The translations under genes were made by a program, and so were the position numbers. A DNA stretch of 64,000 nucleotides. Source: Podarcis gaigeae. Its lineage: Eukaryota. How positions within the stretch are numbered: the first letter of the stretch is position 1; each line of letters begins with the position of its first letter. Location of the stretch: NCBI GenBank assembly GCA_964106915.2, contig OZ066916.1; one strand, written 5' to 3'. Shown here piece after piece: positions 1 through 64,000 of this stretch. A model generated the notes under the pieces. The model searched no databases. It was not told the origin of the DNA and saw only the letters and a list, made by a program, of their open reading frames with translations.

Positions 1-692
1 TTTGTCTTATGTGAGTATCTAATAACCTTCCCCCCTTAGAAAGAATCGTTGCAATTTACTGATCACAAGCAGGAGGATAAGAACTGTGTGGAAATTAATT
101 ACTAACCAAAGATATGGCTTGTGGAAAATCGAGAAAGGAAAGAAAGTTCTCTGTGATGCAGTTATAAAAAGAGGCTGTAATGGCAGGCCGGCCTGCAGGA
201 GGAACAAGAGGGAGGAGGACTATGGTGTGTAACTATATCGGAATGTGAGTTCGGCCTGGCAGGGCCCCCGAGAAAATTTATGAGAGTGGCAGGCCTGTGG
301 AAATCAGGACAGACTGTGGGAAACATTTTGTATGGAGATGTTGAAATGATGTCTATCTATTTTGATATGGCTCTTGGATGAGCGTAAAATCCACACAGGA
401 TATAACAATGTTTGTTTTCAACCCACTTGTGGAAACTATCAGAGATCACAAAGAAAGGAATATATGATAACAACAAGAAGATGAGGAAAACAACAAAGAG
501 AAGATTGAAATAGAACTGTGATTATTATTTGGACAGAACTGTATACATCAAAGCAGCAGCAAGAAAGATGCTTGGACCCCGTTCGAAGCTTGAAGTATGG
601 GTACCCCCAACAAAAATTTAAAAATTTGGCTATGTAATTTGGAACTGATGTGATTTGGAATTAATATGATTTGATTGGCCTGTTAATAAAAT

Positions 693-876
693 ACTGTTCT
701 TAACCTGAAGACCACTTTAGCTAATGGGGCCTCCTGCTGCCGCCACACCGCCAGAGCACGATTTCTGTTCTCATCCTGAAGCAAAGTTCTTAACCTGAAG
801 CACTATTTCTGGGTTAGTGGAGTCTGTAACCTGAAGCGTATGTAACCTGAAGCATATGTAACCTGAGGTACCACTG
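693..876. mobile_element. Truncated Tc1/mariner(pogo/Tigger)-type MITE, one TIR remaining
   Basis: Ends in AACCTGAGGTACCACTG followed by TA; the body matches the complete copies at 12403-12644 and 60776-61014. Confidence 0.8.
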
Positions 877-1696
877 TATGGAAAACAGTAAGAAGAGGGG
901 GAAAGAGTGTAATGTACCTAGAAGTGGCATCCAGTCTAAAGCACTTGCCAGGGTCCCTTTCACAACTAGTGGCATGAGAGAGGCAACTTCATGATAGCAT
1001 TGCATGTTGCAGGGAGTATCTGTGAATATCTTCTCCCATAATGTATGGTTAATCACACTGGTCTCTTTCAACCACTTTTTTTTTTTAACATCCAGGGACT
1101 GATTGTGTAGGAAAGACCCACACAATTGGCCATCCTCACATGGTTGCAATATTCTCCCTAGCAATATAGGATTCCACTACAGGGAAGCAATGGTAATGTC
1201 ACTTGGTTTATGAAGAAAGTGTAATATGAGCCATTATGTATGGAGGCACCTTGGTAAGGTGTAGAAGAGGTGAGCTGCTACACTATTTCAGAGTCACTTC
1301 ACAGCCTCCAACTAGCCATCCAAATACAGTATATCATCCTGAAGGTCTGATTCCCTGGATCACAGTTTCATTTTCTTCCAATGCTCTTTGCCAATTCATC
1401 TCTTGCAAAGTCCATTATATTCATCTTCAACATCCTGGTTTAGTACTGGCACTAAGTGCACTCCAGAGAGCATCTGGATTAAACTGAAAGTCATGGCAAT
1501 TTGTCTGATTAAAAATACCGATAACGTTTCTTTCATTATGTGGTTAATGAAGATTACATTCTGAATGAATGCGTATTAAAACAAATAGGTCCCGTTTGGT
1601 GGTTGCTATGCATTTCTTCTTCATCTGGAATGAGCCAGTGGCGGTGTGTGCTAAGGAAAGCAAGAATGCACTGTTCAGATGTTGTAGCAGTCAGTA

Positions 1697-2058
1697 AAGG
1701 TAAAGGTAAAGGTAAAGGGACCCCTGACCATTAGGTCCAGTCGTGGCCAACTCTGGGGTTGCGGCGCTCATCTCACTTTATTGACCGAGGGAGCTGGCGT
1801 ACAGCTTCCGGGTCATGTGACCAGCATGACTAAGCTGCTTCTAGCGAACCAGAACAGTGCACGGAAACGCTGTTTACCTTCCCACTGGAGTGGTACCTAT
1901 TTACCTACTTGCACTTTGATGTGCTTTCGAACTGCTAGGTTGGCAGGAGCAGGGACCGAGTGACGGGAGCTCACCCCGTGGCAGGGATTCGAACCGCGGA
2001 CCTTCTGAACGGCAAGCCCTAGGCTCTGTGGTTTAACCCACAGCGTCACCAACATCCC
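1697..2058 (-). mobile_element. Sauria SINE, full length
   Basis: tRNA-derived head with box B (GGTTCGAATCC on the - strand), Sauria SINE body, (ACCTTT)n tail; flanking duplication TG(T/C)AGCAGTCAGTA at 1683-1696 and 2059-2072. Confidence 0.9.
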
Positions 2059-5000
2059 TGCAGCAGTCAGTACTCAGACACAAATGGGAAGGAACCAATC
2101 TAGTTTTCAGAGACTGTGCTGAGGAGGGCTGCACTGAGGAAGAATGGTAGGAGGCACCCTCTCCCCCTGATCCTGAATCTTCCCAGGAGCAGGGGAACAG
2201 AATAGATTTGGAACAGTGGTTTGCAGAGGGGCATACTGTAGTTTAGAAGGCAGAAGCTGGGAAATACTGGATGGGGATCAGCTAGGAGAAGAAACAGTGG
2301 AAGAGAGAGGATTAACAGATTCACAGTCATCAGACAGCATTCCTCCAGCGCCCTCCCCAAGCTTGAGAAGAGCTCAGAAAGTCTTAGAACAGAAAGTGCA
2401 GAGGGTACAAACTCAGTTTACAAGATGTTGGAGTGACGTGGATTAATAGGGATGGAGGGGGTGTGAGCCTTAATTGGGAGCACCGCCATTCTAGGTAATA
2501 ATAATAATAATTTTTGATTTATACCTCGCCCTCCCCAGCCAATAAGTTGAATGAACACAACTTAAAAACAAAATTAAAATACATTAAAATATTGAAACAT
2601 TAAAATATTAAAATGTATTTTAATAATACATAATAGTAGGTAGACTGGTTCTTTGACTTTCACTGTGATTATTAAAGAATCTTAACTGGTAAGATGTTCC
2701 TTGTGTTTGATCTCTTCTTATTCACTGCCACAGGGGAGGAAGCCAATTCCCTGAAGTCTGATACTAGTTGTGTGAGCCAGAACTGACAGCGAGACTGGTA
2801 GGAGTGACTGGAACTCAGGGCCCCCAAACCAGGATATCAGGAAACAGCACCCCCAGAGCTGGACTCAGAGGAGCCAAGGGTCCCCCTGGCCAAACACCTC
2901 CTGTACCTATGCTCCTGATCACAGTAGATGGGAACAGATGGAGAACTGACTGGTTCAAGTCCTGAGTCACACCATTTTTAAGGCTCTCTACTTTTCATCC
3001 AGGGGCAGTGGAGCCTAAGAGTCAATGACGGCAAGTATGGACTTGGTTGGAATGAAGACTGTTTAAAGTGGACCAGGACTGGACAAACCTTCTAAAAAGG
3101 ACTCCTTCAGATAGAAGATGGAAATGGGACATGTCTTAATCTAGCTTATAGAAAATTCTGCAGCACCATGGACAATATTCTGACCTGCCAGCCTTGTGCT
3201 TTTGTCTTAATTTGTGCTCTGGGTCATGAATTGGACGCTGCCTGCCTCATCATCAGCTTCAGATTGTGGACTATGACATCTACTTTCCATGTGCTTCCTC
3301 AGCAACTGGGGAGGGAATCTCATTTATTTATAAGCTGAAAGTGCATGTGGTGGAACAGGAGTGCATATGCCACAGTGGTGCATTTGTGCAGTGGTCCTCA
3401 GACCCCAATGGAAGAACAAATCAATCTCTCCCTCTCATGGAGAGGGACATCTCTAATGGTGACCTTTGAAGGCCAGCCCAGAGAGGAAGAGAGGACAGAA
3501 CATACCATCCAGGCAATTTGACATCCTGAACTTATCAATGGGAAATAACCTGAAGCAATAATGGATGGTAATATCTTCAGAGATGTCCAAAGTGGTGCAT
3601 TTTGTAACCGTTGGATACCATCTTGATTCAAAACTGCATTCAGTGGTATCCAACCATTGACCAAAACCTGCTCCTTGCACTTGGGAACTGTCACACCAAA
3701 TTGGATGATGTCACACCAAACTGAGCGACAATATCTTCAGAGTCATCCAAATCAATACAGTTCAGAACAGTTTGGTCTCCAATCTGGAATCCAAACATTG
3801 TCGGATGGTATTCAAACAGAGATCAGAACCTGCTCCATGATCCTGGGAACCATCTTGCCATATTGGGTCATTGACTCTGGGTCCACCAACTCTTGGCCTT
3901 CTGCCTTGCGCCTCATCAGTATCAGTAGACACTGGCCACCACCACTCAGAATGACAGAAATTCCAAGTAATTGTAGTATGGTAAGACTAAGATGGTGAGC
4001 CATTTGGATGGTATCCGTGACCCTGGAGGCAGCCCTAAATGGAGTCTACTGATATTTTTATTATTACAATTTACTCGCCCTTCTCCCAAAGGTCCCAGGG
4101 CAGGTTACAACAATTTAAAAGTACAATACTGAAACACTTTAAAAAATTACAACTACAAAAGATGCAATAATGAAAAATAGGGTGGGTCCTTAAAAAATAC
4201 ACCTCAGGTGTAAGAAGCCTGAAGATTTACATAGGCTTATATCAGACAGCAAAATGTGAATCAGCGCCCTGCTGTGTGATAAACAAGAGGAAAAGTTAAT
4301 TTCTTGATTACTCTCCACGACAAAACCACTTTTGCAAATCCAGCCTCAGATATTTCAGCTGTGAGGCCCAAAGCAAATTGCATGGAGTCAAAAAGTACTG
4401 GAGCTCATAATTTACATTATGTTCTTCTAATTTCAAAAAGTTCTGTACTTCTGTAATTAAATTTTGCTAAGCCATAAACCAACCTTCACATCTCATGTCC
4501 CATTATGAATCTCATCCTTAGACAATCCATCTACGCTATTATCAGTCCCAGATGGTGGAACAAGAGCCAAGCAAAAGCTCTTGGAATTCATTTCAGCTGT
4601 TTACAAAACTGGCTAATTTTCAGGATATTAAAATGTATTGCAGAGTGCTATAAATCCTGCACCCTCTCCCCATATATATTGTGCTCCATGACACATCAGG
4701 AGAAAATACATTTAAAATTCCTAGGAAATTGCCTTGCCTCTTAACAGCTTAAAATTGATTTGATGCATTGTATGAGTTGATGAATTGATTTGATGCATTG
4801 TATGTAAGTTAATAATCTGCATACATCAATCACAGTTTGTGGGCTGGGGTGGCCCATGACTGAAGTAGGATATTTCAGCTTTCAGGAGAGACGGAGGGAA
4901 TATGTGAGTGGGTAAGCTCACCCATTCCTGTCATATTAGTAGGAACCATGAAGGCATCAGCTCAGTGCCTCTCCTCCTCTCTGCACAGCCTGTCATTTCT

Positions 5001-5360
5001 GGACTGTCAAGCAGGCTAATTAAAAGAGCTTTTAAAATGCAGATAGGAGGAACGGCCAGTGGTGGAAGGAGGAGGAAATCCATTCTAAAAACATAGCACA
5101 TCTTCCCTTGGCCATTGTCACTGTTGTTGATTAAAACTGGGTTGGGAATTCCTGATAGCCTCCCCTAAAAACATGAGCCCTCTGGTACAGGTCAAGGGAT
5201 CATCTAGCCCAACACTCTGTCTTCACAGTGGCCAACAAGATGCTCACAGGAAGCCCAGAAGCAGAACCTGAGCTCAACAGCAACCTCCCTACTTGCGATT
5301 CCCAGCAGCTGGTATTCAGAGGCATACTGCCTCCAACAACAGAGGTAAAACATAGCCATT

Positions 5361-5628
5361 NNNNNNNNNNNNNNNNNNNNNNNNNNNNNNNNNNNNNNNN
5401 NNNNNNNNNNNNNNNNNNNNNNNNNNNNNNNNNNNNNNNNNNNNNNNNNNNNNNNNNNNNNNNNNNNNNNNNNNNNNNNNNNNNNNNNNNNNNNNNNNNN
5501 NNNNNNNNNNNNNNNNNNNNNNNNNNNNNNNNNNNNNNNNNNNNNNNNNNNNNNNNNNNNNNNNNNNNNNNNNNNNNNNNNNNNNNNNNNNNNNNNNNNN
5601 NNNNNNNNNNNNNNNNNNNNNNNNNNNN
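5361..5628. other. Assembly gap (N run)
   Basis: 268 consecutive N. Confidence 1.
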
Positions 5629-5862
5629 CTGAAGCTGAGGCTCCAATACTTTGGCCACCTCATGAGAAGAGAAGACTCCCTGGAAAAGATCCTGATGTTG
5701 GGAAAGATTGAGGGCACAAGGAGAAGGGGACGACAGAGGACGAGATGGTTGGATAGTGTTCTCGAAGCTACCAGCATGAGTTTGACCAAACTGCGGGAGG
5801 CAGTGGAATACAGAAGTGCCTGGAGTGCTCTGGTCCATGGGGTCACGAAGAGTCAGACATGA
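5629..5862 (+). mobile_element. BovB (RTE-clade LINE) 3' fragment abutting the gap
   Basis: Translates as MRREDSLEKILMLGKIEGTRRRGRQRTRWLDSV...VHGVTKSQT, the BovB ORF C-terminus; followed by (CT)n. Confidence 0.9.
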
Positions 5863-5878
5863 GAGACACGAGAGTGAG

Positions 5879-5880
<2 letters not shown>

Positions 5881-5922
<42 letters not shown>
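5881..5922. repeat. (CT)n microsatellite
   Basis: Direct observation. Confidence 0.95.
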
Positions 5923-5928
<6 letters not shown>

Positions 5929-7259
5929 AAGTAAGAATGATGCAAATAGGCAATTCCGCATCCAAGGCAGACTTAAAATCAGTCCCCTTCAATTTTTAAG
6001 AAAAAATGCTGCATGCTTGCTGGAAGGAGACATTAATCCTAGATAGGAGTGCTCTTTTCATCAGTCAAAAATAGCAGCTTCTACAGAAGGTCTAAGTGTA
6101 TGAGGGCAGTGAAGGCAGACTGGTGCATTAGTATACTCCTATGTGCCATTCTTATGTATACTACCTTGGAATCTATTTTTGAATGAAGTTGCACTTACTT
6201 GTTAATAATAACCATATTAAGGTTTTTAATGCAGTTATGAGTCACTTTCCATCACTTTTACTTTTGTGCACATTCCACATCATGAAAGCACCACTTCCCT
6301 CTTTCAGCTTGTTCTGCATCACTGCCTCGGAGCCTTTGATCCTTCTTCTAGACACGTTTCCAAGATCTGATCACTCATCCATCAGGGAAGAAAGTTGCAG
6401 AGAACCATCTTAAGACAGCAAATCAAGACAAGGCAACAAGAGAGCATGAACAAGTAGGCATCAAACTCTCACATTTGGGCCTGCAGTCATACCACAAAAA
6501 GTGACACCAGACTAACAGACCAGACTCTAGTCCACAAAAGCCCAGGACATAACTAACATGCTAGTCTTCAAGGTGCCACAAGTTTCCTTGTTGTCTTTGA
6601 GGGAGGAGTTTAGTACAGACATCCCTTTGGGAATTATCACAAAAGATGTCATTCACATATGGGACTTGGCTCTGACCGTGATGCAGGCTTCAATATCACT
6701 GGTCGGTCCCCCAGCCAGAAGGTTTCATCTTATTGGTACATTGTCCACCTTTGAGGCATTCTCCATTGGCATGGAATGGAACCGGCATGCCATTGGGAAG
6801 GGTGATGCTTACCTTTTGAGACCTGGACATCACATATAAGGCAACCAGGGCCTGAGGTGCACACACAGCTTACTGCACATTATCTGAGGGATCAAAAAAA
6901 AAAAAAAGAGTTCCTCTGAAACCTCAAGGAAATCTTTGAGAAGAAAAAGCAGAGCAGTGGATATGACATAGTTTCCTTTCATTTTACCAACCTCTCAGGC
7001 TGGAATAGTGGTCCAAAGCACACTGGCTGAGAACTCCAAGCAACAAGGAGATCAGCATGAAACTGTAGCCTTCAGGGCAGTTGGAGGGTTGGAGCTGAGC
7101 TCCTCTTCATCTGACTCAATCAGGAGGCATGGCAAGGGAGGAGTGGGTTGCTTTCAAGCTTCTCCGTGTCTCTTACCTGAAAAGAGCAGACAAAACAACA
7201 CCAGCCCTGATATTTTGAGATGTGCCAACTGTGACAGGAGAGAAAGAAGCAACAGAGCT

Positions 7260-7491
7260 TCCTTCTGGCGGTTCCCTCATTGTGAGAAGTGAGGTTACAG
7301 GGAACCAGACAGAGGGCCTTCTCAGTAGTGGCCTCCGCCCTGTGGAACACCCTCCCTTCAGATGTGAAGGAAATAAGCAGCTATCTTATCTTTAAAAGAC
7401 ATCTGAAGGCAGCCCTGTTTAGGGAAGTTTTTAATATTTAATGCTGTATTGTTTTTAACACTCAATTGGGAGCCAGATGGGTGGGGTATAA

Positions 7492-7533
<42 letters not shown>
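7260..7533 (+). mobile_element. L2-clade LINE 3' end with (TTA)n tail
   Basis: AGGGCCTTCTCAGTAGTGGC...TGGAAC (RAFSVVA..LWN) motif, GGGTGGGGTATAAAT(TAT)n tail; related to 30365-30640 and 59490-59615. Confidence 0.75.
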
Positions 7534-7534
<1 letters not shown>

Positions 7535-7794
7535 TCAGAAATGTCCCAAATTAGGCACGGTATCAGACACAGGATGAGGCATCTGAGATTATATGAGGCC
7601 CATTTCTCATTTAGAAGGAAGGAATGTGAGGGAGTGTGTGGCTTCACGACTGACAATTAGCATACTGAACTGGATTTTGTGAATGTTGCAAAATATTTCC
7701 AAATAATCACCGATGGGCTGCGTTTGCACATAAAGTGGATGCAGTAACTCTCCCATGAGGAAAGCTTGCAGACTTTTAAGTTGAGATAAAGGGC

Positions 7795-8050
7795 AAGGAA
7801 GAGGTGACGCCATTAGAAGTTTATAAAATTATGCAGGGCATGGAGAATGTGGATTGTGAGAAGTTTTTCCTCCCTCTTACATAACTCTAGAACTTGGAAG
7901 ATTCAGGACAATGAAAGAAAGTACTTCTGCACACAACACACATTAAACTATGGAACTCACTTCCACAGGAGGCAGCGGCAGCCACCAACTTGGATGGCTT
8001 TAAAGAGAAGATTCAACAACTTCATGGAGGAGAGTGTTATTGAAGGGTAC
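7795..8050 (+). mobile_element. CR1-type LINE 3' fragment, degraded
   Basis: EVYKIM.GME.VD..KFF-like translation and the GATGGCTTTAAA...AAC..TTCATGGAGG 3' motif typical of CR1 ends. Confidence 0.6.
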
Positions 8051-11000
8051 TAGTCATGATGGCTATGCTCTGCCTCCATGATCAGAAACACTAAATGCTT
8101 CCAATTGATAACCAACAGGAGGGGCCCAACCAGATGATTATGCGAAGCTGGAAGGCAGGACCTGAACGTAACAGTGCTCTCCTCACCTGTCAATACCACC
8201 AGCAAGTGGTATTCAAGGTCATACGGCTTTTGACAGTGGAAGCAGAACATTAGACTAGTAATCATTGATAGCCATATCCTCCATCAATATCCTCCAATGG
8301 TCAGAGGTGATGGGAATTTTAGTTATCTGGTGTAGAGGAATTATAGGTGTTACTTTTAAGAATAAATATATAGAATTGCAGAGTTGGAAGGGTCCTGAAG
8401 ACCATCTCATCCAACCCCCTGCAATTTAGGAACATGCAGCTGTCCTGTATGGGGGTCATCCTTGCAATCTTAGCATTATCAGTACCATGCTCTAAGTCTA
8501 ATCAATTGAGCTTTCCATTCACTATGGTGTATCCACCTTCATTGGACATACCAGAAAGCATAAAGTAAAGCAGGGTGGGAAAGGGAGAGAGAGGCAATGA
8601 TGATAGAATGAATCTGTTCCAGGAGCCATTTCATACCAAGACAAGTAAATCATGGTTTCATAGCAAAGTACAGAGAAAGCCGCTGAAACGTGATCCCAAG
8701 ATTTGAAGGATGAGACAGGAGAAGCCAAATTTATATAGTCTAGAAAAAGAGAAAACACATCTCAAGGAGGCTTGATGGGTCTATAAATGCCTTCATGGTA
8801 ACAATATATAAATGTTAACAGTATCAAGTCATTAAGGGGGATTTGATAGAAGACATTACACAGCCTACCGAAAAATGCTACAAATCAAGTGATGGTTCTA
8901 AGTTTGATGATCACGGAGCGTCGAAGATTCTGACATCTTTTGAAGTCTAGGCAGTTTCTTTTGTACCTCTTTGGCACTGTGAGCAGCAGATATGACCACA
9001 TAATGAAACCTTCTTGTTAATATAAAAAGGGCCCTTATCTTATAAAAACACAACCTGGGACTGCAGTGTACATTGTGGTTGGGAACGCCACTTTGAGCTG
9101 TGTGATACATCCATTTTGTTTTCTTCTCCCGCAGAAGTCAGAGATAGGAGTTTACTGCAAAGGGATTGCATTAAAAAATAATAATTGGAAGACAAAATTT
9201 AAAGCAGCCCAGTCTAAAACTATTTCATCGTCGAAAGCAATTTATCTTGGATATTATAAAATGAAGTGAAAACAATAAAGGCAAGGATGATGATTTTTAG
9301 ATTAGGCTGCTGCCACAGCACTAGAGAATCATGCGCTCTTGCAAGCCACCTGTTTCAGAGTAGGGCCATGGCAATTTATAGTTCTTCAGTCAAGGCCAAC
9401 ATGTCATTCATGGGCAGATGCCAGAATCCCAACATCCTGAGAAAGCCTACTTTTGATGCCAGCCCTGAGCTCCCCACATCAGGTGGATGTTTCTGTGAGC
9501 TGCCCACCATTTTAGTTTCTCAAAGTGGCCACATATCAATGACATACATCTAGCCTCATCTTTGTTTCCTTTTTGGAATGCACCTCTTTCAGCCAGCTTT
9601 TGGATGAGGTTGTCAGTGACCTAAATCCTTTATAAATCCTTATAGGGCCGTCTTAAGCATATCCGGCACTGTCGTGCAAAAATCCCTACAGCGCCCCCCC
9701 CCATTTTCCAGAGTTGTCATCCTTTTTTAAGGGGGGGACCCCAAAGTTGTTCACCTTTTTAAGGAAAGGTTCCCCAGAGTTGTTGACCTTTTTTGGGGGA
9801 GCTGACACCACGCTTACACATTATCTCTAACAAGCACTTAGAACAAAATAAAATGAAAAGGCAGAAGAAAAACTAATGAAGTTCTCAATTCCAAAGCAAG
9901 ACTCATTCAAGACTCAGCAGTTCTTCTAATTCATCCTCATGATTCAAATCACTGCATATCAAAAAGTTAAAGCAATCACCAGTTTGTTGTTCTTTAAATA
10001 AATTAATAAAGACACAGACAATGAAGTTCCCGGCCAATTTGTGTTTAAGTACAAAGCTGACGTTTTCAAATATTGTGGGGGGTGGGGGTGGATGTAAAGC
10101 AGTGACATCCTGAACCTAAAAAAGGACCCAAAACTTGGGTCACAAAGGCTGCAGCCCTAACTGCACTTACCTGAGAGTAAGCCCTGCTGAATCTAATAGG
10201 ACCTTACTTCTGAGTAGACAGTAGGACTGCAGCAAGAAACACAGTTGGGAATTAGGGCTTTTTGTTTAAAGTCTCAACCAGAGGAAAATGTAGTATTGGA
10301 GATTAGGAAAGGAATATGAATAGATTGGGGGGAGGGGGCTTGCGAGAGACCAAAAACCACAGGTAGCAAGACAAGGCACACTATCTGGGGAGCAAGTCTC
10401 ACACATAGTTGCTTGGGGCGAGGACTGCAGAGGGACCATAGTTGGGTTGTGTGTGTTTTTCAGAAAAACATAGAATTGGAAGGAATCCTGTCAGTCATCT
10501 AGCCCAACCCCCTGCAATGCTTTTTAGCTTGCGTTGATCTCAAAAACCTCCAGTGCCTTTCCCCCCCCATTGGATAGGCAATTAACAGGCTTGTTTCACA
10601 AATAAGGGAGAAGGAGTGTTGCTGGCTTGGTTTGGTTGGCCAAACCAAGAAGAAGAAGAATGAAGGGAGGAGGCTTCTCTTCCCTGGGATAGAGTTGTCT
10701 GTAACATTAAACACAGGGCACAATTCCAGGGAGAGAGAGAAACCAGGGCAGCTGCTGCTGCTACTCATGGCTTGGGCTAGATGTAGCTGAACAGGATGGG
10801 CAAGGGGACCCTGCAAGCAGGGCTGCATACCCAGTGAGGAGGCTCCAGACCAAAGGAGGAAACAGGGCAAGGGGGGGGGGGAGCTCCTCTCTTCTTCTTC
10901 TTCCTTCCGCCTCTCTTCTTCTTCTTCCTTCCTCCTACTCCTTGTGCTCCGTTTCCCCCTCGCCTCACCTCCCTCTTCCCACAGGGCAGGTGGGCCAAAA

Positions 11001-11001
11001 A

Positions 11002-11065
<64 letters not shown>

Positions 11066-11070
11066 AAGAG
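11001..11070. repeat. (GA)n microsatellite next to CTT-rich low-complexity sequence
   Basis: Direct observation. Confidence 0.95.
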
Positions 11071-11991
11071 AGCACTGCAGGCCAGCCACCCATATAGTTG
11101 GCAGGGTGCAGCTTCCATCCTAAGCCTCTGCAGGGATTGCTCTCCTCCTGCAGAGGCTTGGGAGGCAAGCTGAACGCCCGCCAGCCATATGGTTGGCGAG
11201 GCGCAGCTGGCGGGTGCAGGGAAAGGGGAGGTTGCCGGCAAAGCCGCACAGCTCCCCCACTCGCTGGGGCATCCCTGAGAGGCCGGCGTCCTGGCGCAAG
11301 GCGCCAGTAAGCCCAATAGGAAAGATGCCTCCGAATCCTTACCCACCGCTGCTTTTCATGAATCGTAGTGATATAGCTGTTTTTCCGCATTTGCATTTTA
11401 CAAATATTATATATGTATGTTGTGTTGTTTATCATGCTGCAAACCACCCTGCAGATTATTAACAGGACATTTAAGTTTAATTATCATTCATAGCATGGTG
11501 CTGTAGTTGTGGCTACAGCTTTCTCTCTCCAGAATTTCCTTTTCGTAGTGCTTATAGGAAATGCACCAACAGACCATAAGCATGAGAGCCCTTCTCCTGA
11601 TTGTGAGAGCCCTGTTGTGTTTGGGTCTGTCTGCAGGCTTCCCATAGGCATCAGGTTGGCCATTGTGATATCTGGATGTTGAACTAGGTGGGAAATTGGC
11701 CTGATCCAAAAGGGCTCTTATCATCAGTATCTGGTAAATTCACATCCTTGCCACGCAGGAAGATTTTTTTAAAAAAACATCCTCTGCTGTTATTCATTTC
11801 AGGAAGAAATAAACCTGTCTGCTGTGGCAAGGGAGTAAAACACCAGAGCATAAGGTAACAATTCATCATTCCGCAAGCCCCATGTTGATGGAATGGATCC
11901 CCCAGATATGGACTGCCCCAAACCTATTCCATGGGGGTTGGCCAGTGTTGAACCTTACAAGTCAACCAAGCAGATTCCTAGCAGTCATATA

Positions 11992-12326
11992 GGTAAAGGT
12001 AAAGGGACCTCTGACCGTTAAGTCCCGTCGTGGACGACTCTGGGGTTGCAGTGCTCATCTCACCTAACTGGCCGAGGGAGCTGGCATTTGTCCACAGACA
12101 GCTTCCGGGTCATGTGGCAAAACCAGAGCAGTGCATGGAAACGCTGTTTACCTTCCCGTTATAGTGGTACCTATTTATCTACTTGCACTTTGACGTGCTT
12201 TCGAACTGCTAGGTTGGCAGGAGCTGGGACTGAGCAACGGAAGCTCAAATCCCTGTTGCAGGGATTTGAACTGCCAACCTTCTGATCAGAAAGCCCTAGG
12301 TTTAGACCACAGCGCCACACGCTCCC
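11992..12326 (-). mobile_element. Sauria SINE, diverged with internal deletions
   Basis: Same head, body and (ACCTTT) tail as 1697-2058. Confidence 0.85.
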
Positions 12327-12402
12327 GATATACCCCAACATTAAACTTGGGTGTGCCATGGTCAATCCTCCCCTCAGGCCCCTTATGGGGCTCCCCCCTA
12401 TA

Positions 12403-12644
12403 CAGTGGTACCTCAGGTTACAGATGCTTCAGGTTACATACACTTAAGGTTACAGACTCCGCTAACCCAGAAACAGTGCTTCAGGTTAAGAACTTTGCTT
12501 CAGAATGAGAACAGATATCACGCTCCGGCAGCGCGGCAGCAGCAGGAGGCCCCATTAGCTAAAGTGGTGCTTCAGGTTAAGAACAGTTTCAGGTTAAGAA
12601 CAGACCTCCGGAACGAATTAAGTACTTAACCTGAGGTACCACTG
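12403..12644. mobile_element. Tc1/mariner(pogo/Tigger)-type MITE
   Basis: TIRs CAGTGGTACCTCAGGTTA / TAACCTGAGGTACCACTG, TA on the left flank, internal CTTCAGGTTA repeats. Confidence 0.85.
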
Positions 12645-14564
12645 AATGAATGAACTTTATTACGGTCACAGACCAGGATAAAAAGCAACAACATATAAAT
12701 AAAATAGCAGTTAGGATTTTTTTTTTAACTAATAAATGTTGGAGCAAATAAGGACAAAGAAACAAGCATAGGGTAAAACATCTGAATAAAATACAAGATT
12801 AAACACGGATAATGGATGGATAAAAACTGATAATTAAAACAGATAAGAACTAAAAAACAAATAAAAACATGCAGTTAAAACAACTGTAAGAGCGTAAGAA
12901 CTAAAAGACTTGCAGTTAAAACAACTATAAGAGGCTGCAGAGTAGAACACACACACACACACGCCTGTCAGTTTGAGAGGGGAAAAAATGCTTTCCGGCC
13001 CTGTCAACCAGTGATCCCAAATTGCTCAGTGAAGGCTCTAACCCAAGGGTGGCTGGGCAGGCAGGAAGCTCTCAAGGCAAAATAGCCCTGAGCTCCAGGA
13101 GAAGCAGCTTTATATAGGTTTTAGCCTTCCCCTTTGCAAGGGCTCATGGGAACGCCTTTTCCTTTGACCCCACCACACAAACAAGATACTGGGCAAAACC
13201 CATGGGCCACAGCGCTGCTGGGCAAAGGTGTCCCATGCTTATTGTGCGCAGAACAAGGCATATGTGCATATCCCATTGCTCACCCTGGCTTATTGGAGGA
13301 ATACCGGGAAAGGGCAGGGGGCAGAATCATGGCCTCAGCAGCATGGGGCGCTTGGCAGTTGCTCAAAGGTGCCCTTCTGTTAACTCCAGGACTGTGTCTG
13401 GCAACGCCTGCTTCACTCTAAAGCAAGGTACTGAGCCCAATCCTAACTACCTCTGCTCAAAGTAAGTCTAGTTGATTTCAGGATGTTTTACTTCCACAAA
13501 AGCAAACATATGACTATAGCCCAAGATGCAGGAAACAGTTGGAGAAGGAGAATGTTGAACTAGATGGATTCTTGGTTGGATCTAATGTGATAGGGCTCTG
13601 GGATGAGAAAAACTCAGCTTCATTTCTCTAAAATTACATTTAAGTATAGCTGGAGATATGGTAAAAGGCAGTGTCTTAAGGTTCACCCCCCTCCCTGCCC
13701 CCGCAATGGCTTATGCCTGGAGTTTGGAATAGCAGCTGCATTGGATGAAATCTAAAAGCAATTTCCCTAAGTGCATAGAAAAAGATATAGCCATATGTAA
13801 CTGCACCGCAAGTGCATAACACTATTGCAAAGTAAATTACATTCGAAGGAACCCCACTGTGGAGAATAGGAGCTGTTGTACGACTGGGACTGTTGACGGA
13901 TGATCATGCAAAATTTCAACATGAAAATTAGAGATAGCTTAGTGGTGATCTGAAAAGCTTGAAGGCACTGAAATGATGCCCAATTAGCTGAATTCTGAGG
14001 CTTTAACACTAACTTAGGCTTGAGAGTTCCCCAGAGCTGGTTAAGAAAGCATCAGCCATATTTTCTGTTATTCTTCAGTTATCACCATGGTAATGCATTT
14101 CTAACTAGATAAACTGATAAATTGTGAGGTCGTTGGTTTTTCAGATTAAGCTTTAATTGGCAGGGAAAAATGAGGAGTTTGGTTCCCCCCGCTTTTTTTT
14201 CTTTTTATCAACTCCAGAAAGGTTTTCAAAGCAGTTCACAGTAAAATGAAAGAAATAGGGCAATAAAATGATCCAAATATATTAAAAATGACATTGGGAT
14301 GTATTCTATGGCTCATACGTAGGCCACATAAGACTTCCAAAGAGACAGAAGGAGAAACCCTTCATTTGCCTTGATTGAGAAGCAAGTTAAAAACAACAAC
14401 AACACAAACCCCACTGGGTTGTAGAAACTATCAATGCTTACCTGGCCCAAACTCTGTGGAGCCTTGGCTCCTCTTACTGAAGAGAGATGGTTGGCCACAG
14501 GGAACAGGGGTTCCTTAGTGCCTCTAGTGGCGAATAAGATCTGCTGTGATTTGAAACAGGTACC

Positions 14565-14705
14565 AGGGAAGGAGTGGGGAACCTGTGGCCCTCCAGATAT
14601 TGTTGGATTACAGCTCCCATCATCCCTGACCATGAGCCATGCTAGCTGGGGCTGATGGGAGTTGAAGTCCAACAACATCTGGAGGATGACAGGTTCCCCA
14701 CCCCT
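14565..14705. mobile_element. Short palindromic hAT-like MITE
   Basis: GGGGAACCTGT..CCTCCAGAT...ATCTGGAGG..ACAGGTTCCCC self-complementary arms; relatives at 25775-25910, 35365-35485, 36452-36570 and 48435-48565. Confidence 0.65.
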
Positions 14706-15263
14706 AAACTAAAGGATGTCCTTCCTCTTATTAGGCTCTCCCTGCTGTGAATTGAAGACTGTGAAGAACCAGATGATCATACCACAGTGGTTGCCTCACC
14801 ATAATAGAACATGGTGGGTCAAAATATTTCATTTTTAGCTGTAGTGTTATTCTGTGCATTTGGACTGTGTGTGTTTGTGTGATTTAAGGTGTTTAATACT
14901 GTTTTATAATGATAATTCATAAAACAGGATCTCCTTGCTTGCACCACCATGACTCCTCCAATCTTTTTCTTTTCTTTTTCTTCTGTTCCTGCTGCTCACC
15001 CCCCACCAACACCTGTGTACACACCTGCTACAGAGGTGGATTTACGGGAGTGTGACCAGTTCACCTGCACTAAGTGCTGAGCTGAGGGGGTGCTGCATGG
15101 GGCACTGCAACAATGATAAAAAATGGAAGGCGAGATGCACTGAATTTTGATGTTAAAAGAATTTGTATATTAGGAGAAAATTTGCACTAAAACACTAATG
15201 AATTTCCATGATGAGTTAAAAGAAAAACCACAAACTGATGTGGAAATCTGGGTAATTGATTTT

Positions 15264-16416
15264 TTAAAATGATTTTTAATTTCAAGTAACAAAACATATC
15301 CATACAAGGAAAATGGAGCTCAGAAGTTGTACAGAAAAGAGAGAAAAATAGTGGTTGATGGTTGTAGTTTTAGATGTTCTAAGAAAGTCAGTCAAATGAA
15401 AGTGTCTCTCCATAAGGTTTCATGAGTCGATGGAGGGTGAAAACCAACCTTGATTGTTTTAACAAAGTCAATAAAAGGATTCCACATTTTATAGAAGGTG
15501 AGGGTCTTTCCCTCTTCCAATCAATATTCCTTTTGTGAAATGGTTAATTTGTCCAGAAGCACGATGTCCTATACCTGCAAAATCCAGACTTCAAAAAGAG
15601 TTGCATTTAAAGTTTTCCCATTTCTTGCAATCACTAGTCTAGCTGCAGTTAATAAATAGTGGATGAGGTCTTTATTGGTTATGTTCTTAATCTGTGGAGT
15701 AAAATAAGATACTAGGGCTAATTTGGGGTCTGGTTGTAGCAATTGTCCCATCATTTGATTGTTTGAAAAACCTTTTCCCAAAAGGGAATAATTTTTGGGC
15801 AAAACCACCACATGTGTACTAGAGAGAGCCAGGTAAATTGTATTCCCACCAGCAAAGGCTGGATGTGCTATGATTAAGCCTATATAATCTGGCTGGGCAC
15901 ATATACCAATGGCGTGCTATCTTTAAAGCATTTCTGGATTTCTAATTGAGATGGATCCAAATGGTCATTTATTCCAGAGTTGTTCCTCTCATTCTCTCCC
16001 CCCCCCATTTTAGTCTTAATGAAGTGAGAGGAAGGGTATCCAATTGTGTGAGGATTTTATATAGCTGGAAGATGGTTCCCTTTCCCAGTGGGTCAGTTGA
16101 GTTGAGTAGTTGCACAAAACTATTAAAGCTGAGTAATGCTTGAGTCCCTGCATTTGGCTGATTTAGAAAACGTATAATCTGGTATATCTCTAACCAGCGA
16201 AATGGTATAACTCTCAATATAAAATTTATTCCTGGAGCTGTAAGGGCCTTTTGATTAGAGTAGAAGTCACTGAATTTATTTAATTCCACTGTTTTCCACC
16301 TAACAAATGGGCCTGATTTTGCTGCTGTGAGAAATGAAGAGTGCTGAGTTACTGGGACTAAAGGGGAATCAAAAGCTAAACGTTTCAGTCCCCATTCTTT
16401 CCAACTAGTCAAGAAA
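15264..16416 (-). mobile_element. L1/Tx1-clade LINE, 5'-truncated ORF2 C-terminal region, decayed
   Basis: Fragments such as ...HYLLTAARLVIARNGK... and the preceding H-x-W-W-like zinc-knuckle region typical of L1-clade ORF2 ends; flanked by an AATTGATTTT duplication (~15254 and ~16417). Confidence 0.75.
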
Positions 16417-16997
16417 ATTGATTTTAAGATTAGAAAAATGAGAAATGGAAAGAAACCAAAATTTGACAGATTTGCTGGTCCCTAGTAAGGCTGTTCCCAC
16501 TTTCTTTTATTACAAAGGGGATGGAGATGTTATTTTATATGCTCAGCACTGGGAAATAACTAAAACAGAGGAGCATTGTCAGAGATGAGGGACAGAACCA
16601 GTTAGAGAACTTGGCACTTGTGATTAGCATCTTTACATCAAAGTTTAGCAGTGATGAATTTTGGGGCTCAGCTATCAATAATACCAAGATCAAAACCAGC
16701 TGGTCCAGCCTTTAAGTGCCACACACTCTGAATTATGGTCAAAAGGAAGCTGGAATCTCACAAGTGAAACCCCATTATCAGAGGGGAGTTCATCTTGCTA
16801 TGGCCAGATAAGAGAAACATTGCATCTTTTCCCAAGTATCTGCTGGAATTAGCCCAATGGAAAGACTGCCTAGTAATAAAAGTCATGGAATACTATCTTT
16901 AAAAAGAGAGAGAAAGGGGCTAATGCAATGTGAATAACAACAACAGCACTGGTTCTGAAATGAGGCAGAAATTTAAAACCCAGTAAGGCTGCAGTCC

Positions 16998-17558
16998 TCA
17001 CTGCAGATGGTGACAGCAGTCACGAAATTAAAAGAAGTCTGCTTCTTGGGAGAAAAGCCATGACAAACCTAGACAGCATCTTAAAAAGCAGAGACATCAC
17101 CTTGCCAACAAAGGTGTGTATAGTTAAAGCTATGGTTTTCTCAGTAGTGATGTATGGAAGTGAGAGCTGGACCATAAAGAAGGCTGATCGCCAAAGAATT
17201 GATGCTTTTGAATTATGGTGCTGGAGGAGACTCTTGAGAGTCCCATGGACTGCAAGAAGATCAAACGCATCCATTCTTAAGGAAATCAGCCCTGAGTGCT
17301 CACTGGAAGGACAGATCGTGAAGCTGAGGCTCCAATACTTTGGCCACCTCATGAGAAGAGAAGACTCCCTGGAAAAGACCCTGATGTTAGGAAAGATTGA
17401 GGGCAGAAGGAGAAGGGGATGACAGAGATGGTTGGACATTGTTCTCGAAGGTACCAGCATGAGTTTAACCAAACTGCGGGAGGCAGTGGAAGACAGGAGT
17501 GCCTGGCATGCTCTGGTCCATGGGGTCACGAAGAGTCGGACTAAACAACAACAACAAC
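16998..17558 (+). mobile_element. BovB (RTE-clade LINE), 5'-truncated, with 13-bp TSD
   Basis: MTNLDSILKSRDITLPTKV...MYGSESWTIKKADRQRIDAFELWCWRRLLRVPWTARRSN... ; (CAA)n tail; TSD AAGGCTGCAGTCC at 16985-16997 and 17559-17571. Confidence 0.95.
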
Positions 17559-18055
17559 AAGGCTGCAGTCCACCACTGAAGCCACTGACATGCCCTTTGG
17601 CTCATAAGACTTGAAGATGCCTTATTAAGGCCACTGTGCAAGTCTACCAAATTTGCAGCATGACCACCTACTTTTTGCTTGACCCAGAAGAAAACAGATG
17701 ATGGAGAGCAGGGGTCTGAAAGTCACATGAGATTTTGACTGTATTAAGATGGACCACTACCCAAATCACCATAAGAGATATGTGGCCTCCCTTCAGGGTG
17801 TGACCAATGGAGATCTGAGGTTGTGATGAATGACAGAGATATTTGATTTGTTAAGAACACAGTTCTGTTTATTTCTAGAATGTAATTTAGGCCTGAGTTC
17901 AACATTTTCAGAACTTTAGGTTGAATTTTGTGGTAGTGGTTTTTGTTCGTGTTCAAAATCAAGCTATTAATCACCTCTCCCTGTCCACCATCACCACATC
18001 CCTCTATCAAATGATGCTATGTCATCAAAGAATGTTGTCCTCTGCAGACGTTGGG

Positions 18056-18100
18056 TGGTAGTAGTAGTAGTAGTAGTAATAATAATAATAATAATAATAA
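18056..18100. repeat. Compound (GTA)n(ATA)n microsatellite
   Basis: Direct observation. Confidence 0.9.
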
Positions 18101-21100
18101 TGGTGGTCATTAGAAGATGTGCTGATGCTACTGGAAATTTTTGTTCTATGATTTTATCTCCACCTTTGAAAATTGATGGGGCTTTGCCTTCCGTTTTGTT
18201 CTTACATTGCTTCAAATTTAAAGGCAAAGTTATCAGATGAGAACTTTCATCTCAGCCATAGCATACCACAGCAAAGGACTTTTCTCCAACAGCTGCTCAA
18301 AAGGTGGGGAGCATATGAAGAAAGACCAACAGAGAAAAGCTTAGTTGACTGGCAGGCTCACGGGGGCTGCAAAAATGGTCTCAATGCATTGTACAAACAA
18401 TGTTGCTAGAGATGGATGGAACCAGAGGGATCAGCTCCACTTTCAGATACATCTTAGTGGATACTTTGGGCCGTCCAATTCAAATTCTCTTGAAGAAGCC
18501 TGAATTTTTGAATACTTCAACCTTGTATTGGTTACAGTTTTTTGTTTTCTTGGTCATTGACAATTTTCATTTGCTTGTCTCTGCACTTGGTTCAATGCAT
18601 GTATATATGTGTAACAAGGAGAAATATTGTCCTTCCTCTCCTGAACAGTCCATACTAAGCAGTAGCCTCCTGGCTGAAAAGCACAGACTTAATCAGGTAT
18701 CATTTCCATTCTAAATGTGAGCAGGTACTGTGCTGTTGCTATTAATTAATCAATTTCATTTATTGTTGCTGATGCTTATTCCAAATTGGCATTTGTGTAC
18801 TTTTCCTCATTCTGCTGAATTTTGCAGTATCTTGTGAAACAAGGCTGCACTCTTGCCTGCCACAGACATTCCAAGATCCTTGTTGCAAATACAGCAATTG
18901 GATTGGGAATATTTATCTGCTGCTATGAGTATGCAGTTTTGTGTTTCCATAAATGAAAACTGTGGCCGCTCATTGTGTCCCTAGTTTACATCATGCCCAC
19001 ATTCTCATCACCGGTATTAGCACAAATTGAATTTTATTCCCTTAGAACTGAAGGAAGACCCAACACTGTTATTTTTTAGACATTTTTAAAAAAAGTTTCA
19101 TTTCTCCAAAGCCTTCTCAAACTAGCCTGATTTATTTCTGCAATTTATAATCCTATTTGGTTGTTATGCCTTAATGCTGTTTTTGTGATCTGCGCTGTGT
19201 ATTATATTCTGTTTCAGTGCGTCTTTTTATTCATTTATTTACCTGATTCCATTTATGAATCGCTTCCCATAAAACACACTGTGGTGATCTCACAGCAAAA
19301 ACACCAACAATATACCCCCACCCCCAAAAAAATCACATGTGAAAACAATTAAAAACAATTTCACAAGAAAAAATAATTACAAATCCAATGCAGACACAGA
19401 ATAGGACAAAGGCCTCCACTTGTTGAAAAGACATCATTTTCAGCAGGCACTGAAGAAACAATAGAGATGGTACATGTCTGGTGTGTGACAGTAGGAAGTT
19501 CCAAGGGTAGGTGCCACCACACTAAAGACTTCATGCTGGTTTATTGTTCAGTTTTACTGCATTCTGTATTTTTATGGCTGTGTAAACACTATACCTTTAA
19601 AGCACACCTGAAACACATTCTTTCCCTCAAATAATTCTGGGCACTATATTTTTCCAGGTTGCTGGGAATTGCAACTCTGTGAGGGGTAAACTAGAGTGCC
19701 CAGAATTTGTTGAGGGAAAGAATGTCCTTCAAATGTGATTTAAAGGTCTAGTGTCCACATAGCAATTGTAACGTGGGATTGATTTTTATTTGAGATTGTA
19801 AGCTGCTTTGTGGAGGAAGTTCCTAAAAAAAACCCCAGGATATAAAATTTACAATAATAATAATTTCACCCCAACACCACAAGTGTGTTGACAATGGGTG
19901 TAGGGAAAGAGGTTGTGTGATGACATCACATTATGAGGTAAGTTGCTCATATTATTTAGCACAGGTTGAGAATAAGATAGAGGGACATTCTTTCTGCTAG
20001 CAACCTCCATGTCTTGGTCACTGAAACAATCCACAACTTTGTTTCCTAGTAATCTAGAACAATTGTGTTTCCTGTTCCTTGAAGTTGTGTGGCTTAGGTG
20101 AACAGTTTGAGTATTTTAATACTCTTCTGAAATGGCCAGTGACCCAATAAAATGTATCCAGAGACCGCATCAATACCATCATAAAATTTTCAAGTGATTA
20201 TGTTCTTCAGGAACAGTTTATTAACCAGACAGTAATAAAATCTACCGCAGACTTCTTTGCTAATTGCCAGACGCACCAATTTGCCACCCACCCAGAGAAA
20301 ACCAGAAATACAAATTCATCAAACACGGTTTAAGGTGCAAAAGGATTTTCTTTATATCTTCCTGCCGCTTGCTAGCAGCCGCTTCCACACAAAGAGAGGC
20401 ACTTTGCTAACAAATTCCAAGTTGCTACTAATTGCTAGTCAGGCTGAGCAGGAATCTGCTGCTTAGCTCCACTCTCAGAAGACCTGCTGCCTGACAGTTG
20501 GAAGCGAGACTGTCTCCACCATGAGCTGAATGAGACACAGCTTCACAGACCCAGCCCTTGCCTCAGAGGACCTTGGATGAAACTGTTGACTGGCAACTGG
20601 CAACTTCCAGAAAGGAAAGACTTCATTACAGACTAGGGAAAATCCAGATGCTCAGCCCCAATCCCTATCCTCAGATGCATCCTGAGTTGGACCATTCGTC
20701 CATGTAGCTCAGTACTGTCTCTGCTGACTGCCAGTGGCTATTTAGGGTTTCTGTCAGGGTTCTCTCCCAGCCCTAACTGGAGAATGCTGGGGATTAAACC
20801 TGGCATGCTATGCCACCGAGCTCCAGCCATTCCCCATCAGGCTAAGCTAAAGTTTGCAGGACCTTGGACAGCTCCCAGCAAGCACTTTGGGTAGGGTCTT
20901 ACTTTGACAGGGACCTGAGTTAAGTTGATAATCTACGATAGCAAGCAGACCTACCTAGTACCCCAACCCCTCCCTTACCTAGTTAGGCTCAAAGCCTGAA
21001 AAACTCGAGCACTGTCTCAGGTTCATTTCTACATTTTCCATGTATTAGACAGATAGGATGAAAATAAGCAGCTAAAGCTCACATCTCCCTTCCCCATACC

Positions 21101-21299
21101 CACCAGCATGAAACCTGCCTGTGCTAAAGGAATAGTTTCTTATGGGAGACTGATCAGCCAATCTTCAAAGCCATTTGACTGATATGTCATCAGGAAAGAA
21201 CAAGGACAAAAGCAGGAAATATTGCATTATTGATTTCACATGGTGACCATGCATTATCCCTTTCTGTAATATATTTGAATGTGGTTTTATATCAAGCAT

Positions 21300-21610
21300 A
21301 TAACACCTGGTTTGGTTGCCAATTTGATACTAGGCCAAGTTCAAGGTGTTAGTATATAAAGCCCTTACCAACTTTGGAAATACTTATGAGATCGCCTTAC
21401 CCCACATGTGCTCACCCAACTACTTTGATCAATGGTGTTGACACTACTATAGATGCCACATAATACCCATTCTGCCTTTTAAAGAACTTAATCATTTAGC
21501 GTGGTAGCACCTGCCTTTTGGAACTCCCTGCCTACTGTGACCAAGCAAGGGCTTTTGCCATGCTCTTTTCGGCACCTGCTAAAAACATTCCAATTTAGAC
21601 GACCCTACCC
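21300..21610 (+). mobile_element. Old L2-clade LINE fragment
   Basis: Degenerate WLPI....FKV motif followed by FSVVAP..WNSLP. Confidence 0.55.
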
Positions 21611-22132
21611 AGAATCTTAGTTGAGGTAACTTTAATCTGTTTTAGTATTTTAATTTTTATATGTGAATATAACTTTTATGAAATAAAGTAAACTAATGAA
21701 TGAAGAATCTTTTGTGAGCGACTCGGAGAGTCTCTCAGGGTTATAAAGGGGGATGGAAGTTATTCCAAAGAAACAGTGTTAGCAATGTCTGGACAGGTTC
21801 AAGATTCCTTGCTATACTGGACAACTTGAAGGATTTTCTTAGATGTAAAACATTGTCTCTGCACTGTTGCACTGTCCCATCTGGTTGTGCTCCCACATCA
21901 GATGGAACAGGAGAAATGTCAGTGTGGTAGAAAGCGGAGGCTGGTGTTTAAAGGCAAGTTTAAGGGCCTACCATCCCTCTTTCCGCCTCCATGGTATAAT
22001 CATTTGTTCTCTACCTTCGATGTCTGCCTTCTTGCTCGGAGCCCGTATTACTGAGACTTATCCCTGCAGATCTGAGGGGATCTTGGGCCACAGTCACACC
22101 ATACATTTAAAGCCATATCCCAAAGAATTATG

Positions 22133-22290
22133 GGATGACAGAAGGGGACAACAGAGGACGAGATGGTTGGACAGTGCTCTTGAAGCTACTAGCATGAGTT
22201 TGACCAAACTGCGGGAGGCAGTGGATGACAGGAGTGCCTGATCCATGGGGTCACGAAGAGTCGGGCACGACTAAACGACTAAACAACAAA
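22133..22290 (+). mobile_element. BovB 3' fragment
   Basis: RRGQQRTRWLDSALEATSMSLTKLREAV; CACGACTAAACGACTAAACAACAA tail. Confidence 0.85.
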
Positions 22291-25200
22291 GGTTGTTAAG
22301 GGTGCTGAGAATTGTTAGGGGACTCCTATTCCTCACTCAGGGGTACAATTCCCAGAGTGGTTTAGCAGTCAGTCCCTCTTCCCAGGGAATTCGTGATCTG
22401 TAGCTGTTGAAAATTTAGTAAATGTTCATTTCAGTGCCTGGCAGAGGCACCCAATTTAGTTGAATCTCCATTCTTGAGAAAGCTACACCCATTGAATAGC
22501 TGCCTCTCCTACAGCTGTTCAAGACATGCCAACTTCTTTTTAACTGGTTCTGCTCCTGTGAGTTGAGCAGTTGCAGTAGAAGGAAGGGAAAGGAGAATGT
22601 TAGCCGCTTTGAGACTCCTTAAAGGGAGTGAAAGGCGGGATATCAAATCCAAACTCTTCTTCTTCTAGAAGGCTGTAATCCTATGCACCTAGTCCACTTT
22701 TAAGTATGCTTAGAAGTACACATGTCTAGAAGCCATGCCATGAAGAGCTTTGCCTATTAAATTTCTGGATATCATGCTGCTGTTAGAGGCAAAGGAGGGG
22801 AACTAGTAAGGAACCCATGGAAGCATATCTGACAAACTGGTGACCTTCATTCTGATTCAAGGTTGTGGATTCTCTTTGCAAGTGGTTGGCTTCTCCAAGG
22901 CTTCGTTCCCTCTTCCATGTGCTATTTCCCAAGGCGACATCTTGCAGTGATTTCTGTGTCTTTTTAATCCTTCTGGAGGTGAATGTCCCTCAGGAAGAAA
23001 GATTAGGTTGGCCTCCTGGGAACTTAATAAGCTTTAGTGAAAGTTTCTGCAAAATGTAATTTAAGGAGCCAAATCTACATTTTCTACCCATTTGTAAGAT
23101 TCATCTCTTTCCAGCAATCCGTGCCAGAAATACATCTATTCCAGAGCTATCAGAGCAAGGCTGTGAATTATGCTTTAAATTCTGAATCTGTAATAGGGAG
23201 GGAGTCTGCTCAGAGAGTGGAGAGTAAAAATAGCATACCCTACACATGAATTAGCATATTTCTAAATAACTTCTGTATATGCATTGATAGGGCTAGGCAC
23301 ACTATGTAAATCTCTTCCAGTTTTTCTAGATACCTCAAAGTTATCACCTTCTTCTCAGGTGAGGAAAACCCAGTAAAAATTACCCCCCCTTTTTAAGTGT
23401 AACTTATTTCCCCACATTTGCTTCCAGTAGTAGAAAACATGGTTCTAATGGACATCTATGTAACAGGATGTCAGCATCAAGAAGAGACTGTCAACAATTC
23501 AGCACCAAGTGTGAGCACTGGGATTGGCTCCACTCAGGACATCTGGCTACAGTCAATTACTGCTGCAAGTGGGGATTGCAGTCAGTACTGAATTTAAGTT
23601 CAGTGCCAATTGAAGGTCCTACTGAAATTGGCCTGGGAGCTCCCAGTCAGAGCTCCTGTGTGGACCTGATCGCTGCCAAAAGCAGCATTTCCAGTCAGCA
23701 CTAAATTCATTGCTGAGTGCAAGCCCTGCTTTTAGCAGAGGTCTTTGTAGTCCAGCTGGAATTCAAGCCAAGTTTCCTCCTTTGCAGCCTTGTCTTATAT
23801 TCAAGCCAGGGCTGCAAAGGAAGAAAGGAAGGTATCAGGAGATCGACAGGTGGACAGCCCCACTCAGCTGTCAAAAGTGACCTGAAGATTGTTCCTCAAT
23901 CACACAGTGATGGCTGGTGCCCATTGGGCAGAAGGTCGGGAGGCTAACAGTAGGTGGAGGCAGAGCCAATGACAGGCATAACCAGCCCATTCTAGCTTTG
24001 TCCCCATTTGCCTTCCTGTTGAGTTCTACAAAGGCAACACTGAGACTAAGGACTGTCACCCGATAGACTGGTTGCAAGAGAGAAGGCAGAAGATGGGGGC
24101 TTGCTAAGAGAACCCTGAGGTTGGTTGGGCAGTGCACTATTGGCCCTAGTGGCCCAGCCTCCACTGCACTTAAAGTAGCCTTTCAGATGTTGGCTAATGA
24201 GATCATGGCTGAACTCTCTTTGGTAAGGTGTCCAACCACAGGACCACATCCATCAGTTGTCATTGTAGCCTGCAGTGATCAATGACATGGCTTCCACTGT
24301 AATGCTTTAACTTGGCATGCTATTGCTATTCGCTTACCGCTTCAAGGGCTCAGCCACATCTGGATTTACAGCCTTTCAACCTTCGTCATAATGCTGGGAG
24401 GAGGAGCAGGTGATAGGGTTAACTTGCATTGGGAGCACTTATGCTGTGATTCAGTCCAAGCTGGCAGCACACCAGTACCTAAAGCCCCCAAAGGAGCCCT
24501 AATACTAGAGTAGGTAGTTTAATTAGTGCTGCGCTCCCATTTATAATTAGATTTCTGTTAGTTCAGTTTGAAGCTTGATTTCATAATAATGAAAAAAAAT
24601 TAAAAATTCCTGTGGGACTTTCCCCGGTAAATTAATACTGTGGACTTTGATGAACCGATGCTTTTAATAGACTGTGGTATTTGAAAAGAATCTAAATCAA
24701 GGCAGGAGCGTTACCGTCCCATAAAAGTCAAGGCCACAAGGTAATAAATCTCTTTACAAGGAAGAGGAATGTGTCTTGGATTGAGTCCGAAAAGAGTGAA
24801 CAGCCCGGACTGTGAAAGAAAAGATTAATTCCCAGTAGCAGGGAAGTTGCAAAGGGGAAAGAAGCAGCAGAATGTCACCCTTCATCTTTTGGACTCTTCC
24901 AGGCAGAGTCAAGACCATGTTTTCATTGACAGGCGAGATGAGCGGAGGCTCATCCTGCAGGGACAATCAATATTTGGGGGTGTGGAGCATTTTCTCTGAC
25001 CTTGCTGCAGGCCAGTGAAACAAGAAAAGAAAACCAACAGTCAGAATATCAGGAACAGGGGTGGGAAACCCTTTTCAGCCTGAGGGCCACATTCTCTGCA
25101 GAACTACCTTCCAAGGGCCACATGCTTACTACCTTTAGTAGGCTAGTTTTCACATACAAACCTCTCTATTCTCCATCCGTGGCATACAACCTCCTTAAAT

Positions 25201-25774
25201 CCACTAATGGTTTTGTTGGATTATTTGCACGCTTGAGACGTTTCTCAGCTAGCCATTTCTCCTAGCCTGCTTCCACCAATAGCTACATGGATTCAGCCAA
25301 CAATCAGGAACAAGTCCTCTTTAAAACTTGTTAGTTCTACCTCAAAGAGGTAAGTCTTCCAACCAGCTTTTCCCATGCTCTGCCACACTAACAGCAGTCA
25401 TACTGTGGGGATCTTGATCAGCACCCTCCAAGCGTGCTTGTTCACTTCGCATTCTACAGATGAATCTCTTATAAAAACCAATTAACATTTTGCTGGCCCA
25501 ATGAGCAATTTAATTCTGTTAGGCCACCTTTGCTTTGCATGGCCTGGTAGGCAAGGAAATTGTGCAGAGTTTGTGTATACAACCAGAGGAGACCTTTAAA
25601 AATCAATAACGAAACCACCCAATGGCAAGATTCCCCCCTCCCCAATTCATATTCACTTTGTAAAATGGGAGCTTCTGCTTTGCTTACAAATACATTTGTA
25701 GATGTGGCTCCCATGAAGTATGCATTGTAGTATACTGTGGGTTTGTGAAGACTTTGTGAGGAAACCTCCTAACA

Positions 25775-25910
25775 TAGGCTTTCTCAACTTCGGCCCTCCA
25801 GATGTTTTGCGACTACAATTCCCATCATCCCTGACCACTGGTCCTGCTAGCTAGGGGTTGTGGGATTTGTAGGCCAAAAACATTTGGAGGGCCGAGGTTG
25901 AGGAAGCCTG
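25775..25910. mobile_element. hAT-type MITE with 8-bp TSD
   Basis: Near-perfect palindromic arms; TSD TCCTAACA (25767-25774) / TCGTAACA (25911-25918), one mismatch. Confidence 0.75.
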
Positions 25911-27996
25911 TCGTAACACATCTGCCCTAATACCAGAAAGCAGCCAGAGTCAGGAGAACTTCAACAGTTAACGTTTATTTTTGAACAACAGAACAGCAGC
26001 TAGGACTTGCTACTGAGGTAAAACCAAGGTTACAACTCATTCCCAGTTAACTAAAGAGGGAACTCCACCCAAAGAGGGGAGGAGAATTTCTTCTACATAA
26101 CAGGGCATGTCTCTTAAGGAGACATACTACAAACTCTAACCGCATGACTTTGACATTTCCCCCAGCTGTTTCCCTGCCTTCCTTCTTTGGCTTATAAATC
26201 CTTGGTGGCAGCGGAGGCTGTGCCTTTCTAAATGCTGGAGCAATATCTAGTGTAAACCCTGATAGGGTGCAAAACACTAGTCATTTTTTTAAAAAAAACC
26301 CAGACAAAATGTTAAAGAAAAAAAATCTCAAAGCGGTTTACAACACATTAAAACAGCAAATCAAACAATCCAGAATAAAACATCCTTGAAGAAAGTCAAA
26401 TATAAAATGTGCATTTAAAGCAGTGTAATTAACAAGAGAATAAAATATTTTCATAAGCATAGAACATATCTGCTGCTGTTGCTGCCAATCCTGCCAATGG
26501 TGGTTCATCAATAAGTAACCAAACAATTAAACCCCTGTGTTGCAAACAATTATCAGTAATATCCAAAGCAACACGATGACCAAGTAACAATGCGATGTCA
26601 ATATAAACTCTTTATTTAATCTATACAGAACATTGAACAATATGAAATATGCACTCTCTACAAAACCAAATAAACAGAAATCTTATAAATCTCTGAAAGT
26701 CACAGAATGTGCACTCTTGATGGATTCTCTTGAAAACATAGAACCAAATAAACATAAGCCTTATGAGTCTCTGAAAGTCTTTGTAGACTATGCAAGTCTC
26801 TGAGACCCAAGTTTGCACTAAGAGACAGGCAAGATGGTCCAATGCAGTCCAAGTAAGCCAGTGCAGATGGTAAAGAACGGAAATTGCATTCTCCTAGCAA
26901 CACATCTCCCTCAGGGTACCAGCTGATGTATTGTGTACCAGCTCAAACTTTCCATGCAATTGTCAAGGAAATAAGAGTCCATTCTAGTGTTCTAGCCTCA
27001 AGGTGAAGTGCTCACAAATGACAACTGCCAAGCCTAGTCCAGGTAATGCTTGCTCCTAAGTTTAAACAAGGGGTGAAGGGTGAGGAGAATCGGGTTTCTT
27101 TTGCTCAGACATTTTATGATGCTTTGCTTGTTTCCCCCCTCTCTTATAGGCTCGATAGCATGACAACTGCTCATGCATAGCTTCATTTTAAAAACAACAA
27201 CAGCTATATTACAAAACTGTTCTCCAAGTAGTGACATCGCTACAAACCAGATCGTTCTGCTCCTGATTTTTTGATTACGCAAAGAAAAGGCTGGCACAGA
27301 AAATGGTATTAAAGTTCATTTTGCACATTGCCTGATGACACATTCCTCTTTCTTTTGGCCCTAAAACATATTGCCAAGGATGAGAAGTTTTGCTTGTGAC
27401 TGTGAAAAAAACAGATCAGCATTCTCAAAGCATCTTTCTTTATTTCCCCACCAAGATTCAGAGTGATGCTAAGTTTCGTTGAATAAATCTACCATTAAAC
27501 TAAGAGGGATGGAGAGAATTTATTTTTTTTTGGGGGGGGGGGGGCTAATTAATAAGATATAACCTAATTCACACTTCTCGTACCAATGTACAAACTGAAA
27601 CACAATTAGTCTTTGAAATTTGCAGTTCTCAGAATTTTATGATGCAGGACCCCAACCAAACATTATGTAGAAATATGCACATGTTAGATGAAAGCGTGCA
27701 GACTTTAGTGAAAGTAACATACAATGATGTATTTATATATTATGGATAATTGCTTTCAAAAATGTGTGTACTGTATAGTCAAATTGCATATAAAAATGGT
27801 GTATACTGAGAAAAATTCACATTGAACTACTGAAAATTTATATGAGGGTTTTGTTTTTTGTTTTTAAAGTGAATTGCTGCAGAAATATGGAGAGCTGAGT
27901 TTAAGACAGGAAAAATGAGAAATGGATGGAAACCAAAAGTGACATTAGACAAGACACTAGATAGTTTTTTGTAAGTTCTACCAATCTGAGACTGAC

Positions 27997-28524
27997 CCAG
28001 AAACTTCAGTGGGTGCAGAATTACGGTGTCCTCGCCGCGGGATCACATTCACCCGGTGCTATACCAGCTGCACTGGCTCCCAGTGGAGTACAGGATCAGG
28101 TTTAAGTGATGGTTTTAACCTTTAAAGCCCTATACAGTCTAGGACCCTTGTATCTATGGGACCGCCTCTCCTGGTATGTCCCACGGAGGACCTTACAGTC
28201 TTCAAACAAAAACATCTTGGAGGTCCCGGGTCACAGGGAGGTTAGGCTGGCCTCAACCAGAGCCAGGGCTTTTTCGGCCGTGGACCCGATTTGGGATGCT
28301 CTGTCCCAAGAGACTAGGGCCCTGCAGGACTTGACATCTTTCTGCAGGGCCTGCAAGACAGAGCTGTTCCACCAGGCCTTTGGCCAAGGCACAGTCCTGT
28401 AATCCTCACAGAACTGTAGCCCAATGGTTGCCATTAATTTGATTTTCAATTGATTTTAGAATGCTGTGTTATTTTTATTGTTGTTAGCCGCTCTGAGCCC
28501 AGCTTTGGCTGTGGAGGGTGGGAA

Positions 28525-28588
<64 letters not shown>
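27997..28588 (+). mobile_element. L2-clade LINE 3' fragment with long (TTA)n tail
   Basis: LYQLHWLPVEYRIRFK...ARAFSA...KTELF motifs; GTTAGCCGCTCTGAG and GGAGGGTGGG followed by (TTA)n. Confidence 0.85.
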
Positions 28589-28589
<1 letters not shown>

Positions 28590-30204
28590 CTCACCCATTC
28601 TTATGTGTTATTAGATTCTTCTTCTTCCCTGCACCCCGGCAGGGCAAACTGCAGCTCCCTCTCTGGCACACAGTGGCACACTGTCCACTGTATCTTGGTG
28701 TAGTTGCTATTTACTAATTAGAAACCTGGATAAAGCAAAGGAGTGGTAGAGAGACTGCAGGTGGGTTTCACCTAACAAAGCCCACAAATGGAAGCATTAC
28801 ACAAGGGCTTCTGCTTCTGCAACAGGCCTTTCTCTCCTCCCCTACCCCCAAGCCCCAAATTGGCTTGGAGGATCAGAATATTCCCTAAAACAGTTCATGG
28901 GAGGAGGGGAGGATGAATTGTTCTGTCTGGCAAGCTGATAAACTTGTGCAGCCACAATGTTGAATTCCACCCTGGGTATATAGTCTATTTTATTTATTAC
29001 ATTTCTGTCCTGCTCTTTGTTCCCTTAGCACCCCTGGGCAGCAAGCAACAAAAACAGCAATAAGACGAACATATATATATATATTTTAAAAACCTGGAAA
29101 CATTTAAAAACAAATATCCTCATAGCTAACTGAATCCTTTCTAGGGTGAACTGATGCAACCAAGGCAAGGGTTCTTAGCTGTGTAAAAGAGGGGACTTCA
29201 GCAAGAGCAGGCCAGGGCATGTTTTCTAACCAGTGGGCAACCATACTGGGCAACTTAATCCAAACAAGACTGAAACATACACACAGATGCCGTTTGGTCA
29301 GCCAGTTTTGAATGCTGGTGAAGGATAGTGACTGTTGTCAAGGATGGAGTTCCTTTGCTGCTTGAAGAAAAAGGCAGAGTTTTTATGCAACAGAACAAAT
29401 AAAAAACAAACAGTTGTGTGGTATTTCTAAATCCATTGGTCTTCACTACAACTTACCCTGGATGGTGTACACACACGTGTACACACACACGTGTACACAC
29501 ACACACACACACACAATATGTATGTGACAGCTGATGCTCATATGTCTTAGAATGGCTGTCCAAGCTAGGTGTTTGGAGACACCAGGTGAGGCAAGATGTA
29601 TGCCTCAGTTTTCTTCTTCCAGTGCCTTTAATGGCTTTATAAGGTCTGTTTATTCATTTCAAATAATCAACCTCCATCAAAATTGATTTCAGAGTGGTTT
29701 AAAAGCTTTTAAAAAAATCAAATTTATAGAACTTCAAATAAGTGATAACCCTGCAGAGAAAAGGGCAGTCAGCAATATTTAAAAGTACATAAAAGTACTT
29801 TTAAATCCTGAGCAAATAAAACGATCACTTACAACAGGGTGGGGAGCTGCAGTTTCCACAGGCCAGAGACACCCTGCCAAGTCTTCTGAACTGGACTCGC
29901 CAGCTTTGTGCCAAGGCAGTGGGGGCCATCAACTCGGATGGCTTTAAAAGAGGATTAGACAAATTCATGGAGAAAGCTATCAATGGCTATGGGCTGCGAT
30001 GGCTAAGCTCTGCCTCTGCAGTGCGAGGCAATAATGCTTCTGAAAACCAGTTGCCAGGAGGGGAGAGTGCTCTTGTGATTGAATCCTGCTTGTGAGTTTC
30101 TCACAGGCATCTTGCTGGCCATTCTGAGAACAGGATACTGTACTGGACTGGGTGGGCCCTTGGCCTGATCTAGTAGAACTCTCTTTATGTTCTTATGAAT
30201 GGGG

Positions 30205-30253
<49 letters not shown>

Positions 30254-30364
30254 TGGCAGCATTGGGTCCATGACGTTGCTGTGTAAAAAGAAAAGAAAGG
30301 GAAACCAATGGCACAAGCCCCCAAACAGCTACATGGAGGCCAGTACCTGCAGTCAAATGCCACT

Positions 30365-30640
30365 TAAATGACCCTAAATGGCCTCGGCCCAGTATACCTG
30401 AAGGAGCATCTTGACCCCCATTGTTCAGCCCAGATACTGAGGTCTAACTCTGAGGACCTTCTGGTGATTCCCTCACTGTGAGAAATGAGATTACAGGGAA
30501 CCAAGCAGAGGGTCTTCTCAGTAGTGGTGCTCCCCCCATGGAACGCCCTCCCATCAGATGTCAAGGAGATAAGTAACTACACAATCTTTACAGAAGACAT
30601 CTGAAGGCAGCCCTGTATCGGGAAATTGATGTTTTATTAT
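30365..30640 (+). mobile_element. L2-clade LINE fragment
   Basis: ALNGLGPVYLKEHL and R.FSVV.P..WNALP motifs. Confidence 0.75.
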
Positions 30641-33600
30641 GGGACATAATAAAACCAAAAGAAAACATGAACATTGGGTCCCATGGCCTGAAAGAAAGCA
30701 TAATTTTTCCTCATAGAATGCCCTGAGAATTATTTAATGGGTTATGGTTAGGGTATTTTTTACTGGGGCATAAAAATACCTGCAACTGTGGAATATGCTC
30801 CTGATTATATAAGGCTTGCAAGAACAGGATAGGAAGTGTGTCCTTTGGCTAAGCCCTGATAAAGTTGTCAGTATGTTCCTCAATCACCTGTGCCTTTAAG
30901 CATTGACCTTCACCCGATTCCTGTGCTACTAAAATTTTACTTGTGGCATTTCTGCTGCCACTACAGGTCAAGGCGCAGGAGTCTGGCCAGAAGAAGCTGG
31001 CAACCCTACAAAAATATCCCGTGGTGTTCACTATAGTTGAAGGGAACACAGCCCCGAGGAAAGATGCAGTTGCCCAAGGAACCAAGAGGAACTCCAGTAT
31101 CAGCTTTCATAGTGGTATTCATAGACTTTCCCTCAAGATATTGTTGCACATGAGGGTGACTTGCAAAAAATAGTCCCATGCTGCAAAAATAGAACATGAA
31201 AAATAGCCCTAATTTACGGATTCCACTTTCAGACCTTGGGAAGTGGTGAGGCTCATAGATCATAGCGGGAGCTGGGGGGGGGGCAGGAATCAAGTGCAAA
31301 AGGGCTCAGTAGCCAGGAGCAATGTTGCCAGAGAATAGGAAGAAGCAATAGGGGGGGGGGAGAGAGAGAGAGAGAGAGACTTGCCTCCACCGTGAATCCT
31401 GCAGAGAACGTCAGGATAGCTCAAGCAACAGCTAATCGATACACACATTACTCTGCCTTAGTACTTGTAAATGATTTGCATCTTATGCCATGCCCTGAAT
31501 CTTCAAGCTAAAATTAAAAGAACTACTGAATGATTCACGGACCATGGGGATTTTAGGCTGGGAGAATGACTCAGCAGATAAAACAAAGAATAGTTGTTGC
31601 ATCAGCAGCAGGGCTCCCCCCCCCCATGCCCTCGAGGGACAGGGAAGTAAAATTATCTAACATAAGCAGAAAGAAAGTGCCATCACCACCGGCTCACCAA
31701 GCTCCCGAAGGCATTTTCCCTTTTTTTCTATTAATGAGGCCTAGTACAGTGAGGTGGGAAGACTGTGTCTGGACTGTTCTTCTGATTCAAGATGAGGCTC
31801 CCATGACTCTTTGCATTACAGCTATTTCATACACAATGTGTTAGGGAATAGAATTTGAGCTTAACCTGCTCTCTGATGCTTGTTCTCTGTCTGCAGGGTA
31901 TACATTTCTTCCTAGTGAGGGGCATTCAGTCTTGTGGGACCATACCTTCAGTCTGAGGTGGCAAAGCCCAGGTGCACGTTTACAATTTCCTTAATCATTA
32001 GGCTTAAACTAAACTTGGCTAAAGAAAGTGTGTACAACAGGATCTGGGTGTGCAATGAATGGTACACAAACTGGTTTAGATGGCAAACATCTTGTCACAT
32101 TTCAGGAATTGGAAATCCAGACAAAAAAATTGTTGAGCTTTTTTTGGGGGGGGAGGGGCAAAGTTGTTGAGCAAAAAAACCCCCCACTTCCTCAATGGGT
32201 TTTCCTGAACATTTAAATCAGAAAATTCTGGGAAATTTCAGACGTATGGCAGCCCTAAAAGCCTTGTTGATTGTAAGAAGCCAGTAAAGGCCTTGTGCAT
32301 CAAGCCTGAGTCCCTGGGATGCTTCAGATAATGCACAAATACACACCATTGGCTTATTCATAGGTTCCACTGAATTCAGGTACAAGCTGTCGCTACACAC
32401 ATGCAAGTGTTCGTGTGGAAGTGTGTACATTTGCAGATGAGTACAGCTCATCTGTTGTGTACACAGGCATACAGGCAAAAAGGGAAATAGAGGAAGAGGG
32501 CAGACACCATTATGGTAAGCCCTTGCCGCATATCATTTTGCCGCATATCTATGATTCCCAAATGAGGTTCTTTGGTAAGCATATATAGGATTGTAGCCTA
32601 TGCAGCTTGGAGCTCTGTGGAAAAAAGAGTGGAGTATAAGTTAACTAAATCAAACTTTTCTTAACTGCAGATGCAATGGAGACATTTCACACATTTCCAG
32701 CTGCCAGTTACCCTGTGTTAGACTTGGATGTGTGAACTACCTCTGTGTCTCCTGGGCTTTACTTCAGTAACTGCCAGTACTATGACCAAAATGCAGATTC
32801 TGCAGTTACTCCTTTCAGAAGGTGTGATTCTTAGTTTTGGATGTTACAGGGAAGCATAGCATTAAAGGCTAGGCATGCATGTGGCCATTTCAAAATGTGA
32901 CTTCTGTTCTCTGCATTGACCACTCTTTGTTTGTTCCCCAGCAACGTGCAGAGCTAACATGAGGATCGGAATAGACAACTTTGTAAAAAAAAGGAAACCT
33001 TAACTGTTGGTAGCACTGTGTGTGGCCCATGCTCTTGTCATCACTTGAGATAGTTGTGGTACTAAACTGAAATCTAGCATACTTGTATTTAGCAGCATAA
33101 GTTGTGGCAATTACCCTCCCTCCTAGAGGTAGCTGTCGGAGCATACCAAGTAGGTAGCATTTCAGAGGGGGCTGACTGGTCTCAGAAAATGTCAGCAGTC
33201 CAGCCTGGTCCAGGAAGACAGGAACTGAACCTGACCCAGGTCTGCATATGGTATATGTATGTTGTTTGGCTGAGGACATTCCATCCAAGATGAAGCAATG
33301 CAAACAGGGAGAGTTTCAGACCAACATGTCCTTGTCCACTGAGTTTAATATTATCTACACCACTGCAAATGTCCTTCCTGGGTTTCAGAGCAAGAAGCAT
33401 TATTAGGGCTGCCACATGTCAAGATTTCCCTGAACATTACCGGGATTTCAAAGGCATAATTGACGTCCAGGTGGAATTTCCGAAAGGCGCTGCTTTGTCC
33501 TGGATCTTAGGCAAGCTCAGCAACTCTCAGGGGAGGGGGGGCTGGTTTTTACTTTTTGAAATAAGCCCCCACAGAGTGTATGACATATGTTTGTGATGAT

Positions 33601-34199
33601 GCACTGCTGCAAGATCAAATGTGGGAGAAGCTTCTCGTCCTTCTCGCATGTGTGAATTTCCTTGCCCTTCTTCCTTGCCTCACCCTTACTTCAGACAATT
33701 CAAGTACTTGGGTTGCATAAAATGTAGTAATTTGTAATGTAGCTATTGCAGCAATGTTATTTTTGGGGGTGGGCAGGCAGGGCAATAGAGCCAAGGGTGT
33801 AAGGGGTCTCAGGTACACCTTGGGTGCCAAGGACTAAACTTTGGGCCATCTGCATGCAAACTATATGATTTACCAATGAGCTATGGCTACCTCAATAAAC
33901 TGCCAGGAATCTTAAAGGGGGGGCTGATTTTTTTTCTGGGTTGTTGGGGACACCTGGAGGCCATGATATTGAAGAGACATAACTTCTGTTGCAGCAAAGC
34001 GGTATAGACCTAGTTTATCTCTTGGTTTTGTTCCCCTTAGTCTCCTAAGGGGATGCACTTAAAATTTTATTAAATGCACACTGGAAATCTGTAAATATTC
34101 CTTCAGCTGCAGAAAAGAGTAAAAAGGATTATGAGTAAAGGGGAATGCTATAGCTCAAAGTCTGTGCAGGCAGCTTTAACGGTTGTGTCCATTGCCACC

Positions 34200-34640
34200 A
34201 GTGTCAGATTCATGTATAAGCTAAACAAGCTATAGCTTAGGGCCCCACTCTCTTGGGGACCCCAAAATATTTTAAAGGAAAAAACCACTGGATGTACATT
34301 TCCAAAATATAAGATAAAAAACAAATAAAATAAAACCTAAGGACAGCAACAGTGTTTTGTGTTGTGTAGGCTCCTATGATGTAAGTAATGGGCCCTACCT
34401 GCTAGCCTGCTTCCTAAAATATAACCGGTTTGCTCATTTCTATATATAGGGTGCCTACATTCTGCATGGACTGGTTGCGTGGCAACATGTGCAACTGGCT
34501 TTGGATACATATTAGGTCCTTAAATTATTATATAGCATATATTCAACACAAAAAAAGTGACAATTTGTTGTTGACAAAGGACAGCTGGACATATAAAGGG
34601 CCCTATTACCTTCAGTAGCTTAGGGCCTCATCAAACCTAA
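34200..34640. mobile_element. Probable non-autonomous DNA transposon remnant
   Basis: TAGCTTAGGGCC motif at both ends with an AT-rich interior; family not identified. Confidence 0.4.
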
Positions 34641-37242
34641 AATAAAATAAAATGGGGGGCATGGTATTTTTTTGGAATCAAAAAGTGTATTGTATGTGAA
34701 AGTCTTGGCAAAGTTTCAGAAAACCCCTCACCATCCTGTTGTCCCCCTGTTGAGTCAGAATCATAGAATTGTAGAGTTGGAAGGGACCACAAGGGTTGTT
34801 GTTTCAGATTATAATTCTCTTTACCCATAAATTGCACATCTGTGCTGGTTGGGGCTGATGCGAGCTGTGGTCCCAACCACCTGGAATATACCAGGTTGGT
34901 GAAAGGTGGTCTAGGATATTAGATTTGGCAGAGTTTCTCTCTTTTTACACCACTTATCTTTTTATCCTTCATTTGCTTCCTTTAATTAAGTGTTGGATTT
35001 TCATGCTTTTTGCATTTTGACGCAGATGTGGCTGGTATGCACTTATTTTTCTTTCTCATCTGTATTTTGCATAATAAAAAATGGCAAATGTGTGTTATAT
35101 AAAAGGTAGGACAGATGTTTTCAGTGACATGAACAACAGTTCCTGTTATCAAGTTAATGTATTTCAAATGCTTCTTGGAATGCAATACACTCTGTTCTGC
35201 TGAACATCAGTTCTCATGGCTGAACGTCAGAAATACCACCACCTGTTCTTGTCCATTTTCAAAGGGTATGTATACACTACAAATCTAAAACAGGATGCCT
35301 TTTTTTCACCCAAGGAATCCTGGGAACCATTGTCCAATGAGAGGGTTAAGAAGCATGAGCTGTAGAGGTGAGGAACCTGTGGCCCTCCAGATGTTATTGG
35401 GACTACAGCTCCCATAATTCCCTGCTGGCTAGGGTGATGGGAGTCAGATTCCAAAACATCTGGAGGGCCACAGGTTTCCCACTCCTCACTAAAGGAATTG
35501 AAATTCCCAGGTTTCTTGGAGGAAGCCATGATAGTTCAATTAGGTTTCACTCTGTTTATCTTTGTTCAGTCTGAAAAACCTGTTGATGATGCCACAGTGC
35601 TTTAAAAATAGAGAGAAGGCTTCTGAAGATAACACCATACCAGAGTTGGGGCCTGCATTGCAAAGCCATTAGGACCGTACTTATAAAGGTCATAATGAAT
35701 AGCAGTCCAAGACAGCCACAAAGTGTTGTGTCAGGATGGATTATGTTAAGCAGTAGCTGGCAGTGTTGCCATCATTGTTTATAAAGGGCACTGTCTGTTT
35801 CTGTTTATGTCCCCATCTTTCACATTTGTTCCAATGCTAAAGCCCCTCTTTAATATTCACATTAGAGAAAGCAGCAGAAGAAAACTCTGAGCAGACACAG
35901 CCAGTATAAAAACTGACAGCGCAGAACATCGTGCTTTTAGTTGTTGATCTGCTGGCTTGTTTTTTGTCCATTGGAATTTGTACTTCAAAGCAACCTATGG
36001 GGCTTTTTTTGGTCTTTGCAAACACACACACATGTGGATTTAACAGTGCATGATAAGCAGAGCTTGGCTGCAAAACAGCACATGCTCGATAGCAGTGCCA
36101 TATAAACCAGGCAGACCCCCCACTGTGCATCAAAACAAAAAATGGTTTCTCAAGATGTCATCTGCTAAAAATGATAAAATGCACTTAGCAGTTCGTGTGC
36201 TGACATTTAGTTCCTTTCTCTTTTCGTTAAAAATACTGGAAGGGGGAGGGAGTGGAGTCTTGAATAACGTTCTTTCTTTCTTTCTTTCTTTCTTTCTTTT
36301 TCAAGGGACTCATCTTTCTGGTAAAGAAGTATTAAATAAAGATTAGATAGCTTTATAATTAAAAGAGAATTTTCAATGAATCTTTTTATTAATGCCTTCT
36401 CAGAGAGATGAAAGTAAAAATAAGTAAATTGTTCTGTTTATTCAGTTCTAAGGCAGGGGTGGGGAACTTGGGAAGATTTTGCCAAACTACAACTCCCATT
36501 TATCACTGATCATTGACTATAGTGGCTGGGGCTGATGGGAGCTGGAGCCTGGCAACACTGGAGGAATCCTACAACTCCCTTATTACACCAGCTTCACTGG
36601 CTGCTGGTCGGTTTTCAGGTATTATTGAAAGTGCTGGTTGTGATCTATAAAGCCCTATTAGGCTCAGGTCTAAGCTACCTGAAATTCCCTTATATGAACC
36701 TGCCCAGGTTCTAAGATCTTTGGTTCTGCCACCCTCTCGGGTAGCAACACAAGAGAGCCTTTCCTTTCTCTGGGTGTTCTCCTATTTTTCATTGTGTGCA
36801 GTGAAATTATACATGGTATTTGCACCTTTCATCAGGCTTCCATTTAGTTATTTGCATTGCACTTTTATTACGTAAGGGATCATGTTCGCTATCCAATTTC
36901 TTTTGTAAAATAGATAACTGGTTTCTTTTGTCAAGCAGATAACCTGGCACATTCCCCGGCACGCTCCTTTCGTATAACTGAAGAATGGGCCAAGTATAGG
37001 TGATCTGCTGCCATAGGGGCTAATCGTCAGAGAGATGTCGTTTGGAAGCAGTAAAAACAGCATAATGTACACAGTTTCATTATGTAACAAATTAATAAAC
37101 AACCCCAACAAAGCGTGTTCTCATTAAAAGAGAGCACGTGTTGCGGATGGGGCCAAGCAAAACCCTATTTAGTTGCCAGGCTATAGATGGCTATGGGCCT
37201 GAAGAAGATTGGGGATTTGTTACTGGGGTAAATTTGATGTTG

Positions 37243-37306
37243 CCAATTTAGGGGTGGGATCAATGCCTATATATAAGCAAGGTCCACAGCTTTCTCTTTC
37301 TCTTTT
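37243..37306 (+). promoter_or_regulatory. Pol II core promoter of the element
   Basis: CCAAT 37243-37247, GGGGTGGG 37251-37258, TATATATAA 37268-37276, pyrimidine (TCT-like) initiator ~30 nt downstream around 37300. Confidence 0.65.
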
Positions 37307-38587
37307 GCTGTGGACACCGGATCTGCACCGGAGCGATTTCAGCAAATGTTTGGGTTGTATATTTTCCCCTTTTCTCCCTTTCTTCTTCTTTCATTATTTT
37401 ATTGCTGTATAATTTTCTCTTCTCTTATTTTATTTCCTCCCCTTTTGTTACTCTCTTCAGACTTCGGCAGGGGGGGGGGGCTCTCGGCCCCGGGTGGCCT
37501 GCGGCCTGTTCCAGGCCGTGCCAGGGGACCAGAGCTGGGGGTGCGATCTTCCTAGCCTTCCCCAGCCTACTTCCGAGTGCCACCCCCTCGGGGTGCCAGC
37601 CGCGGGGATCGCCCGGCGGCATTATTTGGCCCGGCCGGGCCTCTGTTTTATTCTTCGCCCTTCCTAGGCCTTTTAGAGTGCCGGAGAGGCCCCTTGATTG
37701 TCCCGTGGGCTGGGAACGGGGCTTCGGCCCCCGTAAATTGTGCGCGCAAAGAGCGCGCGGAGACCGGCCGTTTTGTTTTTTTTCTGTTGTGCTTGTTTCG
37801 CGCCGCGCGCGGCTTTCTCCCCCGCCGCTTGGGCCTGCGGGCGTCGGGGTCGCGCCGCGGCCTCCTACCTGCCCGGGATTCCGGTGGCACCGGGGAGGCC
37901 CGCACCGGCCCCCCGGGTGTTGTCGGGGGGGGGTGCGCGCGCTCCAGGGGCCTGCTGATGCCGCGATCGGCCGCGGCCTGGTTTTCGGCCTGATTTGGGC
38001 CTTCCCTCCCCCTGTAAGTGCCAATCCGACCATTGCAGCCCCGCGGTAGGCTGCTCGGCGGTGGGGGCGACTGACCTGGCCTTGGGGCGGGCTCCGGTAG
38101 GTCGGCTACTGCCGCTGGTGGTGGGGGGCTGCTGGCAGGCCCCAAAGGGAGCCTTGATTAAGCGAGGCGGCTGGGGGCCCTCCATTTGCTGCCTCATTCG
38201 GCGGGAGCGCCATTTTGTTTCTTTTAGACCACGTGGTGGCCTCTAGTGTTCAGGCCTTGTAACAGCAGGGCCTGGTGGCTGCATTGTCCTAGGCCAGAGC
38301 ATTATTTAGCCTTATATCGCAGCCCCTAGTGGCTGTTTATATGCTTGCAGGTATTTAATTCCTCTCTTGCACACGGCCAGTCAGCTATTGCTAGAGAGGT
38401 ACTGCTGTTGAGTATAAGGTTGCAGGTTTGACCCCCCCCCCTATTCGGACAGCCTTTTACTCCTAGTGGCTGGGGGGAGAAGCAAGTGGTTGGTTTCTTG
38501 CCTACTGGTGTTTTAATTTATCATTTGTCTTGACTTTTATTTAACAATTTAATTTCTCTACCTAGCATTGTTGCGGATTTAGCGACC

Positions 38588-38589
38588 TA

Positions 38590-38631
<42 letters not shown>

Positions 38632-38644
38632 TAATTAATTAATT
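38588..38644. repeat. (TAA)n microsatellite inside the putative leader intron of the element
   Basis: Direct observation; lies between donor-like CAG|GTATTT (38350/1) and acceptor TTCTATTCTCTTTTCACCAG (ending 38662). Confidence 0.9.
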
Positions 38645-38670
38645 CTATTCTCTTTTCACCAGTAGTAGGA

Positions 38671-39138
38671 ATGGCTCCTAAGAAGGCAGCAGGGAGGCCT
38701 GATCCAGCCCGCTCTTCGAAGCGGCCTATAAAAGGCCCGTCCCAGGCCTTGCGCTCTCCGGAGCCTAGTCAGTCTTTGAAACGCATCCAGTCCATGGTTT
38801 CAAGTTTGTCTGGCGACCCGGCGGCACTGACAAGGGTGGAGGCAGAGATGGATGGATTGCTGCATCGCTGCTCAACCCCGTCAACCTCCTCTGCGATCCT
38901 GGCTCCCCCTGGAGGCGCAGCATTTCCAGCGACTTCATCTAGCAAAGAGGAGGGAGAACCATTTTCTGCCAGTGGTTCTTTGCCTAATGCACAGGCCCTG
39001 TCTTCGGTCTCACCGGCGGCGCAGGTGGCCATGCCAAGGGGTCGTGGTCGTACCAGGGTTGGTGCCAGGAGGAGGGCGTCGACTCGGGGTCATGTAGTGC
39101 GGGGTTCTCCTTTGCAGTCTACGGTTGTGGGGAATTAG
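38671..39138 (+). CDS. Gag-like ORF1, N-terminal basic/low-complexity part
   Basis: ATG in good Kozak context (GGAATGG), MAPKKAAGRP...; first ORF of the element; stops at 39138 out of frame with the conserved Gag C-terminal part. Confidence 0.6.
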   Translation: MAPKKAAGRPDPARSSKRPIKGPSQALRSPEPSQSLKRIQSMVSSLSGDPAALTRVEAEMDGLLHRCSTPSTSSAILAPPGGAAFPATSSSKEEGEPFSASGSLPNAQALSSVSPAAQVAMPRGRGRTRVGARRRASTRGHVVRGSPLQSTVVGN

Positions 39139-39722
39139 CCCCCCCCCCGCTTGAGGGTCAGGAGCCGTTGGACAAGGGCTTCCCTGCCCCCAAGAAGCGG
39201 GCGTTCGTAGCAAAAGCAGATAGGACTTTTGAACGTTGGATGGATAGTTTCCAGGTTTTTGCTGGTGTGGTTTCCGCAGCTTATCCCAGGAGATCTTTGC
39301 ACTTATGGGTGTATCTGTCTATTGTTCGTTCTGCCTTTACGATGGCCGGAGAGACCGCCGCTTTGTCTTACGACCAGAATTTTAGGCGTAGAGCGGCCAA
39401 GATCCCCACGGCCCGATGGGATCGGAAGGACTTGGACGTCTGGACCACTTACGTGGCCCCCCGCATTGATAAGAAGGTCCCTGATACGCAGAAATTTAAG
39501 GCTGCCCCATCAAGGTTAGGCCGCAAGCTGTACTGCTGGGATTTTAATAAGGGCGCTTGTCCACGACAATCCTGTAAGTACACGCACGCGTGCGAAAAGT
39601 GCTCAGGGAACCACTCTGCGTCCACGTGTTTGGGGGGCCGCCGTCCCTTTCGGAAAGGCGGGGGCTCCCAACAGCCCCCGAAAGCCGCTTCCCAGGTCCC
39701 TGCCGCTGGAGCGGGAAAGTAG
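39118..39722 (+). CDS. Gag-like ORF1, conserved C-terminal part with zinc knuckles
   Basis: RTFERWMDSFQVFAGV...YP...Y...SYDQNFRRRAA..P..RWD motif of YR-retroelement Gag; CWDFNKGACPRQSCKYTH (CCCH) followed by CEKCSGNHSASTC (CCHC). Frame is open from 38988; start placed at a putative acceptor. Confidence 0.8.
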
Positions 39723-39739
39723 CATCCTATCCTCTTTAG

Positions 39740-41328
39740 CTTACACCCCGGTAAAGTTGCAACCGCTGCTATCATTGTTGGAGTTATATCCTGATGCCGA
39801 ATCGGCATCGTATTTGCGTGCGGGTTTTTCCTCAGGTTTCAGAATTCCGGTGGTTGCCACTCCGGTTGCCAAGGACCCAGCTAACCAAAAATCGATTAGG
39901 GATATGCCAGAGGTGGCGCGTAAGAAAATTGGAAAGGAACTAGCTTTACGTCGCATGGCCAGTCCTTTTGCTGCCCCCCCTTTTCCCAAATTGCCCATTT
40001 CACCTTTGGGTATGGTTCCCAAAAAGGCTCCGGGGGAATTCCGCCTAATACATAACCTCTCTCATCCTAGAGGCACGTCAGTAAATGACGTGATTCCCCC
40101 GGAGCTTTGTTCGGTGAAATATGCCTCTCTCGATCACGCGATTAAAATGATTCGGAAGTTTGGGCGGGGCGTCTTGCTGGCAAAATGCGACATCGAATCA
40201 GCGTTCAGACTGCTTCCAATTCATCCCGATGATTTTTGGTTGCTGGGATTTCAGTTTGAGGGGGGATTTTACTTTGATAAGGCTATGCCCATGGGTTGCT
40301 CGGTGGCCTGTGCAGCTTTTGAGTGTTTCAGTTCATTTTTGGAGTGGGCTTTGCGTGAGAAGACCGGGCTGGGCGGAGTCACACATTATCTCGATGATTT
40401 TTTGGTGGCCTCGGCGAGCAATACAGGGGACTGTGTGGTGTTATTGCAGGCATTTGCTTCCCTAGCGGAAGATCTGGGTGTCCCTTTAGCTGCGGAGAAG
40501 ACCGAGGGTCCTTCTACGCAGCTAACCTATTTGGGTATCTTATTGGATACCATGGCCCAAACCTCCAGCTTGCCGCCTGAGAAGATAACCAATCTTAAAA
40601 AGGTTATTGAGGAACTCGTTCCCTTACAGAAAGTCACCTTGCGGCAGCTTCAGTCGTTGCTGGGCCACTTGAATTTCGCTTGTAGGGTGGTCGCTCCTGG
40701 GCGATCATTTTGCTCTCGTTTGGCCAGACTTACATCTGGCTTGAAGGCCCCGCATCACAGGGTGCGCCTTCCTAGTCAGGTACGGGCTGACCTGGACATT
40801 TGGTTGGAATTCCTTGAGGAGTTCAACGGTATGTCATTGTGGCAGCACACTTTGAACCTCCACAATGACTTCCAGGTGCATTCTGATGCTGCTGGGTCCT
40901 TGGGTTTCGGTTTGTACTGGGACGGCAGGTGGTGCGCTGAGCGTTGGCCCACGGCTTGGCGGGAGCAGGCCATAACTCGGGATCTAACCTTTCTCGAGTT
41001 TTTTCCCATTGTAGTGGCAGTGCACTTGTGGGTCGAGCACTTCAGGGACCATCGAGTTTGTTTCTGGACTGATAACCAGGCGGTGGTGGACGTACTGGCC
41101 AAGCAGTCTTCATGATCCCCTAGGGTATCTGCCCTTTTACGGGCCTTCGTTTTGCATTGTCTGCGTTTTAATATTGTATTTTCTGCTCGTTTTGTTCCGG
41201 GAGTTTCTAACGAGATTGCTGATGCTCTGTCCCGTTTTCAGATGGAGCGATTCAGGTCCCTGGTGCCAGTGGCTCGAGACCGTCCGGAAATTTTCCCGGA
41301 TCCTCTCTGGAACCTTGGCAGGACTTAG
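39740..41328 (+). pseudogene. Reverse transcriptase-RNase H (pol) with one in-frame TGA at 41113-41115
   Basis: RT motifs VPKK..GEFRLIHNLS, KCDIESAFR, MPMG, HYLDDF; RNase H SDAAG, LEFFP, WTDNQ and, past the TGA in the same frame, VPGVSNEIADALSR...LWNLGRT* ending 41328. Frame open from 39520; first ATG only at 39904. Confidence 0.93.
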
Positions 41329-42209
41329 TTTTACAGGGAGTAGCTGCATCCGTTGCCCCCTCTACACTGAGGTCCTATAGAAAGGCCTGGGCGGATTTCT
41401 TATTATTTAATGGGCAGTCTGTAGGGGACGTGTCCACCCCCCATTCCACCTCGCATGTGCTCCGGTATTTGGCACATCTGTTTCAGATGCGCCGGGCGGC
41501 TAGGACCCTGCGTCTGCACTCAGCAGCAATTTCCTTTTTTAATAGGGCATATTTTAACAAGGACCCGTGTGGGAAGTTTGTGGTGCGCAGGGCCCTGGAG
41601 GGATGGGGGCGACTCACTCCTTCCAGGCCTATTCCTAGGCGGCCCATTACATTTGAATTGCTAGCGCAGATGCGGACTAAATTGCGGAGCGTCTGTTGGT
41701 CAAAATTTGAGGCTCGGCTATTTTCTGCAGCCTTTTCTTTAGCCTTCTTTGGGGCCCTGAGGGTCGGAGAGGTGGTCCTGGAGCCTAAGCAGGACGGAGG
41801 TTCAAGGGGGTTGCTGTTGCAGGATGTAAGCATGTCCTCAATGGACCTGCAGGTTAATGTCAGAAATTCAAAAACGGACCAGCTAGGCAGGGGCGCTGTC
41901 ATTACGCTCCCTGCGACTGGGGATGGTGGCCCTTGCCCGGTAAAAGACCTTACGAAGTATTTGGCCCTGCGCCCCGCCGGGGAGGGGCCCCTGTTCATTC
42001 ATGAAAATGGCCGCCCGCTGGTGAGACATCAGTTTACAAGTGTGTTGCGCAAAGCTATCGCGGCATGCGGCCTTCCGGCCCAGGAGTTTGCTCCTCACTC
42101 CTTTAGGATAGGAGCTGCTACAACTGCTGCCCACTGGGGTTTGTCGGTTAAACGGATAAAAGACTTGGGACGGTGGAGATCAGATGCATTCAAAGTCTAT
42201 GTGCGCTAG
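41242..42209 (+). CDS. Tyrosine recombinase (phage-integrase family)
   Basis: N-terminal SVAPSTLRSYRKAWADF; catalytic FFGALRVGE (R), SKTDQ (K), HSFRIGAAT (HxxR), LGRWRSDAFKVY (W,Y). Frame open from 41223 and overlaps the pol 3' end; first ATG only at 41487. Confidence 0.93.
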
Positions 42210-42246
42210 TAATGTGGTCTGTACTCACATTTGTTTTTAACCCTAG

Positions 42247-42821
42247 GTCGGGCTGCTATCCGTATCTGGATAGTAGGGCACAGTATTGTGCATTGGGCTG
42301 CGGACAGAGCTCGTCAATCCGGACTGGGTGATGGCCTAGGCTTCCCGCAGCACGTTCAGGTGTCCTGGATCTCCAGAAGGGGGATGCTGTGGAGGGAATT
42401 ATTACCTCTCTTGCAAGGGCGTGTCCTTCGTTTTGGCCCTCCTTCGGCGATTGTGGTGCAACTTGGGGAGAATGATATGGTTTCCTCTTCCTGCTATGAG
42501 CTGCGTGCGGCCATTTTACAGGACCTGAGGGAACTGGCGGCACTGGTGCCGACCGCTAGGTTAATTTGGTCACAGCTGCTTCAACGACGCACTTGGAGGG
42601 GTAGCCCTTGCCCAGCTGCCACCGAACGAGTGAGGAAGCGGATTAACTCCGCGGCGAGTAAGCTGGTGGTCGATTTGGGCGGGTGCGTGATCCCTCACCC
42701 TCTTATTTCATTCCGGGCGATTGAATTTTATAGGGATGACGGGGTTCATCTCTCTTCAGTTGGGAATGATGTGTGGTTGGATGCTTTGGTGTCCAAGTTG
42801 AGGGTGTGGTTTGATTTGTGA
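42247..42821 (+). CDS. SGNH/GDSL-family hydrolase (esterase)
   Basis: Block I WIVGHS, block II RRG, block III QLGEND, block V DGVHLS; no ATG before the catalytic Ser (first ATG 42384); preceded by CTCAC...TTTGTTTTTAACCCTAG acceptor. Confidence 0.88.
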
Positions 42822-43162
42822 GTGGTTGGCGGCGAGCGTAAGGGCTCGAATGGCGGTTAGGCATTGGTTAAAATTGGTTGGTGGAGGGGTATGGATTGGC
42901 TGTGCCTGCCCCTCCTATGCTGCTGCTGACGGGTATTCCCTTAAAGGAATTCTGAAGCTTACCATCCCCTTCGTCCAAACCCTGACGGCAGGGTGCGGGC
43001 CGTGTAAGCTTCAAGGAACATGCGGTGGTAGCTGAGGGTCTGTTTCGCAGCTCCAGCTGACCCTGATCTTGTTCCTCCGGGACTGACTAGGGAGTCAGTG
43101 CTGTTCCCCAAAGGCGGGGGGAAACAGCTAGTCATAACCAATGCCTAAGCAACCACTCTCAA
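42816..43162 (+). other. Predicted multibranched cis-acting RNA/ssDNA structure in the element 3' UTR
   Basis: Perfect 14-bp pairing 42857-42870/43135-43148; 12/13 pairing 42816-42828/43150-43162; 10-bp pairing 42953-42962/43004-43013; at least six further nested stems. Confidence 0.7.
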
Positions 43163-43172
43163 TTTGTATGAT

Positions 43173-43178
43173 AATAAA
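43173..43178 (+). terminator. Polyadenylation signal of the element
   Basis: AATAAA immediately after the structured region, followed by a GT-rich tract at 43227-43253. Confidence 0.65.
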
Positions 43179-44918
43179 GTTGTGGCCAAAATTATGCCAA
43201 AAACCTTAAACAAAAATTATGCGTAATGTGTGAGTTATTGGGGTTGGGGTTTTGGGGGACCTCAGCATGCAACCATCTTTTGCTGAGCCAAGAACCACTC
43301 GTTAATTCATCACAAAAAACCAGAGCATATAAAATGGGGTGGGGGGAGGAAGTCATGATGAGGTGGACTAGGAGGACCCTTTATTCACAATTCATAAATG
43401 AATTTTTCTGACGCCCCCAATCCACAATCATCCCAACATGCCCCATTTGCCCACTTCCCATTGCTGAAAAATCAGAGGCAGAATATGCATGACCCATGGT
43501 GGAACTTTCAGCATGCATACTGGGGAAACTCCAGTGGCAGTACTGGTGCAATTCCCTCTCTGCCAATAGATCAGCACCTCTAGGGTTCCCTAAGGCTCCT
43601 CAAAAAGCCTGAAGTTACTAAAATGTGTGAATGTGCATTTTTAGGGGAACATTTCTTTCACCCAGCACATTTTCACAGGAACAAGATTTAAATGCAATTT
43701 ATGTCCTTTGCTTGCCCTGTTTATGTTCTAAATCCTCCACAGCATATTTTTTGGTAGTATTAGTGTTGCTAGTGTTCTGTTGTAATGAATTAATGAAAAA
43801 ACTAACTAACTAGGAAATGTTAACCTGTGCGTGAGTGAGTCCTGCAAATGCCTTCATGTTATTTGAGTGAGATAGTTATACCACCAATTTGATTGGGTGC
43901 AGCCCAAGTATGGTTCACATTCATGTATGTACATTGCATGGATGTATGAAGCTGTGAGCAGAAGTATGAAAAAGTCTGTGCGACTCCCTTAAACCCAGAG
44001 AAGCCCTGAATTCTAATTCTGAGCAGCTCTAGAGTTTTCATTATAGCGGCAGAGCCAATATTAAAGGAGAGGTCTTGTTTCATTGATTTTACTGTGAGAA
44101 GCCAGTTGGAGTTCTGATAGGCCAGGAAGATTAGTAAAACCCTGATTAAATGCGTCAGTGGTCCATAATGGAGTAAAAGGGTATGCCTTTATCAGTTCCA
44201 AGCTGTTTCACTTCAAATGTGGTGTTAAAATGAAAGAAAATTTGGCGTGCACAAACTGCCCAAATTTACAAGGGGAGTCGCTAGCCAAGGAGCAGAGTCT
44301 CCAAGAATATCCCAAGCTCTTGTTCCTTCCCTCCTGACCTGCTGCCTGGATCCACTCATATTTTACAAAGTTTTGAGTTCTTGTATTCCATCCACAGGTC
44401 CTCATTCTTTCGTTAAGTGGCACGGCTTCCAGCAGCTTCCCGTCAGTATTTAAACTGACAACTTCATAAAGCCCCCCACCATGCAGAAAGGATAACCACA
44501 GGACCTCCATCCACACAGAGAGATAGCAGTCCTGGTTCCTTCATCTGCTTCAGAACATGAATTACTTTATCATAAAACTTGAGCCCCATATAGCACAAGT
44601 CTTAGAAAGTAATTACTGGGGCTGGATTGAGAACTCCACTCTTCAAAACAGAGGCAACTCGCTGGAATTTATTAATTGATAATGTAATTTGTTAGTTTCT
44701 AGGGCTGTGTTTGGCTCTGTTCTGCTTTGACCTGGAGAACACCCAACCAGGAACCAGCCACTGAATAAATTCAAGGACGGGGCTAATATTTATTATGGGT
44801 GTCTATTCCAACCAAGCTGCAGAGAGCAGGAGAGTTTGATCTTGCTGGGTGCTGCCTTTCCAGCAAATTCCCTGCAGGGAACACAATGGCAAAGCAGACC
44901 GCTGCAGCCAGGAGTGGG

Positions 44919-45518
44919 TGTCAGGAGCAAGTCAGCAATAACACACACAATGTCAGTGAAGTTAACTCTTTATTCAAGGAAATAGGGTTTGCTCAGAAGG
45001 CCAGACTGCCTACTGAGCACAACAACTCATCCTGGTAGATCTTACTCTTGTGAGGCAGTTGTGGGGACAGAGGTTTCCTGCCTTCCCCTAGTTTCCTAAG
45101 TCTCCTCCCCCCCCCCAGGTCCTTCCTGAGCAATCTGAGACTCCATCGCCATGTCTGTCTTTGCTGCTCCCTCTTCATACCTCTTCTGGTTCTCAGAGAT
45201 CAGGGGAAGGGGTGCTGGTCACAGCAGGAGAGGGAGAACCCCTGGCTTCTTCACCAGCCTCACTCATCTCTACCTCTTGGCCTCCCTCTTCTCCTGCTTC
45301 AGCTTTAGCTTCTACTTCTGGGCTTCTTTCTGCCACAGACTCTCCCTGCTCACTTACCTGTTGCCTTTGTAGCTTCTGACACCTCCTCCTCCCCCCAGTC
45401 TTCTCCCTCTGACCACTCATCATCATCCCACCACCAATCCCCTGGCTCTGTGCCTTCTTCTCTTGCAGAAGTTCTCCAGCTGGCTCCTCCCACCACTCCT
45501 CTGCATCTAGCCAGTACA
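44919..45518 (-). mobile_element. Possible solo LTR-like repeat
   Basis: TG...CA ends, AATAAA on the - strand near its 3' end (TTTATT ~44969), purine-rich - strand; no TSD confirmed. Confidence 0.35.
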
Positions 45519-48500
45519 GGACAGCAAGATTGCAGCCTTGGTGGGTGCCTCTTGCATGGCTTCTGCATGTACTTAATGTCAGGCCTACTTGCCCTCTCCT
45601 CTCTGCCCTCCCCTCCTCCATAATCAAAATAGCAACAGACAGCATCCAAATGCTGCTCCTTCACCTTGGCAACCATTACACCAAATTGGATGATGATATC
45701 TTGAAAGACAACTGGTCATATATACAGTAGGCCGGCAAGGCACTTTCTGAAAGACATAATACAGGTGGTGACCATTTTGTGTGGTTCCATTCCTGGCCTC
45801 ACCTTGTTCCACCCCATTCCATCCCTGTTCCACCCTCCTTCTGCCCTCTTCTGTGTCTAAAAGGACCCATGCACCAATGATTGCACTTCATTGGACACCC
45901 TTAAAATAGTCGCCACGTGTAGGTACAATTAAAAGAAGGAATGTAATCAACAATGCTCTTCAACACTGATTTGGCGGAAACCCTAAAAGATCATCTCACC
46001 ATCTTATCAGGAGATCTGTTTCATACGATACAGGAATCAGGCCTTTAGTGTGCTGGCACCCCTTGGAATATTAGGCAGGCACCATCTCTGTTGCCTTTTG
46101 GCACTTTACATCTATCTATCTATATCAATCTATCGATTGATCTTTGTGTTATCTGCATGTAGGGCAATGGTGTGTTGATTCTGGATGAGGGTAGCACTTT
46201 TAGCTCTATGCCACCACCATATGGTTGCACATACAGAAATCCTAATGCAGGCCAGTGGTGAGCAGGGCCTGAGGCAAAAGAGCATAGGGAAACAAATGTG
46301 AATTTTGTACAGCAGGCTGGTTTCTACACTTACCCCTCTGCATCCTCTATCCAGGGAAGAAAGAACTATTATAAGAGCTTAAGGACATCGTACAGCCAGG
46401 CACGGATGCTCAATGGGGGTGCAAAGCAAGACTTGTGAGTGATATAGTGTGGGGAGAGGGTGTGTGGTTGTGAAAAGTGTGGGGGAGTGTACAGAGGGCC
46501 AGACAGGGAGGCCTGGAAAAAGTTGTTTGGCCCCTGGACTTGAGGTCCTTTGATCCTACTATAAAGAAGCCCCATAGCCCTCCCTTTCCCCCCAAGATTG
46601 TGCCACCTCATCAAGAAAACGCCCTCAGGCCCTGCTGCAGGCTCAGCTTCTCTGCAACCTACTTCTGCATCTCCACTTCTATGGAAGAATAAGGAAGAGC
46701 AAGTTATATATACAGTATTAGTCAATAGGCTTTCAGAGTGGCTCGCAGTGTTCAAATGAGAGGAAAAGAAGCATAAAACATTAAAACACAATAAATATTT
46801 GCAAGCAGCAGGAGCAGCGTAGCCACTCAAAAGTACAAAACAACTCCAGGAAACAAAGAGAACATGGAAGGATGACATTAAAAGGCTGGGCGAAATTGAA
46901 AGTTCATCCCCAGAGCTTGTTGCCAGGTGAGGCTTCTAAGTCAGGAGAAATGGTGGGTGGGAGGAACTGGAAACTAAAGAGACCAGTTAAAGATAGAAGG
47001 ACATGGACAAAGAAGAGCAGAAGCGGCTCATCTAGGGGAACAGAGTCCCAATGCTCGCTTGCTGGCAGCAGCCTACACAGCTCCAATCTCCCGGTTGCTT
47101 CTCCTTTACCTCCCCTCTCTCCCTTGCTGTAAGTGGCAGCAATCCCACTACTGAGAAGCTAGTATTGCAGCTCTGACCCACTGGGAGAACCACACATTTC
47201 TTATGCTTGCTTGGGACATGTGCCTCTAAACACACCTGTAAACTACTGCTTTGTGTTCAGGGAACCAGCCCTTTCCAGAGGGAAGTTTAATTGAAATGTT
47301 GTGCCAGTGGAAATGATCCGCCCTGCAATCCTGGCCATATTCTGCTTGCTTGCTCACCTGCCTACTGTTCTATAATTCTGCTGGACAGCCTGATGACAGC
47401 CTTCCAATTTTATTATATAGCAATAAAGAATTAACTAGTGGACCACTGAAGACTTTCCATTGGAGAGGGAAACAGAAAACAGGAATGTGGGGTGAGGCAG
47501 TGCAGTATAGATTCAGCTTCAGATGACATGGAGAGAAGCAGTAAGCCGCATACCTAAAAGCAATGCAGGCTCTCACTTTGATATTCTTTCTGACTCTGTA
47601 GACTGAGTCACAGCTGCCCTATAACAAACCGTATATCTCAGTTTTAAAAATCAGCCATAATTGCTTTAAGTATATAGTTACAGCTGCAGCTGAATGAAGA
47701 GGAAGTCTGTTGAGTAAAACACATATTTACTTGATTTCATATGTGTTGCACTGAGGATGCTGACACCCTAGTACAAATAAAACTGCTTAATTGCAGTGTT
47801 GACCCTGTTTCATTTGCTTGTTGACAGATGAGTTGATAATTTGCAATTGACATCTCTCCTGAGGATTTAATTGTCTTTGCTTTAACAGCTTAGAGAATGG
47901 CAGAACCTAGTGTTGAAAAATCTATGAAGTCATTCTGTCTTAGCAACAAAATTGTTCAGCTTCTTTTATGAAATCTGAACTTACTATGTGCATTTGTAAG
48001 CACAATTAAGCTCTACAGGAAACTGATTAGATGCTGACATAAAGAACAAAGCATCCTATGATCTAGTACTCTCACACCTTTTGATTTCCCTAGGGATGTA
48101 AGGAAGTATAAGTTGAGGTCTTGATCCAGTCTGCAATGTCACTGTACTTGGCTATCAACTGACACCACTGAGTCTGCTCAGCACACTTTGACTCTCAATT
48201 GCTGAAGACTGTATTGCTTAATTACCCTATAACTTAACTTTAACCATGCTTTTCTTTTACACACACAAGCATAAGGTTGAATCGGCAATGCCAGGTCTGC
48301 TGTCAGCAATTCAAAATAAAATCCACCAGTACTGTCTCTCTTTTTCTCTCTCCCCTTTTCTGCAGCCTCCACAAATTTTGCTGTAAGTGTTGTTGTCAGA
48401 TACTTGGACACAGCACTAGAAATAACCCTGAACCTAGGAATGGAGAACCTATGGCTCTCCACATGTTGGTGGGCTACAACTCCCATAATTCCTGACCATT

Positions 48501-48799
48501 GACCATGCTGGCTGGAGTTGATAGAAGTTGGAGCCCAGCAACATATGGAGGGCCACAGGTTTCCTAATATTTAATATTCTCACTTTTCAAAAAGCGCTCA
48601 GCGAAGCAAGCTTCTTTGGAAAAAGTCCCAGAATCCTATCTTAAATAGAAGGAATGGGTTCCTGGTTCACTTGTCCTTCACAGTTCATACATCATCACAC
48701 ATATTATTCATAATCTGCTTCAGCAGGATTATTCAAATTTTGGCATGGAGCAGCTCTTGTTTTCTGTCTCTGTATTTTTCATATTTGAAACTTAGCACC

Positions 48800-49150
48800 G
48801 TAGAGTTGGAGAGGTCCTTGTAGGCTAATCCCTGGTTTACTTCAGGAAATCCTTAGCATCCAAAGCCTATGCTTAAAGACCCCGCCCCCCAGAGAGGAAG
48901 AGCCCACTGACACCCCTCTAGGAAATCCCATGATCAAGCAGCTCAAGAAATGTCTCCTAATGTTCAACTGAAATCTACTCTCATATAACTTAAATACTTT
49001 AGACCTGACCCTTCTCTCTGGGGCAGCGGAGAAGAAATAATTGCCCTCTTCTACATGGCAACCCTTCAAGTATTTGCAAAGTACCATCTTGTCTCCTTTA
49101 GTTTCTTCTCCAAGGTAAACATATTTGGTTCCTTTAACCTTTTCTCATAG
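48800..49150 (-). mobile_element. CR1 LINE 3' fragment
   Basis: KYLKGCHVEEG..FFSAAPE.R.RS..FKL.E.RF.LNIRR.FL. Confidence 0.8.
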
Positions 49151-49610
49151 TCATCGGTTTGGAAAGCAAGTCCTGTCTTCATTTCAGAAGGTCTCAGGTT
49201 CAATCCCTGGCCTCTTCACTTTAAAGGAGCAGGTGACAGGTGATATAAAAGACTTTTGCACAAGACTCTGGAGAGCTGGGACAGTTAAAGTGGACATTAA
49301 TGTGCTAGTTGAAGAAACAGTCTGATCTGGTATTAGAAAGTTTTCTGTGCTCAACAGGACCCTCCCTCCTCATTAGAGAGTCTTTGCATACTTGCTCAGG
49401 TGCTGCTGCTTAAGATGCATGAAAGAGTCACGCTCTACCTCTAAGCTATAATCCCTCCTCCTCTAAACAGGAGAAGAAGGTCCCATATAGAACCTAAGCT
49501 TTTGTGAGATGGCAATTGTCAATGACAAGATATACTGCACACACATAAGCCGCTATGAGAAAAGGAGTATAGCACTTGGTCATCCCTGCTCTAAATAATC
49601 ATTAAAGGTA

Positions 49611-50148
49611 CAGTCGTACCTCTGCTTACGTATCCCTCTGGATATGTAAACTTTGGGTTGTGAACTCGGTAAACCCGGAAGTGTATACTGCCAGGTTTCA
49701 CCGCGCATGTGCACAGAAGCGCTCAATCGCGCCATGTGCGTGCGCAGAAGGGCGCCTCCAGTTATGAAGTTTTCTTTTTTTTCCCCAAATAATTTTTATT
49801 AATTTTACAACATAAGAAACATAAACAAAACACAACACATAAAAACACAAAACGACTTCCCCAGACCTCCCCTTCACTGCATCCTTATTTTAAAAAGTTT
49901 TTTTAGCAATTCTTTGTCCAATTTTTTATAATTGAGATCCTTTAAGAACTTTTCTTAAAAGTTAGTTTTTTGCCAGCTGTAATTCTCTACATCCTGTCCC
50001 CTGGCATCTATCATTGCGGAATTTTACAACAATTTTCAAGATAAGTTTTAAATTTTTTCCAGTCCTCCTCCACCGTCTCAGTTATGAAGTTTTCAGGATG
50101 CGGCTGGGCTTCTGGAATGGATCCCATTCGTAACCGGAGGTACCACTG
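49611..50148. mobile_element. Tc1/mariner-type MITE interrupted by an L1 insertion
   Basis: TA-CAGTCGTACCTC...GAGGTACCACTG-TA termini. Confidence 0.75.
49775..50078 (-). mobile_element. 5'-truncated L1-clade LINE end with 16-bp TSD
   Basis: TSD CAGTTATGAAGTTTTC at 49759-49774 and 50079-50094; - strand reads ETVEEDWKKFKTYLE (L1-like ORF2 end), then AATAAA and an A-rich tail. Confidence 0.8.
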
Positions 50149-52279
50149 TATTTAGATGAATTTTACTCAAGTAAGATATTTTGGAATTAATGGATTTGAT
50201 TTAGTTGTGTTCATTATTTTCAGTGGGTCTCGTCTGAGTAAAACTTAGCTGAAGACCACCCACTGCAACCTGGTCATTTGGTGTGTGAATGTGCTTAGTT
50301 ATGTGTGTGCATGAGGGCAGTGTGTCAGCATAGTCCAAATCCAGAGTGTGCTTCAGGTAGGATGCACCGCCTCCAAATGTTCCAGTTAGGGAGATGACGC
50401 TTGAGAAGATCTTGCCTCTTCTTCCTCAGGAACATTAAGGAAACTGACCTCACACAATGAGAACCATGTTTCAGACCATCTGTTCTTCCTGATCTCTCTC
50501 CTCCTATCCCCTGAACATTTAATGAAGCCCAATGAGTTTCTGTCTAGATTGCAAGTACCACCCTACTCCTCCACCAAATGTCATCATTAATTGCTTTCAA
50601 ATGTTAGTACCTCTGACATTTCAGGGGACATTGGTAGGCTCCATGGACAGTGGCTTGGGATGCTGCAAACTAATCTGCCATCTTAACTCTGTTTACATTG
50701 TGACGCACAAAAAATGGTTTTGCTCAGTAGCTCTTTCCATCAAACCGATTTTTTAATCCCCTTTAATTTACCAAATACCCAAGCTGTTAATGAGCTTCCT
50801 TTCTTCATTGGCTTTAGTTGGAGACAAATCAATAACAGGACATTAGTTTTCCTTTATAATTTTGTACCTATTACTATTTTTGAAGCATAGTTTTGAGCTG
50901 AGCTACGTGGGGGGGGGGGGATGCAGTTTTAGTTGGTGACTCAGACCGCAGAATAATGTTTAAGAATTTATTCATGGCATGGTCACTTATGCATTGATAA
51001 AAAATAGATTTGCATAACATTTGCGTATGTTAGTTGATACATATAGGTGCAAATTTAGAAAAAAATACCTACAAAAATAAATATATGTTGTTGTTGTTGT
51101 TGTTAATTATTGAAGAAATGAATGCAATTGGCAACTTACAAGCCATAGAAGAGTTTGATATCTCAGATGGGTCTGCAAGGTAGCTATAGCCAATGGGACA
51201 CCATCTTCATGAAAATCAAGCAGGTGATTCCAGACACAGAGAAACCATTTTCTCCTCCCATGATCTTTTGGGAGGGCTTCATCTTCTATCACCTCTGTCA
51301 GAAGCAGTATGCTTTAAACAAGAGTTTCTGGAAACCACAGGAGGAGAGAGTGCTGTTGTAGTCAGGTTCTGCTTGCAGGATTTCCATAGGCACCTTGTTG
51401 GTCACTGTTAAAAACAGGCTGCTGGATTTGATGGTCTAAGCTAGCAGAGCTCTTCTTACATTGACCACTCTTCCATGTAACAAATGGTAATATACCATGA
51501 GGGGAAGCGTTGGTCTTTGAAAATTTTGGCTTTAGAAGATGAAGGGTCCATGTCATTTGAAATAATTCTAAAACATGCAGATTTGATCTGGGAGGAGGAA
51601 AGGGATTGCACTAAAATCCTTGTTCAGAACTTTGAAAACAGGCTTCATATTAGTAGCATTGAAGGAGGGGGGAAACCAACAACCTAGTACATTGACAGAA
51701 GTTCTCGTCTGCATAAAAACTGGCAAATTGCATTGCTTTGGCTCCTGCTGCTGGCTTGAAAATAAGTAACAGCTGGAGCCCAGCAACAAGAAAAACCCTA
51801 AAGAACTCTCATCCTAGTTTAGCTTGCCGTCTGAGCTTTAATTAACTTCATCATCCTCTTATTAAAATCAAACTCATTTAATGGGGCTTTTTGCCTCATT
51901 CCTTTTGTTCGCAGTGCATTGATCCCATGGAGCTTCTTTCTCGGAAAGATCAATGCAGTCAGAGATTACCTGGATACCTCTCAACACTGATGCCCTGTTA
52001 TTTACAGAGAATCTTCTGAAGCTCAGTTAGCTTTCCAAAAGCCACAACATATGGTCCTGCCTCAAAGGGAAAGAGTCAGATCTTTTGTGTGCTAAATGTG
52101 GAACAAATAATACTTGGAGATAACAGATAAACGTGGCTATACATCTTCTTCAAATAAATCAAAATCAGTAGCTTTCTTCAGAAGTTCTATCCAGGCAATG
52201 TTATATATAAACATTTTGCAAACTTTAAAATATCCAATGACTTCCCTTCTTCTCCTTCCATGGTTCATATTACATATAT

Positions 52280-52439
52280 GGGATGCGGGTGGCGCTGTGG
52301 TCTAAACCACTGAGTCTCTTGGGCTTGCCGATCAGTAGGTCGGTAGTTCAAATCCCTGCAATGGGGTGAGCTCCCATTGCTCTGTCCCAGCTCCTGCCAA
52401 CCTAGTGGTTTGAAAGCATGCCAGTGCAAGTAGATAAAT
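52280..52439 (+). mobile_element. Sauria SINE, 5' half
   Basis: GGGATGCGGGTGGCGCTGTGG head, box B-like GTTCAAATCC. Confidence 0.8.
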
Positions 52440-53729
52440 GGTTTTCTGCATATTTGACTATAACCATTCAAATCATTTCCCCACTTTTACGTCTATCAAA
52501 TATTGTTTACTCTGTTGAGTTTATCTTAATGCTGTCAGCGTTTTTGTGCAGTGCTATACCACTGCATCCGCACTGCCTTGCTCCACCCTTTGATGGATGC
52601 CATGTGTCCTTGCAGTGAGAGATTCTTTATATGTACAACTGTGTATGAAAAGGCCTCCATGCAATCAGTGTTTTTGTACTGGAGATCCTCATAAAGGTTT
52701 TTATGGGAAGCAATTGCTGACAGTGACTCACACATATACTTGAGGGTCAATATGGAATGATCTTACAAGTGCTGCCATAGAGTAGTATACAGTACCCACT
52801 CAAGGGCTTTGACATTACATATACCTCAAAGAAGAGTATTCATAACCAGGAGAAAAGATTTCATCCCACGTCAGAAACTACAGGCTTTCAGGAGAACATC
52901 CTTTCTTCTCTACCAAGTTCAGCGGAAGTCAGGGTTTGGTAAGTTTCATAACCTAATCATTCATTGTGTGCTATATTATTAATCCCTCCTTCATTTCTAC
53001 AAGCCTAATCCAATACCAGCAGCTTAGAGAAACATACAGCTAAGAAGACAACCAGCTTTGTATGATTTTTTCTTTTGATTCCATCTCAAAGTTCATTTTT
53101 AGCATGTAGTTATAGGTTGGGCATTTCCACAGACTACTTATCCAACTAATAATCCCCTTGGTATTTAAAGTCCACTAAGTTGAAGTCTCAGGAATGTATT
53201 GGCAGCAACTGGCAAGCAGACCGAATTCCAGACTTAGCAAGGGTGCTGGTTCTACAGATCTTTGCAAGGTGGACTACCATGTCAAAGGTGAATGGTGCAC
53301 AAAATACAATTCAGCATCATTTAATTGAGGACCCTTTTGACTTGGTAATCCCAGGAGTGGGCAAAAGATCTTGGGTGACTTGCAGTTTGTAATTAGAGGC
53401 TCTATCAAGATATTTTGTAATGCAGCATTTTCTGACTCTGTGCATCATTAACATGGCACCAACAGCAATTCATAATTAACGTGTGCACAATTGCACAGTA
53501 ACATCCTTTGGGATGCAGGTAATTAATGATGCATTGAATCAGAAACTGCATTCAAAATTGTATACGTTAATGGCCCAAAGGTATTTGCAGCAAGAGCAGA
53601 AGACACATTAACTTTAAGAAGTAGAAGTAGCCTTTTTGCTATGGGACATGAAGTAGTTATAATTAATTGTACATATCCAGCCATCCGGGCTCACTTCACT
53701 TGCCTACTCTGCCTAGCCCCTACCCCCAG

Positions 53730-54207
53730 GGGTGTACAAAATGGGGGGCGGAGGGGGCGGGCCACCCTGGGTGCCACTCTGGGGGGGGGGGGGTTGACAA
53801 GATGGCCCCTGCCTCCCCCCAGCTGTAGAGCGGCCGAGGGCGCGTGCACTGCATATGGGCACTGCTCGCATAGCAACCATATGGGCTGCCGCTCTCAAGC
53901 GCTGTCCATATGGGTGTCTGTACAGGCTGCCTCTCACACAGCGACAGTACAGGCTGCTGATCTCGCATGCTGTCCATATGGGCTGCCTCTTGCACGGTGA
54001 CCGTACAGGATGCCACGCATGTGCACTCCGTACGGGATGCCGCACATGAGCAGTCTGTACAGGATACCACTCGTGCAGCAGCCTGTACAATCGCCGTGCA
54101 AGCGGCAGCCCGTACGGGGCGCGCATTTGCGGCATTCCATATAGGGTGCACATGTGCGGGATGGCACAGGTGCACACTCTGTACGGGCTGCCCCGCCCTG
54201 GGTGCCA
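53730..54207. repeat. GC-rich insertion containing a ~27-bp-period degenerate minisatellite
   Basis: About 13 copies of a core resembling CCGTACGGGCTGCC, showing CpG decay; CCCTGGGTGCCA occurs near both ends. Confidence 0.6.
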
Positions 54208-54944
54208 GAGAGGGTTAATCAGCCACTGCCTACCCCATCCCTTTACACTTGGGCAATCCCTCCCACTTCCTGGTGCTATGGGAAAGCAGGGAAGGAAACC
54301 AGTAAGGGGGCAGGTGGGATTTCTCCTCTTCAGTCCCCTCCCAGTCAGCCAGTGCAGCAACAGGGAAACATGGGAAGGCTTGCAAAGACTACCTTGCGCT
54401 AATCCTTTCAACCTTGAGCAGGGAGAGTAAGACCTTGCCTCTTTCTGTTCATCTCCAGTTTCCAGCCTGTTGCTCGCTCACTCTCTTGCCTCAGTCCCCC
54501 AGATGCCTTCCTCCAGCTCCATTTCCTATCCCTTGTTTGTCACCATGCCGTAATTCTGAGCGCCACCTGTTAGAAGCCACATGAATTGCAGTGTGACAAC
54601 AGTCACAACTTTATGTAATAGCTGAGCTCTATCTATCTGTCTGTGTGTATTGTAATTGGATATTTTCAGTATTTTCATTTTTTTTGTCCTTCTTTGTTCC
54701 TATGATTATGGACTTCTTTGAGAGGCTATTTTACTGAAAAGCAACACAGCAGCCTTAAAAGAAATACATGAATTCTAAATGTCTGTCACACTGAGCCACC
54801 ATGGAAGCGCTTGGCTCCATTTGGTGGGTCTAATTAAAAAGAGAGAGGAGAACCCAGAAGCCTGGAGCTTGCCCAACCCTGGGTTGGCCTGCATCCCCCT
54901 GGGGAGGGAGGCTACTGAATATTATTACAACATTTATATGGTTT

Positions 54945-55055
54945 AGTTACAGGTAGGTAGCCGTGTTGGTCTGTCGTAGTCAAAACAAAATAAAAAAAAT
55001 CCTTCCAGTAGCATCTAAGTTAGTTGGTCTCTAAGGGGCTACGAAGGATTTTTTT
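54945..55055. mobile_element. Penelope-like element terminal remnant
   Basis: GTAGCCGTGTTGGTCTG...CCTTCCAGTAGC...GTTGGTCTCTAAGG motifs resemble squamate Penelope ends (from recall); a similar short tail lies near 6555-6595. Confidence 0.45.
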
Positions 55056-57419
55056 AAAAATCATATTTATATGGTTATATCATTTCTTTAAGCATTTCTA
55101 GAAATTTACATGCAAGCTATTCTTTTACATTCTAGACAGTGCAGGGAGGTGGAAACCAGTTTGGGACGCATTTATCCATCAGGCTATTTAATTGCTTCTC
55201 TTGAAGCTGCATCATTTAAAATCAAAGGCCACTTTCCCCCTCGAGAGTACAGTTCAAGTGCTTCTGTGTGGTTCACCGCTTTTTAACGCCACAGAATGAA
55301 GAAAGGGAATCATCATGTTGCAGCATTCGAAGTCATGGGGCCAACGATTTCCTTCCCTCTGCCCAAAAGTGTAGGTGCTTTAATAAAGGCAATTCATTGC
55401 TCAGACTTGGCACAATGTGATCTGATCCAATTTGTTTCTGTTGCCATTTGCTATGGGCAAGGTACAAAACTGACAATAAAAGGAATACATTGCACCTCAG
55501 ATGGAAGGCTATATATTCAAATTAGAGACAATCCTCAAATTTATGTGTGGCATAATTCCAAGCAGAGATTAAACATTATCATGGTCCATTGCTGGCAGTG
55601 TACTTCAACAAAATATTTTAAAACTCTGTATTTAAATACATTTTCCTCATTTCTGGCTATTGTTTAAGTAGGACGTCATTAGGAAATGATGAAAAACAAA
55701 ACTGTCAGGCATAGCTGATCCTGTGTATTTTTTATGCAGAAGTGGGCCCCATTGATTCAGTGGGGCTTCCTTTCAAGTAAGTGTGCCATGGATGGCAGCC
55801 TTAGAAATCTCCTGCATAGCAGAAAACCGTGATGCTTGATTGGTAGAAGGTTGCAGGGTAATGCTCAAAGGGAGGTGAAATAAACCTGTCCTTTCTAATT
55901 AACCTAGCTGCTGTACGTCACTTTAAGCTTTGGTGGTTACATTTGCAGCATTCCAAAGCATAGCTCCATACAGCATCCTTCATCTGTAATTGTTCATGAC
56001 TGTATAAAAAGCAGCAACCATAGTTCTATAGATGTTTGAGGCAAGCAACACTGAGCTGGGTCTCTGCACATTTCCCAGGTTATCCTTCCGCCCCAAGGAA
56101 AAATCCATTGAATCTAAAATACCTTATGTCATCTCAGTTGATGTGTGCACTGTCTATGCTTCCAAACCTTCAAATAGGAAAACCCACAGCCTTTGGCTTG
56201 TTGCATTGCTACACTGCTGTTATGAGTATGACGCTTCCTAAATGATTAATCAAATTTTCTTCTCAATCTATTGTAGCTTGCCATTGTATCAATGATTCCC
56301 CATTTATAAGAAATTAAGAAGGGCCCTGCTGAATCAGGTCAAAGGCTTACCCAGCATCCTTCTCTTACAGCTGTCAACCAGGACCTGAGTTTAAGAGCAT
56401 GCCTCCCATCCCACACTCGTGGTCCACAACATAGTGCCTCTGACAGTGGAGGTGGAACATGGGCAAGTACATCTGTTTCCGTCATGATTAAAATTCAGGA
56501 GGAACAGTTCAGCTCAAGCTGTGCATGCATACTGTTCTTCATATGTAACATCAAACAAGTCTGTGCATGCAATGGTTGAGCTGTACAAATCAACAAGAGT
56601 GCACTGTATCACACAAACACTTGCACATGTGTGACGACAGCTTGTACCTGCGTGAATAGGCTCGTGTAAATGCTAAGCCATGTGCCACCGTTACAGACTC
56701 CATTTTGAATGGGAGCTTCTGGAAGCTCTAGCCCTTTGAGAGTACTGCATGAAACACTTTCATCCACACAACAGGAGGTTTTTATGGCTACTTCGATGTG
56801 GTTGTCTTTAACATTCTGCTTTTTGTTATTTGCTGGCATAAGCCGGAATGATGGACATGTCTAATAACATTGTGTATTCCTCAGAGACAAATGCCTTGAT
56901 CAGCTAAAGAGAAAAACTCTCAAAACTACTTCACAGCTTCCTCTTTTGAATAGTTGTTTTCAGCTTTCTCTACTCCTTTTTGTTCTTTGAAAAGTGAAAA
57001 CTCTTTAAAGTCCATCACATTTTGAGATTTATAGAAAGAAAAAAACATGCTTTTTGGCCATCCAAACTGGCCCACAGGGACTTAGTGGGGAAAAATTAAG
57101 TTTCAGGTTCATTACAAGAAAGTCATTTTTGCCAACAGGAAAATTAATCAATAGTTCTCCTCTGATGCAAATTGCTGGGTGAAAGATGCCCAAAGCTCTT
57201 GGATGGCATCATTTGCATGGCAGTGCCTAAAGTGCTGAATGAGTGTAGCCCAAATGCATTTAGCCAGCCACAGCAGTGGCAAATCTGAGGGAAGGAAGGG
57301 AGACAGCTCTTGCCTAAGGTATGACTTTCCAATTGGTTTTAACCTTGCAATTGGCCTTAACTGTTGTACTGAGATGTACAAGCAATCATAGGAACATTGG
57401 GAGCTGAGTTATGCTGAGT

Positions 57420-57905
57420 CATAGAATGATAGAATTGTAGAGTTGGAAAGGATCCTGAGGGTCATATAGGTAACCCCCCTGCAATGCAGGAATCTCAACT
57501 AAACAATCCATGATAGATGACCCTCTAATCTTTGCTTTAAAAGCTCCACGGAAGGAGAGTCCACCATCTTCTGAGGGAGTCCATTCCACTGTCAAACTGC
57601 TCTTACCATCAGACAGTTCTTCCAGATGTTTAGTCAGACTCTCCTTATTTGTAACTTGAAGTCGTTGGTTCAGGTCCTAGCCTCCAGAACAGGAGAAAAT
57701 AAGCCTGCTCCATCTTACATTGACAACCCTTGAGATATTTGAAGATAGGTATCATATCTCCTCTCAGTTTCCTCTTATCCAGGCCAAACACACTCAGTTC
57801 CCTCAACTGTTCCACATAGGGCTTGGTTTTCAGACCCTTGATCCCCTTTTGCACACGTTCCAGCTTGTCAATATCCTTCTTAAATTGTGGGATCCAGAAC
57901 TGGAC
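57420..57905 (-). mobile_element. CR1 LINE 3' fragment
   Basis: VQFWIPQFKKDIDKLERVQ...PYVEQLRELSVFGLDKRKLRGDMIPIFKYLKGC; ATTCTAT-like 3' terminal repeat. Confidence 0.88.
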
Positions 57906-59489
57906 CCTTGTTCTATCTAGCTCACTACTGTACTGTCGACACTGGCAATGGCTCTCCAAGGTTTCAGGCTAGAGTCCCTCTCAACTCCTACCCCCGGGAT
58001 ATACCAAAGATTCAACCTAGGAACGCATGCAAAGCAGATGCTCAATCACTGAACTACCCTTTTAGGAATTATATGTGAAAATATCAGAAACCTGGCATGC
58101 TCATGATTTCAAAGAAAGCAAGCAAAAAATAAAAATTGGTGCCGTTTTGAAATCAGTGGTTAAAATCAATGCACTTTAGGAAGGTTGAGTCTGCCATCTT
58201 GATTCAAAATGACATCTAACTGTATCCAAACATCTGTATCCAAATATAGTTGCAAATCTGCTCCTTGGTGGTCAGGAACCATCATGCAAAATTTGGTTAC
58301 AGTATCTTGAGGGCATCCAAATACATAACAAAGAAATAACTTTCTAAAATATATAGTAGATTGGACAAATTCATGAAGAATAAGACTATTAATGGCTACT
58401 AGCCATGATGGCCATGTTCTACTTCTAATACTGGAGGCATCTAACTACCAGTTGCTGAGAATGATGTATGGGGAGAGCGCTGTTGCACTTGGATCCTGTT
58501 TGCAAGTTTTCCATAGGCATCTGGTTGGTCACTGTGAGAACTGAGTGCTGGACTGTCATGGGCCTTTGGCCTGATCCAACAGGTCTTTCCTCATGCTCTT
58601 ACCCAGTTAGCTTCCTGGAAGACTGGAGATTTGAACCCACCTCTCCCTGGTCCAAGTCAGACACTGTCCACCACACCACACACTGGCTTGATAAACTTCA
58701 CAGTTGTCCCAGCACAGACTGGACAATGCAGAAAGCTAAAAAGAAAACAAGGCATCCTCTGACCCCCGAGACTAAGCAAATATCATTGCAGGAGAAAATG
58801 AGGTCCTTTATTACATTACATATTCGCCAACATAAGATCCAAATGTTAGATGGCTTCTCTTTTCTCCTCCTGTCCCCTGGGCTGCCTTTCTAATCAAGCA
58901 GTGCCCACCAGTTTGATGAGAGGCTCCACTCTGCCTAGGAAGGTTACTTAGGGTTACAAATTTAGCATTTCCGCCTCCCACGCCGGTCTGATTTGATTTG
59001 CCATGACACTGAGACCCAGCTCCGCTTGTCATACCTGCAGCACTGCATGTCACAAATGTCACATTCAAAAGCAAATACAGACCCAGGGGTTAATTGGATT
59101 ACGAAGACAAGTGACACTTTTTTATTATTGACACAGGCAGTTACAGTGGTGCTCAGAACAAAGCCCAACTCAGAAAATTAGAGGCACCAGCAATGAAAGA
59201 AAAATAATTCCAGGACTGAAAAAAATAATAATGGTGGAGATGGCCCAAAGCTGCATGGTAGAGCATCTGCTTAATCTCACTCAGTATATGCCATCCTTTT
59301 TTGTTCATAGGAACTATTTTTTAAATTAATGAACAACACACAAAAATATGGCCTCATCTCTTATATGCCCAATCAGTCACTATTTTCTTCAGAAGACTGC
59401 ATCCTGCAAATTCCATCTGTATTTATCTCCGTCAGGCCCTCAGGATTCCTCCCCCCACAACAGCCACACCCCTCACTAGTCCTACTATA

Positions 59490-59565
59490 TTTTATTGTAT
59501 TTTAATATTCTGTTGGAAGCCGCCCAGAGTGGCTGGGAAAACTCAGTCAGATGGGTGGGGTATAA

Positions 59566-59615
<50 letters not shown>
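59490..59615 (+). mobile_element. L2-clade LINE tail with (TTA)n
   Basis: GGAAGCCGCCCAGAGTGGCTGGG...GGGTGGGGTATAAAT(TAT)n. Confidence 0.7.
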
Positions 59616-60775
59616 TTTGCATGCAACATGAATGTTTTGGCCTGACTGGGAATTCATCCTTGAAGTCTAATGAAGCTTTTTGCTTGCTTAGATGAAAGAT
59701 ACATAGAGAGTGTAGGGACTAGCCTACTGTACGAAGGTAACTTTTGCATTTGTATCTCTCCATCCCTTTTCCTTTGGCCCTACCCACTACTGGTTTGTGG
59801 CCCACAGGAGGTTGCCCAGCAGGGAAGAAAGATGTGGCCTTTGGGGTGAAAAAAGGTCCCCCACCCTTTGCTTTAAATAGAAGCTGGGGAGATAATAGAA
59901 CTGGGACTGCGATGCACAAAGAGGAGGATGTTGTGGGAGATGCCATTCAGTGCCAGGTAGCAACTATGTGTGTGAGTGGAGGGGAGAGTTTTTCCTCCTG
60001 GCACAGCAGGAAGGGTCAATCCCCTCTTCATCCATGCTTGCAGCAGTCCTGATCCACATATTAAACGTAAGGTGTAGTATTGCCCTAATGTCAGAAGGAG
60101 CAGGAGGAAAAGAGTATGATCCAAAAGTGGTACCACACTTGGAGTATTTCTTTCCTGCCCGCTGTCTCAGCACAACTATGGACAGCAGCTGAGGAAGAGA
60201 GGTGAAGCTGAGACAAGGAATAATGCTATTGTTGCACAGGACAAGTCTCAGCCTGAATAGGAAGTCTTCATTGTCCTTCCTAGACAGAAGAAGCCAATGG
60301 ACAGTCTGGGCAGGTGAAGTCATTCTGAAGCCTACAAAATCGTTACTGACCAGGGACTGCTCCTCACTCTACTTTGGTGGCTTACTTCACAGGAACTGAA
60401 GCATCCAGATCCTTAGGCCCCCAGTTCTGGGCCAGCAACTCATGAGGCTGCTGTTGTGGGCCAGATCTTGGACAGAGACTCTGATGCAGAGAGGCCATCT
60501 CCACTAAGGTTATAAGGGGGCTGCTGGGCTCTCCTGGCCCTGATTACAGCTGAGGAGAAGTAGCCAAGCAACCAAGAAGCTCCTTCAGGATGGAGATTCC
60601 ATGGAATATATGACAATAGCAAAGGATCTAAGTCACATTTCAAAGACCACTTGGCACCACTATTATACCAGTGAGGCAGGATGAAAACCTATGCCAGCAA
60701 CCGCAGCAACATCAAAGGGATAGGTTGAGCTCTAACGGTTGCTGAAGCAACAACTGCTCTGTTCAATACCTGGTA

Positions 60776-61014
60776 CAGTGGTACCTCAGGTTAAGTACTT
60801 AATTCGTTCCGGAGGTCCGTACTTAACCTGAAGCTGTTCTTAACCTGAGGTGCCACTTTAGCTAATGGAGCCTCCTGCTGCCACGCCACCAGAGCACGAT
60901 TTCTGTTCTCATCCTGAAGCGAAGTTCTTCACCTGAAGCACTATTTCTAGGTTAGCAGAGTGTGTAACCTGAAGCATATGTAACCTGAAGCGTATGTAAC
61001 CCGAGGTACCACTG
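60776..61014. mobile_element. Tc1/mariner(pogo/Tigger)-type MITE with TA TSD
   Basis: TA-CAGTGGTACCTCAGGTTA...TAACCCGAGGTACCACTG-TA. Confidence 0.88.
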
Positions 61015-62609
61015 TACTGATTGCTGTTGGTCTATTACTTTGATGGCTGCTGCTCTATCTGCATCCAGTACCAAAATGCCCCAGTAGAGCTGTAGTCTCT
61101 TGTTTGCTGTTTCTTCAGCTATGCTCTTCTTCTTACTCCATTCCAGCTAGGCCCAGCCCAAGGCATTTTGGCACTTGAGGCAAACCACAAAAGTCCACAT
61201 ACGCCCTGCCATAGAAGGAGGAGTGAGTGAAGATCTACATCAGGGACAAGTGGAAAAATAAAGGTCTACATGGAGAACAAGGGTGGGAGAAGACCAGCAG
61301 CACCTTCAATTTGCAAAGAGGACACTGCAGAGGCTGCATTGTGCAGGGTAGGACTGCTGAGGAGGTGACAGGTCCGGCCTCCAAAGCAGCAGCAGTGGGC
61401 AATATATCCATTGGAGACCAGATCTGCTGCTCCTATGGATCATGCTGCCTGAGGCAGTTGTCTCACCATGCCTCATAGGTGGGCCGGCCTTGAACCCAGT
61501 TCCTGAGTCCCAAGCCCAGCATTTCCACGCTACAGGTTCTACTACTGCTGCAGTGCAATTTCATGCACATTTACTCAGAAGTTAAAGCTCCCACTGTGTT
61601 CAATGGGCCACACTCCTTAACAGCTTTGGGATTGTAGCCTCAACTTGGACTGCAAAGCACAGCTTAAAAGAAAATGAGTTGTCCTTGTTGTGTTTTTTTA
61701 AAAGGCTGTTTTGCTTTAACAATGACTCTCCCCATATGTTTTATTTATGCCTAATGGATAGTGTAATAAATAAATAAATAAATCCCAACCTGCTATTGAT
61801 TTCTAATGCGGAACCAGCCAGCCATATCAGATGAGAACAGTGTGCCAGCAACAAATATTAGTCCTCAAATGCCATGTTTCTTTCCAAGAGTCCCTTGAAA
61901 AGAATTGTTTACCATATCCCCTGGCAACCAGCTGCAGGACCCATATAGCTCTGAGGGGTCCTCCAGGGAATTTACCTCATGAGATATCTGAAGTGGCACC
62001 CACAGCAATCATGGTGGGTGAGGTGGGGTTCTGGTGCTTAGTGGAACCATGCTAGGGCAGGGCAATGGTGAGGGCAGTGGAAGCTGTAGGCTGGCTGCCT
62101 CCATGCCCTGCCCCATCCCAGCAAATGGCAACACTGCTGCAGCCAGTATGGTGACCCAGCAACAGCGCCCCACCGCAAGCTGTACAGTACAGACCATGAT
62201 AATTATGGAATTGACAGTGACAATTCACAAAACAGTTATTGATAACACAGTCAACCCGGCATTGGTAAGCCAATAAATACATACTAAACATCATTCATCT
62301 TGGTTCATTCCACAAGGGATAGCTTTGAACCTGTTGATCTATTGTAATTAGGGGTCAGCACATCCGTTTTATCTCAGCTTTTAATTTTTCAGCCCTTCAC
62401 ATTTCCACATCAGTGTGACTTTTCCACCCAAGTCTTCATAAAAAATCCATCCATATTTTAAGCGTGATTTTCAAGTGGTTGGACTAGATGACCCCCCTGG
62501 GTGTCTCCCAACTCCACAATTCTATGATTCTCCCACTATGAACTGCTTTTTGAACAGCAATTCCCCTAACACAATGTATGCCATTTTCACTAATGTATGT
62601 ATTTGTATA

Positions 62610-62967
62610 GGGTGACGCGGGTGGCGCTGTGGGTAAAACCTCAGCGCCTAGGACTTGCCGATCGCATCGTCAGTGGTTCGAATCCCCGCGGCGGGGTGCG
62701 CTCCCGTCGTTCGGTCCCAGCGCCTGCCAACCTAGCAGTTCGAAAGCACCCCCAGGTGCAAGTAGATAAATAGGGACCGCTTACCAGCGGGAAGGTAAAC
62801 GATGTTCTGTGTGCTGCGCTGGCTCGCCAGATGCAGCTTGTCATGCTGGCCACGTGACTCGGAAGTGTCTGCGGACAGTGCTGGCTCCCGGCCTATAGAG
62901 TGAGATGAGCGCACAACCCTAGAGTCTGGCAAGACTGGCCCGTACAGGCAGGGGTACCTTTACCTTT
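62610..62967 (+). mobile_element. Sauria SINE, full length, CpG-rich (young)
   Basis: Box A/B head (GGTTCGAATCC), ACCTTT tail, TSD TATGTATTTG at 62596-62605 and 62968-62977; inserted into an older repeat. Confidence 0.92.
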
Positions 62968-64000
62968 TATGTATTTGAATGCACACTTTGGTATATGCAT
63001 TTCTGAACACACGTTTTGGCTGGAGAACTTCTTCAATTGGAGTGTGGAATTATGACCCCAAAAATGTTGAGGTTAAGCTGTTTCTAAATCTAGTATGTTC
63101 TCCAAGTCTGAGCTCTATAGAATAATCCTGTTCTCGTTAAGTGTGATATGTTAATGAAAGAGATTGATAAAGGGCACCTCCTTGTGCCTCACTGGCAATA
63201 AATTGCAGGAAAGAGTCAGACCTTCCAGCTATTGGGACCATGGACTGGAGTTAATTAAGGAGCATTAATGATATTCTTATTAATAGAAGGTGATAGTTAT
63301 CACCCTAGAAGCCCTTTCTGTAATAGTCTATGCTATGATTTCAGTCAGCAGTTAATCAACCTCTGAGGTAAGTATAGCTTAAGATAACATCATTAACAAT
63401 GATGTATGTTAAATATATGGCATTAATGCTTTCCTGCTAATGGTCACATATCTCCAAGTGCCCATAAGGAGAGAGGAATGAAGAAGAAAAGAAAATATAA
63501 ATGTGTGACCTGTGGAGAAGATTGTTTTTCTGTGAAGTTTGGAAACTTTGCTTCTGAGGCACATCATGCCTTGTGTCAGCCTGGCCTCAGATTTTCATGG
63601 CTGGGAGTGTGTCATTTGTTGTAAAGAAGACTTGTGCAGCAATGGGGTGCTTAATTCTGATTTACCCACACAACTCCTCCTTACCAGGCACCACCTGTTC
63701 CCACCAGTCCAGCTCCTATCCACATTGTTCCTCTGTAATTAATTTATCTTTATTATGAATCTGTCTCAACCTTTGTAATGTGAATCCCATCATTTAACCA
63801 TGTGTTGTATGAAGAAATAATTTCATTTATCTGTTCTGAATCATCTAATGTTCAGCTTGGAAGTCCCCAAGTTGTTGTATTATGTTTGAGAGAGAAAACG
63901 TCCCCTCATCCTCTTTCTTCTCACCACGCATGATGGCTATGCTCTGCCATCACAGTCGGAAGCAGTAAGGCTTCTGAATACCAGTTGTTGAAAACTACAA

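Follow-up and report, generated by a model that had tools for sequence, protein, structure and literature searches.

Organization of the element

The analysed window is a stretch of 64,000 nucleotides from Podarcis gaigeae (assembly GCA_964106915.2, contig OZ066916.1). At about positions 37110-43272 it contains a Ngaro-type tyrosine-recombinase retrotransposon carrying an SGNH gene, all features of which lie on the plus strand. The copy in the window is a deleted and defective member of its family. It begins with one part of a split direct repeat (A1, 37109..37324), within which a TATA-like box can be read at about 37268-37277, and continues with a long GC-rich 5' leader (37325..38670). This is followed by gag (38671..39722), a pol frame with reverse transcriptase and RNase H (39649..41328; RVT_1, E=8.6e-14), a tyrosine recombinase (YR) exon (41242..42209) with matches to Phage_int_SAM_4 and Phage_integrase just under the Pfam cut-offs, and an SGNH hydrolase exon (42247..42821), whose Lipase_GDSL_2 match (E=2e-4) is likewise below the cut-off. 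The four catalytic blocks S, G, N and H are intact in the translation of the latter (GHS, RRGM, LGEND, DGVH), and no PDB match for it was found. The B repeat (42851..43272), with an AATAAA at 43173-43178, closes the element.

The comparison set comprises 79 related loci, and conservation is given for 40 aligned copies or 21 families; as the copies are related by descent, these counts do not represent independent events. Sister copies carry the A repeat a second time at their 3' end (A...B-A-B), and 21 of 39 sisters possess A-B-A-B or longer repeats within the 9.5 kb fetched per locus; the window copy ends as A...B, without the second A-B. Such split direct repeats (A1...B1 A2 B2) are a hallmark of Ngaro elements, as are the observed gene order of gag, RT/RNase H and a YR overlapping in the -1 frame, and insertion without target duplication. 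The last is evident from an empty site in a second organism, in which 37099 and 43270 are joined and have a short CAAC core in common. A methyltransferase after RNase H gave no Pfam match in the truncated pol frame; among the representatives, pol ends 28 codons past the motif ADALSRFQ. No relatives were found among viral contigs.

The gag gene, its deletion and the 5' leader

The gag gene has its own ATG at 38671 and a stop codon at 39720-39722, and is broken in the window copy by the loss of about 470 bp near 39136-39142 as compared with its sisters (junction 39133..39142). None of the matches listed included a contig bridging this junction, and the deletion is known from this assembly alone. 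One uninterrupted, ATG-started gag frame is present in 22 of 39 sisters, and Gag proteins in the database align as a single frame; an atlas search returned no usable match to the Gag N-terminus. The two open reading frames "Gag N" and "Gag C", which the preliminary description had treated as separate and as each preceded by a splice acceptor, are therefore an artefact of the deletion. The AG at 39118, the supposed "Gag C" acceptor, ends a Gln codon in phase 0 of the intact gag frame, and the gag ATG lies 8 nt past the first proposed AG.

The lost segment holds a conserved phase-1 CAG/GT at gag codon ~222, which is likely the donor shared by the downstream genes and which could not be seen in the preliminary description because it falls within the missing part of the window copy. 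This donor is present in 38/39 sisters, and GTR follows the junction in all 58 anchored loci. Its phase is 1 in 22/22 sisters with intact gag and in 30/38 overall, the remaining eight having indels upstream of the donor. The Gly codon at the junction is GGT in 58/58 anchored loci, as opposed to 33% GGT elsewhere in gag. The commonest form, CAG/GTACTT, is weak on the intron side; nine loci have no A at -2, and eight of these, all closely related, have G at +5. An Arg/Lys-rich run forms the end of the predicted shared first exon (~222 codons).

The leader, 1-1.5 kb long, is depleted of sense ATG: across 21 families 19 were seen where 254 were expected, as compared with 182 seen and 252 expected for the CAT control. 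We take this depletion as an indication that the leader is probably scanned and not spliced out as an intron. A leader intron with its 3' end immediately ahead of the gag start codon was considered and is disfavoured by the same depletion, and no conserved upstream donor for it was found.

Access to the pol frame

The pol frame is +1 relative to gag, and in the window copy it carries a premature stop at 41113-41115. A +1 frameshift site is predicted at 39645..39653, where the gag frame reads CCC TTT CGG. Among 30 representatives, TTT is present in every one (against a TTT background of 57%) and CG in 27, and TTT CG stands at the site in 57 of 63 loci. The codon after TTT is never AGR, even though AGR accounts for ~47% of the Arg codons in gag. 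CCC is the usual codon in the E site, and "PFR" is present in 21/24 database Gags. The site has the configuration of PA-X-like sites, a UUU_CGN conserved in the zero frame together with an open +1 frame; a stop-codon test, with 20 of the 30 rows scored, found the +1 frame mostly open upstream as well and so does not discriminate. Since pol lies in the +1 frame of gag, a -1 slip at G GGA AAG ahead of the gag stop codon was discarded. From this pattern of codon use we consider it probable that pol is made by +1 frameshifting at CCC TTT CG.

Alternatively, YR and SGNH could be spliced while pol is reached by internal initiation, re-initiation or another slip site, with TTT CG being kept for the protein or for an RNA signal. 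Shifting is itself predicted from sequence, and a few copies (L051, L056) carry gag and pol in one frame by means of a shorter G-run, both of which leave room for such a route. However, the choice of TTT and CGN is fixed despite the available synonyms, and no conserved ATG precedes the N-terminal motif of pol (Met in 4 of 20 scored). Moreover, the length of the G-run differs within a single family (L056 versus L059), which suggests slippage or assembly error and points to the in-frame copies being variants in G-run length. We therefore regard this alternative as unlikely. The frameshift motif also explains pol better than the splicing proposed earlier, as the supposed pol acceptor (39725..39739) lies in coding sequence, and its AG is kept in 25/40 copies and 16/21 families; copies without it have TGG, a Leu codon change.

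Predicted splice acceptors of the recombinase and the esterase

The predicted 3' splice site of YR (41215..41241: CTGAT, pyrimidine tract, CAG) lies inside the RNase H coding sequence. Its AG is found in 40/40 close copies, 21/21 families and 41/41 representatives. The site falls in the conserved protein motif ADALSRFQ, which counts against reading the conservation of the AG as splicing. Of 290 columns only seven are codon-invariant, and three of these lie in this predicted splice site, where synonymous positions are frozen at GAT, CGT and CAG. The CTGAT branch motif is missing in one group (L070-L089). AG and phase are kept in four distant metagenome elements from one assembly (YR 38-41% identical); in three distant elements the site reads AAG, which is weaker, and in two very distant ones the AG lacks a pyrimidine tract. 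Among ten lizard gene models for YR, which like those for SGNH are automated NCBI predictions, five join the N-terminal part of Gag (GagN) to the YR acceptor at the predicted junction, as does one gecko model beyond these ten, and three make other joins. The later TTTCAG/ATG at 41487 was rejected as the start of YR, its ATG being absent in 11/40 copies.

A different origin of YR, by -1 frameshifting from pol, was put forward by Poulter and Butler (2015, quoted in PMC13003380), and would leave only SGNH to splicing; the review as quoted there calls frameshifting "probable" for YR. The YR frame does lie at -1 to pol and shares 84-102 nt with its end in 40/41 representatives (the exception is a broken copy with a longer overlap), and the AG is often preceded by a T TTT run. 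Yet no canonical X XXY YYZ heptamer occurs in the overlap in any of the 41 representatives, the GagN-YR gene models join precisely at the AG, and the recombinase would need two successive slips. This origin appears improbable to us, and it is quite likely that YR is instead spliced from the gag donor.

The SGNH site (42210..42246) consists of a predicted branch point CTCAC, a pyrimidine tract and TAG. Its AG is present in 39/40 close copies, 20/21 families and all 37 representatives, in each of which it is fixed at 20 nt before a Trp codon. The branch motif occurs in 31/37, as against 19% of control YAGs, and the pyrimidine fraction is 0.77 versus 0.53. The frame of SGNH relative to YR is distributed 17/16/4 among the 37 representatives, with a spacer of 32-62 nt in all three frames, so that the frame sharing of YR and SGNH described earlier holds for 17 of them only. 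No conserved ATG for SGNH was found in these representatives, and its phase is kept in the three distant metagenome elements inspected (3/3). Of 26 lizard gene models, 17 consist of GagN, a G and SGNH joined at the predicted junction, five use this acceptor to link SGNH to a host gene and four make other joins. LOC144327882 and LOC114596625 are examples of the NCBI models. We conclude that SGNH is very likely spliced from the gag donor.

Donor and acceptors together have the features of U2-type GT-AG introns (conserved GT, branch point, pyrimidine tract, AG and matching phase), with a weaker YR branch motif in one group. Intron-less genomic copies were not found in the best 101 of 2636 and the best 101 of 3592 candidates, which is a weak test. 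Six runs that behave as DNA contigs, and hence do not bear on splicing, show no joint at the predicted junctions among the 15 listed, with 82 further joints outside the listing.

The proposed expression programme

The preliminary description had suggested five phase-matched acceptors. All five sites in the window copy indeed end in AG after codon position 1 of the respective frames, and the first ATGs of pol, YR and SGNH stand at 39904, 41487 and 42384 as described. Conservation across the 40 copies holds for the YR and SGNH acceptors and fails for the other three: the gag-5' AG is present in 30/40 copies and 12/21 families, that of "Gag C" in 25/40 and 13/21. As acceptor-like sites with at least 12/19 pyrimidines are common (40 in 4.5 kb), the match in phase alone is weak evidence. 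Both suggested donors exist in the window copy and are not conserved: GT is found in 7/40 copies at 38350 and in 14/40 at 39573, where the full GTAAGT occurs in 2/40. The ATG of the short upstream frame (38341..38358), which was to provide a three-residue leader exon, is present in 9/40, and only the window copy combines it with GT. A programme in which five acceptors are fed by this exon or by the donor at 39573, with pol spliced too, is thus very improbable, for although its sites and phases exist in the window copy and a YAG with a U-rich tract just before the gag ATG is common, its donors and pol acceptor are poorly conserved, "Gag C" stems from a deletion and the leader is purged of ATG. 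The idea of a shared phase-1 donor probably survives for YR and SGNH as Gag fusions.

A single donor, a pair of acceptors and one frameshift likely make up the programme. We find it fairly probable that four proteins are made from one promoter: Gag would be translated from unspliced RNA, Gag-Pol by ribosomes slipping +1 at CCC TTT CG near the end of gag, and a GagN-recombinase and a GagN-esterase from messages in which the single mid-gag donor is spliced to two alternative acceptors. The predicted GagN-YR (~545 aa) and GagN-SGNH (~413 aa) would share the Arg/Lys-rich run as a basic tag, which, speculatively, may perhaps serve particle packaging or nuclear import. With its donor gone and a stop in pol, the window copy itself is unable to run this programme.

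How YR retrotransposons express their overlapping, ATG-less genes has so far been left to assumption. The present reading specifies which proteins are likely made, places the predicted junctions exactly and narrows the shift to a 9-nt site; it also provides a way of approaching the esterase, which is so far unexplained. If it is correct, splicing replaces the frameshift assumed for the enzyme that inserts the element, and a cellular retroelement joins the short list of users of PA-X-type frameshifting.

Comparison with known systems

Retroviruses use one promoter and reach their 3' genes by splicing to an acceptor inside the pol coding sequence, as proposed here. The Ngaro programme would differ from retroviral and LTR-retrotransposon splicing in that a spliced message encodes the integrating enzyme itself, and in that its products are GagN fusions, since the donor lies ~222 codons into gag. 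A literature search found no report of splicing or of a UUU_CG shift in Ngaro or DIRS elements. We lean towards the view that vertebrate Ngaro elements in young multicopy families follow a retrovirus-like programme new for the DIRS order, in which splicing would tag recombinase and esterase with GagN, a PA-X-type UUU_CG +1 shift would set the ratio of Gag to Gag-Pol, and host genes could capture the esterase exon via its acceptor.

The closest described relatives in layout are DIRS-53_XT and DIRS-54_XT of Xenopus (PMC9210276), which have the same A1-ORFs-B1-A2-B2 repeats and the same order of gag, RT/RH, YR and SGNH. That paper, on hydrolase-bearing Ngaro elements, gave no match to the words "splic", "intron" or "frameshift", whereas the present proposal has a shared donor, two acceptors and a +1 site. 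Subgenomic splicing is described for the env/ORF3 of LTR retrotransposons, and some of these ORF3s are GDSL/SGNH esterases, as in the present element (PMC5408684). An SGNH esterase is likewise attached to the N-terminal part of the first-ORF protein in ORF1p of the ZfL2-1 type (PMC3905857); there it is encoded in one ORF, whereas splicing would produce the fusion in the present element. The frameshift motif has its counterparts in influenza A PA-X, whose +1 site UCC_UUU_CGU was mapped by mass spectrometry (PMC3498833), and in the UUU_CGN of amalgaviruses (PMC5052127), with the same zero-frame UUU followed by CGN and a downstream frame at +1. Changes of the UCC-to-CCC type are reported to cut PA-X shifting by 40-70% (PMC3498833), which counts against efficient shifting at the Ngaro site. 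The Ngaro site differs from both in its E-site codon, which is mostly CCC, in its predicted product, a retrotransposon Gag-Pol, and in being known from sequence alone.

Structure of the element

A single element extends from about 37110 to 43272, with frames for gag, RT/RNase H (pol), a tyrosine recombinase (YR) and SGNH. The RT/RNase H frame matches RVT_1 (Pfam, E=8.6e-14), and the Pfam matches of the YR and SGNH frames lie slightly below the cut-offs. Its sister copies are the 39 remaining matches of a search with the element, 78-97% identical over the body. In 21 of them the A (5') and B (3') segments of the split direct repeat are arranged as A...B-A-B or longer. The insertion (37099/43270) occurs in organism A but not in organism B, a second organism whose DNA contigs show the unoccupied site, its two flanks meeting at a short shared CAAC core without target duplication. 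Among named proteins, those of lacertid lizards are nearest (87% for a Podarcis muralis model), and of the 150 SGNH matches scored for one sister family, more than 130 are near-identical. A 29.5 Mb contig (C32 of G000) carries a cluster of many matches of a divergent Ngaro group, and a MITE-like 28-nt inverted repeat whose arms are 93% complementary and separated by 59 nt lies outside the element at 35368-35482.

The window copy has a premature stop in pol (41113-41115) and, compared with its sisters, lacks ~470 bp near 39136-39142. Gag is a single ATG-started frame in 22/39 sisters, and database Gags likewise align as one frame. The "Gag C" of the preliminary description and its phase match are therefore products of this deletion.

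Conservation of the proposed splice sites

Acceptor-like sites are frequent, with one per roughly 110 nt (40 in 4.5 kb), so that conservation must decide which are real. All sites and phases quoted in the preliminary description are correct for the window copy. Among 40 aligned copies, the AG is kept in 40 at the YR acceptor (41242) and in 39 at the SGNH acceptor (42247), whereas it is kept in 25 at the pol acceptor (39740), and the GT of the proposed donors occurs in 7 (38350) and 14 (39573; GTAAGT in two). Splicing to YR and SGNH thus stands as likely, whereas five acceptors, the two donors and a spliced pol do not.

For the acceptors we scored 41 representatives, comprising 21 near families and 20 of 40 more distant loci chosen in addition to the sisters; 37 were scorable for SGNH. 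In all 37 the first Trp codon follows the SGNH AG at a distance of 20 nt. The pyrimidine fraction is 0.77, compared with 0.53 for 3256 control YAGs, and 31 of the 37 have a branch motif, compared with 19% of these controls. The YR stop is followed by a spacer of 32-62 nt, which places SGNH in each of the three frames with respect to YR (17/16/4), and in-frame SGNH ATGs, present in 17/37, are scattered. Neither read-through, already considered unlikely in the preliminary description, nor a fixed slip nor a conserved ATG can therefore account for SGNH, the phase of which is kept by the AG alone.

The YR AG is present in 41/41 representatives. Only seven of 290 near-invariant pol columns are codon-invariant in 18 intact representatives, and three of these (GAT, CGT, CAG) directly precede this AG. 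YR is probably produced by frameshifting according to Poulter and Butler 2015, as quoted in an excerpt of PMC13003380; no canonical -1 heptamer was present in the YR overlap of the 41 representatives. Counting against the YR site, the Arg codon varies, and the related loci L070-L089 lack the CTGAT branch motif. In a single metagenome assembly, four elements (YR 38-41% identical) retain the YR AG and its phase, three of them with AAG (Gln changed to Lys), and the SGNH phase is kept in 3/3 inspected; two very distant elements have the AG at the YR site without a pyrimidine tract.

A conserved candidate donor within gag

A scan for donor-like columns revealed a CAG|GT, within the segment lost from the window copy, in 38/39 sisters. 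It lies at gag codon ~222, directly after an Arg/Lys-rich run, and is in phase 1 in 22/22 intact gags and 30/38 overall, the other eight having upstream indels. Scoring was anchored on a downstream YWG motif (58/80 loci; 22 without anchor), and GGT followed by a purine occurs in 58/58 anchored loci (GGT is 33% of gag Gly codons). Eight of nine loci without A at -2, all eight close kin, have G at +5, the compensation expected of splice donors. One sister copy (L044) carries a ~1.9 kb insertion in pol and a separate deletion spanning the donor.

Among automated database gene models, 17/26 longer SGNH proteins, from Podarcis and Zootoca, consist of the Gag N-terminus, Gly and SGNH, their junction coinciding with the predicted split codon; in five others a host gene is joined to this acceptor, and the remaining four are other joins. 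In five of ten longer YR models the Gag basic run is connected to the predicted YR acceptor; another uses a later donor, three join from RT/RH, and one Xenopus protein has a Gag-like front and a putative junction. A gecko model likewise shows a Gag-YR junction. Lacertid host-gene models (P0017-P0021; source names ZNF638-like or SRRM2) end in the element's SGNH exon at the same acceptor, likely by exon capture.

Expression of pol and the leader

Pol is +1 relative to gag. In the rows scored, (C/T)CC TTT CGN stands in the gag frame 24-27 codons upstream of the gag stop, with TTT in 30/30 and CG in 27/30 representatives, the three exceptions having the appearance of CpG decay. TTT CG occurs in 57/63 loci and "PFR" in 21/24 database Gags; in gag generally, TTT makes up 57% of Phe and AGR about 47% of Arg codons. 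We infer from this pattern that pol would be expressed by +1 frameshifting at this motif. Two loci (L051, L056) have one G fewer in the G-run after the site, which places gag and pol in one frame, unlike the sister copy L059 with its usual G-run.

The interval from A1 to the gag ATG is 0.85-1.5 kb and contains 19 ATGs against 254 expected (dinucleotide shuffles, 21 families; CAT control 182 against 252). This scarcity suggests scanning of the leader and speaks against the proposed leader ATG exon. Since YAG directly before the gag ATG is common, a minor leader intron may end there. A block at 38180-38250 (CCATTTT, GGCGGGAGCGCCATTTT, CCTCTAGTGG), situated in a CpG-rich region and conserved in an otherwise divergent leader, resembles YY1, E2F and CTCF sites and is possibly an internal or antisense promoter. 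TGGTYGTA (37350-37360), directly 3' of the A repeat and kept in most families, is positioned like a primer-binding or boundary signal.

Comparison with known systems

We consider it fairly probable that an element of a known kind uses one mid-gag donor, which would be spliced to two acceptors (YR and SGNH), and one +1 frameshift near the gag end, which would give pol. A word search found neither a native splicing programme nor a UUU_CG site for these elements in PMC3783388, PMC3266345, PMC6681497, PMC7192593, PMC9341512, PMC8547959 and PMC9210276, in the first 300,000 characters of PMC5009743, or in passages of PMC4495291; a wider search of open-access papers likewise found no Ngaro splicing or UUU_CG shift.

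The repeats of the sister copies have the Ngaro layout described, in the text available from PMC9210276, for hydrolase-bearing Xenopus families. Influenza PA-X arises by a +1 shift at UCC_UUU_CGU of about 1%, and CCC in the E site lowers shifting (extract of PMC3498833); the E-site codon is UCC in PA-X, whereas CCC is common in the gag motif. In LTR elements, spliced messages are the typical route of expression for ORF3s, which include some GDSL esterases (PMC5408684, in part), and the lipid-binding ORF1p with coiled coil and SGNH esterase, as portrayed in sections of PMC3905857, is a functional analogue.

What the first reader, a model, noticed from the sequence alone, without database searches (positions are those of the whole stretch)
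42816..43162. Large nested stem-loop structure filling the element's 3' UTR: candidate replication, priming or packaging RNA
Seen in sequence: starting at the SGNH stop codon, almost the whole UTR can pair. Outer stems: TTGTGAGTGGTTG 42816-28 with CAACCACTCTCAA 43150-62 (1 mismatch), and TTAGGCATTGGTTA 42857-70 with TAACCAATGCCTAA 43135-48 (perfect 14 bp). Between them is a hairpin CGAGC/GCTCG (42833-48) bracketed by two TGGCGG motifs (42827-32, 42851-56), forming a three-way junction. Inner arms: GGAGGGG/CCCCTCC (42883-42915); ATTCC/GGAAT (42935-50); TGAAGCTTAC/GTAAGCTTCA (42953-43013) enclosing ACCCTG-ACGG-CAGGGT; AGGAACA/TGTTCCT (43014-76) enclosing AGGGTC/GACCCT; ACTGACT/AGTCAGT; and GCTGTTCCCC/GGGGAAACAGC. 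It ends ~10 nt before AATAAA. Established: YR retrotransposons have no recognised tRNA primer-binding site, and their priming mechanism is poorly understood. Inference: this could be an RT-recruiting/self-priming or Gag-packaging signal, analogous to hepadnavirus epsilon or retron msr. No hammerhead core was found.
Basis: partly seen in the sequence, partly recalled or inferred. Interest (0 to 1): 0.82.

Follow-up and report, generated by a model that had tools for sequence, protein, structure and literature searches.

The report
Conserved RNA fold in Ngaro repeat
The stem-loops after the last gene of this lizard-type tyrosine-recombinase (Ngaro) retrotransposon are real, are kept by compensating mutations in related elements of several lizard genomes, and form most of the element's "B" terminal repeat. 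This gives a concrete candidate RNA signal in a class of mobile elements whose start of copying is unknown.

Summary
No Rfam family matches.

The region is not a private 3' UTR. From 42851 to about 43272 it is the "B" split direct repeat of an SGNH-encoding Ngaro retrotransposon. Podarcis and Lacerta homologues carry the canonical A1-ORFs-B1-A2-spacer-B2 layout, with B1 = B2 at 98.8-100% identity. The window copy is A1-ORFs-B only.

The same closed multi-hairpin layout recurs in about eleven diverged element lineages:
- Hairpins 5-6: 96% of cells paired against 25-61% when partners are slid. All nine pairs of helix 6 show double changes.
- Hairpins 7-9: 86% paired against 37-52%, with 14 covarying pairs.
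- The 14-bp closing stem and both TGGCGG motifs are nearly invariant.
- Conserved G·U wobbles favour the sense RNA.

Function is inferred, not shown. The most likely role is a cis-acting replication signal at the transcript's 3' end (reverse transcriptase or Gag recognition, repeat-guided strand transfer). An RNA export or stability element is the main rival. Literal self-priming is possible but unsupported.

The parts
37109..37330 (+). A1 repeat (promoter-like). It starts with AAAGCGTGTTCTC...GAGAGCACGTGTTGCGG. CCAAT is at 37243-47 and the TATA box at 37268-76. The 3' end coordinate is approximate.
   Evidence: Aligns to A1 and A2 of Podarcis and Lacerta elements at 88-91% over the first ~45 nt. 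CCAAT and TATA are conserved in alignment A7.
39757..41115 (+). Reverse transcriptase ORF fragment
   Evidence: Pfam RVT_1, E 6e-14.
41430..42209 (+). Tyrosine recombinase ORF fragment
   Evidence: Pfam Phage_integrase, E 9e-6, 25.9 bits, just under the 27.1 cutoff.
42231..42821 (+). SGNH/GDSL hydrolase ORF. The stop codon TGA at 42819-21 lies inside helix H1.
   Evidence: Pfam Lipase_GDSL_2, E 2e-4. Homologues at 38-83% identity in lizards, E down to 1e-102.
42817..42828 (+). H1 5' arm (outer closing stem). It pairs with 43150-43161.
   Evidence: MFE fold. The lower part is invariant. The upper part covaries (GTGGTTG/CAACCAC here, GGTATTGG/CCAATACC in L010 and L011). The full-length form exists only in the B1 context; a 5-bp version forms in one B2-context fold (L014c).
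42827..42856 (+). Three-way junction: TGGCGG (42827-32), hairpin H3 (42833-37/42844-48) and TGGCGG (42851-56).
   Evidence: Both TGGCGG motifs are conserved in all lacertid-type B1 copies. H3 shows a C-G to G-C swap in 3 of 8 sequences.
42851..43272 (+). B repeat (the only copy in this element). It contains H2-H9, the poly(A) signal and the recombination half-site at its end.
   Evidence: Aligns to both B1 and B2 of L004, L005, L008 and L009 at 68-72%. B1 = B2 at 100% in L005, L008 and L014, starting exactly at (T)TGGCGG.
42857..42870 (+). H2 5' arm (TTAGGCATTGGTTA). It pairs with 43135-43148.
   Evidence: Perfect 14 bp. Eleven pairs are invariant in 10 sequences. A U-A to A-U swap occurs in L010 and L011. 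The GGCATTGG/CCAATGCC core is also present in the agamid families L006 and L013.
42883..42915 (+). H4 hairpin (GGAGGGG/CCCCTCC)
   Evidence: 91% of cells paired. Present as three tandem covarying copies in L012.
42932..42952 (+). H5 hairpin (ATTCC/GGAAT) with a conserved YUUAAA-type loop
   Evidence: 100% paired and nearly invariant in all lacertid-type families, including L010 and L011.
42953..43013 (+). H6 long stem (42953-62/43004-13) enclosing H6b (42973-76/42997-43000) and H6c (42979-84/42989-94).
   Evidence: On covariance-model alignment A6, all 9 H6 pairs have changes on both sides and 96.8% of cells are paired. H6b has a U·G wobble in 10 of 10 sequences.
43014..43076 (+). H7 stem-loop (AGGAACA/TGTTCCT enclosing the AGGGTC/GACCCT arm)
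   Evidence: Inner helices are 84-87% paired, with 8 pairs changed on both sides. The outer stem is seen in nearly all of the independently folded homologues (not in L012 or L011) but was not formally counted.
43082..43099 (+). H8 hairpin (ACTGACT/AGTCAGT)
   Evidence: Longer in the homologues (GCTGGCTTCCGG.../...CCGGAAGNCAGC). 89-94% paired, with compensatory changes.
43100..43128 (+). H9 hairpin (GCTGTTCCCC/GGGGAAACAGC)
   Evidence: 83% paired; 4 of 9 pairs changed on both sides.
43135..43161 (+). 3' arms of H2 (43135-48) and H1 (43150-61)
   Evidence: The ATAGTCATAACCAATGCCTAAGCAACCACTC block is nearly invariant in the lacertid-type families.
43173..43188 (+). Poly(A) signal AATAAA followed by the conserved GTTGTGGCC
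   Evidence: AATAAA plus (G/C)(T)TGTGGCC is present in every family, including L006, L013 and L007, which share no other nucleotide similarity.
43262..43272 (+). End of B (…GCATGCAA). This is the left half of the B|A junction palindrome, mutated in this copy.
   Evidence: In the homologues B ends ...AACACGCAA and abuts AGCGTGTT of A2. The window sequence after 43272 is unrelated to A.

Best explanation
Shown: the region is an evolutionarily maintained, multi-branched fold of the sense strand. It has two stacked closing stems (H1, H2), a junction hairpin (H3) and six internal hairpin arms (H4-H9). It is encoded by the first ~300 nt of the B split direct repeat of an SGNH-encoding Ngaro (tyrosine-recombinase) retrotransposon. 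It lies between the stop codon of the last ORF and the element's own AATAAA. A carries CCAAT and TATA boxes and B carries the poly(A) signal. So, if those predicted signals are used, every sense transcript should end with this domain about 25-35 nt from its 3' end, and a read-through genomic RNA of a complete element (A1-ORFs-B1-A2-spacer-B2) would carry it twice. Inferred: it works in cis as the structured, R-like part of the repeat. It would be the platform at which the element's reverse transcriptase and/or Gag recognises its own RNA to begin minus-strand synthesis, and the homology that guides transfer between the B2 and B1 copies. That would explain why B1 and B2 are homogenised from exactly the TGGCGG that sits 0-1 nt 5' of the closing stem (adjacent to it).
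For: The structure is non-random in the window. z-scores are negative in 13 homologous sequences, from -1.2 to -7.7. The region is the B repeat. Covariation: A6 has 96.0% of cells paired against 25-61% slid, 12 pairs with double changes against 1-4, and 0/500 shuffles as good. A4 has 86.4% against 37-52%, and 14 pairs against 0-7. A2 has 92.5% against 31-52%. Independently folded homologues show H5-H9 (H5-H8 in L010) in the same order in 8 of 10 sequences; the MFE folds of L012 and L011 differ. Families with no nucleotide similarity (L006, L013, L007) still have a long-range closing stem between the stop codon and AATAAA, with 21-37 long-range pairs against 9-12 in shuffles. Sense strand: the + strand MFE is lower than or about equal to the - strand MFE in all 13 sequences (lower in 11, within 1 kcal/mol in L011 and L014d). 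A U·G wobble is conserved 10/10 in H6b and a G·U 6/8 in H7. G·U cells outnumber A·C cells, 34 to 18 and 26 to 6. The promoter boxes in A and the poly(A) signal in B are conserved. The B domain is as conserved as the ORFs, about 72% against 70.6%. The primer of YR retrotransposons is unknown, and a 3' hairpin has been proposed for DIRS-1 (PMC7192593).
Against: Transcript ends are predicted from the TATA and AATAAA motifs only. The alignments used for counting are partly fitted to the structure (RNAalifold, covariance model). The sequences are related, and there are only about 10 distinct lineages. The closing stems are conserved in sequence, so they carry little covariation. The - strand also folds well, with z often stronger. 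A 3' UTR position fits an export or stability element equally well. The window copy itself has broken ORFs and only one B.
Confidence: 0.5

Rival explanations
1. Post-transcriptional expression element. The folded 3' UTR domain recruits host factors for nuclear export, stability or translation of the unspliced element RNA, like the retroviral CTE, the IAP RTE or the hepadnaviral PRE. It has no direct role in reverse transcription.
For: Its position just upstream of the poly(A) signal in every predicted transcript matches these elements, as do its size (~300 nt) and its closed multi-hairpin layout (established knowledge of CTE and RTE, not tested here). An invariant hairpin H5 with a conserved loop looks like a protein-binding site. 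It is a sense-strand structure.
Against: It does not explain why the domain lies inside the homogenised repeat with the repeat boundary directly adjacent to the closing stem. There is no Rfam match to any known export element.
Confidence: 0.22
2. Literal self-primer. After cleavage at the 3' side of H2, the 3' arm annealed to TTAGGCATTGGTTA primes minus-strand synthesis leftwards across TGGCGG. The repeated TGGCGG then serves as microhomology for the template switch that regenerates B2 from B1.
For: Both arms of H2 are invariant in sequence across families with only 45-47% SGNH identity. B homology starts exactly at TGGCGG next to H2 in three young elements. The B2 context looks like the B1 context minus the 24 nt between the two TGGCGG. 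No tRNA-type primer-binding site is evident. A 3' hairpin primer has been proposed for DIRS-1.
Against: No cleavage site, ribozyme motif or read evidence exists. The RNA 3' terminus does not fold back, and there is no complement of GTTGTGGCCA in the element. The 5' leader is not complementary to the B start. The argument from the repeat boundary is circumstantial.
Confidence: 0.12
3. The fold acts at the DNA level. It would work either in the single-stranded cDNA intermediate (second-strand priming or circularisation) or as a cruciform or paired binding sites for the tyrosine recombinase.
For: The reverse complement also folds, with strong z-scores of -5.3 to -10.4 in many copies. DIRS-1 amplifies through linear single-stranded cDNA (PMC7192593). 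B ends in the recombination junction.
Against: The conserved G·U wobbles would be A·C mismatches in the minus-strand cDNA. G·U cells outnumber A·C cells, 60 to 24 summed over the three alignments. The + strand is at least as stable (within 1 kcal/mol) in all 13 sequences. The evident recombinase site is the palindrome at the B|A junction, about 110 nt downstream of the domain.
Confidence: 0.1
4. There is no selected function. The stems are chance palindromes, or the relic of a small inverted-repeat DNA transposon nested in the UTR.
For: The 14-bp arms resemble terminal inverted repeats. Several copies (L010, L013) have weak z-scores of -1.2 to -1.7.
Against: Compensatory changes occur in most helices and far exceed the slid and shuffled controls. 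No target-site duplication flanks H2. The domain co-diverges with the ORFs in all families and is part of the replicated B repeat.
Confidence: 0.04

Closest known systems
Split direct repeat 'B' of Ngaro retrotransposons (A1-ORFs-B1-A2-B2; Goodwin & Poulter 2004, as summarised in PMC9210276 and PMC8547959)
   Same: Window 42851-43272 is homologous to both B1 and B2 of complete lizard elements. The same gene order is present (Gag-like, RT, YR, SGNH hydrolase), as reported for amphibian Ngaro elements.
   Different: The papers I could read describe B only as a repeat. None mentions a conserved secondary structure, the TGGCGG boundary or a poly(A) signal in B. The window copy has a single B (A1-ORFs-B). 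The lizard elements have a ~180-nt unique spacer between A2 and B2.
3' UTR of R2 and 'stringent' LINE elements, recognised by their reverse transcriptase (e.g. Bombyx R2, PMC11194090; other details from my own knowledge)
   Same: Both are a structured domain of a few hundred nucleotides directly after the last ORF, at the RNA 3' end. In both, the fold is conserved more than the sequence in the inner hairpins.
   Different: R2 uses target-primed reverse transcription and has no terminal repeats. Here the RT is of the LTR-element type, the element integrates by tyrosine recombinase, and the domain is part of a repeat. Binding by RT is not shown.
Structured R regions of retroviral LTRs (HIV-1 TAR and poly(A) hairpins, HTLV RxRE), from my own knowledge
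   Same: The structure lies in the repeated segment that carries or adjoins the poly(A) signal. It is present twice per genomic RNA and could assist strand transfer.
   Different: The repeat topology differs (split direct repeats, one copy internal). There is no tRNA primer-binding site next to it and no sequence or Rfam similarity.
Retroviral and IAP RNA export elements (CTE, RTE), from my own knowledge
   Same: They sit in the 3' UTR upstream of the poly(A) site and form closed multi-hairpin folds of 150-250 nt in unspliced retroelement RNA.
   Different: Those elements lie outside the repeats and are defined by binding to NXF1 or RBM15. Nothing here tests that.
Proposed 3' hairpin self-primer of DIRS-1 (Poulter & Goodwin, cited in PMC7192593)
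   Same: The element order is the same (YR retrotransposons), the problem is the same (no known primer), and both have a structure at the 3' end.
   Different: The DIRS-1 hairpin is a short terminal hairpin (positions 4792-4805). Here a ~300-nt domain ends about 25-35 nt before the predicted RNA end, and the terminus itself does not fold back.

Membership tests
Ngaro-like YR retrotransposon (order DIRS) | Encodes reverse transcriptase and a tyrosine recombinase instead of a DDE integrase | tested here: met
   RVT_1 E 6e-14. Phage_integrase E 9e-6, slightly below the Pfam cutoff.
Ngaro-like YR retrotransposon (order DIRS) | Split direct repeats A1-[ORFs]-B1-A2-B2 | tested here: inconclusive
   Met in the homologues L004, L005, L008, L009 and L014. 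The window copy has A1 and one B only, with no second A or B anywhere in the window. That fits a B1/B2 recombination derivative or a unit-length insertion.
Ngaro-like YR retrotransposon (order DIRS) | Extra SGNH hydrolase ORF after YR (vertebrate Ngaro subgroup) | tested here: met
   Lipase_GDSL_2 E 2e-4. Lizard homologues are named SGNH hydrolase-type esterase by their sources. The feature is described for amphibian Ngaro in PMC9210276.
B split direct repeat | Homologous to a segment present twice in complete elements, after the last ORF and at the 3' end | tested here: met
   Window 42851-43272 aligns to both B1 and B2 in four loci.
Any described RNA family (Rfam 15), including hammerhead, HDV-like, twister, HBV epsilon and R2 elements | Covariance-model match at or near the gathering score | tested here: not met
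   Only two chance-level hits, E 0.41 and 0.5, far below gathering.
Hepadnavirus epsilon-type protein priming | Short bulged stem-loop that templates a primer linked to a terminal-protein domain of Pol | not testable with these tools
   No epsilon match in Rfam. A TP domain was not looked for. The architecture (a 300-nt multi-branch domain) is unlike epsilon.
Retron msr/msd | Branching G with a 2'-5' linkage, flanked by inverted repeats a1/a2, with a bacterial retron RT | not testable with these tools
   The RT here is a eukaryotic LTR-type RT inside a transposon. The comparison is a resemblance only.
Tf1-type self-priming | The 5' end of the transcript is complementary to a site next to the repeat boundary | tested here: not met
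   The duplex of the predicted 5' leader with the B start is no better than shuffles, z +0.06 to +1.5, in the window and in L008.
tRNA-primed LTR-type element | A primer-binding site of 10 nt or more complementary to a tRNA 3' end, next to the repeat | not tested
   B starts with TGG, but by my own recollection the 18-mer complement does not resemble a cytosolic tRNA 3' end. No tRNA set of the host was available.

The most novel reading that the evidence does not exclude
The B domain is the long-sought primer structure of YR retrotransposons. The invariant H2 duplex would be processed so that its 3' arm primes minus-strand cDNA at the TGGCGG boundary. The duplicated TGGCGG would guide the template switch that rebuilds B2 from B1, so the edges of the split direct repeats would be footprints of priming and transfer, as LTR edges are in retroviruses.
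Probability: 0.12. Interest if true: 0.85.

Novelty: new variant of a known kind. Interest (0 to 1): 0.6.

Why it matters
How tyrosine-recombinase retrotransposons start reverse transcription and regenerate their unusual repeats is still unknown (PMC7192593). This finding gives a defined, conserved cis-element in vertebrate elements, with exact helices, invariant motifs (TGGCGG, H2, H5) and naturally occurring compensatory variants. It ties that element to the boundary of the B repeat, so priming and strand-transfer models for Ngaro elements become directly testable. It also adds a candidate new structured-RNA family, and shows that B is more than a repeat.

Tried and rejected
- Rfam scan of 42000-44000 at E up to 1: nothing meaningful.
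- Repeat searches for the second A or B in the window: none, so the copy is A1-ORFs-B.
There is therefore no read, expression or transcript-end evidence, and read laying went unused.
- The closest relatives (Logan contigs L001-L003) end 25-77 nt after the stop codon, so they were useless for the domain.
- A plain MAFFT + RNAalifold run on the whole domain recovered only the sequence-conserved helices, because the variable centre was out of register. This was solved by sub-domain alignments and a covariance model.
- Model R1 did not detect the agamid and cordylid families (L006, L013, L007) at E up to 1. Their similarity is in architecture, plus the GGCATTGG/CCAATGCC core in L006 and L013 only.
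- No complement of the conserved 3'-terminal GTTGTGGCCA exists in the element.
- There is no excess complementarity of the 5' leader or the 3' end with the domain.
- The spacer S is not a diverged copy of the start or end of the internal region, apart from its last ~17 nt.
- The nested-MITE reading was rejected: no target-site duplication, and there is covariation.
- Goodwin & Poulter 2004 could not be read. A prior description of this structure there, or in Poulter & Butler 2015, cannot be excluded.
- Two literature queries failed on syntax and one returned nothing.

Full report
**1. Observation**

- The SGNH ORF stops at TGA 42819-21, inside the 5' arm of the outer stem.
- AATAAA is at 43173-78, 10 nt after the outer stem.

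As RNA, 42816-43162 folds to -162.7 kcal/mol against -127.4 ± 5.4 for dinucleotide shuffles (z -6.5, 0/100 as good). The reverse complement gives z -5.6.

In the MFE, 32 pairs span at least 70% of the segment, including a 14-bp run. Shuffles average 8.9 such pairs and never exceed a 9-bp run. No Rfam family matches.

**2. What the region is**

The surrounding ORFs are RT (RVT_1), a tyrosine recombinase and an SGNH/GDSL hydrolase. This is the gene set of vertebrate Ngaro elements (PMC9210276).

The SGNH protein has homologues in Podarcis, Lacerta, Phrynocephalus and Hemicordylus. I fetched eleven loci.

In Podarcis lilfordi (L004) the element has the canonical split direct repeats:
- A1 3972-4189 = A2 10701-10915.
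- B1 10281-10703 = B2 11091-11514.

L005, L008, L009 and L014 have A and B pairs that are 100% identical.

Window 42851-43272 aligns to both B1 and B2 of these elements.

The window holds no second A or B, and the element ends exactly at the end of B. It is therefore an A1-ORFs-B copy. The likely origins are B1/B2 recombination or a unit-length insertion.

Between A2 and B2 the lizard elements carry a ~180-nt unique spacer that is conserved among the lacertids.

Two further features fix the position of the domain in the transcript:
- A contains conserved CCAAT and TATA boxes (window 37243-47 and 37268-76).
- B contains the poly(A) signal.

If these predicted signals are used, sense transcripts start near the end of A and end about 10-20 nt after AATAAA in B. 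The folded domain would then sit about 25-35 nt from the RNA 3' end. This is inferred from motifs and is not shown.

**3. Conservation of the fold**

B begins at an invariant TGGCGGTTAGGCATTGG, and the 3' arms of H2 and H1 form a second nearly invariant block. Homology between B1 and B2 in three young elements starts exactly at (T)TGGCGG, directly 5' of H2 (0-1 nt).

Each of 13 homologous sequences, folded on its own, has a negative z-score (-1.2 to -7.7) and a long-range closing stem. In most lacertid-type sequences the inner region independently folds into the same ordered set of hairpins H5-H9.

Formal pair counts:

| Alignment | Helices | Cells paired | Slid partners | Pairs changed on both sides | Shuffles as good |
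|---|---|---|---|---|---|
| A2, 10 sequences, helices placed by hand | H1-H5 | 92.5% | 31-52% | 5; mostly invariant sequence | 0/500 |
| A4, 8 sequences | H7-H9 | 86.4% | 37-52% | 14, against 0-7 slid | 0/500 |
| A6, built with model R1 | H5-H6 | 96.0% | 25-61% | 12, against 1-4 slid; all nine H6 pairs | 0/500 |

Model R1 was built from six sequences. It recovered every lacertid-type B copy, including the distant L010 and L011 at E 3e-5 and 2e-4.

Further compensatory changes:
- H2 shows a U-A to A-U swap in L010 and L011.
- The upper part of H1 changes from GTGGTTG/CAACCAC to GGTATTGG/CCAATACC in those families. This was read directly. It slips register by one column, so it counts as "broken".
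- H3 swaps C-G for G-C.
- L012 carries three tandem copies of H4, each with its own compensating stem.

The agamid families (L006, L013) keep the GGCATTGG/CCAATGCC core with a differently extended stem. The cordylid L007 has an unrelated 9-11-bp closing stem at the same place. Their long-range pairing is 2-4 times that of shuffles, but the run length is only moderately unusual.

Caveats:
- There are few lineages, and the sequences are related.
- The alignments are partly fitted to the structure.
- One spurious row (E 0.29) is included in A6.

**4. Which strand**

The reverse complement also folds, and its z-scores are often stronger. Several results nevertheless favour the sense RNA over the minus-strand cDNA, though they do not prove it:
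- The + strand is at least as stable, within 1 kcal/mol, in all 13 sequences.
- H6b has a U·G wobble in 10 of 10 lineages.
- H7 has a G·U in 6 of 8 sequences.
- G·U cells outnumber A·C cells, 34 to 18 in A2 + A4 and 26 to 6 in A6.

**5. Context-dependent parts**

The full 12-13-bp H1 and the H3 hairpin exist only in the B1 context, where the 5' arm is the stop-codon region.

The end of the spacer before B2 reads CTTGTAAGGT-TGGCGG, against TTGTGAGTGGT-TGGCGG before B1. The B2 context therefore looks like the B1 context without the 24 nt (H3 plus the second TGGCGG). It can still form a 5-bp GGTTG/CAACC extension of H2.

**6. Mechanism**

Shown:
- A conserved sense-strand fold forms most of repeat B, immediately upstream of the poly(A) signal.
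- The repeat boundary lies at the foot of the closing stem.

Inferred, and my preferred reading (about 0.45-0.5): a cis-acting replication signal. This would be the structured, R-like part of the repeat, where RT and/or Gag recognise the RNA 3' end to start minus-strand synthesis, and which guides transfer between the B copies.

The primer of YR retrotransposons is unknown, and a 3' hairpin has been suggested for DIRS-1 (PMC7192593).

Rivals:
- An export or stability element of the CTE/RTE type (0.22).
- Literal self-priming from H2 (0.12).
- A cDNA- or DNA-level role (0.10).
- No function, or a nested MITE (0.04).

Against simple fold-back or Tf1-type priming:
- The conserved 3'-terminal GTTGTGGCCA has no complement in the element.
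- Neither the predicted 5' leader nor the 3' end pairs with the domain better than shuffles.

**7. Comparison with known systems, and novelty**

The element is a Ngaro retrotransposon, and the region is its B repeat. Both are known entities.

The papers I could search and read describe B only as a repeat. None mentions a conserved fold, the TGGCGG boundary or the poly(A) signal in B. The original 2004 description could not be read.

Functionally the nearest analogues are RT-recognised 3' UTRs of R2 and other LINEs (PMC11194090; title and abstract only), structured retroviral R regions, and export elements. Membership in any Rfam family was tested and not met.

I rate it a new variant of a known kind, with interest 0.6.

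**8. Limits**

I did not try another route, so there is no expression or transcript-end evidence.

Assays that would need a restored element are referred.

Noticed in passing
window 37107-37150 and 43262-43272; L004:10685-10745, L005:11525-11590, L008:8065-8125, L014:11790-11850: The B|A junction of complete elements is a palindrome, AACACGC-AAA-GCGTGTT. A third copy in direct orientation (GCACGTGTT) lies 14 nt further on, an FRT-like layout. This is probably the tyrosine-recombinase crossover site. L014 has matching G>A and C>T changes in two of the copies. Elements begin (A)AAGCGTG and end ACGCAA(A), with no obvious target-site duplication.
   Followed up: partly
window 37243-37276: Repeat A carries conserved CCAAT and TATA boxes about 135 and 160 nt from its start, so A looks like the element's pol II promoter (U3-like). 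A2 could also drive a short A2-spacer-B2 transcript.
   Followed up: partly
window 37109-43272: This copy has only A1 and one B, with no A2-spacer-B2. L010, L011, L006, L013 and L007 also show no split repeats within 7 kb. Single-B copies therefore seem common, as B1/B2 recombinants or unit-length insertions.
   Followed up: partly
window 43179-43188: (G/C)(T)TGTGGCC directly after AATAAA is conserved in every family, including those with no other nucleotide similarity. It would be the last few bases of the RNA before the poly(A) tail. Its function is unknown, and no complement exists in the element.
   Followed up: partly
L014:13005-13820 (-) and L014:16965-17777 (+): Two solo A-spacer-B units lie near a complete element. 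They are about 78% identical to that element's B repeat and 81.5% identical to each other. They are either A1/A2 recombination relics or small non-autonomous elements.
   Followed up: no
L012:6005-6130: The H4 hairpin is present as three tandem copies with different but self-complementary stems (CTAGGGG/CCCCTAG, CAGAGGTA/TACCTCTG, CAGGGGTA/TACCCCTG) in an element from an ENA metagenome assembly.
   Followed up: no
window 37450-38200: The element's 5' leader is a 60-73% G+C, CpG-rich stretch with no Pfam-recognisable ORF. The 215-aa ORF at 37402-38049 has no family hit.
   Followed up: no
window 38583-38640: A (TAA)n microsatellite lies just upstream of the ATG at 38671.
   Followed up: no
L001:1530-1560, L002:1533-1615, L003:1191-1273: Logan contigs of the closest relatives (76-83% SGNH identity) all break 25-77 nt after the stop codon, inside the domain. 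This is probably assembly-graph branching where the multi-copy B repeat begins.
   Followed up: no
window 5361-5628: The only N run in the window. It is far from the element and was not touched.
   Followed up: no
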